Part shown: positions 1 through 45,619 of the stretch, piece by piece
How the letters are laid out: each line of letters begins with the position of its first letter
How positions within the stretch are numbered: the stretch's first letter is position 1
Notes under the pieces: model-generated
What the model saw: the letters and a program-made list of their open reading frames with translations, nothing else
Database searches by the model: none
What the model was told of the DNA's origin: nothing
Translations under genes and position numbers: made by a program
NCBI GenBank assembly: GCA_029246845.1
Contig: JAQWMJ010000036.1
Location: forward strand, 1-45,619
Direction: 5' to 3'
DNA: 45,619 nucleotides
Origin: Thermodesulfobacteriota bacterium
GTDB lineage: Bacteria; Desulfobacterota_D; UBA1144

Positions 1-61
1 GGTTTAGTTCTCATCCTCCTACTGAGGATAGAGTTAAAAGACTTATTGATATAAAAGTAAG

Positions 62-1237
62 TTAATTTTTTTTATTATTATAAATCGGTACTCCAATTAT
101 TGCCCATGCAAGCAATATTATTGAGCTTATGATTATCAATACATACGAACTAGGCATTCCAAACAATAAGCTTCTAGAGTATATATAACCTGCTGAAATG
201 CTTCCTATTGCATGCCCCATAAAGCTCAATATATAATATGGCCCTGTTCCGGTAGCTCTCATCTTATCTGGAACATAAAGTGAAAGCAAACTTGGTAGTA
301 CAGATTGAAAAATTGTTATACCCAAGAAAAAAAATATCCCCAAACAATATAAAGTGAGCTCACTCTGCTCTTGAAATATAAAGTATAGAAAACCTACAGA
401 AAGAAAGATCCAACCTGATTTAATTGCTAAGTTAAGTTTATTTCTTTTCTCTAGATATCTTATAGAGGGATATATGAATATTGCAGCAGGAAGAAAAATT
501 ATTAAATAAACTATAGAAAGACTCATTTCCGGTACTTCCAGAAACTTCCAGAAAAGAGGATAGATAAATAGGAATATACTCAGAATTAAAGATAGCATAA
601 AGGATGACAAGTAAATTTTTACCAATTCTTTTGATATTGTAAATTTATTATTTTCTGTAGTGTTTGTTTCTTCTTCTATTCTCTCAGGATAGAAAATTAT
701 GGTTGTAATAATAGCAAGAATTCCAAATATAAAAAGTAAAAGAAATAAGGCGCTAAAATTGAGGACAGAAGATACTATTGGACCGATTAGAAAACCTATA
801 ACAAATGCTACCCCGACTGATAGTCCAACAATTGTAAATGCACTAGCCCTGTTATCTCTTGATGTATTTTCTGATAAAGTTGCTACTCCTACAGAGCTTA
901 TAGCCCCACAACCCTGAATGATCCTACCAAATATAAGTATATCGATATCTTTTGAGAAATAGCATATAAGACTACCAAATGTGAACAGTGAAAGACCTAA
1001 TATGACGATTTTTTTCCTACCAAATTTATCACTCAAATATGCTAAAGGAACTTGCATTATTGCCTGGGCTAATGAGTAAATTCCAATAGCAACACCAGCA
1101 AGAAATAAATTGGAATTATTGTATTCTATTGCATAAATACTGAATATTGGAAGTAGCATAAACAAGCCTAAAAGTCTTAAGGAAAGAATAAGGCTTACTA
1201 TTGTAGTAGCTTTTTTTTCTATAGTTGAGAATGACAT
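62..1237 (-). CDS. MFS transporter (YajR-like)
   Basis: 391-aa ORF with about 12 hydrophobic segments. MFS motif A (LSDKFGRKK) and motif B (GRIIQGCG) are present; the N-terminal LRLLGLFMLLP is YajR-like. Confidence 0.85.
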   Translation of the reverse strand: MSFSTIEKKATTIVSLILSLRLLGLFMLLPIFSIYAIEYNNSNLFLAGVAIGIYSLAQAIMQVPLAYLSDKFGRKKIVILGLSLFTFGSLICYFSKDIDILIFGRIIQGCGAISSVGVATLSENTSRDNRASAFTIVGLSVGVAFVIGFLIGPIVSSVLNFSALFLLLFIFGILAIITTIIFYPERIEEETNTTENNKFTISKELVKIYLSSFMLSLILSIFLFIYPLFWKFLEVPEMSLSIVYLIIFLPAAIFIYPSIRYLEKRNKLNLAIKSGWIFLSVGFLYFIFQEQSELTLYCLGIFFFLGITIFQSVLPSLLSLYVPDKMRATGTGPYYILSFMGHAIGSISAGYIYSRSLLFGMPSSYVLIIISSIILLAWAIIGVPIYNNKKN

Positions 1238-1321
1238 TTGGGTTAAAGAAAATATATCATAATTTTAAGTGAATATAGACAATTCGAGAAATAAATTCAT
1301 CTATGTTAGATTTAGAAAATA

Positions 1322-2401
1322 ATGTCATTTGCATATGCAGAAATTAATTTAGATAACCTTGAAAGAAATGTAGAAGCAATAAGGAATATCTTGGATGATG
1401 GAGTTGAGATTCTAGCTGTTGTAAAGGCTAACGCTTACGGACATGGCTCCATAGAAATAAGCAAGAAATTATCATCACTAAATATAAACAATCTCGCAGT
1501 TGCTACATATGAAGAAGCAATGGAGATAAAGTTGTCAGGAGTAAAAAGTGATATTTTAATACTTGGCTCTATAACCAACGAGGAGATAATTAGCTCAATC
1601 AACCAAGGAGTTCTCTTTACCGTGTATGACATCTCTCAGCTTTATTTCATCGATTCATTAAACCTTAGTAAGATTTCTTTTCATCTAAAGATTGATACTG
1701 GCATGAATAGGCTCGGGATTGATAGGGATCAAATAAAACAGTCAATAAATATAATAAAGAATAATCCCAACCTTTTATTAAAAGGGGTATACACACATTT
1801 TTCTGAATCTGGCATAGTAGATTCAAAATTTACTGAATCTCAAATTTATGAGTTTAATAATATTATTATAAGTTTTAAGGATTCGATACCCAATATAGAT
1901 TTTTTCCATACTTCAAACAGTTCAGGAATTATCAATTTCCCTAACTCACACTTTAATATGGCAAGGCCAGGTCTTGCCCTCTATGGCTTGTCTCCTGAAA
2001 GAAGTAATCAAATTGTTCCTGTCATGGAATTAAAGACTTCAATAGTTAAAATTAGAAATATTAAGAAAGGCGACTCGGTAAGCTATGGTAGAACTTTTAT
2101 TGCAAAAGAAGAAATGATGATTGGAGTTATTCCTATAGGATATGCAGATGGTCTACCTCGGGCACTTTCCAATAAAGGTAAAGTGACTTGTATGAATGAG
2201 AATTGTGATATTTTAGGAAGAGTATGCATGGACCTGACAATAATAAATTTATCAGAGATAGACAATCCTAAGGTTGGAGATGAAGTAATTATCTTCGGTG
2301 CGGGTAAAATAGATGCAAATCAAGTTGCAGATATAGCAGATACAATTCCATATGAGATAGTTTGTGGAATTAGTAAAAGAGTTAAAAGAGTTTACAAATG
2401 A
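1322..2401 (+). CDS. alr: alanine racemase
   Basis: PLP-lysine motif AVVKANAYGHG, plus HLKIDTGMNRLG, GYADG, GRVCMD and TIPYEIVC. Confidence 0.97.
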   Translation: MSFAYAEINLDNLERNVEAIRNILDDGVEILAVVKANAYGHGSIEISKKLSSLNINNLAVATYEEAMEIKLSGVKSDILILGSITNEEIISSINQGVLFTVYDISQLYFIDSLNLSKISFHLKIDTGMNRLGIDRDQIKQSINIIKNNPNLLLKGVYTHFSESGIVDSKFTESQIYEFNNIIISFKDSIPNIDFFHTSNSSGIINFPNSHFNMARPGLALYGLSPERSNQIVPVMELKTSIVKIRNIKKGDSVSYGRTFIAKEEMMIGVIPIGYADGLPRALSNKGKVTCMNENCDILGRVCMDLTIINLSEIDNPKVGDEVIIFGAGKIDANQVADIADTIPYEIVCGISKRVKRVYK

Positions 2402-3783
2402 GCAAATATATACTCTTTGTTTTCTTTGTTTTTCTAATCCCGATGAGCTCTCTATCTTATGAACAAACCTTTTTTGGACCTTTGCTAGAATTTAAAAAAG
2501 ACTCAGGTTCTAAAGTTTATGCTTTTCGTCCTTTATTTTATTATGAAGCTAACTACGAATTGAAATATAGGTCATTAGATATTCTATATCCGATGATGGG
2601 TTATCAAGAGGATAATCAACAAAATCAATTTCAAGCTCTTTTTTATCTTATAAGGTACAAAAATTTTAATGATTATGATAATTTGCAGGAAAAGACTTTT
2701 TCTATCTTTCCTATTTTGGATATCTCGTGGTCAGGGAAAAAAGAAAATGATTATTTTTCCTTATTTCCAATTTACGGGAACCTAAAAAATAAATTTACAA
2801 AAGATGAGATAAAATATTTTTTATTTCCATTGTATTTGAGCACTAAAGAGAAAAATTCTCATAATACGCACTTATTGTGGCCTATTGTGTCTAAAACTGA
2901 AGGAAAGTATGTTTCAGGATTTAAGCTATGGCCTCTTTTTGGATATATGAACAAAGTAGACATCAAGGGATCTAAAATAATCAAAGAGAGCAAGTTCTTT
3001 CTATGGCCTTTTTACAGCTATAAAAAAGATGATACTAAAGGACTGAATCTTGAGGAGAAGGCATATTTCCCTTTTTATCTTTCTTCCACTTCATCTATTC
3101 ATGAGGCCAGAACTTATTTATGGCCTTTCTTTAATGTTTATGTAGACAAGCTAAGGAATCAAAAAACATACAATATGCCTTGGCCTTTTGTCCAATATAA
3201 GCAAGGGGCTAACATTAGAAGCAAAAGATTTTTTCCATTCTATTCATATGTAAAAACCAAGAATGTTGAAAAAGGTTTCTTCTTATGGCCTATATATAAA
3301 TATAAGAATGAAATTTTAGGTACAGATTATTTTAAAACTAAAAGCTTTCTATTTTTCTTATACAAGCAAGATACATACTATGACTTAAGAAAGAATATAA
3401 TAAAAAAGGAGTTCTCTAGCTTTTGGCCTATATATTCTATTGATTCAGATCTAAATGGGTATGACCTTAGGATTTTCTCTCCTGTGGAAAGTTTTTTCTC
3501 TAACAATATAAAAGTAAGGAAAATATGGTCCCCTCTATGGTCAATATTAAGAATTAGAGATGATAATTTATCTTCTGAAGCTTCTATACTTTTCAATTTT
3601 ATAAGTTATAAAAATTATAAAATTGAAAAAAGAAAAAAGTTTAGTTTGAACTTTATTTTTCCTATTATTTCAAATGAATCACGAGTAAATTCAAATAAAT
3701 TTAATATTTTGGGTGGATTGGTGGGATTTGAAACTGGTGAGAAAACGAAAATTAGAATATTATATATACCTATAAGTTTATGA
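2398..3783 (+). CDS. exported hypothetical protein with ~20 [FL][WF]P[FIL][FY] repeats, encoded in the MCE operon
   Basis: 461-aa ORF with a signal-peptide-like N-terminus and recurring LWPF/FFPF/LFPI motifs. ATGA overlaps couple it to both alr and mlaE. Confidence 0.8.
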   Translation: MSKYILFVFFVFLIPMSSLSYEQTFFGPLLEFKKDSGSKVYAFRPLFYYEANYELKYRSLDILYPMMGYQEDNQQNQFQALFYLIRYKNFNDYDNLQEKTFSIFPILDISWSGKKENDYFSLFPIYGNLKNKFTKDEIKYFLFPLYLSTKEKNSHNTHLLWPIVSKTEGKYVSGFKLWPLFGYMNKVDIKGSKIIKESKFFLWPFYSYKKDDTKGLNLEEKAYFPFYLSSTSSIHEARTYLWPFFNVYVDKLRNQKTYNMPWPFVQYKQGANIRSKRFFPFYSYVKTKNVEKGFFLWPIYKYKNEILGTDYFKTKSFLFFLYKQDTYYDLRKNIIKKEFSSFWPIYSIDSDLNGYDLRIFSPVESFFSNNIKVRKIWSPLWSILRIRDDNLSSEASILFNFISYKNYKIEKRKKFSLNFIFPIISNESRVNSNKFNILGGLVGFETGEKTKIRILYIPISL

Positions 3784-4547
3784 GTAGTTTTGTAAAAATA
3801 ACAGTAGGAATAGGTGAATTTTTAGATCTTTTATGGAAGACTCTAAAATCAATTAAATATTTTTCAAACAATGCAGACAAGTTCTTTTATCAAGTCTTTG
3901 ATATGGGGAACAGGACTCTCCCAGTTGCAGCTCTTATTTCATTATCTATAGGATCCGTTTTAGCTTTGCAGACAGGAATACAACTTTCTGGGTATGGAAT
4001 AGAAGATAAAATTGGTGGCATTGTTGGACTTTCTTTATGTACAGAATTAGCACCTGTTATGGCAGCTATTTTGATGGCAGGCAGAGTTGGTTCTTCTATA
4101 ACCGCTGAAATATCATCTATGAAAATCTATGAAGAAATCTCAGCCTTAGAAACTATGAAGATTGATCCTGTAAGATTTCTTGTTCTTCCAAGGTTTCTTG
4201 CTTGCATTGTAACGTTACCTTTCTTGGTAATATATATGGATTTGATTGGATGGCTTGGAGGCTCCTTTGTTTCTTCTATGAATCAAACTATATCAGTCTC
4301 CTTTTCTTCATTCTATAATGATCTTAGTCAAGTGGTTACCATTTCAGATATTTCAGTTGGGATTATAAAATCTTTATTTTTCGCTGTAACGATTTCAATA
4401 GTATCATGTTCAGTAGGTTTACTCGCATCGGGGGGCCCTAGGGAAATAGGAAATTCTGTAACTAAGTCGGTTGTTGCTTCCTTTATATCTATTTTAGTCC
4501 TAGATTACTTTTTGACAAGATTGTTAATCCTAGTGGGTTTATTATGA
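3780..4547 (+). CDS. mlaE: MlaE-family ABC permease of an MCE transporter
   Basis: Motifs ELAPVMAAILMAGRVGSSITAEI, MKIYEEISALETM, DPVRFLVLPR. Confidence 0.95.
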   Translation: MSSFVKITVGIGEFLDLLWKTLKSIKYFSNNADKFFYQVFDMGNRTLPVAALISLSIGSVLALQTGIQLSGYGIEDKIGGIVGLSLCTELAPVMAAILMAGRVGSSITAEISSMKIYEEISALETMKIDPVRFLVLPRFLACIVTLPFLVIYMDLIGWLGGSFVSSMNQTISVSFSSFYNDLSQVVTISDISVGIIKSLFFAVTISIVSCSVGLLASGGPREIGNSVTKSVVASFISILVLDYFLTRLLILVGLL

Positions 4548-5257
4548 AAAATTTTTCTTCTATAAAATTAGACAAGGTTTCAAAGAGCTTTGATGGAAAA
4601 ACTGTTCTTGACCAACTGGACTGCGAATTTCTAAATAAAGAGGTTCATGTAATTCTCGGTAAATCAGGTACTGGAAAATCTGTATTATTAAAGATGATTA
4701 TTGGGCTTATAGCTCCTGATATTGGAAGAATCATCATAGACAATGAAGATATACATAAAAGTATTGAGAAGAACAATCTTATTCTATCTTATATTTTTCA
4801 GTCATCTGCCTTATTAAACTCATTAAGTGTTTTAGATAATATTACTATTTATCTTGATGAACATAGGATTGGTACCAAAGAAGAAAGGGCTAGTAAAGCA
4901 TATGAAATATTGTCAGACTTAGGTATTCAAGAAGCAGCACTAAGAATGCCTTCGGATTTAAGTGGAGGAATGAGAAAAAGGGTTGCTATTGCAAGATCCC
5001 TCATTATTGCCCCAGACATACTTCTATATGACGAACCTACGGCTGAGCTAGACCCAATTAATACCAAAATAATCTCACAAATAATCAACAAGTTAAAAAG
5101 TAAGAGCTCCATAACTCAGGTAGTTGTCACTCATGACATTGATTTTGCATATTCAATAGCTGATAAAATTTCGATTCTAGAGAATGGTAGCATAGTTGTA
5201 ACAGGCAATTCCTCAGATGTTAAAAATTCAAATAATGCAATTTTAGAGCCAATTTAG
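4544..5257 (+). CDS. mlaF: MlaF/Mkl-family ABC ATPase
   Basis: Walker A GKSGTGKS, signature LSGGMRKRV, Walker B LLYDEPT, H-loop VVTHD; lies between mlaE and mlaD. Confidence 0.95.
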   Translation: MKNFSSIKLDKVSKSFDGKTVLDQLDCEFLNKEVHVILGKSGTGKSVLLKMIIGLIAPDIGRIIIDNEDIHKSIEKNNLILSYIFQSSALLNSLSVLDNITIYLDEHRIGTKEERASKAYEILSDLGIQEAALRMPSDLSGGMRKRVAIARSLIIAPDILLYDEPTAELDPINTKIISQIINKLKSKSSITQVVVTHDIDFAYSIADKISILENGSIVVTGNSSDVKNSNNAILEPI

Positions 5258-5270
5258 GTAGAATGTTCAT

Positions 5271-6245
5271 ATGAATAGAAAAATGCAGCTAGGGACTTTT
5301 TTTGTTTTAGGAATCGTAACCCTTTTAGTTCTATTTGAGGTGGTATCAGGAGTTGACTTTTTGAAGAAAGAAAATACTTATACTTGTTACTTTTCTTCTG
5401 TTGGCGAACTTAGAGTTGGAAACGAAGTAAAGCTTTCAGGAGTTGAGGTTGGCAGGGTAAAGGAAATAACTTTGTCCGGCCAAAATGTTGCAGTCGTAGT
5501 TTCAATAGATAAAGACGTAATTTTAAAAGATGATTCTATTGCGTCTATTAACATGACTAGTCTCTTGGGAAGCACTTATGTTGGTATTACTTTTGGTTCA
5601 TCTAATTCAAGGATATTGAGTGATGGTGGGGTCATGCTATCTACTAAGCCAGTCGATTTTAATTCTTTGGTTGTTAAATTAGATAAAACCGTTGATATGT
5701 TTAATTCACAGCTATTTGAATATAATGACCAGATTAAATCAATACTTTCAAATTTAAATATAATTGTTTCTAATGTTGCTAATTCGAAGGGTACTATTGG
5801 AAGGCTTGTTAATGACCCTGGCATATATGAGGATTTGAAGTCCAGCTTAGACTTTTTCTCTAATATTACAAAAAAGATAGATCAAGGAGATGGAACCTTA
5901 GGCCTTCTTATCAACGACAAGTCTGTATACGATAAAGCGAAGAAGACTTTAGAAAAAATTAATATGCTTACAGATAAACTTGCTTCGGGAGACGGGTCTC
6001 TTGGAAAGCTGATTAATGATGAGCAGCTCTATAATTCTATTAATGACTTATCAAAGAATTTAAATTCTTTGGTGACAAAAATTAATTCTGGAGAAGGAAC
6101 TTTGGGCAAATTAATTAATGATGATAGGTTGTATTACGATGCATTAAATTCAGTTCGAAAACTTAAGAATGCAACTGAAACTCAAGAAGACCTTGCACCA
6201 TTGACAACAATCTCGGCAGCTTTTGGTGTCATGACTCTTTTTTAA
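5271..6245 (+). CDS. mlaD: MCE/MlaD protein with a long C-terminal helical repeat region
   Basis: N-terminal TM anchor, MCE domain (LRVGNEVKLSGVEVGRV; SLLGSTYVGI pore loop), then repeats. Confidence 0.92.
   Translation: MNRKMQLGTFFVLGIVTLLVLFEVVSGVDFLKKENTYTCYFSSVGELRVGNEVKLSGVEVGRVKEITLSGQNVAVVVSIDKDVILKDDSIASINMTSLLGSTYVGITFGSSNSRILSDGGVMLSTKPVDFNSLVVKLDKTVDMFNSQLFEYNDQIKSILSNLNIIVSNVANSKGTIGRLVNDPGIYEDLKSSLDFFSNITKKIDQGDGTLGLLINDKSVYDKAKKTLEKINMLTDKLASGDGSLGKLINDEQLYNSINDLSKNLNSLVTKINSGEGTLGKLINDDRLYYDALNSVRKLKNATETQEDLAPLTTISAAFGVMTLF
5784..6191 (+). repeat. four in-frame 34-aa (102-bp period) tandem repeats in MlaD, motif xxGT/SLGxLIND..Y
   Basis: Units start at 5784 (SKGTIGRLVND), 5886 (GDGTLGLLIND), 5988 (GDGSLGKLIND) and 6090 (GEGTLGKLIND). 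Confidence 0.9.
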
Positions 6246-6246
6246 T

Positions 6247-6699
6247 ATGGCGATTTATTCATCAAATCCAAATGCAAATAGAAACTTTCATATTGAGGAA
6301 AAGTTTGAGGCAGGCGTTGTGTTGTCAGGCTCAGAAGTAAAATCAACCAAAGATGGTCAATTAAGTATCAAAGAGAGCTATGCAATCATTAGGAAGGGTG
6401 AGGTTTTTGTTATAAATTCCTATATACCCAAATATAATAATTCATCATATTTTACTCATGAAGAAACAAGAGATAGAAAACTCCTACTCAATAAGATTGA
6501 AATTAGGAAGCTCATAGGTAAAACAAAGATTAAAGGATATACTCTCGTCCCTATAAGAGTTTATTCAAAAAAGAATCTTATTAAGTTTGAAATAGGGCTT
6601 GGAAAGGGTAAGAAGCTTTATGATAAGCGTGTCGATTTAAAAAAGAAAGACTTAAAAAGAGAGCTTAGAAGAGAATTTAAAAATAAAACTAGTATTTAA
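6247..6699 (+). CDS. smpB: SsrA-binding protein
   Basis: Motifs EAGVVLSGSEVKS, RDRKLLL, GKGKKLYDKR; directly upstream of tmRNA. Confidence 0.97.
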   Translation: MAIYSSNPNANRNFHIEEKFEAGVVLSGSEVKSTKDGQLSIKESYAIIRKGEVFVINSYIPKYNNSSYFTHEETRDRKLLLNKIEIRKLIGKTKIKGYTLVPIRVYSKKNLIKFEIGLGKGKKLYDKRVDLKKKDLKRELRREFKNKTSI

Positions 6700-6732
6700 T
6701 CTTCTTCAAATATGGTCTAATATATACACTTT

Positions 6733-7076
6733 GGGGGCGATTTGGTTTCGACGTAAATTTAGCATTTAGATGCTGCATGCCGAGAGCTAACTCGTAAAAC
6801 TGGCACTCGCACAATAAGTGCAGAACCAATCAATCAACTTGCTGCCTAGAATAGCGTAGCAACATTGAAGATAACTTTGCTCATAGGGTTTTCTTCAATG
6901 TCATTAATATGGGCCTGATAAAATTTTCTTCTCTGCTTTTTTATCAGTATATTAGAGAATCGAGATATCTTTTGTTTTTTAGCTACAAGAGATATTTTTA
7001 AAATCGAGCTAAAATAAGCATGTAGAGGCTCTATTTAGCTTATTTCCGGACCTGGGTTCGATTCCCAGCGCCTCCA
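6733..7076 (+). ncRNA. ssrA: tmRNA; tag reading frame 6820-6849 encodes AEPINQLAA*
   Basis: 5' GGGGGCG pairs with 3' CGCCTCC(A) and has the G3.U alanine identity pair. Also present: GGTTTCGAC near the 5' end, T-arm CTGGG-TTCGATT-CCCAG, resume context ATAAGT-GCA, and a tag ending in LAA. CCA is not encoded. Confidence 0.96.
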
Positions 7077-7087
7077 ATAAAGTTATC

Positions 7088-7669
7088 ATGAAAATACTTA
7101 TAGGCTCAAATAATGAAGGTAAAGTAAATGAATACAAAACCCTGCTAGGGTCAAGTTTTAACCCATTGCCTGTGTCCGAATTAGGAATTAACTTAGATGT
7201 TGAAGAAACCGGTTCCACCTATGAAGAGAATGCGTTAATCAAACTTAATTTTTTGAAGGCTGAATGTAACTTTCCTATTATAACAGACGATTCAGGCATT
7301 GAGGTTGAGTATTTAGATGGGAGACCAGGTATATACTCAGCAAGATATGCAGGAGATAATGCCTTAGATAAAGATAATATTGATAAGCTTTTATATGAAT
7401 TATCTGGCGTGAAATTAAGAAGGGCTAAGTTTGTATGCACTATTGCTTACTGGGACCCTAGAAGTAATTCTGAGCCAATAATATGCAGCGGAGAATGTAA
7501 TGGAGAGATATTGGAAAAAAGGAAAGGTATTTCTGGATTTGGCTATGATCCTATTTTTTATATACCAATCTTGCAAAGAACTTTCGCTGAATTAGCCAAG
7601 GAAGAAAAGAACACTCTCAGTCATAGATATGAAGCTGTAAAAGAATTATTGAAAAGAATTAATATTTAA
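7088..7669 (+). CDS. rdgB: dITP/XTP pyrophosphatase (RdgB/HAM1)
   Basis: Motifs NEGKVNE, EENALIK, DDSG, PGIYSARY, GFGYDPIF, KNTLSHR. Confidence 0.96.
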   Translation: MKILIGSNNEGKVNEYKTLLGSSFNPLPVSELGINLDVEETGSTYEENALIKLNFLKAECNFPIITDDSGIEVEYLDGRPGIYSARYAGDNALDKDNIDKLLYELSGVKLRRAKFVCTIAYWDPRSNSEPIICSGECNGEILEKRKGISGFGYDPIFYIPILQRTFAELAKEEKNTLSHRYEAVKELLKRINI

Positions 7670-7670
7670 T

Positions 7671-7699
7671 TTGTAAATATTGAAAACTTTCAATATTAT
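7671..7699 (+). promoter_or_regulatory. putative sigma70 promoter of pyrG
   Basis: TTGTAA-N17-TATTAT, 13 nt upstream of the ATG at 7713. The AT-rich background lowers confidence. Confidence 0.4.
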
Positions 7700-7712
7700 A
7701 AGATTAAGCCCT

Positions 7713-9317
7713 ATGCGTAAGAAAGTAACTAAGTATATATTTGTAACTGGAGGAGTAATGTCCTCTTTAGGTAAAGGATTAGCTAGTGCATGTATAGGGG
7801 CGCTTCTCGAAGCTAGAGGTATGAGGGTTTCAATCCAAAAACTTGACCCATACTTAAATATTGACCCAGGAACTATGAACCCTTATCAGCATGGGGAAGT
7901 TTTTGTTACTCATGATGGAGCAGAAACTGATTTAGATCTTGGTCATTATGAGAGATTTACTAACGCCTCTCTTTCTCAAGAAAACAATGTTACTAGTGGT
8001 AGAGTCTACAATGAAGTTATTTCAAAAGAAAGAAAAGGCGATTATCTGGGTCAAACTGTTCAAGTTATTCCTCATATAACTGATGAAATAATTAAAAGAA
8101 TCTATTCTTTGGAAAACAAGCAAGATGTATCTATAATTGAGATTGGTGGAACTGTTGGGGACATAGAGAGTTTGCCCTTTTTGGAATCTATAAGGCAAAT
8201 CAGGTCACAATTAGGTAGAGAAAATGCAATATTCATTCATCTAACATACGTACCATATCTAAAAGCTGCTGGAGAATTAAAAACAAAACCAACACAGCAC
8301 AGTGTTAAAGATTTACTCTCAATTGGAATCCAGCCAGATATTCTTTTATGTAGAACAGATAGGTTCTTGTCTAATGATATAAAAACGAAAATAGCCCTCT
8401 TTTGCAATTTAAATGTTGAATCAGTTATAACTGCAAAAGATGTTGATATAATATATGAGATCCCCCTCGTTCTTCATAAAGAAGGCCTTGATGATATAAT
8501 TTTGGAGAATCTTAAAATCTGGACCAAAGAGCCTGATTTTTCTAAATGGGAGAACATAGTATCTAAGATTAAAAAACTCAAAAATGAGGTTACTATCGCA
8601 GTAGTTGGTAAGTATATAGATTTGAAAGATGCATATAAAAGTTTGCATGAAGCCCTATACCATGCTTCTTTTCATAACAATTTAAAATTAAAGATTAATT
8701 ATATTGACTCAGAAGATCTTGAAAAAGGCCAACCCAAGAATTTATTATCTGATTGCGACGGAATTTTGGTTCCAGGTGGATTTGGTAATAGAGGCTTTGA
8801 GGGTAAGATTTCTGCAATAAAGTATGCCAGAGAAAAAAATATCCCCTTCTTTGGAATATGTTTGGGTTTGCAGATGGCAGTAGTTGAATTTGCTAGGAAT
8901 GTTTGTAATATAAAAAATGCAAATTCCAGGGAGTCAGGTAGAAAAATCAAAGATTTTGTAATAGACATTATGGACCATCAAAAAGATCTTGATACAAAAG
9001 GCGGCAACATGAGGTTAGGGGACTATCCATGTGAAATCAAGAAATCTACTAGAGTCTCAGAGGCCTATAAGAAAAATAAGATTTCAGAAAGGCACAGGCA
9101 TCGCTATGAAGTTAATCCTAAATATCATTCTGTTCTAACTAAAAATGGATTAGTATTAAGTGGGTTGTCTCCAGATGGTAAATTGGCAGAAACGATTGAG
9201 ATCAAAGAGCATCCTTGGTTTGTAGCTTGTCAGTTTCATCCTGAGTTTAAATCAAAGCCCTTTCAACCTCACCCTTTATTTGTTCACTTTATAAAAGCCT
9301 CATCTAAGAAGTCTTAA
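7713..9317 (+). CDS. pyrG: CTP synthase
   Basis: Motifs [43 protein letters not shown]. Start moved to the ATG at 7713. Confidence 0.98.
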
Positions 9318-11230
9318 TGACAACTATGCAAGAAAAATTTCTTATAATAGAAAAAAATTCTAAAATCTATCTTGTTAGTCAATCTTCATATGATAAAAAA
9401 AGAAGAAGGTATCTTGTCTCAAAATATAGTGAAAATTCAATTTTTGAGATTTCTAATAAAGATATAATATTTTCTGAGGTTATACGCTTTGATGGAGCTT
9501 CCCAAGATTCAAAGAGCAAGTATGAACTTAAAGAGCTTTGGCTAGACCTAATCGAAAATGATAATGTAATTAATTTTGAAGTATTTATAAAAAAAGCAAT
9601 TAATTTCTTCAATATCACTTCATTGTTTGGATTAAATAGTATTACCTCATCTTTTAATGATGACTTCACTTATTTTAAGATATTAGATAGGAATAAAGTT
9701 TATTTGAATTCAGAATCTATAGTGACACGAATAGAATTGAGTCTATTAAACAAGAAAGAAAAAAAGTTTTTATATGATAGGTTTTTGAAGGACTTATCAT
9801 TAATGAAGTTGTGTGATTGGTCTGCTTATGAAAAACAAAGAGAAGAGATCATTGTTTATCTTTCTGGTGGCACTAAATATTCAAAATCCTTTTTAGAGTC
9901 TGTTAAGAAGGCTATTGGAATTGACAAGTTCAGCGAAATTGTCCCTCATCTTAAGTCTGTAGGCTTCTTTTCTGAAAACTTCGAGCCTTTGTATGAGTCT
10001 TTAAAGTTAGATAGTAGTTATTCTTATAATGAAAAAGATATAGATGATCTAGCTCCTACACAGGAAAAAACGAATCAAGAAATCTTAGATGCTTTTACTA
10101 TTGATGATAAGGGTAGCTATGATTTTGATGATGCGATAAGTATTAAGAAGGCTGATAATACTTACTTGTTATATGTTCACATAACTAACTTTAGTAATTT
10201 ATTTTCGAACAATTCAATTTACGCGAAAGATGCAAAAAGAATTATTAATACTATTTATACTCCATCAAGTCACTTCAATTTATATGATAGAAAACTTGTT
10301 GACTTAATGTCTTTAAAGGCCAATTCTGTTCGTCCTGTTTTGTCCATAAAATTCGAGCTGAAGGGCCTTGATATAGTAAGCTGTAAAATTGAGAAAAATA
10401 TTATCAAAGTTTCTAAGAATTTTACTTATGAAAAATTCGAATCTTTTATAGAAAAGAGTACTGATTATGCTTTTCTAAATAATTTTACTGAGAATTTAAA
10501 AATAGAAAGATTAAAAGAAGCAGACTTTAAGTTTTTTAATCAAGAAATCAATATTAAATTTAACAAAGAAAAAATGCTAGTTGTAAATCAAGTTAAAGAT
10601 CTCAAATCTAGGAGAATAATTTCTGAGCTAATGATAATTGCCAACCTATATTGTTCTAGATATTTTATTGCCAACGGGCTTCCAGGAATCTTTAGATCTC
10701 AAAAGAAATCAAATAATCTTGAGACAAGTATAATAGATGAGGATCCACCTTTTTGTTTCCACAGGAAAGTCTCACCTGTGGATGTATCGACTAGACCAGA
10801 GCCTCACAATGGACTAGGTATAGAGTCTTATATGCAGATTACATCACCCATTAGAAGATTTTTTGATTCAATTAACATGTGGCAGATATCATATTTTATT
10901 ACTGAAGGAAAAGCCCTTTATGATGAGAAAGAAATCCAGAAGATGTTAACAACAATGCTTCCACAGGTTGCAACAGTCAGAGAAAAGTCTAAAAAAGTTT
11001 TTAAGCTTTGGATTTTGAGATATTTAGAGCAAATAAGAGCTCAGAATATATCAGGATATGTTTATGCCTCACTAAAAGATAAATATATTATTTTTTTTAA
11101 TGAACTAAATTTTTTTGAAAGTATTGCTAAGGAAAAATGCCGAAATTTATATGAAAAAGATGATTTTATTGAGCTTTCTTTCGATTTTGTAGATATTCAG
11201 AATCTAGAGCTTGTCAATCTCAAAGATTAA
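9317..11230 (+). CDS. RNB-domain exoribonuclease (RNase II/R family)
   Basis: Catalytic motif TIDDKGSYDFDDAIS, plus ELMIIAN and HNGLG..YMQITSPIRR. The N-terminus is divergent. Confidence 0.85.
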   Translation: MTTMQEKFLIIEKNSKIYLVSQSSYDKKRRRYLVSKYSENSIFEISNKDIIFSEVIRFDGASQDSKSKYELKELWLDLIENDNVINFEVFIKKAINFFNITSLFGLNSITSSFNDDFTYFKILDRNKVYLNSESIVTRIELSLLNKKEKKFLYDRFLKDLSLMKLCDWSAYEKQREEIIVYLSGGTKYSKSFLESVKKAIGIDKFSEIVPHLKSVGFFSENFEPLYESLKLDSSYSYNEKDIDDLAPTQEKTNQEILDAFTIDDKGSYDFDDAISIKKADNTYLLYVHITNFSNLFSNNSIYAKDAKRIINTIYTPSSHFNLYDRKLVDLMSLKANSVRPVLSIKFELKGLDIVSCKIEKNIIKVSKNFTYEKFESFIEKSTDYAFLNNFTENLKIERLKEADFKFFNQEINIKFNKEKMLVVNQVKDLKSRRIISELMIIANLYCSRYFIANGLPGIFRSQKKSNNLETSIIDEDPPFCFHRKVSPVDVSTRPEPHNGLGIESYMQITSPIRRFFDSINMWQISYFITEGKALYDEKEIQKMLTTMLPQVATVREKSKKVFKLWILRYLEQIRAQNISGYVYASLKDKYIIFFNELNFFESIAKEKCRNLYEKDDFIELSFDFVDIQNLELVNLKD

Positions 11231-11353
11231 ATTTATATTTTTAGTATTGTTTTATCTTTTTTTCATTGCCTATTTTGTGTATAATAGTTAATCAATATTC
11301 ACCGTAAAAATAATTTCTAAATTTAATTTTGGTGAACATCTAGGAGGCATGTT

Positions 11354-12631
11354 TTGTCCGAAGTATTAACAATAACCGATAGTAGAACTAATAAAGAATA
11401 TAAGGTCGAAATCCATGATGGTAACATAAGAGCCAAAGACCTGAGACAAATTAAAGTTAATGAAGAAGAATTTGGTATGATGAGTTATGATCCATCATTT
11501 GAAAATACAGCCTCTTGTAAAAGTAGCGTAACTTATATTGATGGCGACGCAGGAATTCTGAGATACAGGGGATATCCTATAGAGCAATTAGCAGAAAGTA
11601 GTAGTCAATTAGAAGTTTCAAAGCTTCTTATCGATGGTGAGCTACCTAGTAAAGAAGAACTTTCTAAATGGATTAGTGATGTAAAAGAACATAATTCTGT
11701 TCCAGAAGAAATTAATAACATTATAAAAGCTTTCCCTGTTAGCTCACATGCGATGGGAGCTTTGACAAGTTTGGAAGCAGCACTTTCAACCTTTTATCCA
11801 AATTCAAAAAATATAACTGACGAAGATGAAAATTATAAAAGTATATGTCGTCTGATGGCACAAGTACCTATACTTGCTGCTAATTTTTATAGACATTCTC
11901 AAGGACTTTCGTTTATTGCTCCTGATAATTCCTTAGACTATTCAGAAAATTTCTTAAATATGATGTTCGAAGGTGATAATAAAAAAATGCATCCAGATTT
12001 GGTTAGCGCTATGGATACATTATTAATTCTCCATGCTGATCATGAGCAAAATTGCAGTGCAAGTGTTATGAGAAATGTTGGGAGTTCAGAGCCTGACCCT
12101 TTTTCAGCAGTATCTGCCGCAACAGCAGCTTTATATGGTCCCTTACATGGAGGAGCAAATGAGGCAGTTCTTCAGATGTTGACTGAAATTGGTTCTGTTG
12201 AAAATATTCCTGCTTTTATGGACAAGGTGAAGAAGAAAGAAGTTAAATTGATGGGTTTTGGACATAGAGTTTACAAGGCTTATGATCCAAGAGCTAAATA
12301 TCTTAAAGAAGCAGCCGATAAAGTCTTTAATGTCACGGGAACAAATCCTTTGCTGGATATAGCTTTAGAACTTGAATCAATTGCATTAAATGAAGACTAT
12401 TTTGTTGCTAGAAATTTATACCCTAATGTGGATTTCTATTCTGGTCTAATTTACGAGAGTATGGGTATACCCAAGGACATGTTTACCGTATTGTTTACAA
12501 TTGGTAGGACACCAGGTTGGTTAGCTCAGTGGAAAGAACTATTGGCAGATAAAGACCAAAAAATTGCTAGGCCCAGACAAGTTTATACTGGCTATGATTC
12601 TAGAGACTATGTAAATATGGAAAGTAGGTAG
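11354..12631 (+). CDS. gltA: citrate synthase
   Basis: Motifs LRYRGYPIE, HADHEQNCS, GPLHGGANE, MGFGHRVYK, YPNVDFYSG. TTG start 6 nt after AGGAGG (11342-11347). Confidence 0.98.
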   Translation: MSEVLTITDSRTNKEYKVEIHDGNIRAKDLRQIKVNEEEFGMMSYDPSFENTASCKSSVTYIDGDAGILRYRGYPIEQLAESSSQLEVSKLLIDGELPSKEELSKWISDVKEHNSVPEEINNIIKAFPVSSHAMGALTSLEAALSTFYPNSKNITDEDENYKSICRLMAQVPILAANFYRHSQGLSFIAPDNSLDYSENFLNMMFEGDNKKMHPDLVSAMDTLLILHADHEQNCSASVMRNVGSSEPDPFSAVSAATAALYGPLHGGANEAVLQMLTEIGSVENIPAFMDKVKKKEVKLMGFGHRVYKAYDPRAKYLKEAADKVFNVTGTNPLLDIALELESIALNEDYFVARNLYPNVDFYSGLIYESMGIPKDMFTVLFTIGRTPGWLAQWKELLADKDQKIARPRQVYTGYDSRDYVNMESR

Positions 12632-12655
12632 TTTATAGTTTATCTCTATATTAAT

Positions 12656-14050
12656 TTATAGGATCTGCGTCAATAAGTTGGGATTTAATCCTAATGCGAT
12701 TGTAAATACTATACATATCAATATTAGAATCTTATTTATAGTGTTGGCACTGAAGTTAGAGGTCTGATTTATTGCTTTGTCATCAAAAATAGCTCTTATA
12801 ATTCTTATGTAGTAATAAAATGAAATTCCTGCACCAATTAATATCACAATTGGGAGAAGTAGGCCAAATGATTTGAAAGATATAATTGCCACATTAAACT
12901 TACCCCAAAAACCGGCAAACAAAGGAACTCCTGCTAAAGATAGAAGGAAGCTTGTAAGTGTGATTGCAATGAAAGGAGAGTTCTTATATAAGCCTTTTAA
13001 GTCATTTACTACAAAGTCTTTATCAACTTTTGGTAATGAATTTAGACAAATAAAAAGACCAACATTAGAAAAAATATAAAAAGAGAAATATAAAATTAGA
13101 AATTCTGATGTAATAGGTAATGGACTAATAATAAATATTAACATTATTCCTGCGTGAGGAATTCCAGAGTATGCAAGAAGTCTAAAAAGCTTATCCTGTT
13201 TAACACTTAAAATCGAACCAAATATAATTGAAATTATTATCAATATGGAGATTATATTTATAACTTGAAAATTTGCTTCTGAATTATATAAATTCTGAAA
13301 AAAGAAGAATAGAAAGCCTATTATAGCAATCTTGGGAATCGTACTTAAGAAAGGCAGAATGTTCATTGGTGCTGATTCATAAGTATCTGAAACCCAAAAA
13401 TGTAAAGGATAGAGAGCACATTTAAAACATATAGTAATTAAGATAAAAATAGTACTTAAAATTATTATTACATCTTTTGTTTCCCAGAGTATGTCAACAA
13501 AATAGGTGCTTCCTGATAAAGAATAGAACAGGACAGCAGAGAATATCATAAAAACAGTTGACAGAGTACCGAAAAAGAATAGTTTTGTAGCTGCTTCAAT
13601 AGATTTTCCTGAGTTTGGGCCCATAGCGGAAATTAAATATATTGGAATACTTAATATTTCAAAAGCGATTATCAAAGTTAGAAATTCTCTAGATGAAACT
13701 ACTATCATTCCACCCACCAGTGATAACACCAAAAGAAAACAGTATTCATTGAAGAATTCTTTAAATTGTTCTGTTTTCGAATTGGATACTAAAAGTAGGC
13801 TCAGAAGTGTCCCAGAAACAAGTAAGATCTTAATTTTGTCAGTCAATGAGTTGTTTTCAAAAGTATTATTTAGATAAAAGCCCTCAGGATTTGCTGTTGC
13901 AAGTAAAGATATCGAAACAATTGATCCTATAATTAAAAGGATTTTATTTGTAATCCTTTTATCTTTTTGATCTATGATAGAATTGAAAAGCAAAGTGAAT
14001 GACATAAGTATTAAAACTATTTCAGGTAGTAAAAATTTTATTTGATCCAT
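12656..14050 (-). CDS. nuoN: NADH-quinone oxidoreductase subunit N
   Basis: Antiporter-like: FEILSIPIY, FKCALYPLHFWVSDTYE, LLAYSGIPH, SLAGVPLFAGFWGK. Last gene of the nuo operon. Confidence 0.92.
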   Translation of the reverse strand: MDQIKFLLPEIVLILMSFTLLFNSIIDQKDKRITNKILLIIGSIVSISLLATANPEGFYLNNTFENNSLTDKIKILLVSGTLLSLLLVSNSKTEQFKEFFNEYCFLLVLSLVGGMIVVSSREFLTLIIAFEILSIPIYLISAMGPNSGKSIEAATKLFFFGTLSTVFMIFSAVLFYSLSGSTYFVDILWETKDVIIILSTIFILITICFKCALYPLHFWVSDTYESAPMNILPFLSTIPKIAIIGFLFFFFQNLYNSEANFQVINIISILIIISIIFGSILSVKQDKLFRLLAYSGIPHAGIMLIFIISPLPITSEFLILYFSFYIFSNVGLFICLNSLPKVDKDFVVNDLKGLYKNSPFIAITLTSFLLSLAGVPLFAGFWGKFNVAIISFKSFGLLLPIVILIGAGISFYYYIRIIRAIFDDKAINQTSNFSANTINKILILICIVFTIALGLNPNLLTQIL

Positions 14051-14053
14051 ATT

Positions 14054-15562
14054 CTAAACTCCGAGAATTATCTTGGCTGACTCTCCATTTATGAAATTTA
14101 AAAAGAAATTAGGAAATATTCCAATACTAACAATAGTTAGTATAAGAATAAAGCATATTAATTTTTCATCATAAGATATTGTTGAAATAGATTCTTTGCC
14201 TTGAACATATTTAAGACATATTTTTTTAACTGTTCTAAACATATATAGAGTCGTTATAAATATTCCAGCTAAGGGTACTATTATTAAAATAAAGTTACCC
14301 GACTGAGCGACGCTACTTATTATAAGAAATTCTGCAATAAAACCACTAGTCAATGGAAAACCTATACTGGCAAATGCCGAAAATATAAAAATTTTTGATA
14401 TTAATGGTGAGTTATCTGACAAAGAATTAAGCTCTTTTATTGACCTTGTACCCTTTAAGTTAAATATCAAACCAACTGAAAAGAAAAGTAAGCAGATTAT
14501 TAATCCGTGTGAAACCGTCTGCATGATAGCAGAGCTTAGACCTATTTCGTTATTCATTGCTAGAGCAAGGAATATATAGCCTATATGAGAAAGTGATGCA
14601 TAAGCTGCCAGATATTTAAGATCATCTTGCATCATTGCTGTGAATGCACCGTAAATTATATTTATGGAAGCCAATATTATAAACAAATTTGAATACTCAT
14701 TAAACATTGTGCTAAAAATTGTTATTATTACTTTTATAAAACCTATCACCCCAATTTTCATTAATATGCCAGCAAAGATAATAGAACCTGCTGTTGGAGC
14801 AGTTCCATGACCATCTGGTGCCCAAGTGTGCAAAGGCCACAAAGCAGAATGTGAACCAAATCCTAAGACTAATAAAAAGAAAGCAAGGTATAAATCTTTA
14901 GACATATTAAGGGTATTTTTGTTAAGTATTTCATTTATAGAAAAAGTCCCCTCACTTATTCCAAGAATTGCTAGACCCAAGAATATCAAAAGTGATCCTG
15001 TAAGTAGGTAGAGAGTTATCTTGTAAGCACCATAAGACTTTGTACCAACTGACAAACTTGAAAGTATCCTTTTGAAGGGACCTGAGATTTCCCTTTTTAA
15101 GTCGTATCCCCAATTTGTAATCATCAAAAACATTGGAACAACTGCTACTTCATAAAATAAAAAGAATATGAACAAATCATCAGCAATTATCAAACCATAG
15201 ATGCCAATTGAGATAATTAAAATCAATGTATTTATTTGATTTAATCGTTTTTTAATTTTATAAGTAGAAAAAAGTGCAGTTGTTATAGTTATATTTGAAA
15301 GTATAAGGAGAACTATAGAAATTTTTGTAATTGAAAAAGTCATATTTATTCCCAAGGAAGCAAATATTGGATAAAGATTTATGTAATCAAAATAGCTAGA
15401 AACCGTTAATAAATTATTCGAGCCAGAGTAAAGAAGTATTATAATTAAAGTAAATAGAGATCCTATCAATGGAACAGTCTTTGTTACTATTGAATATTTG
15501 TTGAAAATATTAATAATAATTATTGGTAACAGTGGAAGAACTAGAATTGATAGTAAAAACAT
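14054..15562 (-). CDS. nuoM: NADH-quinone oxidoreductase subunit M
   Basis: Motifs FFLFYEVAVVPMF, PLHTWAPDGH, AGILMKIG, AYASLSHIG, GFPLTSGFIAEF. Confidence 0.92.
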   Translation of the reverse strand: MFLLSILVLPLLPIIIINIFNKYSIVTKTVPLIGSLFTLIIILLYSGSNNLLTVSSYFDYINLYPIFASLGINMTFSITKISIVLLILSNITITTALFSTYKIKKRLNQINTLILIISIGIYGLIIADDLFIFFLFYEVAVVPMFLMITNWGYDLKREISGPFKRILSSLSVGTKSYGAYKITLYLLTGSLLIFLGLAILGISEGTFSINEILNKNTLNMSKDLYLAFFLLVLGFGSHSALWPLHTWAPDGHGTAPTAGSIIFAGILMKIGVIGFIKVIITIFSTMFNEYSNLFIILASINIIYGAFTAMMQDDLKYLAAYASLSHIGYIFLALAMNNEIGLSSAIMQTVSHGLIICLLFFSVGLIFNLKGTRSIKELNSLSDNSPLISKIFIFSAFASIGFPLTSGFIAEFLIISSVAQSGNFILIIVPLAGIFITTLYMFRTVKKICLKYVQGKESISTISYDEKLICFILILTIVSIGIFPNFFLNFINGESAKIILGV

Positions 15563-17358
15563 TATTTCAGCTCCCCAATGATTAAAAAGTTATCTATTAT
15601 AGTCATAGCTAATATCAACACTATGAAAAAGACAACAGCTGTAACAGCATATGATTTAGCTTGCCCATCTTGAATTTTCATTAATTTCTTCGAATAATAG
15701 ATTATTTTAAAAGGTACATAATTAATTAGGCCATCAATTATATTCCTATCAAACCAAGCAATAAATTCTGAGGTAGATTTAAATACTTTTTCATAAATCT
15801 CAGTATAAATAGAATCAATTTTAAATAAATCTGCAGATGAGACTTTAAACTGGTTAAGGCTTGTGACAATATTAAGTTTTTTAATATTGTAAAAATAAAA
15901 GATAAATATAGTTAGAGCTTGTAAGGTCAATATCCCTCCAATAGAATGTGGGACTTTGGTTATATAGATACTATCTTGAAATAAACTCATAGTAAAAGGT
16001 CCTGCCAAAGATAAAAGAGCCAATAAAACTAGAGGGATTAAAAATTTAGAATTTATTTTATGCTCAGAATCATTAGACAAATTAAAATCAATTAAACCAA
16101 AGAATATTCTAGCTGAATAAAGACATGTGAAGATAATTCCAATTAGCATTGCGAAACTAGCAATATAAAGCTCTTTGTTTATCAAACTAAAAATTATATA
16201 TTCCTTAGAGAAAGACCCAGTAAAAAAATAAATAGAACTAAGTGAACAGCAAGCAATTATTAAGACAAACCCCATAGTTGATTTTAATTTAATTGAACCC
16301 TTTAATAACTCCAATTTTGAAGTTCCGACCAAAGTAATTACAGCACCTGCATATAAAAAAAGAAGAGACTTGAAGAAGCTATGACTAAACATATGAAAGT
16401 AGGCAAGGTCAGGTTTTTTAATTCCTATTGCTAAAAACATTAATCCAATGTGAGAAATAGTTGAATAAGCAAGTATTTTCTTTAAGTCTTCCTCAAAAAA
16501 TGCGACTATTGCACCTCCAACACCTGAGATAGTCCCAATTATAATAATAAAGTTTAGGGCTAATTCGTTGTAGGAAATTGATGGATAAAGCTTAAAAAGA
16601 AGAAGAATACCAGCAACAACCATAGTGGCTGAATGAATAAGTGATGAAACTGGTGTAGGGCCTTTCATCGCCTTTGGTAGCCATATATTAAAAGGAAATT
16701 GCGCTGATTTAGAAAAGACACCAATGATTATAAGCAATAAAGGAAGATTGATATTGTACTTCTTACTTTCGACTCCTATATTAATTGAATCAATACTAAG
16801 CGTTCCAGATATTGTGAAAATCAAAATTATTCCAGCAAGAAAGAAAAGATCTCCAAATCTGGTAATCCAGAAAGCTATAGTAGAAGACCTTATGGCTTCT
16901 GAGTCTTTGTTCCAAAATCCAATTAAAAAGTAAGAGGATAGTCCTAATATCTCCCAGAATATAAAGCTGCTAAATAAATCATTAGATAAAGTAAAAAGAA
17001 ACATTGAAGTTATGAATATTGTTAAAAAGAGAAAGTATCTAGCATGGGCTCTTTTATCTTCAGATTCTATAAATTTAGATGAATAATAAAGAACTAATCC
17101 AGAAACAAATAAGACAACTTTGGACATAAGAGTATATTCTTGTATAAAATTAAATAATATATTTATCTGATTACCATTAATATTTAAAAAAGATATTGTT
17201 AACTGGCCTGAGTCTGTGTTTAGAAAAAGAGCTAGTAATATAATTGAATAAAGCGTTATAGGTACTATATAGTTAAGAGTTTTACTAGAATTAGAAATTT
17301 TACTCAGCATAATTGATAGAATAGGGAGGAGTGATAATAATATTAAGTTCTGACTCAT
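15562..17358 (-). CDS. nuoL: NADH-quinone oxidoreductase subunit L
   Basis: Motifs WEILGLSSYFLIGFW, KSAQFPFNIWLPKAMKGPTPVSSLIHSATMV, HSFFKSLLFL; C-terminal lateral helix region (FDRNIIDG). Confidence 0.95.
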   Translation of the reverse strand: MSQNLILLSLLPILSIMLSKISNSSKTLNYIVPITLYSIILLALFLNTDSGQLTISFLNINGNQINILFNFIQEYTLMSKVVLFVSGLVLYYSSKFIESEDKRAHARYFLFLTIFITSMFLFTLSNDLFSSFIFWEILGLSSYFLIGFWNKDSEAIRSSTIAFWITRFGDLFFLAGIILIFTISGTLSIDSINIGVESKKYNINLPLLLIIIGVFSKSAQFPFNIWLPKAMKGPTPVSSLIHSATMVVAGILLLFKLYPSISYNELALNFIIIIGTISGVGGAIVAFFEEDLKKILAYSTISHIGLMFLAIGIKKPDLAYFHMFSHSFFKSLLFLYAGAVITLVGTSKLELLKGSIKLKSTMGFVLIIACCSLSSIYFFTGSFSKEYIIFSLINKELYIASFAMLIGIIFTCLYSARIFFGLIDFNLSNDSEHKINSKFLIPLVLLALLSLAGPFTMSLFQDSIYITKVPHSIGGILTLQALTIFIFYFYNIKKLNIVTSLNQFKVSSADLFKIDSIYTEIYEKVFKSTSEFIAWFDRNIIDGLINYVPFKIIYYSKKLMKIQDGQAKSYAVTAVVFFIVLILAMTIIDNFLIIGELK

Positions 17359-17361
17359 TTT

Positions 17362-17661
17362 TTACTCGTCTCTCAGCCTATTTAAGTCATTCATATCTAT
17401 GGTTCTATTGATTCTTTGATTTAATAAGAAGATTGCCAACCCAATGGCCACCTCACATGCAGTTATAACTAATATAAATAGGATAAATACATTAGCAATA
17501 TCATTAGAGTAAGATTTAGATACAGTAATAAACAAAAGATTTATTCCATTCAGAAATAACTCTATACCAATCAAAATAGATAAAATATGCTTCTTGCTCA
17601 AAAGCATAAAGATTCCTATGCTACTAATTAATAGTGAGGTGTAAACTAAAGTCATAAACAT
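17362..17661 (-). CDS. nuoK: NADH-quinone oxidoreductase subunit K
   Basis: 3 TM segments; motifs IELFLNG and ACEVAIGLA. Confidence 0.94.
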   Translation of the reverse strand: MFMTLVYTSLLISSIGIFMLLSKKHILSILIGIELFLNGINLLFITVSKSYSNDIANVFILFILVITACEVAIGLAIFLLNQRINRTIDMNDLNRLRDE

Positions 17662-17663
17662 TT

Positions 17664-18173
17664 TTAGTCCACCTCCTTTCTAAATTTTAAAAGAGTTAAA
17701 CATCCAACTATTGTTGCCAAGAGTAGTATTGATGATAGCTCAAGGACAAATATCCAATCATTGAATAGCGATGAACTGATTTTCTGAGCTGATGTAATCT
17801 CACTTAAATTAAAGTTTGCTTCTAAATTTGAAAAAGTTTCTGAAGTTGATATTAAATAGCTTGTGGTTAGGAAGAAAAAGAAAGCTATTAATACTGCCGT
17901 AACAGGTCTGTAAAAGGTTTCACCGAGATCGTTATAATCCCAGTCTCCCGTAAGAAAAATTGAAAAAAGAAATAAAATTAATGTTCCACCGGTATAAAGG
18001 AGAATCTGTATTACACCTAACAAGTTTGATCCAACCAACATAAAGATAAAAGCAATTATAAAAAGGGTTATACCAAAAAAGAACGTAGAGCGGATAATCT
18101 TAGAACTAAGGCAAGTAGTTAATGCTGTACCTATTGCAAGAACGCAAAATATGCTTACTAGTATTTCAATCAT
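17664..18173 (-). CDS. nuoJ: NADH-quinone oxidoreductase subunit J
   Basis: Motifs QILLYTGG and ELSSILLL; position in the operon. Confidence 0.92.
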   Translation of the reverse strand: MIEILVSIFCVLAIGTALTTCLSSKIIRSTFFFGITLFIIAFIFMLVGSNLLGVIQILLYTGGTLILFLFSIFLTGDWDYNDLGETFYRPVTAVLIAFFFFLTTSYLISTSETFSNLEANFNLSEITSAQKISSSLFNDWIFVLELSSILLLATIVGCLTLLKFRKEVD

Positions 18174-18664
18174 TTCTTGTCTCCTAAGTTTGGAGTATGG
18201 CTTTCTTGCAAAATGCTGCCCTTAGCCCAAGACTCCTCATACTTTTCAGCATTTCTCATCATCTTGGTCTTAGTTAAGAAAAAATCACTTCTAGATGTTG
18301 AAGGCTTTGCCGCTTCCTTCATCATTATAATTGCATCAACTGGGCAAACTTGAACACAAAGCTCACATTGGATACAGCTTTGAAGGTCTAAATTAAACTT
18401 TTTAGCCCACCCTCTACCATCTCTCTTCTCAATATCAATCTCGATAATTTGGGAAGGACAAATCTTTTCACATAACTTACATGCGATACAGTTCTCCTCA
18501 CCAGTTTCTTCATTTGATGTAAGTCCAAAAGTGCCAATTCTTAGCTTGTCAGGGAACACTCTTCTTTCCTCAGGGTATTTAATCGTAACAGCGGGTTTAG
18601 TTACGTTACTCAAAGTAAAGAAAAGATTTCTATATATATTTTTAACAATTTTTATCAATTTCAT
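18170..18664 (-). CDS. nuoI: NADH-quinone oxidoreductase subunit I (2x[4Fe-4S])
   Basis: TIKYPEE, CIACKLCEKICP and CIQCELCVQVCP. Confidence 0.95.
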   Translation of the reverse strand: MKLIKIVKNIYRNLFFTLSNVTKPAVTIKYPEERRVFPDKLRIGTFGLTSNEETGEENCIACKLCEKICPSQIIEIDIEKRDGRGWAKKFNLDLQSCIQCELCVQVCPVDAIIMMKEAAKPSTSRSDFFLTKTKMMRNAEKYEESWAKGSILQESHTPNLGDKK

Positions 18665-18665
18665 T

Positions 18666-19640
18666 TCAATTAAAATCCATATAATATTTTACTATGCAAG
18701 CTAGCAATAACCCAGTAAACGATAATGGTATTAGTTTTATCCAGTTAAACTTTAACAATTGGTCGATCCTAATTCTGAAGAAACTCCACCTTATAAATAA
18801 TATTAGGGTGAAGAAAAGCAAAGCTTTTATAACTATCATTATATTCCCGGAAAAGAAAGGCCCATTTGATCCACCAAAGAAAATTATTGAACCCAGAACA
18901 CAGATTCCAAAAAGGTGAACATATTCAGCTAAATAGAATAAAGCAAATTTAATACCAGAATACTCAGTTGTATAACCAGATATAAGCTCAGACTCAGCCT
19001 CTGATAAATCAAATGGAATCCTGTTCCCCTCAGCTAATGCGGAGATCATAAAAATAATAAAGCTAACTTGACCAAGAATAGGATAAAATATTATCCAAAC
19101 ATCTTCTTGGAATCTTATAATTTCACCAAAGCTAAGGCTTCCTATTAAAATGCAAGGGATAAGTAGTGATATTATTAGTGGAATTTCATAGGAAATTATT
19201 TGAGCAGTCATTCTTAGAACTGATATCAGTGCATATTTATTATTAGATGACCACCCTGCAACAAAAATGCCAATTATTATCAATGAACTAATTGCAATAA
19301 AGAGCATCAAACTAAGGTCAACATTTAGCATAGGATTTTCAAAATAAAAAGGAAGAAGAGCAAAAGATGCAAGGCTAACTACCATTATCCAAATAGGACC
19401 AAAATTGAAAAGTAGTGAGTCAGAATTTTTTGGTATTGCGTCATCTTTAGTCATTAGTTTTAGCGCATCTGCAAGTGGTTGAAGCCAACCATGAGGATAG
19501 CCTACACTGTAAGGCCCCACTCTTGACTGCATTTTAGCCGCAACTTTTCTTTCAAGCCATACTAAATAGGCAACTATAAGAATTAAAATTGAAATAGTTT
19601 TGAATATTGGTGTAGCAAAGATGATAAATGAATCTAGCAT
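18666..19640 (-). CDS. nuoH: NADH-quinone oxidoreductase subunit H
   Basis: Motifs ERKVAAKMQSRVGP, QPLADALKL, NRIPFDLSEAESEL, EYSG. Confidence 0.96.
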   Translation of the reverse strand: MLDSFIIFATPIFKTISILILIVAYLVWLERKVAAKMQSRVGPYSVGYPHGWLQPLADALKLMTKDDAIPKNSDSLLFNFGPIWIMVVSLASFALLPFYFENPMLNVDLSLMLFIAISSLIIIGIFVAGWSSNNKYALISVLRMTAQIISYEIPLIISLLIPCILIGSLSFGEIIRFQEDVWIIFYPILGQVSFIIFMISALAEGNRIPFDLSEAESELISGYTTEYSGIKFALFYLAEYVHLFGICVLGSIIFFGGSNGPFFSGNIMIVIKALLFFTLILFIRWSFFRIRIDQLLKFNWIKLIPLSFTGLLLACIVKYYMDFN

Positions 19641-20782
19641 TATCTATCAACATCCCCAAAAACCGGATCTAATGAACCCAATATTACTACGGAATCTGCA
19701 ATAAATGTTCCAGGCAAAAGTTTCTCCACCAACGAAAGATTTGAAAAAGATGGAGCTCTGATTTTCATTCTGTATGGGATAGCAGTACCATCAGAAACAA
19801 TAAAAAATCCAAGCTCTCCTCTAGGAGATTCAATAGAAAAATATGAGGACCCTTTGGGAGGCCTAGTTAATTTCGGGCTTTTTAATGGTTTACGTGAATG
19901 AATATCTCCAGATGGAATCCCTTCAATGATCTGCTCAACAATTCTGAGTGATTCTATATTTTCCTTCATTCTGACAATTGTTCTGTCGTAAGCATCACCA
20001 TTTGTTCCTAGGGGGATATTGAAATCAAATTCCGAATAGCACTCGTAAGGCTTATTCTTTCTTACATCAAAATTAATACCTGAACCACGAACTATCGGTC
20101 CTGATCCACCAGATTCTTCGGCAAGTTCTTTTGATATGATTCCAATATTTTGAGTTCTTTTCATAAATATTTCATCTTTTGAAATCATATTAGCGTAGTC
20201 CTCAAGGACCGGTCTTAATTCTTTAACTAGTTTTCTTATTTTATTTATTGATTCGGTTTTTACATCATATCTGACACCGCCAATTTGATTCATATTGGTA
20301 TGAAATCTTGTACCTGTAAGATCTTCCATGACATCAAGGATTTTCTCTCTTTCTCTGAAACAATAAAGAAAAAGACTAGCTCCTCCACCAAGTGCTCCAC
20401 CCAAATCCAATCCATATGTACCAAGAGCTACCAAATGAGAGCTTATTCTTTGTAGTTCTGCAACTAAGACTCTTATATATGATGATTTTCTAGAAACTTC
20501 AATTTCACAAATTTTTTCTACAGCATTTATAAAACCAAGAGAATTTGAAGTAGGTGAGAGGTAGTCATCTCTTTCAAGCACAGGCGGTAATTGATCATAG
20601 GTAAGTTTTTCAGATAATTTTTCTACTCCACGATGCAAATATCCTAGAAAAGATTCAATTTTGTTTATTCTTTCTCCTTGAAGATATAACTTAAGTCTAA
20701 AAACACCATGAGTCGAAGGATGTTGGGGACCCATATTGACAGCTAAATCACCAAAGTCTTTCTCTATAATTCGGTCTTCCAT
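19640..20782 (-). CDS. nuoD: NADH-quinone oxidoreductase subunit D
   Basis: Motifs [28 protein letters not shown]-terminal GDVDR; no NiFe CxxC motifs. Start moved to the ATG at 20782 (MEDRIIEK). Confidence 0.96.
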
Positions 20783-21765
20783 TTTTCGTATTCCTTCCGT
20801 GTAGGGCGATATGGATAAAAATGAGCATCCATTACGTACTCTTTTCTTAGTGGGTGCCCAATCCATTCATCAGGCATCATTATTCTTTTTAAATTAGGGT
20901 GTCCATTAAAGCTTATTCCAAATAAATCAAAAACCTCTCTTTCCTGCCAATCGGCTCCAGAGTAGATATCTGACAGTGAGTCTATTGTTAAGTCTTCACC
21001 AAGCTCTATGTTAAATTCAATGTCTTTATTTTCAGTGTTATTTCCTAGCAAGTATGTTAATACAATATTTGAATCGAAATCAGTAGCAGTTATAAATTTT
21101 AAGTATGTAAAACCATCATCTTTAAGTTTTTGTGAGAAATCTAGAATTTCTCTTTTATTAATAAACTTTGATTCTATTACATTCTTGGACTTTTTTATTG
21201 GTTTGGTAACTTCTAGAGGTGAGAGAGTCTTATCCTGAGTTGGAGGGGAACTGTTAAAGGTTGGAGAGGTCTCTCCTTTTGCTATAATTTTTTGGAGCTC
21301 TAATATTCCATCGATAAAAGCTTCCGGGGTAGGAGGACATCCAGGTACATATACATCAACTGGAATTACCCAATCCACTCCGGGAACGACGCTATATATA
21401 TGTCTGTAATGATCACCCGAAATAGCACAGCTACCTGCAGCAATGACCCATTTAGGACCTGCCATTTGATCATAGAGTGTTTTTATTCTTTCTGCCATCT
21501 TAACTGTTACGGTCCCAGCAACTATCATTAAGTCAGCTTGACGTGGAGAAGCACGAGTAATCATTCCCAAGCGATCTAAATCATATCTTGAGGAGAAAGT
21601 AGCCATCATTTCTATTGCGCAACATGCTAAACCAAAGGAAAGGGGCCAAAGACTTGATTTTTGTGCCCAATTAAAGAGATCTTCAGTACTAGATATAAAC
21701 AAATTTGCCCCAGGAAGCTTCATAAAGGAGCCTATATCTTTCAATGATTTATTTACATTTCCCAT
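20764..21765 (-). CDS. nuoBC: fused NADH-quinone oxidoreductase subunits B and C
   Basis: NuoB part ([22 protein letters not shown]), then a Pro/Ser/Thr/Lys linker, then NuoC part ([27 protein letters not shown]), all in one ORF. Confidence 0.93.
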
Positions 21766-22115
21766 TCAAGATATCCTTTTTTATATGCATAAATCCATCC
21801 AATAAATAAAATTATCAAGAACGTTATAAATGAAAAGTACGACCCTTGTGTTGGCTCAGCAAGATTTAATATCCAAGGAAATATAAAGACGAGTTCAATA
21901 TCAAACAGTATAAAAATTAAAGCAATTTTGAAATATGAAATAGGAATTCTTTTCCATGAAGTTTCAATGCTAGGTTCTCCGCATTCATAAATTGAATTTG
22001 AAACATTTTCTTTTTTACCCAATATAAATCTAATGATTTTTGAAGTTAAAATCATTAAAATTGGCAATGAAATTAATGCCAAGAAAACTATAATAAAAAA
22101 AGGATATTCTGCCAT
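21753..22115 (-). CDS. nuoA: NADH-quinone oxidoreductase subunit A
   Basis: Motifs YECG, FILFDIE, KKGYLEW. Confidence 0.95.
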
Positions 22116-22174
22116 GCTCTACGACTTATATTTTTAACTAATTATTAGTTAAAAGCAATTCTAAAATATGTTTT

Positions 22175-22513
22175 TTAACCACCTAATTGTTTGCTAATTA
22201 TGAGGTTGTAGACAAAATCTATAGTATTGTTAATTTCATCAAAAAAATTATCAATTAGCTCTTTGTGATCTTTTGAGCTAATGCCAGCAGATTCATTAAT
22301 CTTACTGCATAAAATTTCATTATTAGCTTTAATTCTAGTGATTATTTCATCTAAATCTTCAGCTGACATTGAGTTTATAAGTGCAATATCTTGTATATCT
22401 ATCTTCAATCTTTTTATTTCGTTATTTATTAGGGGAATTGAAGACGAAATAATCTCAGGATAATCATTAAAGCTCCTTTTGAATATATCTATAATGATAT
22501 TTTGATTACTCAT
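22175..22513 (-). CDS. hypothetical soluble helical protein
   Basis: 112-aa ORF overlapping the M42 gene end and co-oriented with nuo. No motif recognised. Confidence 0.65.
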   Translation of the reverse strand: MSNQNIIIDIFKRSFNDYPEIISSSIPLINNEIKRLKIDIQDIALINSMSAEDLDEIITRIKANNEILCSKINESAGISSKDHKELIDNFFDEINNTIDFVYNLIISKQLGG

Positions 22514-23546
22514 CTTTAAATTTATGGATATTTAAGATTCCTGCTGTTAATAATTTTATTGTAGAGGTAACGTCTTTAAGAAGACAAACCGAGCTTGGAC
22601 TGTGCAGATACCTAACAGGAACTGATAGAACAGTAGCCTTAGAGCCCTTACCTGTAACCTGAAAGGCTGTAGCATTAGTACCACCAGCGTTTTTTGCAGT
22701 CAATTGAAAATTTATTTTTTTCTTATTTGCGGTATCTTGTAAATAATTGTTAAAGCCCCTATCAGCAATTAAATATTTATCAGAAATTCTTATCTCTGGA
22801 CCATTACCCAGGTGTGCTAGCTTCTTGTGGGCTGGTATACCAGGCAAGTCATTTGATACAGTGCCTTCGAGAGCTATCGAAAAATCTGGATTAACATTAG
22901 AGTTGATAATTCTCGCTCCTCTTAGTCCCATTTCTTCTTGAACTGATGCAGATACGTAAAGATTACATTTCAAACTTTTTTTATTAATTTTTTTAATTGT
23001 TTCCAATAGAACATATAGGCCAATTCTATCATCTAAAGATTTTGAAAGAATCCTGTCATTGTCAATTACGCAATCTGTTGAAAACGTAACTTGATCGCCA
23101 ATCTTAATAAGTGCCCGTGTCTTCTTCGCACTAATCCCGGTATCAATTAGGCAATCTTCGACGGGTGTTGCTCCAGTTGCGACTTTATCTGATATGTGTG
23201 GTGGAATCGCTGCAACAGTAGCTTCTATTTGAGTCTTACCCCATATAGTTAATCTTTGGCCATAAAATAATTTTGGGTCAATTCCACCAAGCGGTATAAC
23301 TCTTAACATTCCATTTTCCTCAATATGAGAAATAATAAATCCCACCTCATCCATGTGAGCATCAACAAGAATTGTAGAAGCGTTAGGAATTGTCTTATTG
23401 ACCTGGAAAATTAAATTACCCATAGAATCTTTAATATAGCTTGTACATGAATTTTCAATTTCTCTAATTACTATTTTAGATATTTCATCTTCACAGCCTG
23501 GAACTCCAGGCGTATTACACAACTCTTTGATTAATTCATTACTCAT
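22506..23546 (-). CDS. M42-family metallo-aminopeptidase (TET/FrvX-like)
   Basis: Motifs DAHMDEVG, KSLDDRIG, VQEEMGLRGA, RYLHSP. Start placed at MSNELIK (23546). Confidence 0.92.
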   Translation of the reverse strand: MSNELIKELCNTPGVPGCEDEISKIVIREIENSCTSYIKDSMGNLIFQVNKTIPNASTILVDAHMDEVGFIISHIEENGMLRVIPLGGIDPKLFYGQRLTIWGKTQIEATVAAIPPHISDKVATGATPVEDCLIDTGISAKKTRALIKIGDQVTFSTDCVIDNDRILSKSLDDRIGLYVLLETIKKINKKSLKCNLYVSASVQEEMGLRGARIINSNVNPDFSIALEGTVSNDLPGIPAHKKLAHLGNGPEIRISDKYLIADRGFNNYLQDTANKKKINFQLTAKNAGGTNATAFQVTGKGSKATVLSVPVRYLHSPSSVCLLKDVTSTIKLLTAGILNIHKFKDE

Positions 23547-23629
23547 GACTATTATTATATATAAAATATTAGACAATGAGAAAATACTTTTTTTTTTGAT
23601 AAAAATAAAAAATCAGTTTAAATATTAGT

Positions 23630-23872
23630 ATGAATACTCCACTAAATAATAACATTAATGAATACCTCGTTTGCTCAGAATGCCAAAAAGAGTTCGAATC
23701 TGGTATGACAGATTTTGGCACTATGAAGGAATATTCTAAGATAGATGCTGGCTTTACTGATTTTGGTTTTCAAGTTTGGTGTAGAAGGCATGATCATAAT
23801 GTTTGTCATATTAATTTTGAGGGCAACGATCTTAGCACTGATTTAAGATGTATAGTTGCTTCTTCAGATTAG
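23630..23872 (+). CDS. small Cys/His-rich hypothetical protein, possibly metal-binding
   Basis: 80 aa with CSEC, WCRRH, VCH and a C-terminal Cys; fills the gap between two genes. Confidence 0.7.
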   Translation: MNTPLNNNINEYLVCSECQKEFESGMTDFGTMKEYSKIDAGFTDFGFQVWCRRHDHNVCHINFEGNDLSTDLRCIVASSD

Positions 23873-23882
23873 CTAGTTACTT

Positions 23883-24287
23883 TTAGCCTGAATATTCAAC
23901 AAAGTTTCTAGATGTTTCATATAGACAAATTTTCAAAGCGAACTTTTGGTCTATTTTTTTTCTAAGAATATTCCATATAATAATTGCTATGTTTTCTGCA
24001 GTTGGGTTCAAATTCTTGAACTCTTCGGTATCTAGATTTAAATTTTTATGATCAAATCTTGATTCAATCTCAATTTCGATTAATGTACTTAATTCCTTCA
24101 TATCAATTAAATAACCTGATTCTTTGTCAAGCTCACCAGAAACTGTGACATCTAAATCGTAATTATGGCCATGATAATTTTCATTATTACAAAGACCAAA
24201 AAATTCTCGATTTTTTTCCACTGACCATTTGGGATTATTTAGCCGATGTGCGGCATTAAAGTGAGATTTTCTAGTTACTGATATCAT
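23883..24287 (-). CDS. 6-pyruvoyl-tetrahydropterin synthase / QueD-family protein
   Basis: Motifs FNAAHRL, CNNENYHGHNY, DHKNLN, PTAENIA, YET. Confidence 0.92.
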   Translation of the reverse strand: MISVTRKSHFNAAHRLNNPKWSVEKNREFFGLCNNENYHGHNYDLDVTVSGELDKESGYLIDMKELSTLIEIEIESRFDHKNLNLDTEEFKNLNPTAENIAIIIWNILRKKIDQKFALKICLYETSRNFVEYSG

Positions 24288-24289
24288 TT

Positions 24290-24670
24290 TTATCTCTGAA
24301 GTAGCTCAATTTTATAACCATCGGGGTCCTCTATGAAAGCTAGTATAGACTTACTTCCCTTCATCGGCCCTGGTTCTCTAGTTATTTTACCACCTTTTTC
24401 TCTTATTTCTTCACAAACTGCATAAATATCGTCAACTCCTATTGCGATATGTCCAAAAGATGTACCCATTACGTATTCATCTACTCCCCAATTATAAGTT
24501 AACTCTAGAAATGGCTCTTTGTCTTCAATATCGAAGGAAAGAAAAGCCAATGTAAATTTACCACCGGGATAGTCACTTTTTCTAATTAGTTTTAGATTTA
24601 GTATCTCTACATAGAATGAAATTGATTCATCAAGATTAGCAACTCTGAACATAGTGTGAAGGAATTTCAT
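24290..24670 (-). CDS. gloA: lactoylglutathione lyase (glyoxalase I)
   Basis: Motifs LHTMFRV, LELTYNW, FGHIAIGV, EDPDGYKIEL. Confidence 0.95.
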   Translation of the reverse strand: MKFLHTMFRVANLDESISFYVEILNLKLIRKSDYPGGKFTLAFLSFDIEDKEPFLELTYNWGVDEYVMGTSFGHIAIGVDDIYAVCEEIREKGGKITREPGPMKGSKSILAFIEDPDGYKIELLQR

Positions 24671-24714
24671 TATATAAATTTTAATTTACACTTCTTATTA
24701 AGTAAAGTTATAAA

Positions 24715-25326
24715 ATGAAAGAGTCTTTGATAGTAAAGCATTTAGGAAAGTCGTTTAATCAAGTTAGTATCTTTTCTAATATTAGCTTTAATCTATCGCC
24801 AGGATCTGTTGTAAGCCTAGAAGGAATAAATGGGTCAGGTAAAACAACATTAATGAAGATTATTGGCTCACAAATTTTGGATTATAGTGGAGAGGTTTTA
24901 TTAGGAAATAAGAATATTAAGGATTATGGCTCCGACTTGTTCAGCAATATTTATTATTTATCTCCCTTTCCAAATTTATATGAATATCTTACTTTAAATG
25001 AAAACATAAGTTTTTTCTCAAACTTAAATGATATTCAAAATATTCAAAGTACTAACTCTTTGATTAGTAGTTTTAATTTAGATAAATATGCTTTAAATAA
25101 GGTGCATGAACTTTCGGATGGAACTAAAAAGAAAATTTCAATTTTAATTTCTTTTCTGGTCAGCCCGGACTTCTTCTTATTGGATGAACCATACACTTAT
25201 CTTGATAGTCACTCAATAAAAATACTTAATAATCTCATAGAACAGTCTTCTAAAAAAGGAAAGTCCTTTTTGATAGCAGATAATTCATCAGGAATATTAA
25301 ATTTTACAGGATCAGTGGGGTTATAA
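24715..25326 (+). CDS. ccmA: heme exporter ATPase CcmA (divergent)
   Basis: Walker A GINGSGKT, degenerate signature LSDGTKKK, Walker B LLDEP; first gene of the ccm cluster. Confidence 0.8.
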   Translation: MKESLIVKHLGKSFNQVSIFSNISFNLSPGSVVSLEGINGSGKTTLMKIIGSQILDYSGEVLLGNKNIKDYGSDLFSNIYYLSPFPNLYEYLTLNENISFFSNLNDIQNIQSTNSLISSFNLDKYALNKVHELSDGTKKKISILISFLVSPDFFLLDEPYTYLDSHSIKILNNLIEQSSKKGKSFLIADNSSGILNFTGSVGL

Positions 25327-25329
25327 AGT

Positions 25330-25992
25330 TTGAAAAATTTTTTCAAAATATTTATCTTAATTCTAAAAAAAGATATTTTAGTCGAGACAAGAGAGAAACT
25401 CAATTTGGTATATCTTTTAATTCTATCTCCAACACTTTCTCTTATAGCTTTTGTTTTTATTGGGTCCGACAATCCGACAGCTCTATTCTTCTTTACTTCT
25501 TTAATTGTTGCACTATTAGCAAATCAGAGAGTTTCCAGGCAAGAAGTTTCTTTGGGGGGCGACTTGATACTTATTTCAGCTCCATGTGACTTATCTATAG
25601 TGTGCTTTTCTAAGATTTTATTTTTTATATTAATAAATATTTTTATTAATTTTATTGTTTTTATAACTTTATCGCTTATTTCGGAAGATATTTTTTTAAA
25701 TAGTATAAATTTTCTAACATTATGTTTTCTTTTTTCAGTAGGAATTTCATCTATTCTATCTACTTTTTCTTTAATGCTAGAGAGAATAAAAGGTGAAGGT
25801 CATTTTATGTTCATGCTAATTTATCCTCTAATCCTTCCTTTTTTGCTTCTCAGTTATAATTCGATACCTTTAATTGATTTATATGGAGGCGAGGGCTTCT
25901 TCTCCTCCTTTTCTTTGCAAGCTTTAATAGCTTTTGATATACTTCTTTTGACTATTTGCCCAATACTTTTCAGTTATTCTATAAGAAGGTGA
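25330..25992 (+). CDS. ccmB: heme exporter permease CcmB
   Basis: KKDILVETR N-terminus, about 6 TM segments, YPLILP; lies between ccmA and ccmC. Confidence 0.8.
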   Translation: MKNFFKIFILILKKDILVETREKLNLVYLLILSPTLSLIAFVFIGSDNPTALFFFTSLIVALLANQRVSRQEVSLGGDLILISAPCDLSIVCFSKILFFILINIFINFIVFITLSLISEDIFLNSINFLTLCFLFSVGISSILSTFSLMLERIKGEGHFMFMLIYPLILPFLLLSYNSIPLIDLYGGEGFFSSFSLQALIAFDILLLTICPILFSYSIRR

Positions 25993-25995
25993 TTT

Positions 25996-26628
25996 ATGTT
26001 TTTTTTTCTTAGAAAGTATTCTTTTATTCTTTTTGTGATATTTATGACTTTGAGTCTCTATATGACTTTTCTATACGCTCCGAAAGAAAAAATCATGGGA
26101 GATGTGCAACGAATATTTTATTTTCATATGGGCTATGTTCTCGTTTTCACTTTAGCTTTTACAATGAATTTGATATATTCAATCAAGTTTCTAAGGAATA
26201 ATAAAGAAATTGACTCAAAATTAGCTTATATACATGCCGAAATTGGAACACTTTTTACATTTCTTACCTTAGTTTCCGGGATGTTTTGGGCTAAGCCTGT
26301 TTGGGGTACTTGGTGGACATCTGACCCTCAATTAACTACAACTTTAATACTTTTCATTCTTTATTTTAGTTATCTTGTTTTTCATAAATTAGCAGAGAGG
26401 TCTGGTGTTCCAAGATACTCCTCAGTTTTTGCAATAATAGCCTTTATTGACTTACCTATTGTTTATATTTCTGTCAGAGTAATGAGAGGAATATCACCGG
26501 TTGTTTTTGGTGGTGAGGGTGGTGGAATTTCTAGCGAGATGATGGACACCTTGCTTGTAACTTTTGCAGCTTTTTTCTTTTTTTACTTATATTTGTTGGA
26601 CTTAAGAATTAAGCTAGATAAAATATAA
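25996..26628 (+). CDS. ccmC: heme exporter CcmC (divergent)
   Basis: QRIFYFH and a WWD-like motif SGMFWAKPVWGTWWTSDPQLTT. Confidence 0.92.
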   Translation: MFFFLRKYSFILFVIFMTLSLYMTFLYAPKEKIMGDVQRIFYFHMGYVLVFTLAFTMNLIYSIKFLRNNKEIDSKLAYIHAEIGTLFTFLTLVSGMFWAKPVWGTWWTSDPQLTTTLILFILYFSYLVFHKLAERSGVPRYSSVFAIIAFIDLPIVYISVRVMRGISPVVFGGEGGGISSEMMDTLLVTFAAFFFFYLYLLDLRIKLDKI

Positions 26629-26649
26629 TTCGAAGTTAATATAATTGTC

Positions 26650-26763
26650 ATGAACTTTGTTATTGATTCTTTAGAATATCTTTTTTATTCCCAACTAGCT
26701 TTCTGGGTAATAATGTTAATTTATCTCGCTTATATTTCACGAAAGCTGAATGGTAAAGATTAA
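26650..26763 (+). CDS. ccmD: CcmD-like small membrane protein (37 aa, not in the ORF track)
   Basis: Translates as MNFVIDSLEYLFYSQLAFWVIMLIYLAYISRKLNGKD*: one TM segment plus a basic tail. Lies between ccmC and ccmE; its TAA overlaps the ccmE ATG. Confidence 0.75.
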   Translation: MNFVIDSLEYLFYSQLAFWVIMLIYLAYISRKLNGKD

Positions 26764-27179
26764 TGTCTTCACCTAAGAAAAAAATTAAAATATTTGTAAT
26801 TGTTCTACTTTTATTTTTTTCATTTCTTATATTCAAAGCTGTGGAGTCCTCACTAGTATATTACTTAACTGTTACCGAAGCCCTCGAAGCAAAGTCCCAA
26901 AGTCAGATTAAGAGGTTAAGAGTCTCTGGAATAGTTGAGAAAGGGTCAATTAAGAAAAATCTTGATGGCTCTATAGAATTCAATATCACTGATTTTAATA
27001 AGATAATACATGTCCAGTATAAAGGCGAAATTCCTGATATATTTAAAGATGAAATTGAAGCTGTTGTAGAGGGTAGTTTGGTAAACAAAACATTTATTGC
27101 AAATAAACTTTTTGCTAAATGTCCCACAAAATATGAGGACGAACCTGTATTAAACAACAAGGTAAGCCTTGCTAAATAA
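26763..27179 (+). CDS. ccmE: heme chaperone CcmE, Cys-type (CxxxY)
   Basis: Motifs VYYLTVTE, LRVSG, YKGEIPDIFK, VVEG, AKCPTKY. Confidence 0.94.
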   Translation: MSSPKKKIKIFVIVLLLFFSFLIFKAVESSLVYYLTVTEALEAKSQSQIKRLRVSGIVEKGSIKKNLDGSIEFNITDFNKIIHVQYKGEIPDIFKDEIEAVVEGSLVNKTFIANKLFAKCPTKYEDEPVLNNKVSLAK

Positions 27180-29091
27180 TATTGGAGAAACAGTACTTTT
27201 TATTTCCTTTCTATGTGGTCTTGTAGGCCTAGGATCTTTCTCTCTAGGCGCACTAAAGAAGGATGATGCTCTTGTGGTAGTTGGCGAGCGTTCAATAGTC
27301 GTAATTTTTTCCCTTCTAACTTCAGGAGTCTTTTTATTGATCTATCTCTTGGCAACCAAGGATTACTCTAATGCATATGTAGCCAAAAATGTGAGTAACG
27401 ATTTATCTTTTATTTATTCTATTGCTTCGTTGTGGGCAGGACAAGAGGGATCACTTCTATTGTGGTCTTGGATACTTTCAACTTATACTTTGGTTCTTAA
27501 ATACAGCAAGCCTTATAAGACTCTCTTATGTTCAACTCAAGGTATTACGCTTTTTATTCTAACTTTCTTTGTTTTTTTAATAGTCTTTATAGAGAGTCCT
27601 TTTGAAGTTTTAAAGGATGTTCCTCTTAATGGTAGAGGCCTGAACCCTATATTGCAAAATTTTTATATGGCTATTCATCCACTGACCCTATACGTTGGAT
27701 ACATAGCCTTAACTATTCCATTTGCATTTGCCCTTGGCTCTATATTGTCGAAAGATAAAACTGATAATTGGGTTACTAGGTCTAAAAAATGGACTTATTT
27801 TAGTTGGATTTTTCTTTCTACTGGACTCTTACTTGGCTCTAGGTGGGCTTACCTAGAATTAGGGTGGGGTGGATATTGGGCATGGGACCCTGTTGAGAAT
27901 GTCGCTCTAATGCCATGGTTAGCTTTAACTGCTTTTCTACATTCATCAATGGCTCAAGAAATGCGAAGTTTATTGAGAAGATGGAATATATGTCTTATTT
28001 TTCTTGCATTTTTTCTTTCAATCTTTGGAACATTCATTACTAGAAGTGGCTTGATATCGTCAGTACATTCCTTTGCTCAATCCAGTATTGGACCTTATTT
28101 TATTGTATTTATTATCTTTATCGTTTTATTTTCACTATTTATGTATCAGAAAAATAAAAAAATTATTTCGTCTGAAGAGGATATTGTTTCTCTTTTATCA
28201 AAAGAAAACTTCTTAATTTTTAATAATATATTCTTTCTAATAATAACCCTGACAGTTTTCCTAGGAACGGTTTTTCCTATTATTTCCGAGGCAATTACCG
28301 GAGAGAAGATACTTGTTGGACCTACTTTTTATGATCTTGTGAATTTTCCTAATGTATTACTTTTGATGTCTTTAATGTCTGTAGCACCAATAATTCCATG
28401 GAAAAGTGCTAAATTAATTACTCTTTTAAATTATATCCTTAAACCAATATTGGTTTCAGCAGCGCTCACTATTTTGTTTGGCTTTATATTTAGCAGCATC
28501 AAAGTCCTATTAGTATTATTTCTTTCTTCTTTTGTAACAATTGTTATTCTCCAGGATTTATTTATTGATTTTAAGATGCAACTTTCTAGAGGGTTAAGGT
28601 TTAATGAAATACTAGATAAGAAATCAAGACGATATTGTGCCTTCTTAATACACTTCGGGATTATCCTACTTATTGTGGGCATTACTTTGTCTTCTGTTTA
28701 TGGAACTAAATCAGATTTTATATTATCAAAAGGTGAGAGCTCTGTAATTAGCAAGTATAAAATTGAGTTAGTCGACACTTATAGAAAGGAAAGTGAGGCA
28801 AAAAGTATTTTGGGTGCCAAATTGATACTTTTTGATCAAGGTAAAGCCTTTACTTTATTTCCTGAGCAAAACATATACAAATATGAAGGAAATAGAAGTA
28901 TTAACAAAGAGACTGAAGTGGCGATCTATAATACCTTGAGAAAGGATTACTATATTATTCTAATAGATGAACTAGAGGATGGAAGATTTAACTTTAAAAT
29001 GTACATTAATCCATGGGTATCACTTTTATGGATTGGAAGTTTAATATCAATATTTGGTGGAATAGTTATCATAATGAAGAGGAAAAAATAA
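27169..29091 (+). CDS. ccmF: cytochrome c heme lyase CcmF
   Basis: Motifs WAGQEGSLLLW, AIHP, WGGYWAWDPVEN, TAFLHS, SVHSF, LIHFG, INPWVSLLW. Confidence 0.96.
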   Translation: MLNNIGETVLFISFLCGLVGLGSFSLGALKKDDALVVVGERSIVVIFSLLTSGVFLLIYLLATKDYSNAYVAKNVSNDLSFIYSIASLWAGQEGSLLLWSWILSTYTLVLKYSKPYKTLLCSTQGITLFILTFFVFLIVFIESPFEVLKDVPLNGRGLNPILQNFYMAIHPLTLYVGYIALTIPFAFALGSILSKDKTDNWVTRSKKWTYFSWIFLSTGLLLGSRWAYLELGWGGYWAWDPVENVALMPWLALTAFLHSSMAQEMRSLLRRWNICLIFLAFFLSIFGTFITRSGLISSVHSFAQSSIGPYFIVFIIFIVLFSLFMYQKNKKIISSEEDIVSLLSKENFLIFNNIFFLIITLTVFLGTVFPIISEAITGEKILVGPTFYDLVNFPNVLLLMSLMSVAPIIPWKSAKLITLLNYILKPILVSAALTILFGFIFSSIKVLLVLFLSSFVTIVILQDLFIDFKMQLSRGLRFNEILDKKSRRYCAFLIHFGIILLIVGITLSSVYGTKSDFILSKGESSVISKYKIELVDTYRKESEAKSILGAKLILFDQGKAFTLFPEQNIYKYEGNRSINKETEVAIYNTLRKDYYIILIDELEDGRFNFKMYINPWVSLLWIGSLISIFGGIVIIMKRKK

Positions 29092-29201
29092 TGTTAGAAA
29101 CAGTATCAACTATTTTAATAACCATAATATCTCTTATCTATGTTTTTTATCCATTAATTCAATTAAACTCAGAAATTAAAAAAGTAGATTGGGAGGATTA
29201 A
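29091..29201 (+). CDS. small single-TM protein (36 aa) coupled to ccmF
   Basis: MLETVSTILITIISLIYVFYPLIQLNSEIKKVDWED. The ATG overlaps the ccmF TAA and the ORF ends 4 nt before the next gene. Confidence 0.6.
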   Translation: MLETVSTILITIISLIYVFYPLIQLNSEIKKVDWED

Positions 29202-29205
29202 ATCT

Positions 29206-30447
29206 ATGAGATTTATCCTTTTCCTTCTGCTATATTTGGCTCCTTTTACTGCAATAAGCATAGAAGAGGACCTCAACTCCTTAGAGAACCTTTTTGTGGA
29301 AAAAAGATGTATTACTTGTCATGTTGTTGGTCGAGGAAAGTTTGTTGGACCAGACTTATATGATGCACTAAGCAAGTACTCTGAAGAGGATATACTCCAA
29401 TGGATTGAGAACCCTCAAGCAATTTACAAAAAGTATTCTAAAATGCCAATTAATGATGGTTATCCACCTATGCCTTATATGAATGTAGACAGTTCTGAAG
29501 CAAAAAGGCTTCTGGAATATTTAAAAAGAACAAAGGGCCTGGTTAGAAAAAATTCTAGAGTAAAAATATCAGGAACCATTAAGAATTTTAGTGAAAATAA
29601 ACTTTTAGACTCCCAAGAAGTTCAGCTTGAATTCGTAATGGCAGACAAGGTAAAGAATACTGAAAAACAAATTACAAATAATGGGAATTTTATTTTTAAT
29701 AATTTAATTGGGAATATAGCCTATAGAATAAAAATTTTTTATGATGGAATAGAGTACTCTACAGATAAATTCTATTTCTTACCTAGAGAAAATAATAAAT
29801 CTGTTGATTTAATTGTTTATGATTCAACACAAAAGATTAAGAATTTAAAGGTCAACTCATCACATTTAATAATTAGCTATGACGAAGATTCTGAGTCTAT
29901 AGTTATTGCTGAAATTATAAATGTTGAGAACCAATCTAGAAATATATTTGTAGGGACTAATAACTTTTCTGAGAAAATCAGAAAAATAAATTCATATGCC
30001 TTGTTCCCTGGAATTGAAAATTTAGGCTTTCCTCATAGAAGTAAGGAAACATTTATAGTTTCTCAGGAAAATGTTGTTGATACACTCCCTATGCCACCTG
30101 GAAACAGAAGAATCGTTTTAACTTACGCAAAGCAATTAAACTTCTTCTCCACTACTATCTCCAAGGTTTTTTTAAATGATATATCAAGCCTGACTATAAT
30201 TGTTCCAGAAAATAAATTATCTTTCACTTTAGACGGACTAGAATATATTAGAAAAGAAGCAGGTATAAAAGAGTTAGAAGATGATCAGTATAGTACTTAT
30301 TCCATTAGTGACATAACCAAAGGTCAAGAGATAAAGCTAACATTTAGAAAATATGATCTTTTCATTAATACAAAGAGTGTGATAGGGATTATATTTATAC
30401 TCTTTATGTTAGGAATATTTTTATATAAAAGATTTAAAAAAACTTAG
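29206..30447 (+). CDS. monoheme cytochrome c fused to beta-rich domains with a C-terminal membrane anchor
   Basis: Signal peptide; CITCH...GPDL...PPMP class I cytochrome c domain; carboxypeptidase-regulatory-like strand pattern; C-terminal TM segment followed by KRFKKT. Confidence 0.85.
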   Translation: MRFILFLLLYLAPFTAISIEEDLNSLENLFVEKRCITCHVVGRGKFVGPDLYDALSKYSEEDILQWIENPQAIYKKYSKMPINDGYPPMPYMNVDSSEAKRLLEYLKRTKGLVRKNSRVKISGTIKNFSENKLLDSQEVQLEFVMADKVKNTEKQITNNGNFIFNNLIGNIAYRIKIFYDGIEYSTDKFYFLPRENNKSVDLIVYDSTQKIKNLKVNSSHLIISYDEDSESIVIAEIINVENQSRNIFVGTNNFSEKIRKINSYALFPGIENLGFPHRSKETFIVSQENVVDTLPMPPGNRRIVLTYAKQLNFFSTTISKVFLNDISSLTIIVPENKLSFTLDGLEYIRKEAGIKELEDDQYSTYSISDITKGQEIKLTFRKYDLFINTKSVIGIIFILFMLGIFLYKRFKKT

Positions 30448-30467
30448 AAGAATGACAAATTTTTTTT

Positions 30468-30735
30468 ATGTCTACAACTATTGCTAACTCATATCATATT
30501 ATGCAAGCGAATCAAGGACAAGAGGTTCTGGATTATATTGCAAGTCGACAAGCAGATTGGATTTTTTTTTGAAAAAGATCCTTCTTTGCTTCATGCAAAA
30601 CTCTCATATTGGACTAAAGATATCCCTGATGTTCTAGATATGAGCTATAATGAAATTGAAATTGTACCTTTGATGGATAATTATCATGACGGATGGAATG
30701 AAACAGCTCTGATATTATACAAGAAGCAAGATTAA
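30468..30735 (+). pseudogene. hypothetical ~88-aa gene split by a +1 frameshift at a T9 tract (pseudogene, slippage site or sequence error)
   Basis: The ATG 30468 frame (MSTTIANSYHIMQANQGQEVLDYIASRQADWIFF) stops at TTT-TGA (30567-30572). Removing one T joins it to EKDPSLLHAK...KKQD*. Confidence 0.55.
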
Positions 30736-30840
30736 TAATGACTTGCTAAAGTTAATATTATGATATCAGTGCTTATATATTTTATAACCTATTTTATTGA
30801 GCCTAATGTCAAGGTTTTAATATAAAATTAGTGAAAAACT

Positions 30841-30869
30841 TTGACAATGATATTTTTATATATTATCAT
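30841..30869 (+). promoter_or_regulatory. near-consensus sigma70 promoter
   Basis: TTGACA-N17-TATCAT, followed by GAGGA (30880-30884) and the ATG at 30892. Confidence 0.7.
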
Positions 30870-30891
30870 TTGGTAAAACGAGGAAGTTATT

Positions 30892-31041
30892 ATGAAGAGA
30901 AAAAAACAAAGTTCAAAAGCTGAGTACCTTAAAAAGTATGATAAATCCATGCAACCTCTATCATCTTTGGGTAGTGGGTTGGTTGGGAAAGCTTTATTGG
31001 TGCTCCTATTTGTTGCTATATTGATCTTTGTGATTAATTAA
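30892..31041 (+). CDS. small tail-anchored membrane protein (49 aa, not in the ORF track)
   Basis: MKRKKQSSKAEYLKKYDKSMQPLSSLGSGLVGKALLVLLFVAILIFVIN*, with its own promoter and RBS. Confidence 0.7.
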   Translation: MKRKKQSSKAEYLKKYDKSMQPLSSLGSGLVGKALLVLLFVAILIFVIN

Positions 31042-31057
31042 ACTTCAGGATTAATAG

Positions 31058-31765
31058 TTAGGAGCTACAGATTAACTTTGTAATACCAATACCTAAAATA
31101 AGAGCTGTACTCGATCTTAAGACAGTATCACCCAGCGATAAGTCTATAAATTCATTTTCATTTGCTAATGTTACTTCATCTTCAGTGAATCCTCCTTCTG
31201 GCCCAATTATTATTGAGACGTCTTTGATGGGTGCAAAAAGTTTCTTAGTTATTTTGTTTTTGCTATTTTCATAAAAAATAATTTTTAAAGCTGAATTATT
31301 TTTACTAAATATATCTTGATAGACGATAGGTTCGGAAATCTTCATTATATCAGTTCTTCCACATTGTTTTGTTGCTGTCTTAATTATCTCAAGCCATCTT
31401 TTTTTTATTTCTTTTGACCTTTTTATAGTCCTCGCAGATATAATAGGAATAAATTCTTTTACTCCAAGTTCAACAGACTTTTCTATAATATCTTCTATAG
31501 ATTTACCCTTCGGAATAGATTGATAGACCTTAATGTTTGGCTCATTTGTATTTTTTTTGGGACGTAGGTATTGGACTTGTACAAGCATGAAAGTTTTTTT
31601 TATCTCAAGTATCTTGCAGAAAAATTCATTTTCATCTATATCAAAAATTAATATATCATCATCGACTCTATGTTTTAAGACTACAATGCAGTGATGAAAG
31701 TTCTCGCCTTCAACTCTTATTTCTTGGTCTTTTTTAATTTTTTTATCTATAAAGAATCTGTTCAT
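31058..31765 (-). CDS. rsmE: 16S rRNA m3U1498 methyltransferase
   Basis: Motifs MNRFF, EKSVELGV, ATKQCGR, IIIGPEGGF, LGDTVLRSSTA. Confidence 0.95.
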   Translation of the reverse strand: MNRFFIDKKIKKDQEIRVEGENFHHCIVVLKHRVDDDILIFDIDENEFFCKILEIKKTFMLVQVQYLRPKKNTNEPNIKVYQSIPKGKSIEDIIEKSVELGVKEFIPIISARTIKRSKEIKKRWLEIIKTATKQCGRTDIMKISEPIVYQDIFSKNNSALKIIFYENSKNKITKKLFAPIKDVSIIIGPEGGFTEDEVTLANENEFIDLSLGDTVLRSSTALILGIGITKLICSS

Positions 31766-33276
31766 TTTTCATTATATTTTACAATTTCACCTAGAAGATT
31801 ATCAATAGTGAATTTCTTGCATACCAGATGTGCTTTAATTCCATATGTGAGAAGTCTTTTAGCAGTTATGGGACCTATAGCTACGAACTTAGTTTTCCTA
31901 CTTAGTTTTGCTTTCTTTGGGGTTATGTATTTAAAGAAGTTGTCAACTGTTGAGGAGCTCGTAAAAGTTATAAAATCTATTTCCACTCCGTTCATCTTAG
32001 CCTGAATATCTTTTTTATCTTGATTTGAAGGCAGTACAGTATCGTAGATTTTAAGTTCCTTAACAGTGTTACCAGTTTTCTTTAACCCCTCAACCAGAGT
32101 ATCCCTTGCAATGGATGCTCTTGGAATAAATATTTTAGATTTATTGACCTTTAATTTTTTAAAGGAGCCTAACAGCCCCTCCGCTGTGAATACATTTGGA
32201 GTTAGATCAACTTTTAAGTTTAACTTCTTCACGGCTCTTCCGGTCTCGGAACCAATAACAGCTATCTTTAAATCACCAAGTTTCCTTATATCGGTATGTG
32301 ATTTAATAAATTCATTAAAAAATATCTCAACGCCATTAACACTTGTAAAAACAAGCCATTCGTAGCTATTAATATCTTTTAGATTTAGCTTGATAAGATT
32401 TGAAGGTCTAGGTTTTATTTCTATTGTTGGTATCTCTATAGGGTTTCCACCCAGTTCGGTTATTTGTTTTGTTAATACACTTGCGTTCTTCCTTGCCCTC
32501 GTGACAATAATATTTTTTCCAAATAAAGGTTTCTTTTCAAACCAATTTAGCTTTGATCTCATTTTGCAGATGGCCCCAATTATTATTATTGAAGGTGACT
32601 TAATATTATTAATTTTAATTAACTCAAAAATATTCTCAAAGTTTCCAACTACAGTTTTCTGGTTTGAATATGTACCCCAGTTTATTGCTGCAATAGGAGT
32701 TTTTTTAGACATACCATTTTGAATTAAGCGATTAATATTTTTTTTGAGATTTTTTGTTCCCATTAAAAAAATAATTGATTTCATTTTTGACAGTGCAACC
32801 CAATCAATTGAAGACTTATCTTTTTCAGGATCTTCGTGACCTGTAACAATTGCTAAAGTACTTGTTAGTTCTCTATGCGTCACAGGTATACCTGCATATG
32901 CTGGAACTGCGATTGCAGATGTAACTCCCGGGACTACTTCAAAATCAATCTTATTCTTTTTAAGCTCTTCTGCTTCCTCTCCACCACGCCCAAATAAAAA
33001 AGGGTCTCCACCTTTCAATCTGACTATCTTTTTATATCCCATTTTTGCTAGTAGGATAAGTTTCTTATTAGTTTGTTTTTGACTTAATGCCTTAAATCCT
33101 AGCCTCTTGCCTGCGTTTATAAGTTTACAGTCCTTTTTTGCCAGTGTAAGAAAGTAGGGATTGCTTAAGTAATCGTAAACAATAACATCTGCTTCTTTTA
33201 TTAATTCTAAACCTCTCACTGTTAATAGTCCCGGATCTCCTGGACCAGCGCCTACAAGATATACACAACTTTTCAT
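31762..33276 (-). CDS. cobA-hemD: fused uroporphyrinogen-III C-methyltransferase / uroporphyrinogen-III synthase
   Basis: CobA part: VYLVGAGPGDPGLLT, RLKGGDPFLFGRGGEE. HemD part: VTRA, FTSVNGV, FTSSSTV, AIGPITA. Start placed at MKSCVY (33276). Confidence 0.95.
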   Translation of the reverse strand: MKSCVYLVGAGPGDPGLLTVRGLELIKEADVIVYDYLSNPYFLTLAKKDCKLINAGKRLGFKALSQKQTNKKLILLAKMGYKKIVRLKGGDPFLFGRGGEEAEELKKNKIDFEVVPGVTSAIAVPAYAGIPVTHRELTSTLAIVTGHEDPEKDKSSIDWVALSKMKSIIFLMGTKNLKKNINRLIQNGMSKKTPIAAINWGTYSNQKTVVGNFENIFELIKINNIKSPSIIIIGAICKMRSKLNWFEKKPLFGKNIIVTRARKNASVLTKQITELGGNPIEIPTIEIKPRPSNLIKLNLKDINSYEWLVFTSVNGVEIFFNEFIKSHTDIRKLGDLKIAVIGSETGRAVKKLNLKVDLTPNVFTAEGLLGSFKKLKVNKSKIFIPRASIARDTLVEGLKKTGNTVKELKIYDTVLPSNQDKKDIQAKMNGVEIDFITFTSSSTVDNFFKYITPKKAKLSRKTKFVAIGPITAKRLLTYGIKAHLVCKKFTIDNLLGEIVKYNEK

Positions 33277-33339
33277 TAATAGAAAGAAAACCAAAAACCA
33301 CCAAAAAGTCAATTGATTTATATCAGTTACAATTATGAA

Positions 33340-35340
33340 ATGAGTAAAGACTTTAAAATTGAGACACCATTTAAGCCCAATGGTGATCAGCCAGAAGCAA
33401 TCTCGAAATTAACCAAGAATTTAAAACATGGAGTTAAAGAACAAACTTTACTCGGTGTGACAGGGAGTGGTAAAACTTTTACAATTGCAAATGTAATAGA
33501 AAATATTAACAGACCTACTGTTGTAATGGCTCATAACAAGACATTGGCTGCTCAATTATATGAAGAATTCAGGCAAATTTTCCCAAACAATGCTGTCCAT
33601 TATTTTGTTAGCTATTACGATTATTATCAACCTGAAGCATATATACCTTCATCTAATACTTATATTGCTAAAGATTCACAGATTAATGACCATATTGACC
33701 AACTTAGGCATGCAGCCACAAGTGCACTTTTTAACAGAAGAGACGTTATTATAGTTTCTAGTGTTTCATGTATCTATGGAATAGGGTCACCAAAAGATTA
33801 TTTTAATATGGCAATTGAATTAAAGACCAAAGATAGTCTCAATAGAGAGGATTTGCTCTCTGATTTGGTCAAAGTTCAGTATACACGTTCCAGGTTTGAA
33901 TTAACCAGGGGGAGTTTTCGGGCGATTGGAAATAATGTTGATATCATCCCTTCTAATTATGAAGATAAAGCCGTAAAAGTAAGATTTGAGGAAAATTTGA
34001 TTTCAGACTTATATGAGATTGATCCTCTTAATGGGGAGATTATTGAGGAGCTAGATAGCATAATTATTTTTCCAAGTAGCCACTATGTAGTTGAAAAGAT
34101 GACCACAGAGAAAGCTATCAAATCCATAGAAAAAGAACTGAAAGAACAGGTCGGCTCTCTTAGGAGTCAAGGCAAGTTAGATGAAATGAAAAGAATTCAA
34201 GAAAGAACAGCAAAGGATTTAGAGCTAATGGAAATTATGGGATTTTGCCCAGGTGTTGAAAATTATTCACGACACTTAGATCAAAGATCTAAGGGGGAGC
34301 CTCCATGTACTCTTATAGACTACTTCCCTGATGATTTTCTTTTAGTTGTAGATGAAAGTCATCAGACTGTGCCTCAGATAAGAGGTATGTATGCTGGAGA
34401 TAGGAGCAGAAAACAGACCTTAGTAGACCATGGATTTAGATTACCTTCTGCATTAGACAACAGGCCACTTAACATAGAAGAATTTGAAAAAAAGATTAAT
34501 CAAATAATATATGTTTCCGCAACACCGGCAGAATATGAAAAAATTAAAAGTAAGAAACATATTGTTGAGCAAATTATTCGTCCCACCGGTCTTATTGACC
34601 CAGTTATAGAAGTAAGACCAGCAAAAAATCAGATTGATGATTTATTTTTAGAGATTAATAAAACTATTGAAAATAATGAAAAGATCTTAGTAACGACTCT
34701 TACAAAGAAAATGGCAGAAGAAATTAGTTCATTTTTTAAAGGTAAAGGTGTAAGAATTGAATATATGCATTCTGACATAAAGACATTGGAGAGAGTAGAG
34801 ATTCTTAAGAAACTTAGAAATGATGAATTTGATGTTCTAGTCGGAATAAATTTACTTAGAGAAGGGTTAGATTTACCTGAAGTTTCTTTAGTTGGAATAT
34901 TAGACGCAGATAAAGAAGGATATCTTAGGTCCCAAACTTCACTTATTCAGACTTTTGGAAGAGCTGCTAGGAACATTCATGGAAAAGTAATTATGTATGC
35001 AGATGAAATAACTAATTCAATGCAAGCTGCAATGAAAGAGTCAAATAGGCGAAGAACTCTTCAATCTGAATATAATAAGAAAAATAATATCAGCCCTAAG
35101 TCAATTATTAAGGAAAAAGATTCTAATATTTCATCAATATATAATATTGACTATAATCAAGAAATTCTCCCTGATGACTTAAATATTCCCCCTCATAAGA
35201 TTTCGAAGGAAATAGAAAAACTAAGAAAAGAAATGAGATTATTGTCTGAAGAGCTAAAGTTTGAAGAAGCTGGACTAGTGAGGGATAAAATTAAAATACT
35301 TAAAAAAATGGAACTTGCACATATTGGAGAGATTGCATAA
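33340..35340 (+). CDS. uvrB: excinuclease ABC subunit B
   Basis: Motifs GDQP, GVTGSGKT, YYDYYQPEAY, DESH, NLLREGLDLPEV, FEEAGLVRD. Start placed at the ATG at 33340. Confidence 0.98.
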   Translation: MSKDFKIETPFKPNGDQPEAISKLTKNLKHGVKEQTLLGVTGSGKTFTIANVIENINRPTVVMAHNKTLAAQLYEEFRQIFPNNAVHYFVSYYDYYQPEAYIPSSNTYIAKDSQINDHIDQLRHAATSALFNRRDVIIVSSVSCIYGIGSPKDYFNMAIELKTKDSLNREDLLSDLVKVQYTRSRFELTRGSFRAIGNNVDIIPSNYEDKAVKVRFEENLISDLYEIDPLNGEIIEELDSIIIFPSSHYVVEKMTTEKAIKSIEKELKEQVGSLRSQGKLDEMKRIQERTAKDLELMEIMGFCPGVENYSRHLDQRSKGEPPCTLIDYFPDDFLLVVDESHQTVPQIRGMYAGDRSRKQTLVDHGFRLPSALDNRPLNIEEFEKKINQIIYVSATPAEYEKIKSKKHIVEQIIRPTGLIDPVIEVRPAKNQIDDLFLEINKTIENNEKILVTTLTKKMAEEISSFFKGKGVRIEYMHSDIKTLERVEILKKLRNDEFDVLVGINLLREGLDLPEVSLVGILDADKEGYLRSQTSLIQTFGRAARNIHGKVIMYADEITNSMQAAMKESNRRRTLQSEYNKKNNISPKSIIKEKDSNISSIYNIDYNQEILPDDLNIPPHKISKEIEKLRKEMRLLSEELKFEEAGLVRDKIKILKKMELAHIGEIA

Positions 35341-35394
35341 TACATCGGAAATGTTATGCTTTTTTTGTTATCTGAGGATAATTAATGTTTTTTT

Positions 35395-35423
35395 GAAGCG
35401 GGCTTGTCCCGCTTCTTTTGTTT
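35395..35423 (+). terminator. GC-rich hairpin plus U-tract in the rimP leader (intrinsic terminator or attenuator)
   Basis: GAAGCGGG-CTTGT-CCCGCTTC followed by TTTTGTTT, between uvrB and rimP. Confidence 0.75.
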
Positions 35424-35434
35424 GAAGGTATTTT

Positions 35435-35893
35435 TTGGAAAAAGCGAGTTTAGAAAAAGTTACTTCTTTTATTAAAATTATATGTTCGACTAGTGAATTC
35501 GATTTGGTTGATATTGAACACTCAAAGACTTCTAATTCTGCTAAACTTGTCATTTTTATAGATAAAGATGGTGGTGTTACTTTAGATGATTGTATTGATT
35601 TTAATGAATTGATTCACGAAGCTGGGGGTCTAGATGATTTGATAGACTCTAGCTATACACTCGAGGTTTCTTCACCTGGACCAAAAAGACCTTTGAAAGT
35701 TTTATCTGACTATGTAAGATTCAAGGGAAGGAAGGTTAAGGTTAAACTTTCAAGTATCGACACACTTAGTTCAAAGAAAGTGTTTGTTGGTACAATCGAG
35801 GACGTAATTGGAGATAAGATAAGTATTAATGATAGTGGAAAAATATTTGTTATTAATTACGAAAATATTTTGAAAGCTAATTTAAATTTATAG
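35435..35893 (+). CDS. rimP: ribosome maturation factor RimP
   Basis: Motifs IDKDGGVTLDDC and YTLEVSSPG; upstream of nusA; TTG start. Confidence 0.94.
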   Translation: MEKASLEKVTSFIKIICSTSEFDLVDIEHSKTSNSAKLVIFIDKDGGVTLDDCIDFNELIHEAGGLDDLIDSSYTLEVSSPGPKRPLKVLSDYVRFKGRKVKVKLSSIDTLSSKKVFVGTIEDVIGDKISINDSGKIFVINYENILKANLNL

Positions 35894-35902
35894 AGGATAA
35901 AA

Positions 35903-37195
35903 ATGAATGAAGAACTAGCAAGAGTAATTGATTCAGTTTCTAAAGACAAAGGGATTGAAAAAGAAATAATTTTGGAGGCCGTTAATGAGTCTGTTGTTTC
36001 TGCTGCACATAAATTACTTAAGACTGATTCAAGATATAAAGAATTAGAATGTCAGTTTAATGAGTACAACGATATAGAGCTTTTTGAATTCAAGAAAGTT
36101 GTTGATGACTTGTTTGATGAGGATATGGAAATATCTATCGAAGAGGCAAGGAAGCTTGATCCAGAAATACAATTAGGAGAAGAAATAGGTATAAAGTTAG
36201 ACCCTAGTTATACAAGGATTGCGATTCAAAACGCTAGGCAAAAGATTATACAGAAATTAAAAGAGGCTGAAGCGAAAGTTATATATGAGGAGTTTAAATC
36301 TCGAGAAGGAGAACTTGTTAATGGGATAGTTAGAAGAATTTCTAAGGGTACTATAATTGTAGACATAGGAAGGACTGAGGCAATAATTCCTTATGAACAA
36401 CAGGTTCCAAGAGAATATTTTCAACCAAAGGATAGACTCAGAGCGGTTCTATTGAATATTGAAGAAGATAAGAGGGGAACTAAGCTCATAATATCCAGGG
36501 CACATAAAAATTTTGTAGAGTCACTTTTTAAAGCAGAAGTACCTGAGATTGGGGAAGGAATTGTTCAAATAATGGGCATTTCTAGAGATCCAGGTGGTAG
36601 AACTAAAATTGCTGTTTCTTCTTCTGATCAAGATATTGACCCAGTTGGTGCTTGTGTAGGAATGAGAGGATCTAGAGTTCAAAATATAATCCAAGAACTG
36701 AAAGGTGAAAAGATTGATATAGTTCCATGGTCAGTCGATGTTGCGAGATATGCATGTAATTCATTGTCGCCCGCTAGAGTGAATAAAGTAATTATGGATG
36801 ATGTTTCAAAAGCAATGGAAGTAATTGTTGATGAAGATCAGTTCTCTTTAACAATTGGAAGGAAAGGACAGAATGTTAGACTTGCATCTGATTTATTAGG
36901 ATGGGATATAACTATCAAGACTGATATACAGCTTAGAGAAGAACAGCAAGGGGTAGTTAAGCTTTTATTAACACTTCCTAAAGTTTCCGAAGTTAATGCA
37001 AACCTCTTATTTGCTGGAGGATTTCATACATTAGAAGATGTTGCTTTTGGTGAAGTGGATGCAATACAAAAATCTTCAGGAATTACAGATAAAGAAGATG
37101 TGGAGAAAATTCAGATTTCTGCAAGAACAGCTTTACAAGAGAAGATAAGGAATGCTCCTGTCGAAGACATAACTGAGGAAAAGGAAGAAGTATAA
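35903..37195 (+). CDS. nusA: transcription termination factor NusA
   Basis: S1 and KH domains: RDPGGRTKIAV, DPVGACVGMRGSRV, IGRKGQNVRLA. Confidence 0.97.
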   Translation: MNEELARVIDSVSKDKGIEKEIILEAVNESVVSAAHKLLKTDSRYKELECQFNEYNDIELFEFKKVVDDLFDEDMEISIEEARKLDPEIQLGEEIGIKLDPSYTRIAIQNARQKIIQKLKEAEAKVIYEEFKSREGELVNGIVRRISKGTIIVDIGRTEAIIPYEQQVPREYFQPKDRLRAVLLNIEEDKRGTKLIISRAHKNFVESLFKAEVPEIGEGIVQIMGISRDPGGRTKIAVSSSDQDIDPVGACVGMRGSRVQNIIQELKGEKIDIVPWSVDVARYACNSLSPARVNKVIMDDVSKAMEVIVDEDQFSLTIGRKGQNVRLASDLLGWDITIKTDIQLREEQQGVVKLLLTLPKVSEVNANLLFAGGFHTLEDVAFGEVDAIQKSSGITDKEDVEKIQISARTALQEKIRNAPVEDITEEKEEV

Positions 37196-37198
37196 TTT

Positions 37199-39679
37199 AT
37201 GAAAAAAACTAAAATGAAAGTTAAAGAGTTGGCATTAGAAGTTTCTGTTGAAATCAAAGATATATTGTCTAAATGTAAAGATCTTTCTATCATTGCAAGG
37301 AGTGCTTCAAGTAGTATCGAAGATGAAGATGTTGTGAGAATTAAAAATTCATTCGCAAAATCTAAAATTGTGACTAAGACATCTGAAAGAGATACTGTTA
37401 AACGAAGTGGAGCAAAGGTAACTATAAGAAGAAAGAAGGCTATCATAAAAGAAGAGCCTAAAGATGAGGAAGTTAAAGCAGAAGTTGAAAATCAAAAAAT
37501 TGATGCTAAAAATTTAGTTGAAGAAATCAAAGAAGACGAATTGAAAGATGAGAGTATTACTAAGGCTGAAGAGCCATCTGTAAGGGCCGAGGGTAGCTCT
37601 AGTAAGGCTCCAAATCAACCAGAGAAAAAAGAGAGCCAAACACCGAGTTCACCGCCAAGTTTTAACGCAAACAAAAAGAAAGACTCTGATAAGTTGAAAC
37701 CAAAAAAGAAATCAAAAATAAAAGTTTCTAATGAAGTAATAATGGATGATGATGCAATGGATGCTCTTAAAAGCGCTGTAAAAGCAAAGCTTCCAGGAAC
37801 CAGAAAAGAATTTTTAGTTTCAAATAATTTCCCTAAGAAAAATAGAAATTCAAAAGATTCTCAATCATCTGAACTCTCAGAAGATAGTTTAGAAAAAGAT
37901 GAAGGAAATTCCAAAAAGAAAACAAATAAAATAAAGATTCAAGAAAAGATTTTAGTTACTCTTCTTGCAAGCAAGCTTAAAGTTAAAATAAATGAAGTAA
38001 TAAAGAAAGCTTCTGCCTTAGGTCTGACTGTAACTTTTAAAGATGAGATTGACTCAGATGAAGCAACAATAATTGCTTCAGAATTTAATTATGATGTAGA
38101 GGTAGACTCTTATAATGAGAAATCTGTTTTAAATGAAGGTGTTATTAGAAGAGATTCTGATATTAAGGTTAGGCCTCCAATTATTACAGTAATGGGGCAT
38201 GTTGACCACGGTAAAACATCACTCCTTGATTATATTAGAAAGTCCAAAGTTGCCGACAAGGAGTATGGTGGAATAACCCAGTCAATAGGTGCTTACAGTG
38301 TTGATTTTAACGGTAGAGATTTAGTTTTTATAGATACTCCAGGACATTCGGCCTTTTCATCAATGAGATCACGAGGAGCGAGTCTTACTGATATTGTAAT
38401 ATTAGTTGTCGCTGCAGATGATGGTGTAATGCCGCAGACAATTGAAGCAATCAACCATGCTAAGTCTGCAAATGTTCCTATAATTGTCGCAATAAATAAA
38501 ATTGACAAACCTGATTCTAATATCGATGTAGTTAAGACCAAATTATCTGAGCACGGACTATCTCCAGAGGATTGGGGAGGGGATACTACTTTCGTTGGCG
38601 TTTCTGCTCTTAATGGTGATGGGATTGATGAGCTTCTAGAGCTTATAAGTCTGCAAGCTGAAGTAATGGAGCTAAAAGCTAATTCTGAAATCTTATCTTC
38701 TGGGTATGTTTTAGAATCTTTCCTTGATAAAGGCCGAGGTGTAGTTGCGACAATAATACCCAAAGAAGGTAAGATTCAGCGGGGAGATACTATTCTTTGT
38801 GGGACAAGTTCAGGAAAAGTCAGGGCGCTAATCAATGATAAAGGTGAGCAACTTAAAGTATCAGGGCCTTCTATGCCAATAGAAATTTTAGGTTTAAACA
38901 CAGTGCCTGATGCAGGACTTCAGTATCATATTGTAAAAAACGAAAAGATAGCAAAAGAAGTTATAAAGAATAGACAGGATACAATCCAAGAAGAAGCAAC
39001 CTTCAGTAAGCATACTGTCGATTTAGATTTTATTAACTCTGATCTTCTATTAGGCGCTATAAAAGAGTTACCTATTATTATTAAAGCTGACACCCAAGGA
39101 TCACTAGACGCGTTAGTTTCAGCTCTATTTAATTTTGAATCATCAAAGTGTAAGGCAAAATTAGTTCATAGCGCTGTTGGAAATATCAATGAATCGGACT
39201 TTGTCCTTGCCGAATCAACTGGGTCAATCATATTAAGCTTTGGAACTGATATGGAACCAAAAGTGAAATCACTTTTAGATAAATCTTCTGTAAGATGTGA
39301 AACCTTTAAAATAATATATGAAATTTTAGACAGGATTAAGGAATTACTAGAAGGCCTCCTAGATCCAATTTTAGAAGAAAGAGTTCTTGGTCATGCTGAA
39401 ATAAAAGAAATATTTAATCTTACAAAACAGGGAAGAGTTGCAGGCTGTATGATAACTGACGGTAAAGCCATACGAGGATCTAATATAAGGATTCAACGAG
39501 AAGGCGAGGTGATGTTTGAGTCTGAACTTAATTCTCTTAAAAGATTCAAAGATGATGTAAAAGAAGTTGCCAATGGTTTTGAATGCGGTATAGGTTTTGA
39601 CAACGATGATGATATTAAGCAGGGAGATATTGTCGAAATTTTTACCTTTGATAAAATTAGCCAAAAGATAGATTTTTAA
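37199..39679 (+). CDS. infB: translation initiation factor IF-2
   Basis: Motifs RPPIITVMGHVDHGKTSLLD, DTPGH, NKID, SLKRFKDDVKEV. Confidence 0.98.
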   Translation: MKKTKMKVKELALEVSVEIKDILSKCKDLSIIARSASSSIEDEDVVRIKNSFAKSKIVTKTSERDTVKRSGAKVTIRRKKAIIKEEPKDEEVKAEVENQKIDAKNLVEEIKEDELKDESITKAEEPSVRAEGSSSKAPNQPEKKESQTPSSPPSFNANKKKDSDKLKPKKKSKIKVSNEVIMDDDAMDALKSAVKAKLPGTRKEFLVSNNFPKKNRNSKDSQSSELSEDSLEKDEGNSKKKTNKIKIQEKILVTLLASKLKVKINEVIKKASALGLTVTFKDEIDSDEATIIASEFNYDVEVDSYNEKSVLNEGVIRRDSDIKVRPPIITVMGHVDHGKTSLLDYIRKSKVADKEYGGITQSIGAYSVDFNGRDLVFIDTPGHSAFSSMRSRGASLTDIVILVVAADDGVMPQTIEAINHAKSANVPIIVAINKIDKPDSNIDVVKTKLSEHGLSPEDWGGDTTFVGVSALNGDGIDELLELISLQAEVMELKANSEILSSGYVLESFLDKGRGVVATIIPKEGKIQRGDTILCGTSSGKVRALINDKGEQLKVSGPSMPIEILGLNTVPDAGLQYHIVKNEKIAKEVIKNRQDTIQEEATFSKHTVDLDFINSDLLLGAIKELPIIIKADTQGSLDALVSALFNFESSKCKAKLVHSAVGNINESDFVLAESTGSIILSFGTDMEPKVKSLLDKSSVRCETFKIIYEILDRIKELLEGLLDPILEERVLGHAEIKEIFNLTKQGRVAGCMITDGKAIRGSNIRIQREGEVMFESELNSLKRFKDDVKEVANGFECGIGFDNDDDIKQGDIVEIFTFDKISQKIDF

Positions 39680-40657
39680 ATGAATAACGCTACTATTGAA
39701 GAATTAAAGTTATTAATTTTAAGCAAAAAGAAGGTTCTAATAATTAGCCACTACAATCCAGATGGTGACGCAATAGGCTCTTCTTTTGGTTTAGCCAGTT
39801 ATCTAGAATTATATAACATAGAATCCCATGTCTACAATAAGCATAAAGTACCCGAATACTTGAGTTTTTTATCTATAAAAAACTTTCATAATTCACTAGA
39901 GACTATTCCTAATGATATAGATTTGTATATCGCTCTAGATTTTAATGATTTTGAAAGATCGGGTGACCAAATGATGGAACATCTTAAAAATAAAATTTAT
40001 GAAAAAAATCAGACTCTTATAGTTTTAGATCATCATGAAAACAACAAGATAGAATCAGGTCATTTTATGATAGATACCTCTGCTTCCTCAACTGGAATTA
40101 TAATTTATAGGATTTTATCAAAATTTGAAAAAAAAATAGACACAAAAACTGCAACATGCTTACTTACAACAATAATTACTGATACTTCTTCGTTTAAGAA
40201 TTCAAATTCAAACATTGAATCTTTTAAAGTTTCCTCAAATTTGTTTCAATTGGGTGCAGATTTGCAACTAATTAATCAGAACATTTTTAAATTAGGAAAT
40301 ATCAAAAAATTGAAGCTAAGAAATAAGATTCATTCTACTTTGTTGTTCGTAGAAGATTTAAAATTAGCAATTTGTTACGCAACAAATGACTTTTATTCAG
40401 ATACTGCAACTTCAAAGGAAGATTCGGAAGGTATATCAAACGGATTAATCTTTTACGATGATGTTGAGATAGGAATTTTTATAAGAGAAATCGGAGATGA
40501 GAAGTGGAAGATAAGTACTAGAACTAATAATTACATAGACCTTTCTATCTTTGCTGGAACCTTTGGTGGTGGGGGACATAAAAATGCATCTGGATTTTCA
40601 TTTCATGGAAAGCTAGAAAATTTGATTGATAAAATAATAGAAACCCTAAAAAAATGA
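39680..40657 (+). CDS. nrnA: DHH-family nanoRNase / pAp phosphatase
   Basis: Motifs HYNPDGDAIGS, DHH, TDTSSF, GGGGHKNASG. Confidence 0.9.
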   Translation: MNNATIEELKLLILSKKKVLIISHYNPDGDAIGSSFGLASYLELYNIESHVYNKHKVPEYLSFLSIKNFHNSLETIPNDIDLYIALDFNDFERSGDQMMEHLKNKIYEKNQTLIVLDHHENNKIESGHFMIDTSASSTGIIIYRILSKFEKKIDTKTATCLLTTIITDTSSFKNSNSNIESFKVSSNLFQLGADLQLINQNIFKLGNIKKLKLRNKIHSTLLFVEDLKLAICYATNDFYSDTATSKEDSEGISNGLIFYDDVEIGIFIREIGDEKWKISTRTNNYIDLSIFAGTFGGGGHKNASGFSFHGKLENLIDKIIETLKK

Positions 40658-41544
40658 ATGAAATTATCATAGTTGATAAACCTTATGGATTAACATCTTC
40701 GTATGTTGTTAACAAATTAAAAAAATATTTTGGAGCGTCTAAGGCTGGCCATTCAGGAACATTGGATCCATTGGCTACTGGTGCTCTTGTAGTCTATTTT
40801 GATGATATGACAAAAATTATTCCATTTATTGATGAATCAACAAAGAAGTATAAAGTAAAAATTTTATTCGGTATTGAGACAGATACCTTAGATATCTCTG
40901 GACAGATTTTACGTACTTCGAAGGTTAAAGATTATTCGCATATTGATTTTCTTGATGTTGTGAAAAATTTTATTGGAGATTACGATTATACTCCTCCAAG
41001 CTTTTCTGCCATCAAAATCAAAGGAGTACCATCGTATAAATATGCAAGACAAGGAAGAAGCGTAGATTTACCAAAGAAAAAGTCGATCATTAAAGATATA
41101 GAAGTAATCAATTCAGGAATTTCTATTGTAAATCTAATCGTTAAGTCATCTAAGGGAACTTATATTAGAGCTCTAGCTAGAGATATAGGCCAGCATGTTG
41201 GCTCATTTTCAACTGTCTCTAAGTTAGAACGGTTAGAAACTGGTAAGTTTAAAATTGAAGATTCCAATGATTATTATTCTATTTTAGATGGCAAGAAACC
41301 CAGCTTTTTTTCTCTGAGTAAACTATTTCCGTTCATAGAAATTGACAATAATGATGTTGATAAAATATCAAAGCAGAAGAATTATAAAAAAGTAGATTTG
41401 CAAGAATTAATCGATAAGAAGATTCAAAATCCATTTATTGTAATGGTAAACAGTGACACTCCTATCCTTATAACTACTAATAAATTTAATAATAATAAGG
41501 AATATGTTTCCTCTGAAATAAAGTTTTTTAGTAAAAAAGATTAA
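40654..41544 (+). CDS. truB: tRNA pseudouridine(55) synthase
   Basis: Motifs DKPYGLTS, GHSGTLDPLATG, PPSFSAIK, SKGTYIRALARD. Confidence 0.96.
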   Translation: MNEIIIVDKPYGLTSSYVVNKLKKYFGASKAGHSGTLDPLATGALVVYFDDMTKIIPFIDESTKKYKVKILFGIETDTLDISGQILRTSKVKDYSHIDFLDVVKNFIGDYDYTPPSFSAIKIKGVPSYKYARQGRSVDLPKKKSIIKDIEVINSGISIVNLIVKSSKGTYIRALARDIGQHVGSFSTVSKLERLETGKFKIEDSNDYYSILDGKKPSFFSLSKLFPFIEIDNNDVDKISKQKNYKKVDLQELIDKKIQNPFIVMVNSDTPILITTNKFNNNKEYVSSEIKFFSKKD

Positions 41545-41607
41545 ACTTACTTGATTTTATTGAATTATTCATTAATTATTAAGCTATTAAAAATTAAAGA
41601 GGTTGTT

Positions 41608-41868
41608 TTGACGATTAACAAACAAGAGATAATATCTGAATTCGGGAGTAATCCCAAGGATACTGGCTCAACAGCAGTTCAGATTTCTATACTAACAAAA
41701 AGAATAGAGGTTCTTACTAAGCATATTCAAGTTATGAAAAAAGATGTTTCTTCAAGAAGAGGTCTTTTGCTTCTCATAGACAAAAGAAGGAAGTTACTTA
41801 AGTATATTAAAAATAAAAATAATAGTCAGTATTTAGACTTGTTAAATAAGCTAGGTTTAAGAAAATAA
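41608..41868 (+). CDS. rpsO: 30S ribosomal protein S15
   Basis: Motifs DTGSTAVQI, SRRGLL, LGLRK. TTG start at 41608 after GAGG. Confidence 0.95.
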   Translation: MTINKQEIISEFGSNPKDTGSTAVQISILTKRIEVLTKHIQVMKKDVSSRRGLLLLIDKRRKLLKYIKNKNNSQYLDLLNKLGLRK

Positions 41869-41874
41869 CATTTA

Positions 41875-43974
41875 ATGACAAATTATAAAAAAATAACTGA
41901 AAATATAGAAGGTAAAGATTTTACTTTTGAAACTGGAAAACTTGCTAAACAGGCAGATGGATCAGTATTTGCACAAATTGGAGATACACAAGTACTTGCC
42001 ACTGTTGTAAGTTCTCATGATGCAGTTGATGGAGATTTTCTTCCGCTTACTGTTAACTATCAAGAAAAAGCCTTTGCTGCAGGAAAAATACCCGGTGGCT
42101 TTTTTAAACGAGAAGGTAGGCCAACTGAAGCTGAAACTCTTATATGTAGATTGATAGACAGACCCTTAAGACCTATGTTTCCTAAGGATTACAATTTTCC
42201 AACTCAAATTATAATCTCAGTATATTCTGCTGATGATGTAAACCCACCCGATGTGCTAGCTTTAACGGCGGCTTCTGCTGCTTTAACTGTTTCTGATATA
42301 CCATGGGATGATCCTATAGCAGCTGTTAGAGTAGGAAGAGTGGACGGAAAACTTATTTGCAACCCAAGTTATGAAGAAATAGAAAATGCTGATTTAAACT
42401 TTATAGTTGCAGGTAGCTCAGATGCCATATTGATGGTTGAGGGCGGTGCTGATGTTGCACCTGAAGATGACATAATTAATGCGCTTATGTATGGGCATGA
42501 ACAAATCAAGAAATTAATCGAATTTCAAAAGAAGTTAACACCTGAAAACTTAACTAAAAGAGAATTTATTGAGAAAAAAGTTGATGAAACTTTGGTTTCT
42601 TCTGTTGACGGTATAGTTGCCAACGATATAGGCGAGGCAGCAACCATTAAATCTAAGCAAGAACGTAGTTCCAGATTTAAGGAAATATATTCTTCAGCTA
42701 TTCTAAAACTTGAAAATGATGATAATTTTGATGAAAAAGAAGTTAAGTCAATTTTTGACAAAATAAGAAAGAATTCAATTAGAAATATGATGATAAGTAA
42801 GAAGACCAGGATTGATGGTAGAGGATTTGAAGATATCAGAGATATATCATCTGAAATTACCCTTTTACCAAGAGCACATGGCTCAGCTGTTTTCACTAGA
42901 GGCGAAACTCAAGCACTTGTGGCAGTTACTTTAGGAAGCAAAGAAGATCAACAAAGAGTTGACTCGTTAATTGGTGAAGAAAAAAAACCATTTATGCTTC
43001 ATTACAACTTCCCACCATTTAGTGTTGGTGAAGTTTCAATGAGACTTGGCACTGGAAGAAGAGAAATTGGTCATGGTGAGTTAGCCAAAAGAGCAGTTAA
43101 GGCAGTTCTTCCCGGAGCTGAGGACTTCCCCTATACAATTAGGATTGTCTCAGATGTTCTTGAGTCAAATGGATCATCCTCTATGGCTACTGTTTGTGGC
43201 TCCTCACTCTCATTAATGGATGCAGGTGTTCCTGTTAAAGCTCCTGTTGCTGGAATTGCTATGGGTCTAATAAAAGAGGGAGACGAGTATATAATCCTCT
43301 CAGATATTCTAGGTGACGAAGATCACTTGGGAGATATGGATTTTAAAGTATGTGGAACCTCTGAAGGTATTACAGCTTTGCAAATGGATATTAAAATCAA
43401 AGGTATAAGTAAAGATATAATGACGGAAGCTTTAGAGCAGGCAAAAAAGGGAAGGAATCATATATTGTCAGAAATGGCTCAAACCATTTCATCTCAGAAA
43501 GATAACATCTCTCCATTTGCTCCAAGAATCACTACAATAATGGTGGACCCTGCAAAGATTAAGGACATAATAGGTTCTGGCGGAAAAAATATTAGGAAAC
43601 TTATAGAAGATAACAACGTTAAAATAGATGTGGATGATACGGGAAGAGTTAATGTTATAGCTGTCAACGAAGATGATGCAAAAGGCGCGCTCAAGGATAT
43701 TGCATATATCGTCAGAGATATAGATGTAGGTGAGTACTATATAGGTACCGTGAAAAGAGTTCTAGATTTTGGCGCAATTGTTGGCTTAAGTCCTACCATG
43801 GACGGTCTGATTCATGTGTCTGAACTCGCCAAAGAAAGAGTTGGAAAAGTAACTGATATTTTAAACGAAGGTGATGAAGTCTTAGTTAAGTGCTTAGAGA
43901 AAGGAAGAGATGGTAAGATTAGGTTGAGTAGAAAAGAGGCTCTCGATCAAGACATTGAAAATTTCAGAGAATAA
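41875..43974 (+). CDS. pnp: polyribonucleotide nucleotidyltransferase
   Basis: Motifs GKIPGGFFKREG, RREIGHG, ESNGSSSMA, DHLGDMDFKV; KH and S1 domains. Confidence 0.98.
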   Translation: MTNYKKITENIEGKDFTFETGKLAKQADGSVFAQIGDTQVLATVVSSHDAVDGDFLPLTVNYQEKAFAAGKIPGGFFKREGRPTEAETLICRLIDRPLRPMFPKDYNFPTQIIISVYSADDVNPPDVLALTAASAALTVSDIPWDDPIAAVRVGRVDGKLICNPSYEEIENADLNFIVAGSSDAILMVEGGADVAPEDDIINALMYGHEQIKKLIEFQKKLTPENLTKREFIEKKVDETLVSSVDGIVANDIGEAATIKSKQERSSRFKEIYSSAILKLENDDNFDEKEVKSIFDKIRKNSIRNMMISKKTRIDGRGFEDIRDISSEITLLPRAHGSAVFTRGETQALVAVTLGSKEDQQRVDSLIGEEKKPFMLHYNFPPFSVGEVSMRLGTGRREIGHGELAKRAVKAVLPGAEDFPYTIRIVSDVLESNGSSSMATVCGSSLSLMDAGVPVKAPVAGIAMGLIKEGDEYIILSDILGDEDHLGDMDFKVCGTSEGITALQMDIKIKGISKDIMTEALEQAKKGRNHILSEMAQTISSQKDNISPFAPRITTIMVDPAKIKDIIGSGGKNIRKLIEDNNVKIDVDDTGRVNVIAVNEDDAKGALKDIAYIVRDIDVGEYYIGTVKRVLDFGAIVGLSPTMDGLIHVSELAKERVGKVTDILNEGDEVLVKCLEKGRDGKIRLSRKEALDQDIENFRE

Positions 43975-44878
43975 CAAGAAGAAATTAATAGTTCTTACAG
44001 GTACAACATGTACCGGAAAATCCTTAACAGCTTTAAATTTAAATGATTTAATTTCGTCAGAAATAATTTCTGCGGATTCTATGCTTGTATATAGATATTT
44101 TGATATCGGAACAGCAAAACCAACAAAAGAAATTCTTAGTAAAACCAAGCACCATTTAGTAGATATAGTCGATCCTGATGATGAATTTGATGCATGGAAA
44201 TTCATGGAACTAAGTAGAGAAGTAATTGATAAATCAAATTTAAATAATTTCATAGTTGTAGGAGGTACTCAGCTTTATATCAAATCCTTGATAGAGGGTC
44301 TAACTTTTGATATATCGAAGAATGATCATATTAGAAAGTCCATAGTGAAAGAACTAGAGCTTTATGGGATTGATCACCTATACTCTAAATTAAAAGAATT
44401 AGATTCTGAGGGTGCAGCTATGATTAGCTCTAATGATAAGCAACGCATTATTAGGTATCTTGAAATCAACTATATAACTGGTCAAAGAGTTTCCCAAGTA
44501 TTTAAGATGAAATCAAATCAAAAAATTCAAAATGTTGATTATGTAAAAGTTGGATTATCGATAAATAGAGAAAGTGTTAATACTATGATTAACAAAAGGG
44601 TAGATCAAATGATAAGGGATGGATTAGTTCAGGAGGTTGTTGAATTAAAAAAAAGATACAATAAGAAAATATAGCCATTTAACTCTATTGGTTACAAAGA
44701 AATATGCTTATATCTCAACTCTGAAGTCTCATTAGAGCAGGCAGTGGAATTGATAAAGATACGAACAAGGCAATTTGCAAAAAGGCAAAGGACATGGCTC
44801 AGGAAAGATGAGGAGATAAAATGGTTTGATCATGTTGAAGATTTAATCAATTTTTGTACAAAATATACATTTAGCTAA
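43955..44878 (+). pseudogene. miaA: tRNA dimethylallyltransferase interrupted by one in-frame TAG (44672-44674)
   Basis: GTTCTGKS, SADSMLVY, DIGTAKP and VGGT come before the stop. The same frame continues PFNSIGYKE...TRQFAKRQRTW to a TAA at 44876-44878, giving about 307 codons in total. Confidence 0.85.
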
Positions 44879-45221
44879 TTACTAGTTTAATTCCTGCTAG
44901 CACCATAAATAAACCAAAGAATATTCTTAAATTCTCAGGAGATACTGTTTGAGCTATCTTAGAACCAAAAAATATTCCAATGCAAAAGAATAATCCAATT
45001 GCCAAGGCAGCTTTGATGTCAACATTCCCATTTTGATAATAGTTAAAAGCTCCAATCGCTACAACAGGTATAGTTAGAACTGCAAGCGATGTACCTTGAG
45101 CTAAATGCTGATTAAACTTGGCAAAAAAAATAAGAAATGGAACCATTATTAGTCCACCCCCAATACCCATAAAGCCACTGAGAAAACCACCTACTAAACC
45201 AGTTAAGATAAAATAAATCAT
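44871..45221 (-). CDS. half-size TauE/SafE (TSUP) family membrane protein
   Basis: Motifs GFLSGFMGIGGGLIMVP and AQGTSL; 4 TM segments. ATG at 45221 is preceded by AGGAGG. Confidence 0.88.
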   Translation of the reverse strand: MIYFILTGLVGGFLSGFMGIGGGLIMVPFLIFFAKFNQHLAQGTSLAVLTIPVVAIGAFNYYQNGNVDIKAALAIGLFFCIGIFFGSKIAQTVSPENLRIFFGLFMVLAGIKLVIS

Positions 45222-45619
45222 TAAATACCTCCTTTTTGATTCACGCAACCCTTAATTTCTGCAGATGAAATCTGTTTTATAGAATTATATTTACTAATAT
45301 TATTAAAAAATTTCTGACTTTCGTTGCAAGATCCTTTGCTTGCTAAAGCTCTAGCTTTTAAAGAGTAAGTCAGCTCAGTTGATATTGTAGAACCCACTTG
45401 TTTGATACTATCTAGTACCAAGAGCGACTCGTCATACTTACCTTCTTCGATTAAGTTATTTGCATGTAAAAGTTTAATAGAGATTGAAGAGCTATAAGAT
45501 GGATCAATAGATTCAATTAATTTAACAATTTTTACTTTATCCTTAAAGACCTTATTGTTGATGGCAGAATTAACAATATTGTTATTTTGAAGCTGCTTGG
45601 CTTCTTTGTTGTTTATTAT
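45221..45619 (-). CDS. 3' part of a helical TPR-like (possibly YfgM-like) protein, truncated by the window edge
   Basis: Reading frame is open from 45619 to the stop at 45221, with ANNLIEEGKYDESL and KARALASKG TPR-like helices. Confidence 0.6.
   Translation of the reverse strand: MINNKEAKQLQNNNIVNSAINNKVFKDKVKIVKLIESIDPSYSSSISIKLLHANNLIEEGKYDESLLVLDSIKQVGSTISTELTYSLKARALASKGSCNESQKFFNNISKYNSIKQISSAEIKGCVNQKGGI

Follow-up and report, generated by a model that had tools for sequence, protein, structure and literature searches.

The connection of MCE transporters to the outer membrane is an open question for most bacteria. According to PMC13631591, the known partners are porin-like barrels, MlaA-like lipoproteins, and PqiC-like lipoproteins, with none known for several systems, and PA3214, an outer membrane lipoprotein, binds its MCE partner PA3213 through the latter's C-terminal peptide, which docks in a hydrophobic groove. 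PMC10665443 states that a barrel is missing from most long MlaDs, for which accessory proteins may be required but are only guessed at; it also describes, for the Veillonella parvula type, an MlaEFD core without MlaABC and with an elongated MlaD, as in the locus presented here.

An additional exported protein encoded with the MCE transporter is found in PqiABC of Escherichia coli and PA3211-PA3214 of Pseudomonas aeruginosa, and the same arrangement is seen here. The sequence-only reading of this DNA had proposed an exported repeat protein in place of MlaA/MlaC, and its list of known MCE architectures omitted the published MlaEFD-only systems with long MlaD, with or without an outer membrane barrel, and the peptide-binding PqiC-like lipoproteins (PMC10665443 and PMC13631591). 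In light of these systems, the protein is better described as occupying the place of the PqiC-like lipoprotein in PA3211-PA3214-type operons.

Gene order and missing components

The window, the whole stretch of 45,619 nucleotides analyzed, carries the following features.

1322..2401, + strand: alr, alanine racemase (Pfam), its stop overlapping the start of the repeat gene
2398..3783, + strand: gene for a 461-amino-acid, predicted exported beta-hairpin-repeat ("WP-repeat") protein; open reading frame with no Pfam or NCBIfam match
3780..4547, + strand: mlaE, MCE ABC transporter permease (Pfam MlaE, 9.4e-71; TIGR00056, 219.5 bits, above the cut-off)
4544..5257, + strand: mlaF, ABC ATPase (Pfam ABC_tran, 6.9e-31)
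5271..6245, + strand: mlaD-like MCE protein gene, 324 amino acids (Pfam MlaD, 7.2e-19)
6183-6242: C-terminal tail of MlaD, its last ~20 residues, conserved and hydrophobic
6247..6699: smpB, the next gene after the mlaD-like gene

Pfam places an MlaE permease, an ABC ATPase, and an MCE domain in consecutive genes, the core of an MCE/Mla ABC transporter. Just as the sequence-only reading had it, the 461-amino-acid protein is encoded directly ahead of mlaE-mlaF-mlaD, with four-base ATGA overlaps at both ends of its gene, shared with alr (2398-2401) and mlaE (3780-3783); a third such overlap joins mlaE to mlaF (4544-4547), and 13 bases separate mlaF from mlaD. RNA-library contigs from four marine studies, 95-99% identical, overlie parts of all four genes and give weak backing to their expression, these data being short contigs only, with DNA carry-over possible, in which parts of the region without cover carry no meaning. 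The alr gene precedes the repeat gene in 20 of 20 loci of the class, the 19 that extend past it continuing into mlaE-mlaF, and in 5 of 6 further loci, the sixth being cut at the gene. As this synteny is kept only in the window's phylum and is not found in the wider Desulfuromonadales/Geobacterales phylum, alr is probably outside the transport system.

The genome from which the window derives (1.04 Mb in 54 contigs, 91.39% complete) has one copy of MlaD and gave no match to MlaA (PF04333), MlaC (PF05494), or PqiC/ABC_trans_aux (PF03886). The lack of mlaA, mlaC, and pqiC-like genes first remarked on for the cluster therefore extends to the whole of this assembly, which, with a match to neither MlaA nor MlaC, does not present the canonical MlaA-F pathway. 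It encodes BamA and gave no matches to AsmA or YhdP, and TamB is present in 0 of 19 genomes of the window's family versus 22 of 22 in the remainder of the class. Across the window's 1-Mb lineage, TamB, AsmA, YhdP, LptD, and LpxC were not found, and BamA was. Compared with proteobacterial Mla, the system thus has no MlaA or MlaC match, a long and tailed MlaD, and a partner of different fold and no sequence likeness. Compared with the V. parvula type, its MlaD has helical repeats and a hydrophobic tail of ~20 residues instead of a C-terminal barrel, and it includes a separate conserved partner protein, which the consulted passages of PMC10665443 do not mention.

A repeat-protein family co-inherited with one MlaD subtype

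Neither Pfam nor NCBIfam returned a family for the repeat protein at E <= 0.1, the family profile matched 0 PDB sequences at E <= 1, and 96 of 97 relatives are likewise without Pfam matches, so that the protein is uncharacterized, as had been claimed, and the confident match to an unrelated family that would have spoken against a new partner was not obtained. One search gave 1,101 relatives, another 1,026 clusters at 50% identity, and the ESM Atlas matches are unnamed clusters only, most common in Verrucomicrobiota and Thermodesulfobacteriota. A search for fused forms returned four long proteins, none with a recorded MCE domain, and Pfam identified an FHA domain in one of 11 long family members and nothing else. 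No description of such an MCE partner was found in open-access papers and bioRxiv, where matching was by words, not by meaning.

The N terminus of the protein is a hydrophobic helix (model residues 2-12), and hydrophobic runs of at least 10 residues within the first 45, of the Sec type, occur in 77 of 97 relatives; the protein is accordingly predicted to be exported, a signal-peptide call made from its own sequence and the N termini of its relatives. Its leader contains no Cys, which together with the lack of a PF03886 match sets it outside the PqiC/ABC_trans_aux family, and a crude lipobox-like pattern is present in 11 of 97 members, most being without one. PqiC-like proteins are small alpha/beta lipoproteins, whereas this protein consists of all-beta hairpin repeats over ~440 residues, mostly without a lipobox.

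Linkage to MCE genes was found in three sequence sets. In the window's phylum, the repeat protein occurs in 76 of 120 genomes, with mlaE adjoining downstream in 71 of the 76 (58 by coordinates, 7 by loci, and 6 by fetched regions), and in two further genomes (G062 and G063) the repeat gene is followed by MlaD at a distance of ~1.7 kb. Among Desulfuromonadales/Geobacterales, mlaE is directly downstream in 68 of 80 loci, 62 of them also with mlaD, and the gene is alone in 10 of 78 loci with room. A wider-phylum sample of 56 genomes, every second match of 112, contained 50 linked cases, 4 with mlaE downstream and 46 with mlaE-F-D or mlaD directly upstream, and 6 in which the gene is alone. The third subfamily, from metagenome contigs, has mlaE directly downstream in 75 of 80 loci, the other 5 having <=138 bases of downstream sequence. 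Homologs mostly unlinked to MCE genes, which would have counted against the sequence-only reading, are therefore not what is observed. Two gene orders are seen, repeat-E-F-D and E-F-D-repeat, and in the latter the repeat gene has the position that PA3214 has after its MCE gene.

Co-occurrence extends this association to whole genomes. The repeat protein is present in 115 of 301 genomes of the wider phylum, and with the MlaD tail scored by profile A5 at E <= 1e-16, a profile built from MlaDs adjoining the repeat gene and a cut-off chosen after a bimodal distribution had been seen, 111 genomes have both, 4 the repeat protein without the tail, 0 the tail without the repeat protein, and 186 neither, a table that overstates its statistical weight because related genomes are not independent. 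Of the four exceptions, one has an MlaD truncated where its contig stops, and in two the repeat gene is located at the end of a contig. Where the repeat gene is unlinked, a tail-type MlaD is encoded elsewhere in the genome in 3 of 3 and 6 of 6 cases. In the window's phylum, 44 of 120 genomes encode MlaE and MlaD but not the repeat protein, from which it follows that the protein is needed by one MCE subtype only. The repeat protein and its MlaD subtype are thus co-inherited and usually co-transcribed.

The MlaD of this subtype always has a conserved C-terminal segment. As the sequence-only reading had noted, the window's MlaD is elongated: a transmembrane helix and the MCE domain are followed by four helical repeats of ~33 residues and the hydrophobic tail. 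In profile A5, the tail consists of an acidic residue, an invariant Pro, and then ~12-15 small and hydrophobic residues. The number of helical repeats ranges from 1 to 6, in proteins of 215-362 amino acids, with the last repeat and the tail kept. The final residue is F or Y in 80 of 82 distinct MlaDs linked to the repeat gene, and 10 of 10 unlinked MlaD paralogs of the window's phylum have a polar ending; in the wider phylum the terminal aromatic is not conserved, many tails ending in R, K, Q, or N. PA3213 and the repeat-linked MlaD both have a conserved C-terminal peptide, with docking seen for PA3213 (PMC13631591) and the tail known here from sequence, and by this analogy the partner is probably recognized through the tail. 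In the AlphaFold2 monomer of MlaD, the MCE domain is confident, the repeats have a pLDDT of about 50-60, and the tail is below 50. A co-fold of repeat protein residues 21-461 with MlaD residues 255-324, run with separate alignments and without controls, gave an ipSAE of 0.02/0.02 and a mark of 0.32 and speaks neither for nor against binding.

Predicted structure and competing readings

The AlphaFold2 model of the repeat protein (pLDDT 95.1, pTM 0.82) is a single antiparallel meander of 44 short strands, about 22 hairpins of ~20 residues interrupted once by a short helical segment at residues 360-383. In the model, 22 of 22 odd-numbered turns are hydrophobic, of the LWPF or FPI type and 16 of them with Pro, and 21 of 21 even-numbered turns are polar, so that the protein is predicted to carry Pro/Trp/Phe turns along one edge and polar turns along the other. 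Solved structures yielded no global match to the model, and the shape of the whole is deduced from the secondary structure together with partial structural matches. The best of these are elongated single-layer sheets, all partial and the longest with high rmsd: engineered OspA (Z 9.0, 205-279 residues aligned, rmsd 14-17 A), CPAP G-box/TCP10 (Z 8.6, rmsd 7.1 A), and MORN1 (Z 8.2, 164 residues aligned, rmsd 4.4 A). The OspA central sheet, CPAP G-box/TCP10, and MORN resemble the repeat protein in being long antiparallel meanders of short strands in ~20-residue hairpins; they have no sequence relationship to it, none is linked to MCE transport, and the strict alternation of hydrophobic and polar edges distinguishes the repeat family from them. 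TamAB (9xdc_A) matches partially (Z 6.6, 85 residues aligned), and the protein has no AsmA, TamB, or YhdP Pfam match. Foldseek matches in the PDB to WD40/IFT, teneurin, and LRP6 have TM <= 0.19 and reflect local hairpin likeness only; with these values and a repeat period of one hairpin (~20 residues), a beta-propeller was dropped.

We consider it probable that one distinct MlaEFD subtype has the repeat protein as its dedicated partner, acting after export. Sec export would place it in the periplasm, where the C-terminal tails of the MlaD hexamer would bind it as MCE C-terminal peptides bind PqiC-like lipoproteins, and its hydrophobic edge would contact the outer membrane or lipid. It could thereby complete a route otherwise supplied by MlaA/MlaC, PqiC, or an MlaD-borne barrel, a role that we liken to that of MlaA-OmpC/F and MlaC, which provide the periplasmic and outer membrane steps for the MlaFED inner membrane complex. 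Of the interpretation given in the sequence-only reading, the specific MCE partner is supported by linkage and co-occurrence, whereas its assignment as the outer membrane or terminal component and its docking onto MlaD are not among the supported parts.

It is conceivable, if rather unlikely, that the protein, rather than docking as an end piece at the outer membrane, itself crosses the periplasm, either as a bridge, a long amphipathic beta-ribbon with acyl chains sliding along it, or as a soluble shuttle replacing MlaC. At 4.8 A per strand the 44-strand meander could reach roughly 200 A if extended, and the likeness to OspA, CPAP G-box, and MORN1 fits an elongated sheet, although the matches, with rmsd values of 7-17 A in their long stretches, do not fix the real curvature. 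One family of the window's phylum has a single-repeat MlaD of 215-218 residues, too short for the periplasm, alongside a full-length repeat protein, and the lack of TamB in the window's family and of AsmA and YhdP matches in its genome points the same way; against this, the model presents a hydrophobic edge and no demonstrated groove, and no lipid-binding family was matched. Less likely again, it could be speculated that the protein belongs to a novel class of bridge-like lipid-transfer proteins: singly, or bundled around the MlaD tails, it would form an amphipathic beta-ribbon as long as the periplasm is wide and move phospholipid between the membranes, powered by the MlaFE ATPase.

An integral outer membrane beta-barrel, assembled by BAM and serving as a pore for lipid exit or entry, would suit an exported all-beta protein in a genome with BamA, and partial matches to BtuB, FadL, porins, and LptD were obtained at Z 5-7; these extend over no more than 80-170 residues and are not set apart from the other matches in the list. 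Barrels that depend on BAM have membrane strands of ~9 or more residues and a C-terminal beta-signal with an aromatic end. The strands of the model have 4-9 residues, mostly 5-6 with a mode of 6, too short for a membrane span, and with F or W as the last residue in only 9 of 97 members and many polar C-terminal extensions the usual beta-signal is lacking, which makes a barrel highly improbable. We also regard it as improbable that the protein is no working part of the transporter and acts as an assembly chaperone, a regulator, or a peptidoglycan-spacing factor for the MlaD needle, or is a neighbor held by operon inertia. The gene does stand alone in 16 of the examined loci with room, but the pair is kept together in two different gene orders, co-occurrence over the 301 genomes is 111 versus 0, and the protein is retained in streamlined 1-Mb genomes; this retention makes mere inertia very unlikely, though the protein may act as a chaperone or regulator.

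Significance

As a probable dedicated partner of its MlaEFD subtype, the repeat family would add a fourth, structurally new kind of MCE partner, comprising about 1,000 clusters and inherited almost without exception together with one MlaD subtype. As it is present in cultivable and genetically tractable relatives of Geobacter, and Citrifermentans, Geomonas, and Geoalkalibacter are among the cultivable carriers, the question of its role is directly testable. If the bridge reading were true, the window's 1-Mb lineage would be a diderm without LPS synthesis that has this protein as its sole lipid route to the outer membrane. The protein may be the main route for lipid between the membranes in this streamlined marine lineage.

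The repeat protein and its gene cluster

The repeat protein is encoded directly ahead of three MCE transporter genes, in the following arrangement:

1322-2401, + strand: alr (gene listing)
2398-3783, + strand: repeat protein ORF, 461 aa; no match at E ≤ 0.1 in Pfam and none in NCBIfam
3780-4547, + strand: mlaE (Pfam MlaE, 9.4e-71)
4544-5257, + strand: mlaF (Pfam ABC ATPase, 6.9e-31)
5271-6245, + strand: mlaD-like gene (Pfam MCE domain, 7.2e-19)
6247-6699, + strand: smpB (gene listing)
6733-7076, + strand: tmRNA gene directly 3' of smpB, tag peptide AEPINQLAA

The sequence-only reading had the 461-aa gene coupled ahead of mlaE-mlaF-mlaD, and this is borne out by the gene coordinates and by ATGA overlaps, read directly from the sequence, at 2398, 3780, and 4544. 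Its claim that mlaA, mlaC, and a pqiC-like gene are absent from the cluster holds even genome-wide: a six-frame search of the host genome (1.04 Mb, 54 contigs, 91.39% complete) gave a single MlaD and one BamA, and no match to the MlaA, MlaC, or PqiC-type families. RNA-library contigs from four marine studies, 95 to 99% identical, cover parts of the repeat gene, mlaE, mlaF, and mlaD, and these contigs, although short, span the alr/repeat-gene, repeat-gene/mlaE, and mlaE/mlaF junctions, which is weak evidence that the genes are expressed in close relatives.

A word-indexed search with the repeat protein returned 1,101 relatives at E ≤ 0.001, and an exhaustive search among 50%-identity representatives returned 1,026 matches, 145 of them at E ≤ 1e-30. 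Wherever the source names these relatives they are called "hypothetical protein"; the named sources are Geoalkalibacter subterraneus and MAGs labelled Thermodesulfobacteriota, Candidatus Dadabacteria, Deltaproteobacteria, or Geobacteraceae. No Pfam family is present in 96 of the 97 aligned members, and searching PDB sequences with the family profile yields nothing at E ≤ 1. An N-terminal hydrophobic run occurs in 77 of the 97, and a crude pattern picks out a lipobox-like motif in 11; judged from sequence, the protein is likely exported to the periplasm by Sec. Since just 9/97 members have F or W as their last residue, the protein is unlikely to be a classical outer-membrane barrel. Rare long forms also exist (proteins P0237 and P0286-P0289), one being an 850-aa protein that carries an FHA domain N-terminal to the repeat region and others measuring 815 to 1,071 aa, with two labelled Planctomycetota.

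The AlphaFold2 model of the repeat protein (97-row alignment; mean pLDDT 95.1, pTM 0.82) consists of a leader helix, 44 strands of 4 to 9 residues (mostly 5 to 6), and, at residues 360-383, a single short helical insert. Odd-numbered turns are hydrophobic in 22/22 cases (mean Kyte-Doolittle +0.85, 2.7 aromatics each, Pro in 16), and even-numbered turns are polar in 21/21 (mean -1.56, Pro in none). In a meander sheet this alternation places the Pro/Trp/Phe turns all on one edge and the polar turns all on the other. As modelled, this exported protein is all-beta, hydrophobic along one edge and polar along the other. A Foldseek search with the model gave TM ≤ 0.19 for every match listed; when that list was re-examined, engineered OspA single-layer sheets came out on top (Z 9.0, 205 to 279 aligned, rmsd 14 to 17). 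The best results of a structure search independent of Foldseek were the CPAP G-box (Z 8.6, 159 aligned, rmsd 7.1) and MORN1 (Z 8.2, 164 aligned, rmsd 4.4). These comparisons assign the repeat protein to the hairpin-repeat, single-layer-sheet kind, with no global match; we infer the length and curvature of the whole protein from its secondary structure and from partial structural matches.

Linkage to mlaEFD in two gene orders

The association with MCE genes recurs wherever homologs were sampled. Among 120 species genomes of the window's phylum, all of one class, the repeat protein occurs in 76, MlaE in 119, and MlaD in 116. The gene directly 3' of the repeat gene is mlaE in 71 of the 76 (58 from listed coordinates, 7 from loci, and 6 from fetched regions); two further genomes (G062 and G063) have MlaD about 1.7 kb downstream, and the last three are fragments at contig ends. 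Two or three MlaE paralogs occur in many of the genomes, and just one of them adjoins the repeat gene. One genus of 36 genomes has no repeat protein, and in the two of its genomes with fetched loci MlaE and MlaD are each solitary, the MlaD being of a different type. In relatives, an ORF of 182 to 205 aa with no Pfam family precedes the solitary MlaE paralog (L109:7169-7783 and L110:7901-8446, both - strand).

In Desulfuromonadales/Geobacterales, where 80 loci were fetched with a five-sequence alignment, mlaE lies directly 3' of the repeat gene in 68. These comprise 37 loci with mlaE-mlaF-mlaD, 25 with mlaE-mlaD, and 6 with mlaE only; among the 12 without linked mlaE, 2 have less than 240 bases of room. 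The 25 loci without mlaF between mlaE and mlaD are of the Geobacteraceae type (L030-L059), and their ATPase must be encoded elsewhere. A third subfamily, represented by 80 loci on soil, peat, and freshwater metagenome contigs, shows mlaE directly 3' of the repeat gene in 75, and in the remaining five the sequence ends within 138 bases downstream.

The wider phylum to which Desulfuromonadales and Geobacterales belong was sampled evenly as 301 genomes, 115 of which encode the repeat protein, and loci were taken from every second of 112 full-length matches (n = 56). Here mlaE is downstream of the repeat gene in 4/56, and the other 52 loci have unrelated housekeeping genes downstream. In 46 of those 52, mlaD lies directly upstream on the same strand, usually as mlaE-mlaF-mlaD; the six genomes left unlinked each have an mlaEFD operon elsewhere. 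Since the transporter genes are found downstream in some loci and upstream in others, they and the repeat gene are kept together in two gene orders. The homolog check for MCE linkage, proposed on the basis of this one cluster, thus came out in favour of linkage in all four samples (71/76, 68/80, 50/56 over both gene orders, and 75/80).

Another gene, purH, lies 3' of the repeat gene in 6/56 sampled wider-phylum loci (L158, L160, L164, L165, L174, and L176), and in the window's phylum it adjoins the gene for a second MlaD, which is solitary and polar at its C terminus (L113-L122). This purH neighbourhood recurs in both phyla.

A matching C-terminal tail on the partner MlaD

All 82 distinct MlaDs encoded beside a repeat gene share a hydrophobic, Gly/Thr/Val/Leu-rich C-terminal tail that follows an acidic residue and a Pro; the last residue is F or Y in 80, and wider-phylum MlaDs keep the tail core with varying final residues. 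N-terminal to the tail is a helical repeat of about 33 aa, present in 1 to 6 copies that give MlaDs of 215 to 362 aa (for example, L104-L108, L131, and L023). Whatever the copy number, the last repeat and the tail are conserved, and the Pro is invariant in a 58-position profile of the two. Unlinked MlaD paralogs in the window's phylum have a polar C-terminal end in 10/10 cases. In three Geobacter-type genomes the repeat gene is unlinked, and each of these has exactly one tailed MlaD, the other paralogs being tailless.

Best E-values of the tail profile are bimodal over the 301 wider-phylum genomes, with full-length matches at ≤ 2.1e-17 and partial, repeat-only matches no better than 1.4e-13; presence was called at E ≤ 1e-16.

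Occurrence of the repeat protein and the MlaD tail in 301 genomes
Repeat protein present: tail present 111, tail absent 4
Repeat protein absent: tail present 0, tail absent 186

Of the four exceptions, three come from assembly breaks. Linked MlaDs served to train the profile, the cut-off was picked after the distribution had been seen, and related genomes are not independent; these caveats notwithstanding, no tail-type MlaD without a repeat protein was seen among the 301 genomes. The tail is specific to the repeat-linked MlaD subtype, and the repeat protein is co-inherited and co-located with that one subtype.

Proposed role and relation to known MCE systems

It is very probable that the repeat protein partners the MCE transporter. 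A complete mechanism of export, tail docking, and a distal role is somewhat favoured. In PA3213/PA3214 and PqiB/PqiC, the MCE C-terminal peptide sits in a hydrophobic groove of an outer-membrane lipoprotein, according to the portion of PMC13631591 consulted, and by this example the MlaD tail is probably the docking element for the repeat protein, whose hydrophobic edge would contact membrane or lipid. In a bolder and less likely reading, the repeat-protein ribbon would itself bridge or shuttle. That reading gains some room from one family within the window's phylum, whose partner MlaD measures just 215 to 218 aa and can hardly span the periplasm alone.

TamB, AsmA, YhdP, LptD, and LpxC gave no match in the window's genome, where AsmA-like proteins may escape Pfam, and tblastn with relatives' TamB sequences found nothing there. 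TamB is found in 0/19 genomes of the window's ~1-Mb family, the window's own genome included, versus 22/22 in the other families of the class, and LpxC in 1/41 across the class, where a small contig carries a 53-aa fragment of it; these counts come from MAGs 77 to 94% complete, in which absence is not proof. With LpxC in 1/41, LptD not found, and BamA present, the window's lineage may be diderm without LPS yet keep an MCE system.

The MlaEFD core of the window is ordinary. Parts of PMC10665443 already describe MlaEFD-only systems with a long MlaD, and state that most long MlaDs have no barrel and that accessory proteins may be required. The outer-membrane partners listed for MCE proteins in the consulted part of PMC13631591 are a porin-like barrel, MlaA-like lipoproteins, and PqiC-like lipoproteins, and the abstract of PMC12436622 reports a chimeric Mla-Pqi system in Brucella. 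Word matching in open-access literature and bioRxiv found no description of a hairpin-repeat MCE partner. The system therefore joins a known transporter to a partner family that is new and structurally novel, together with a corresponding tail on MlaD.
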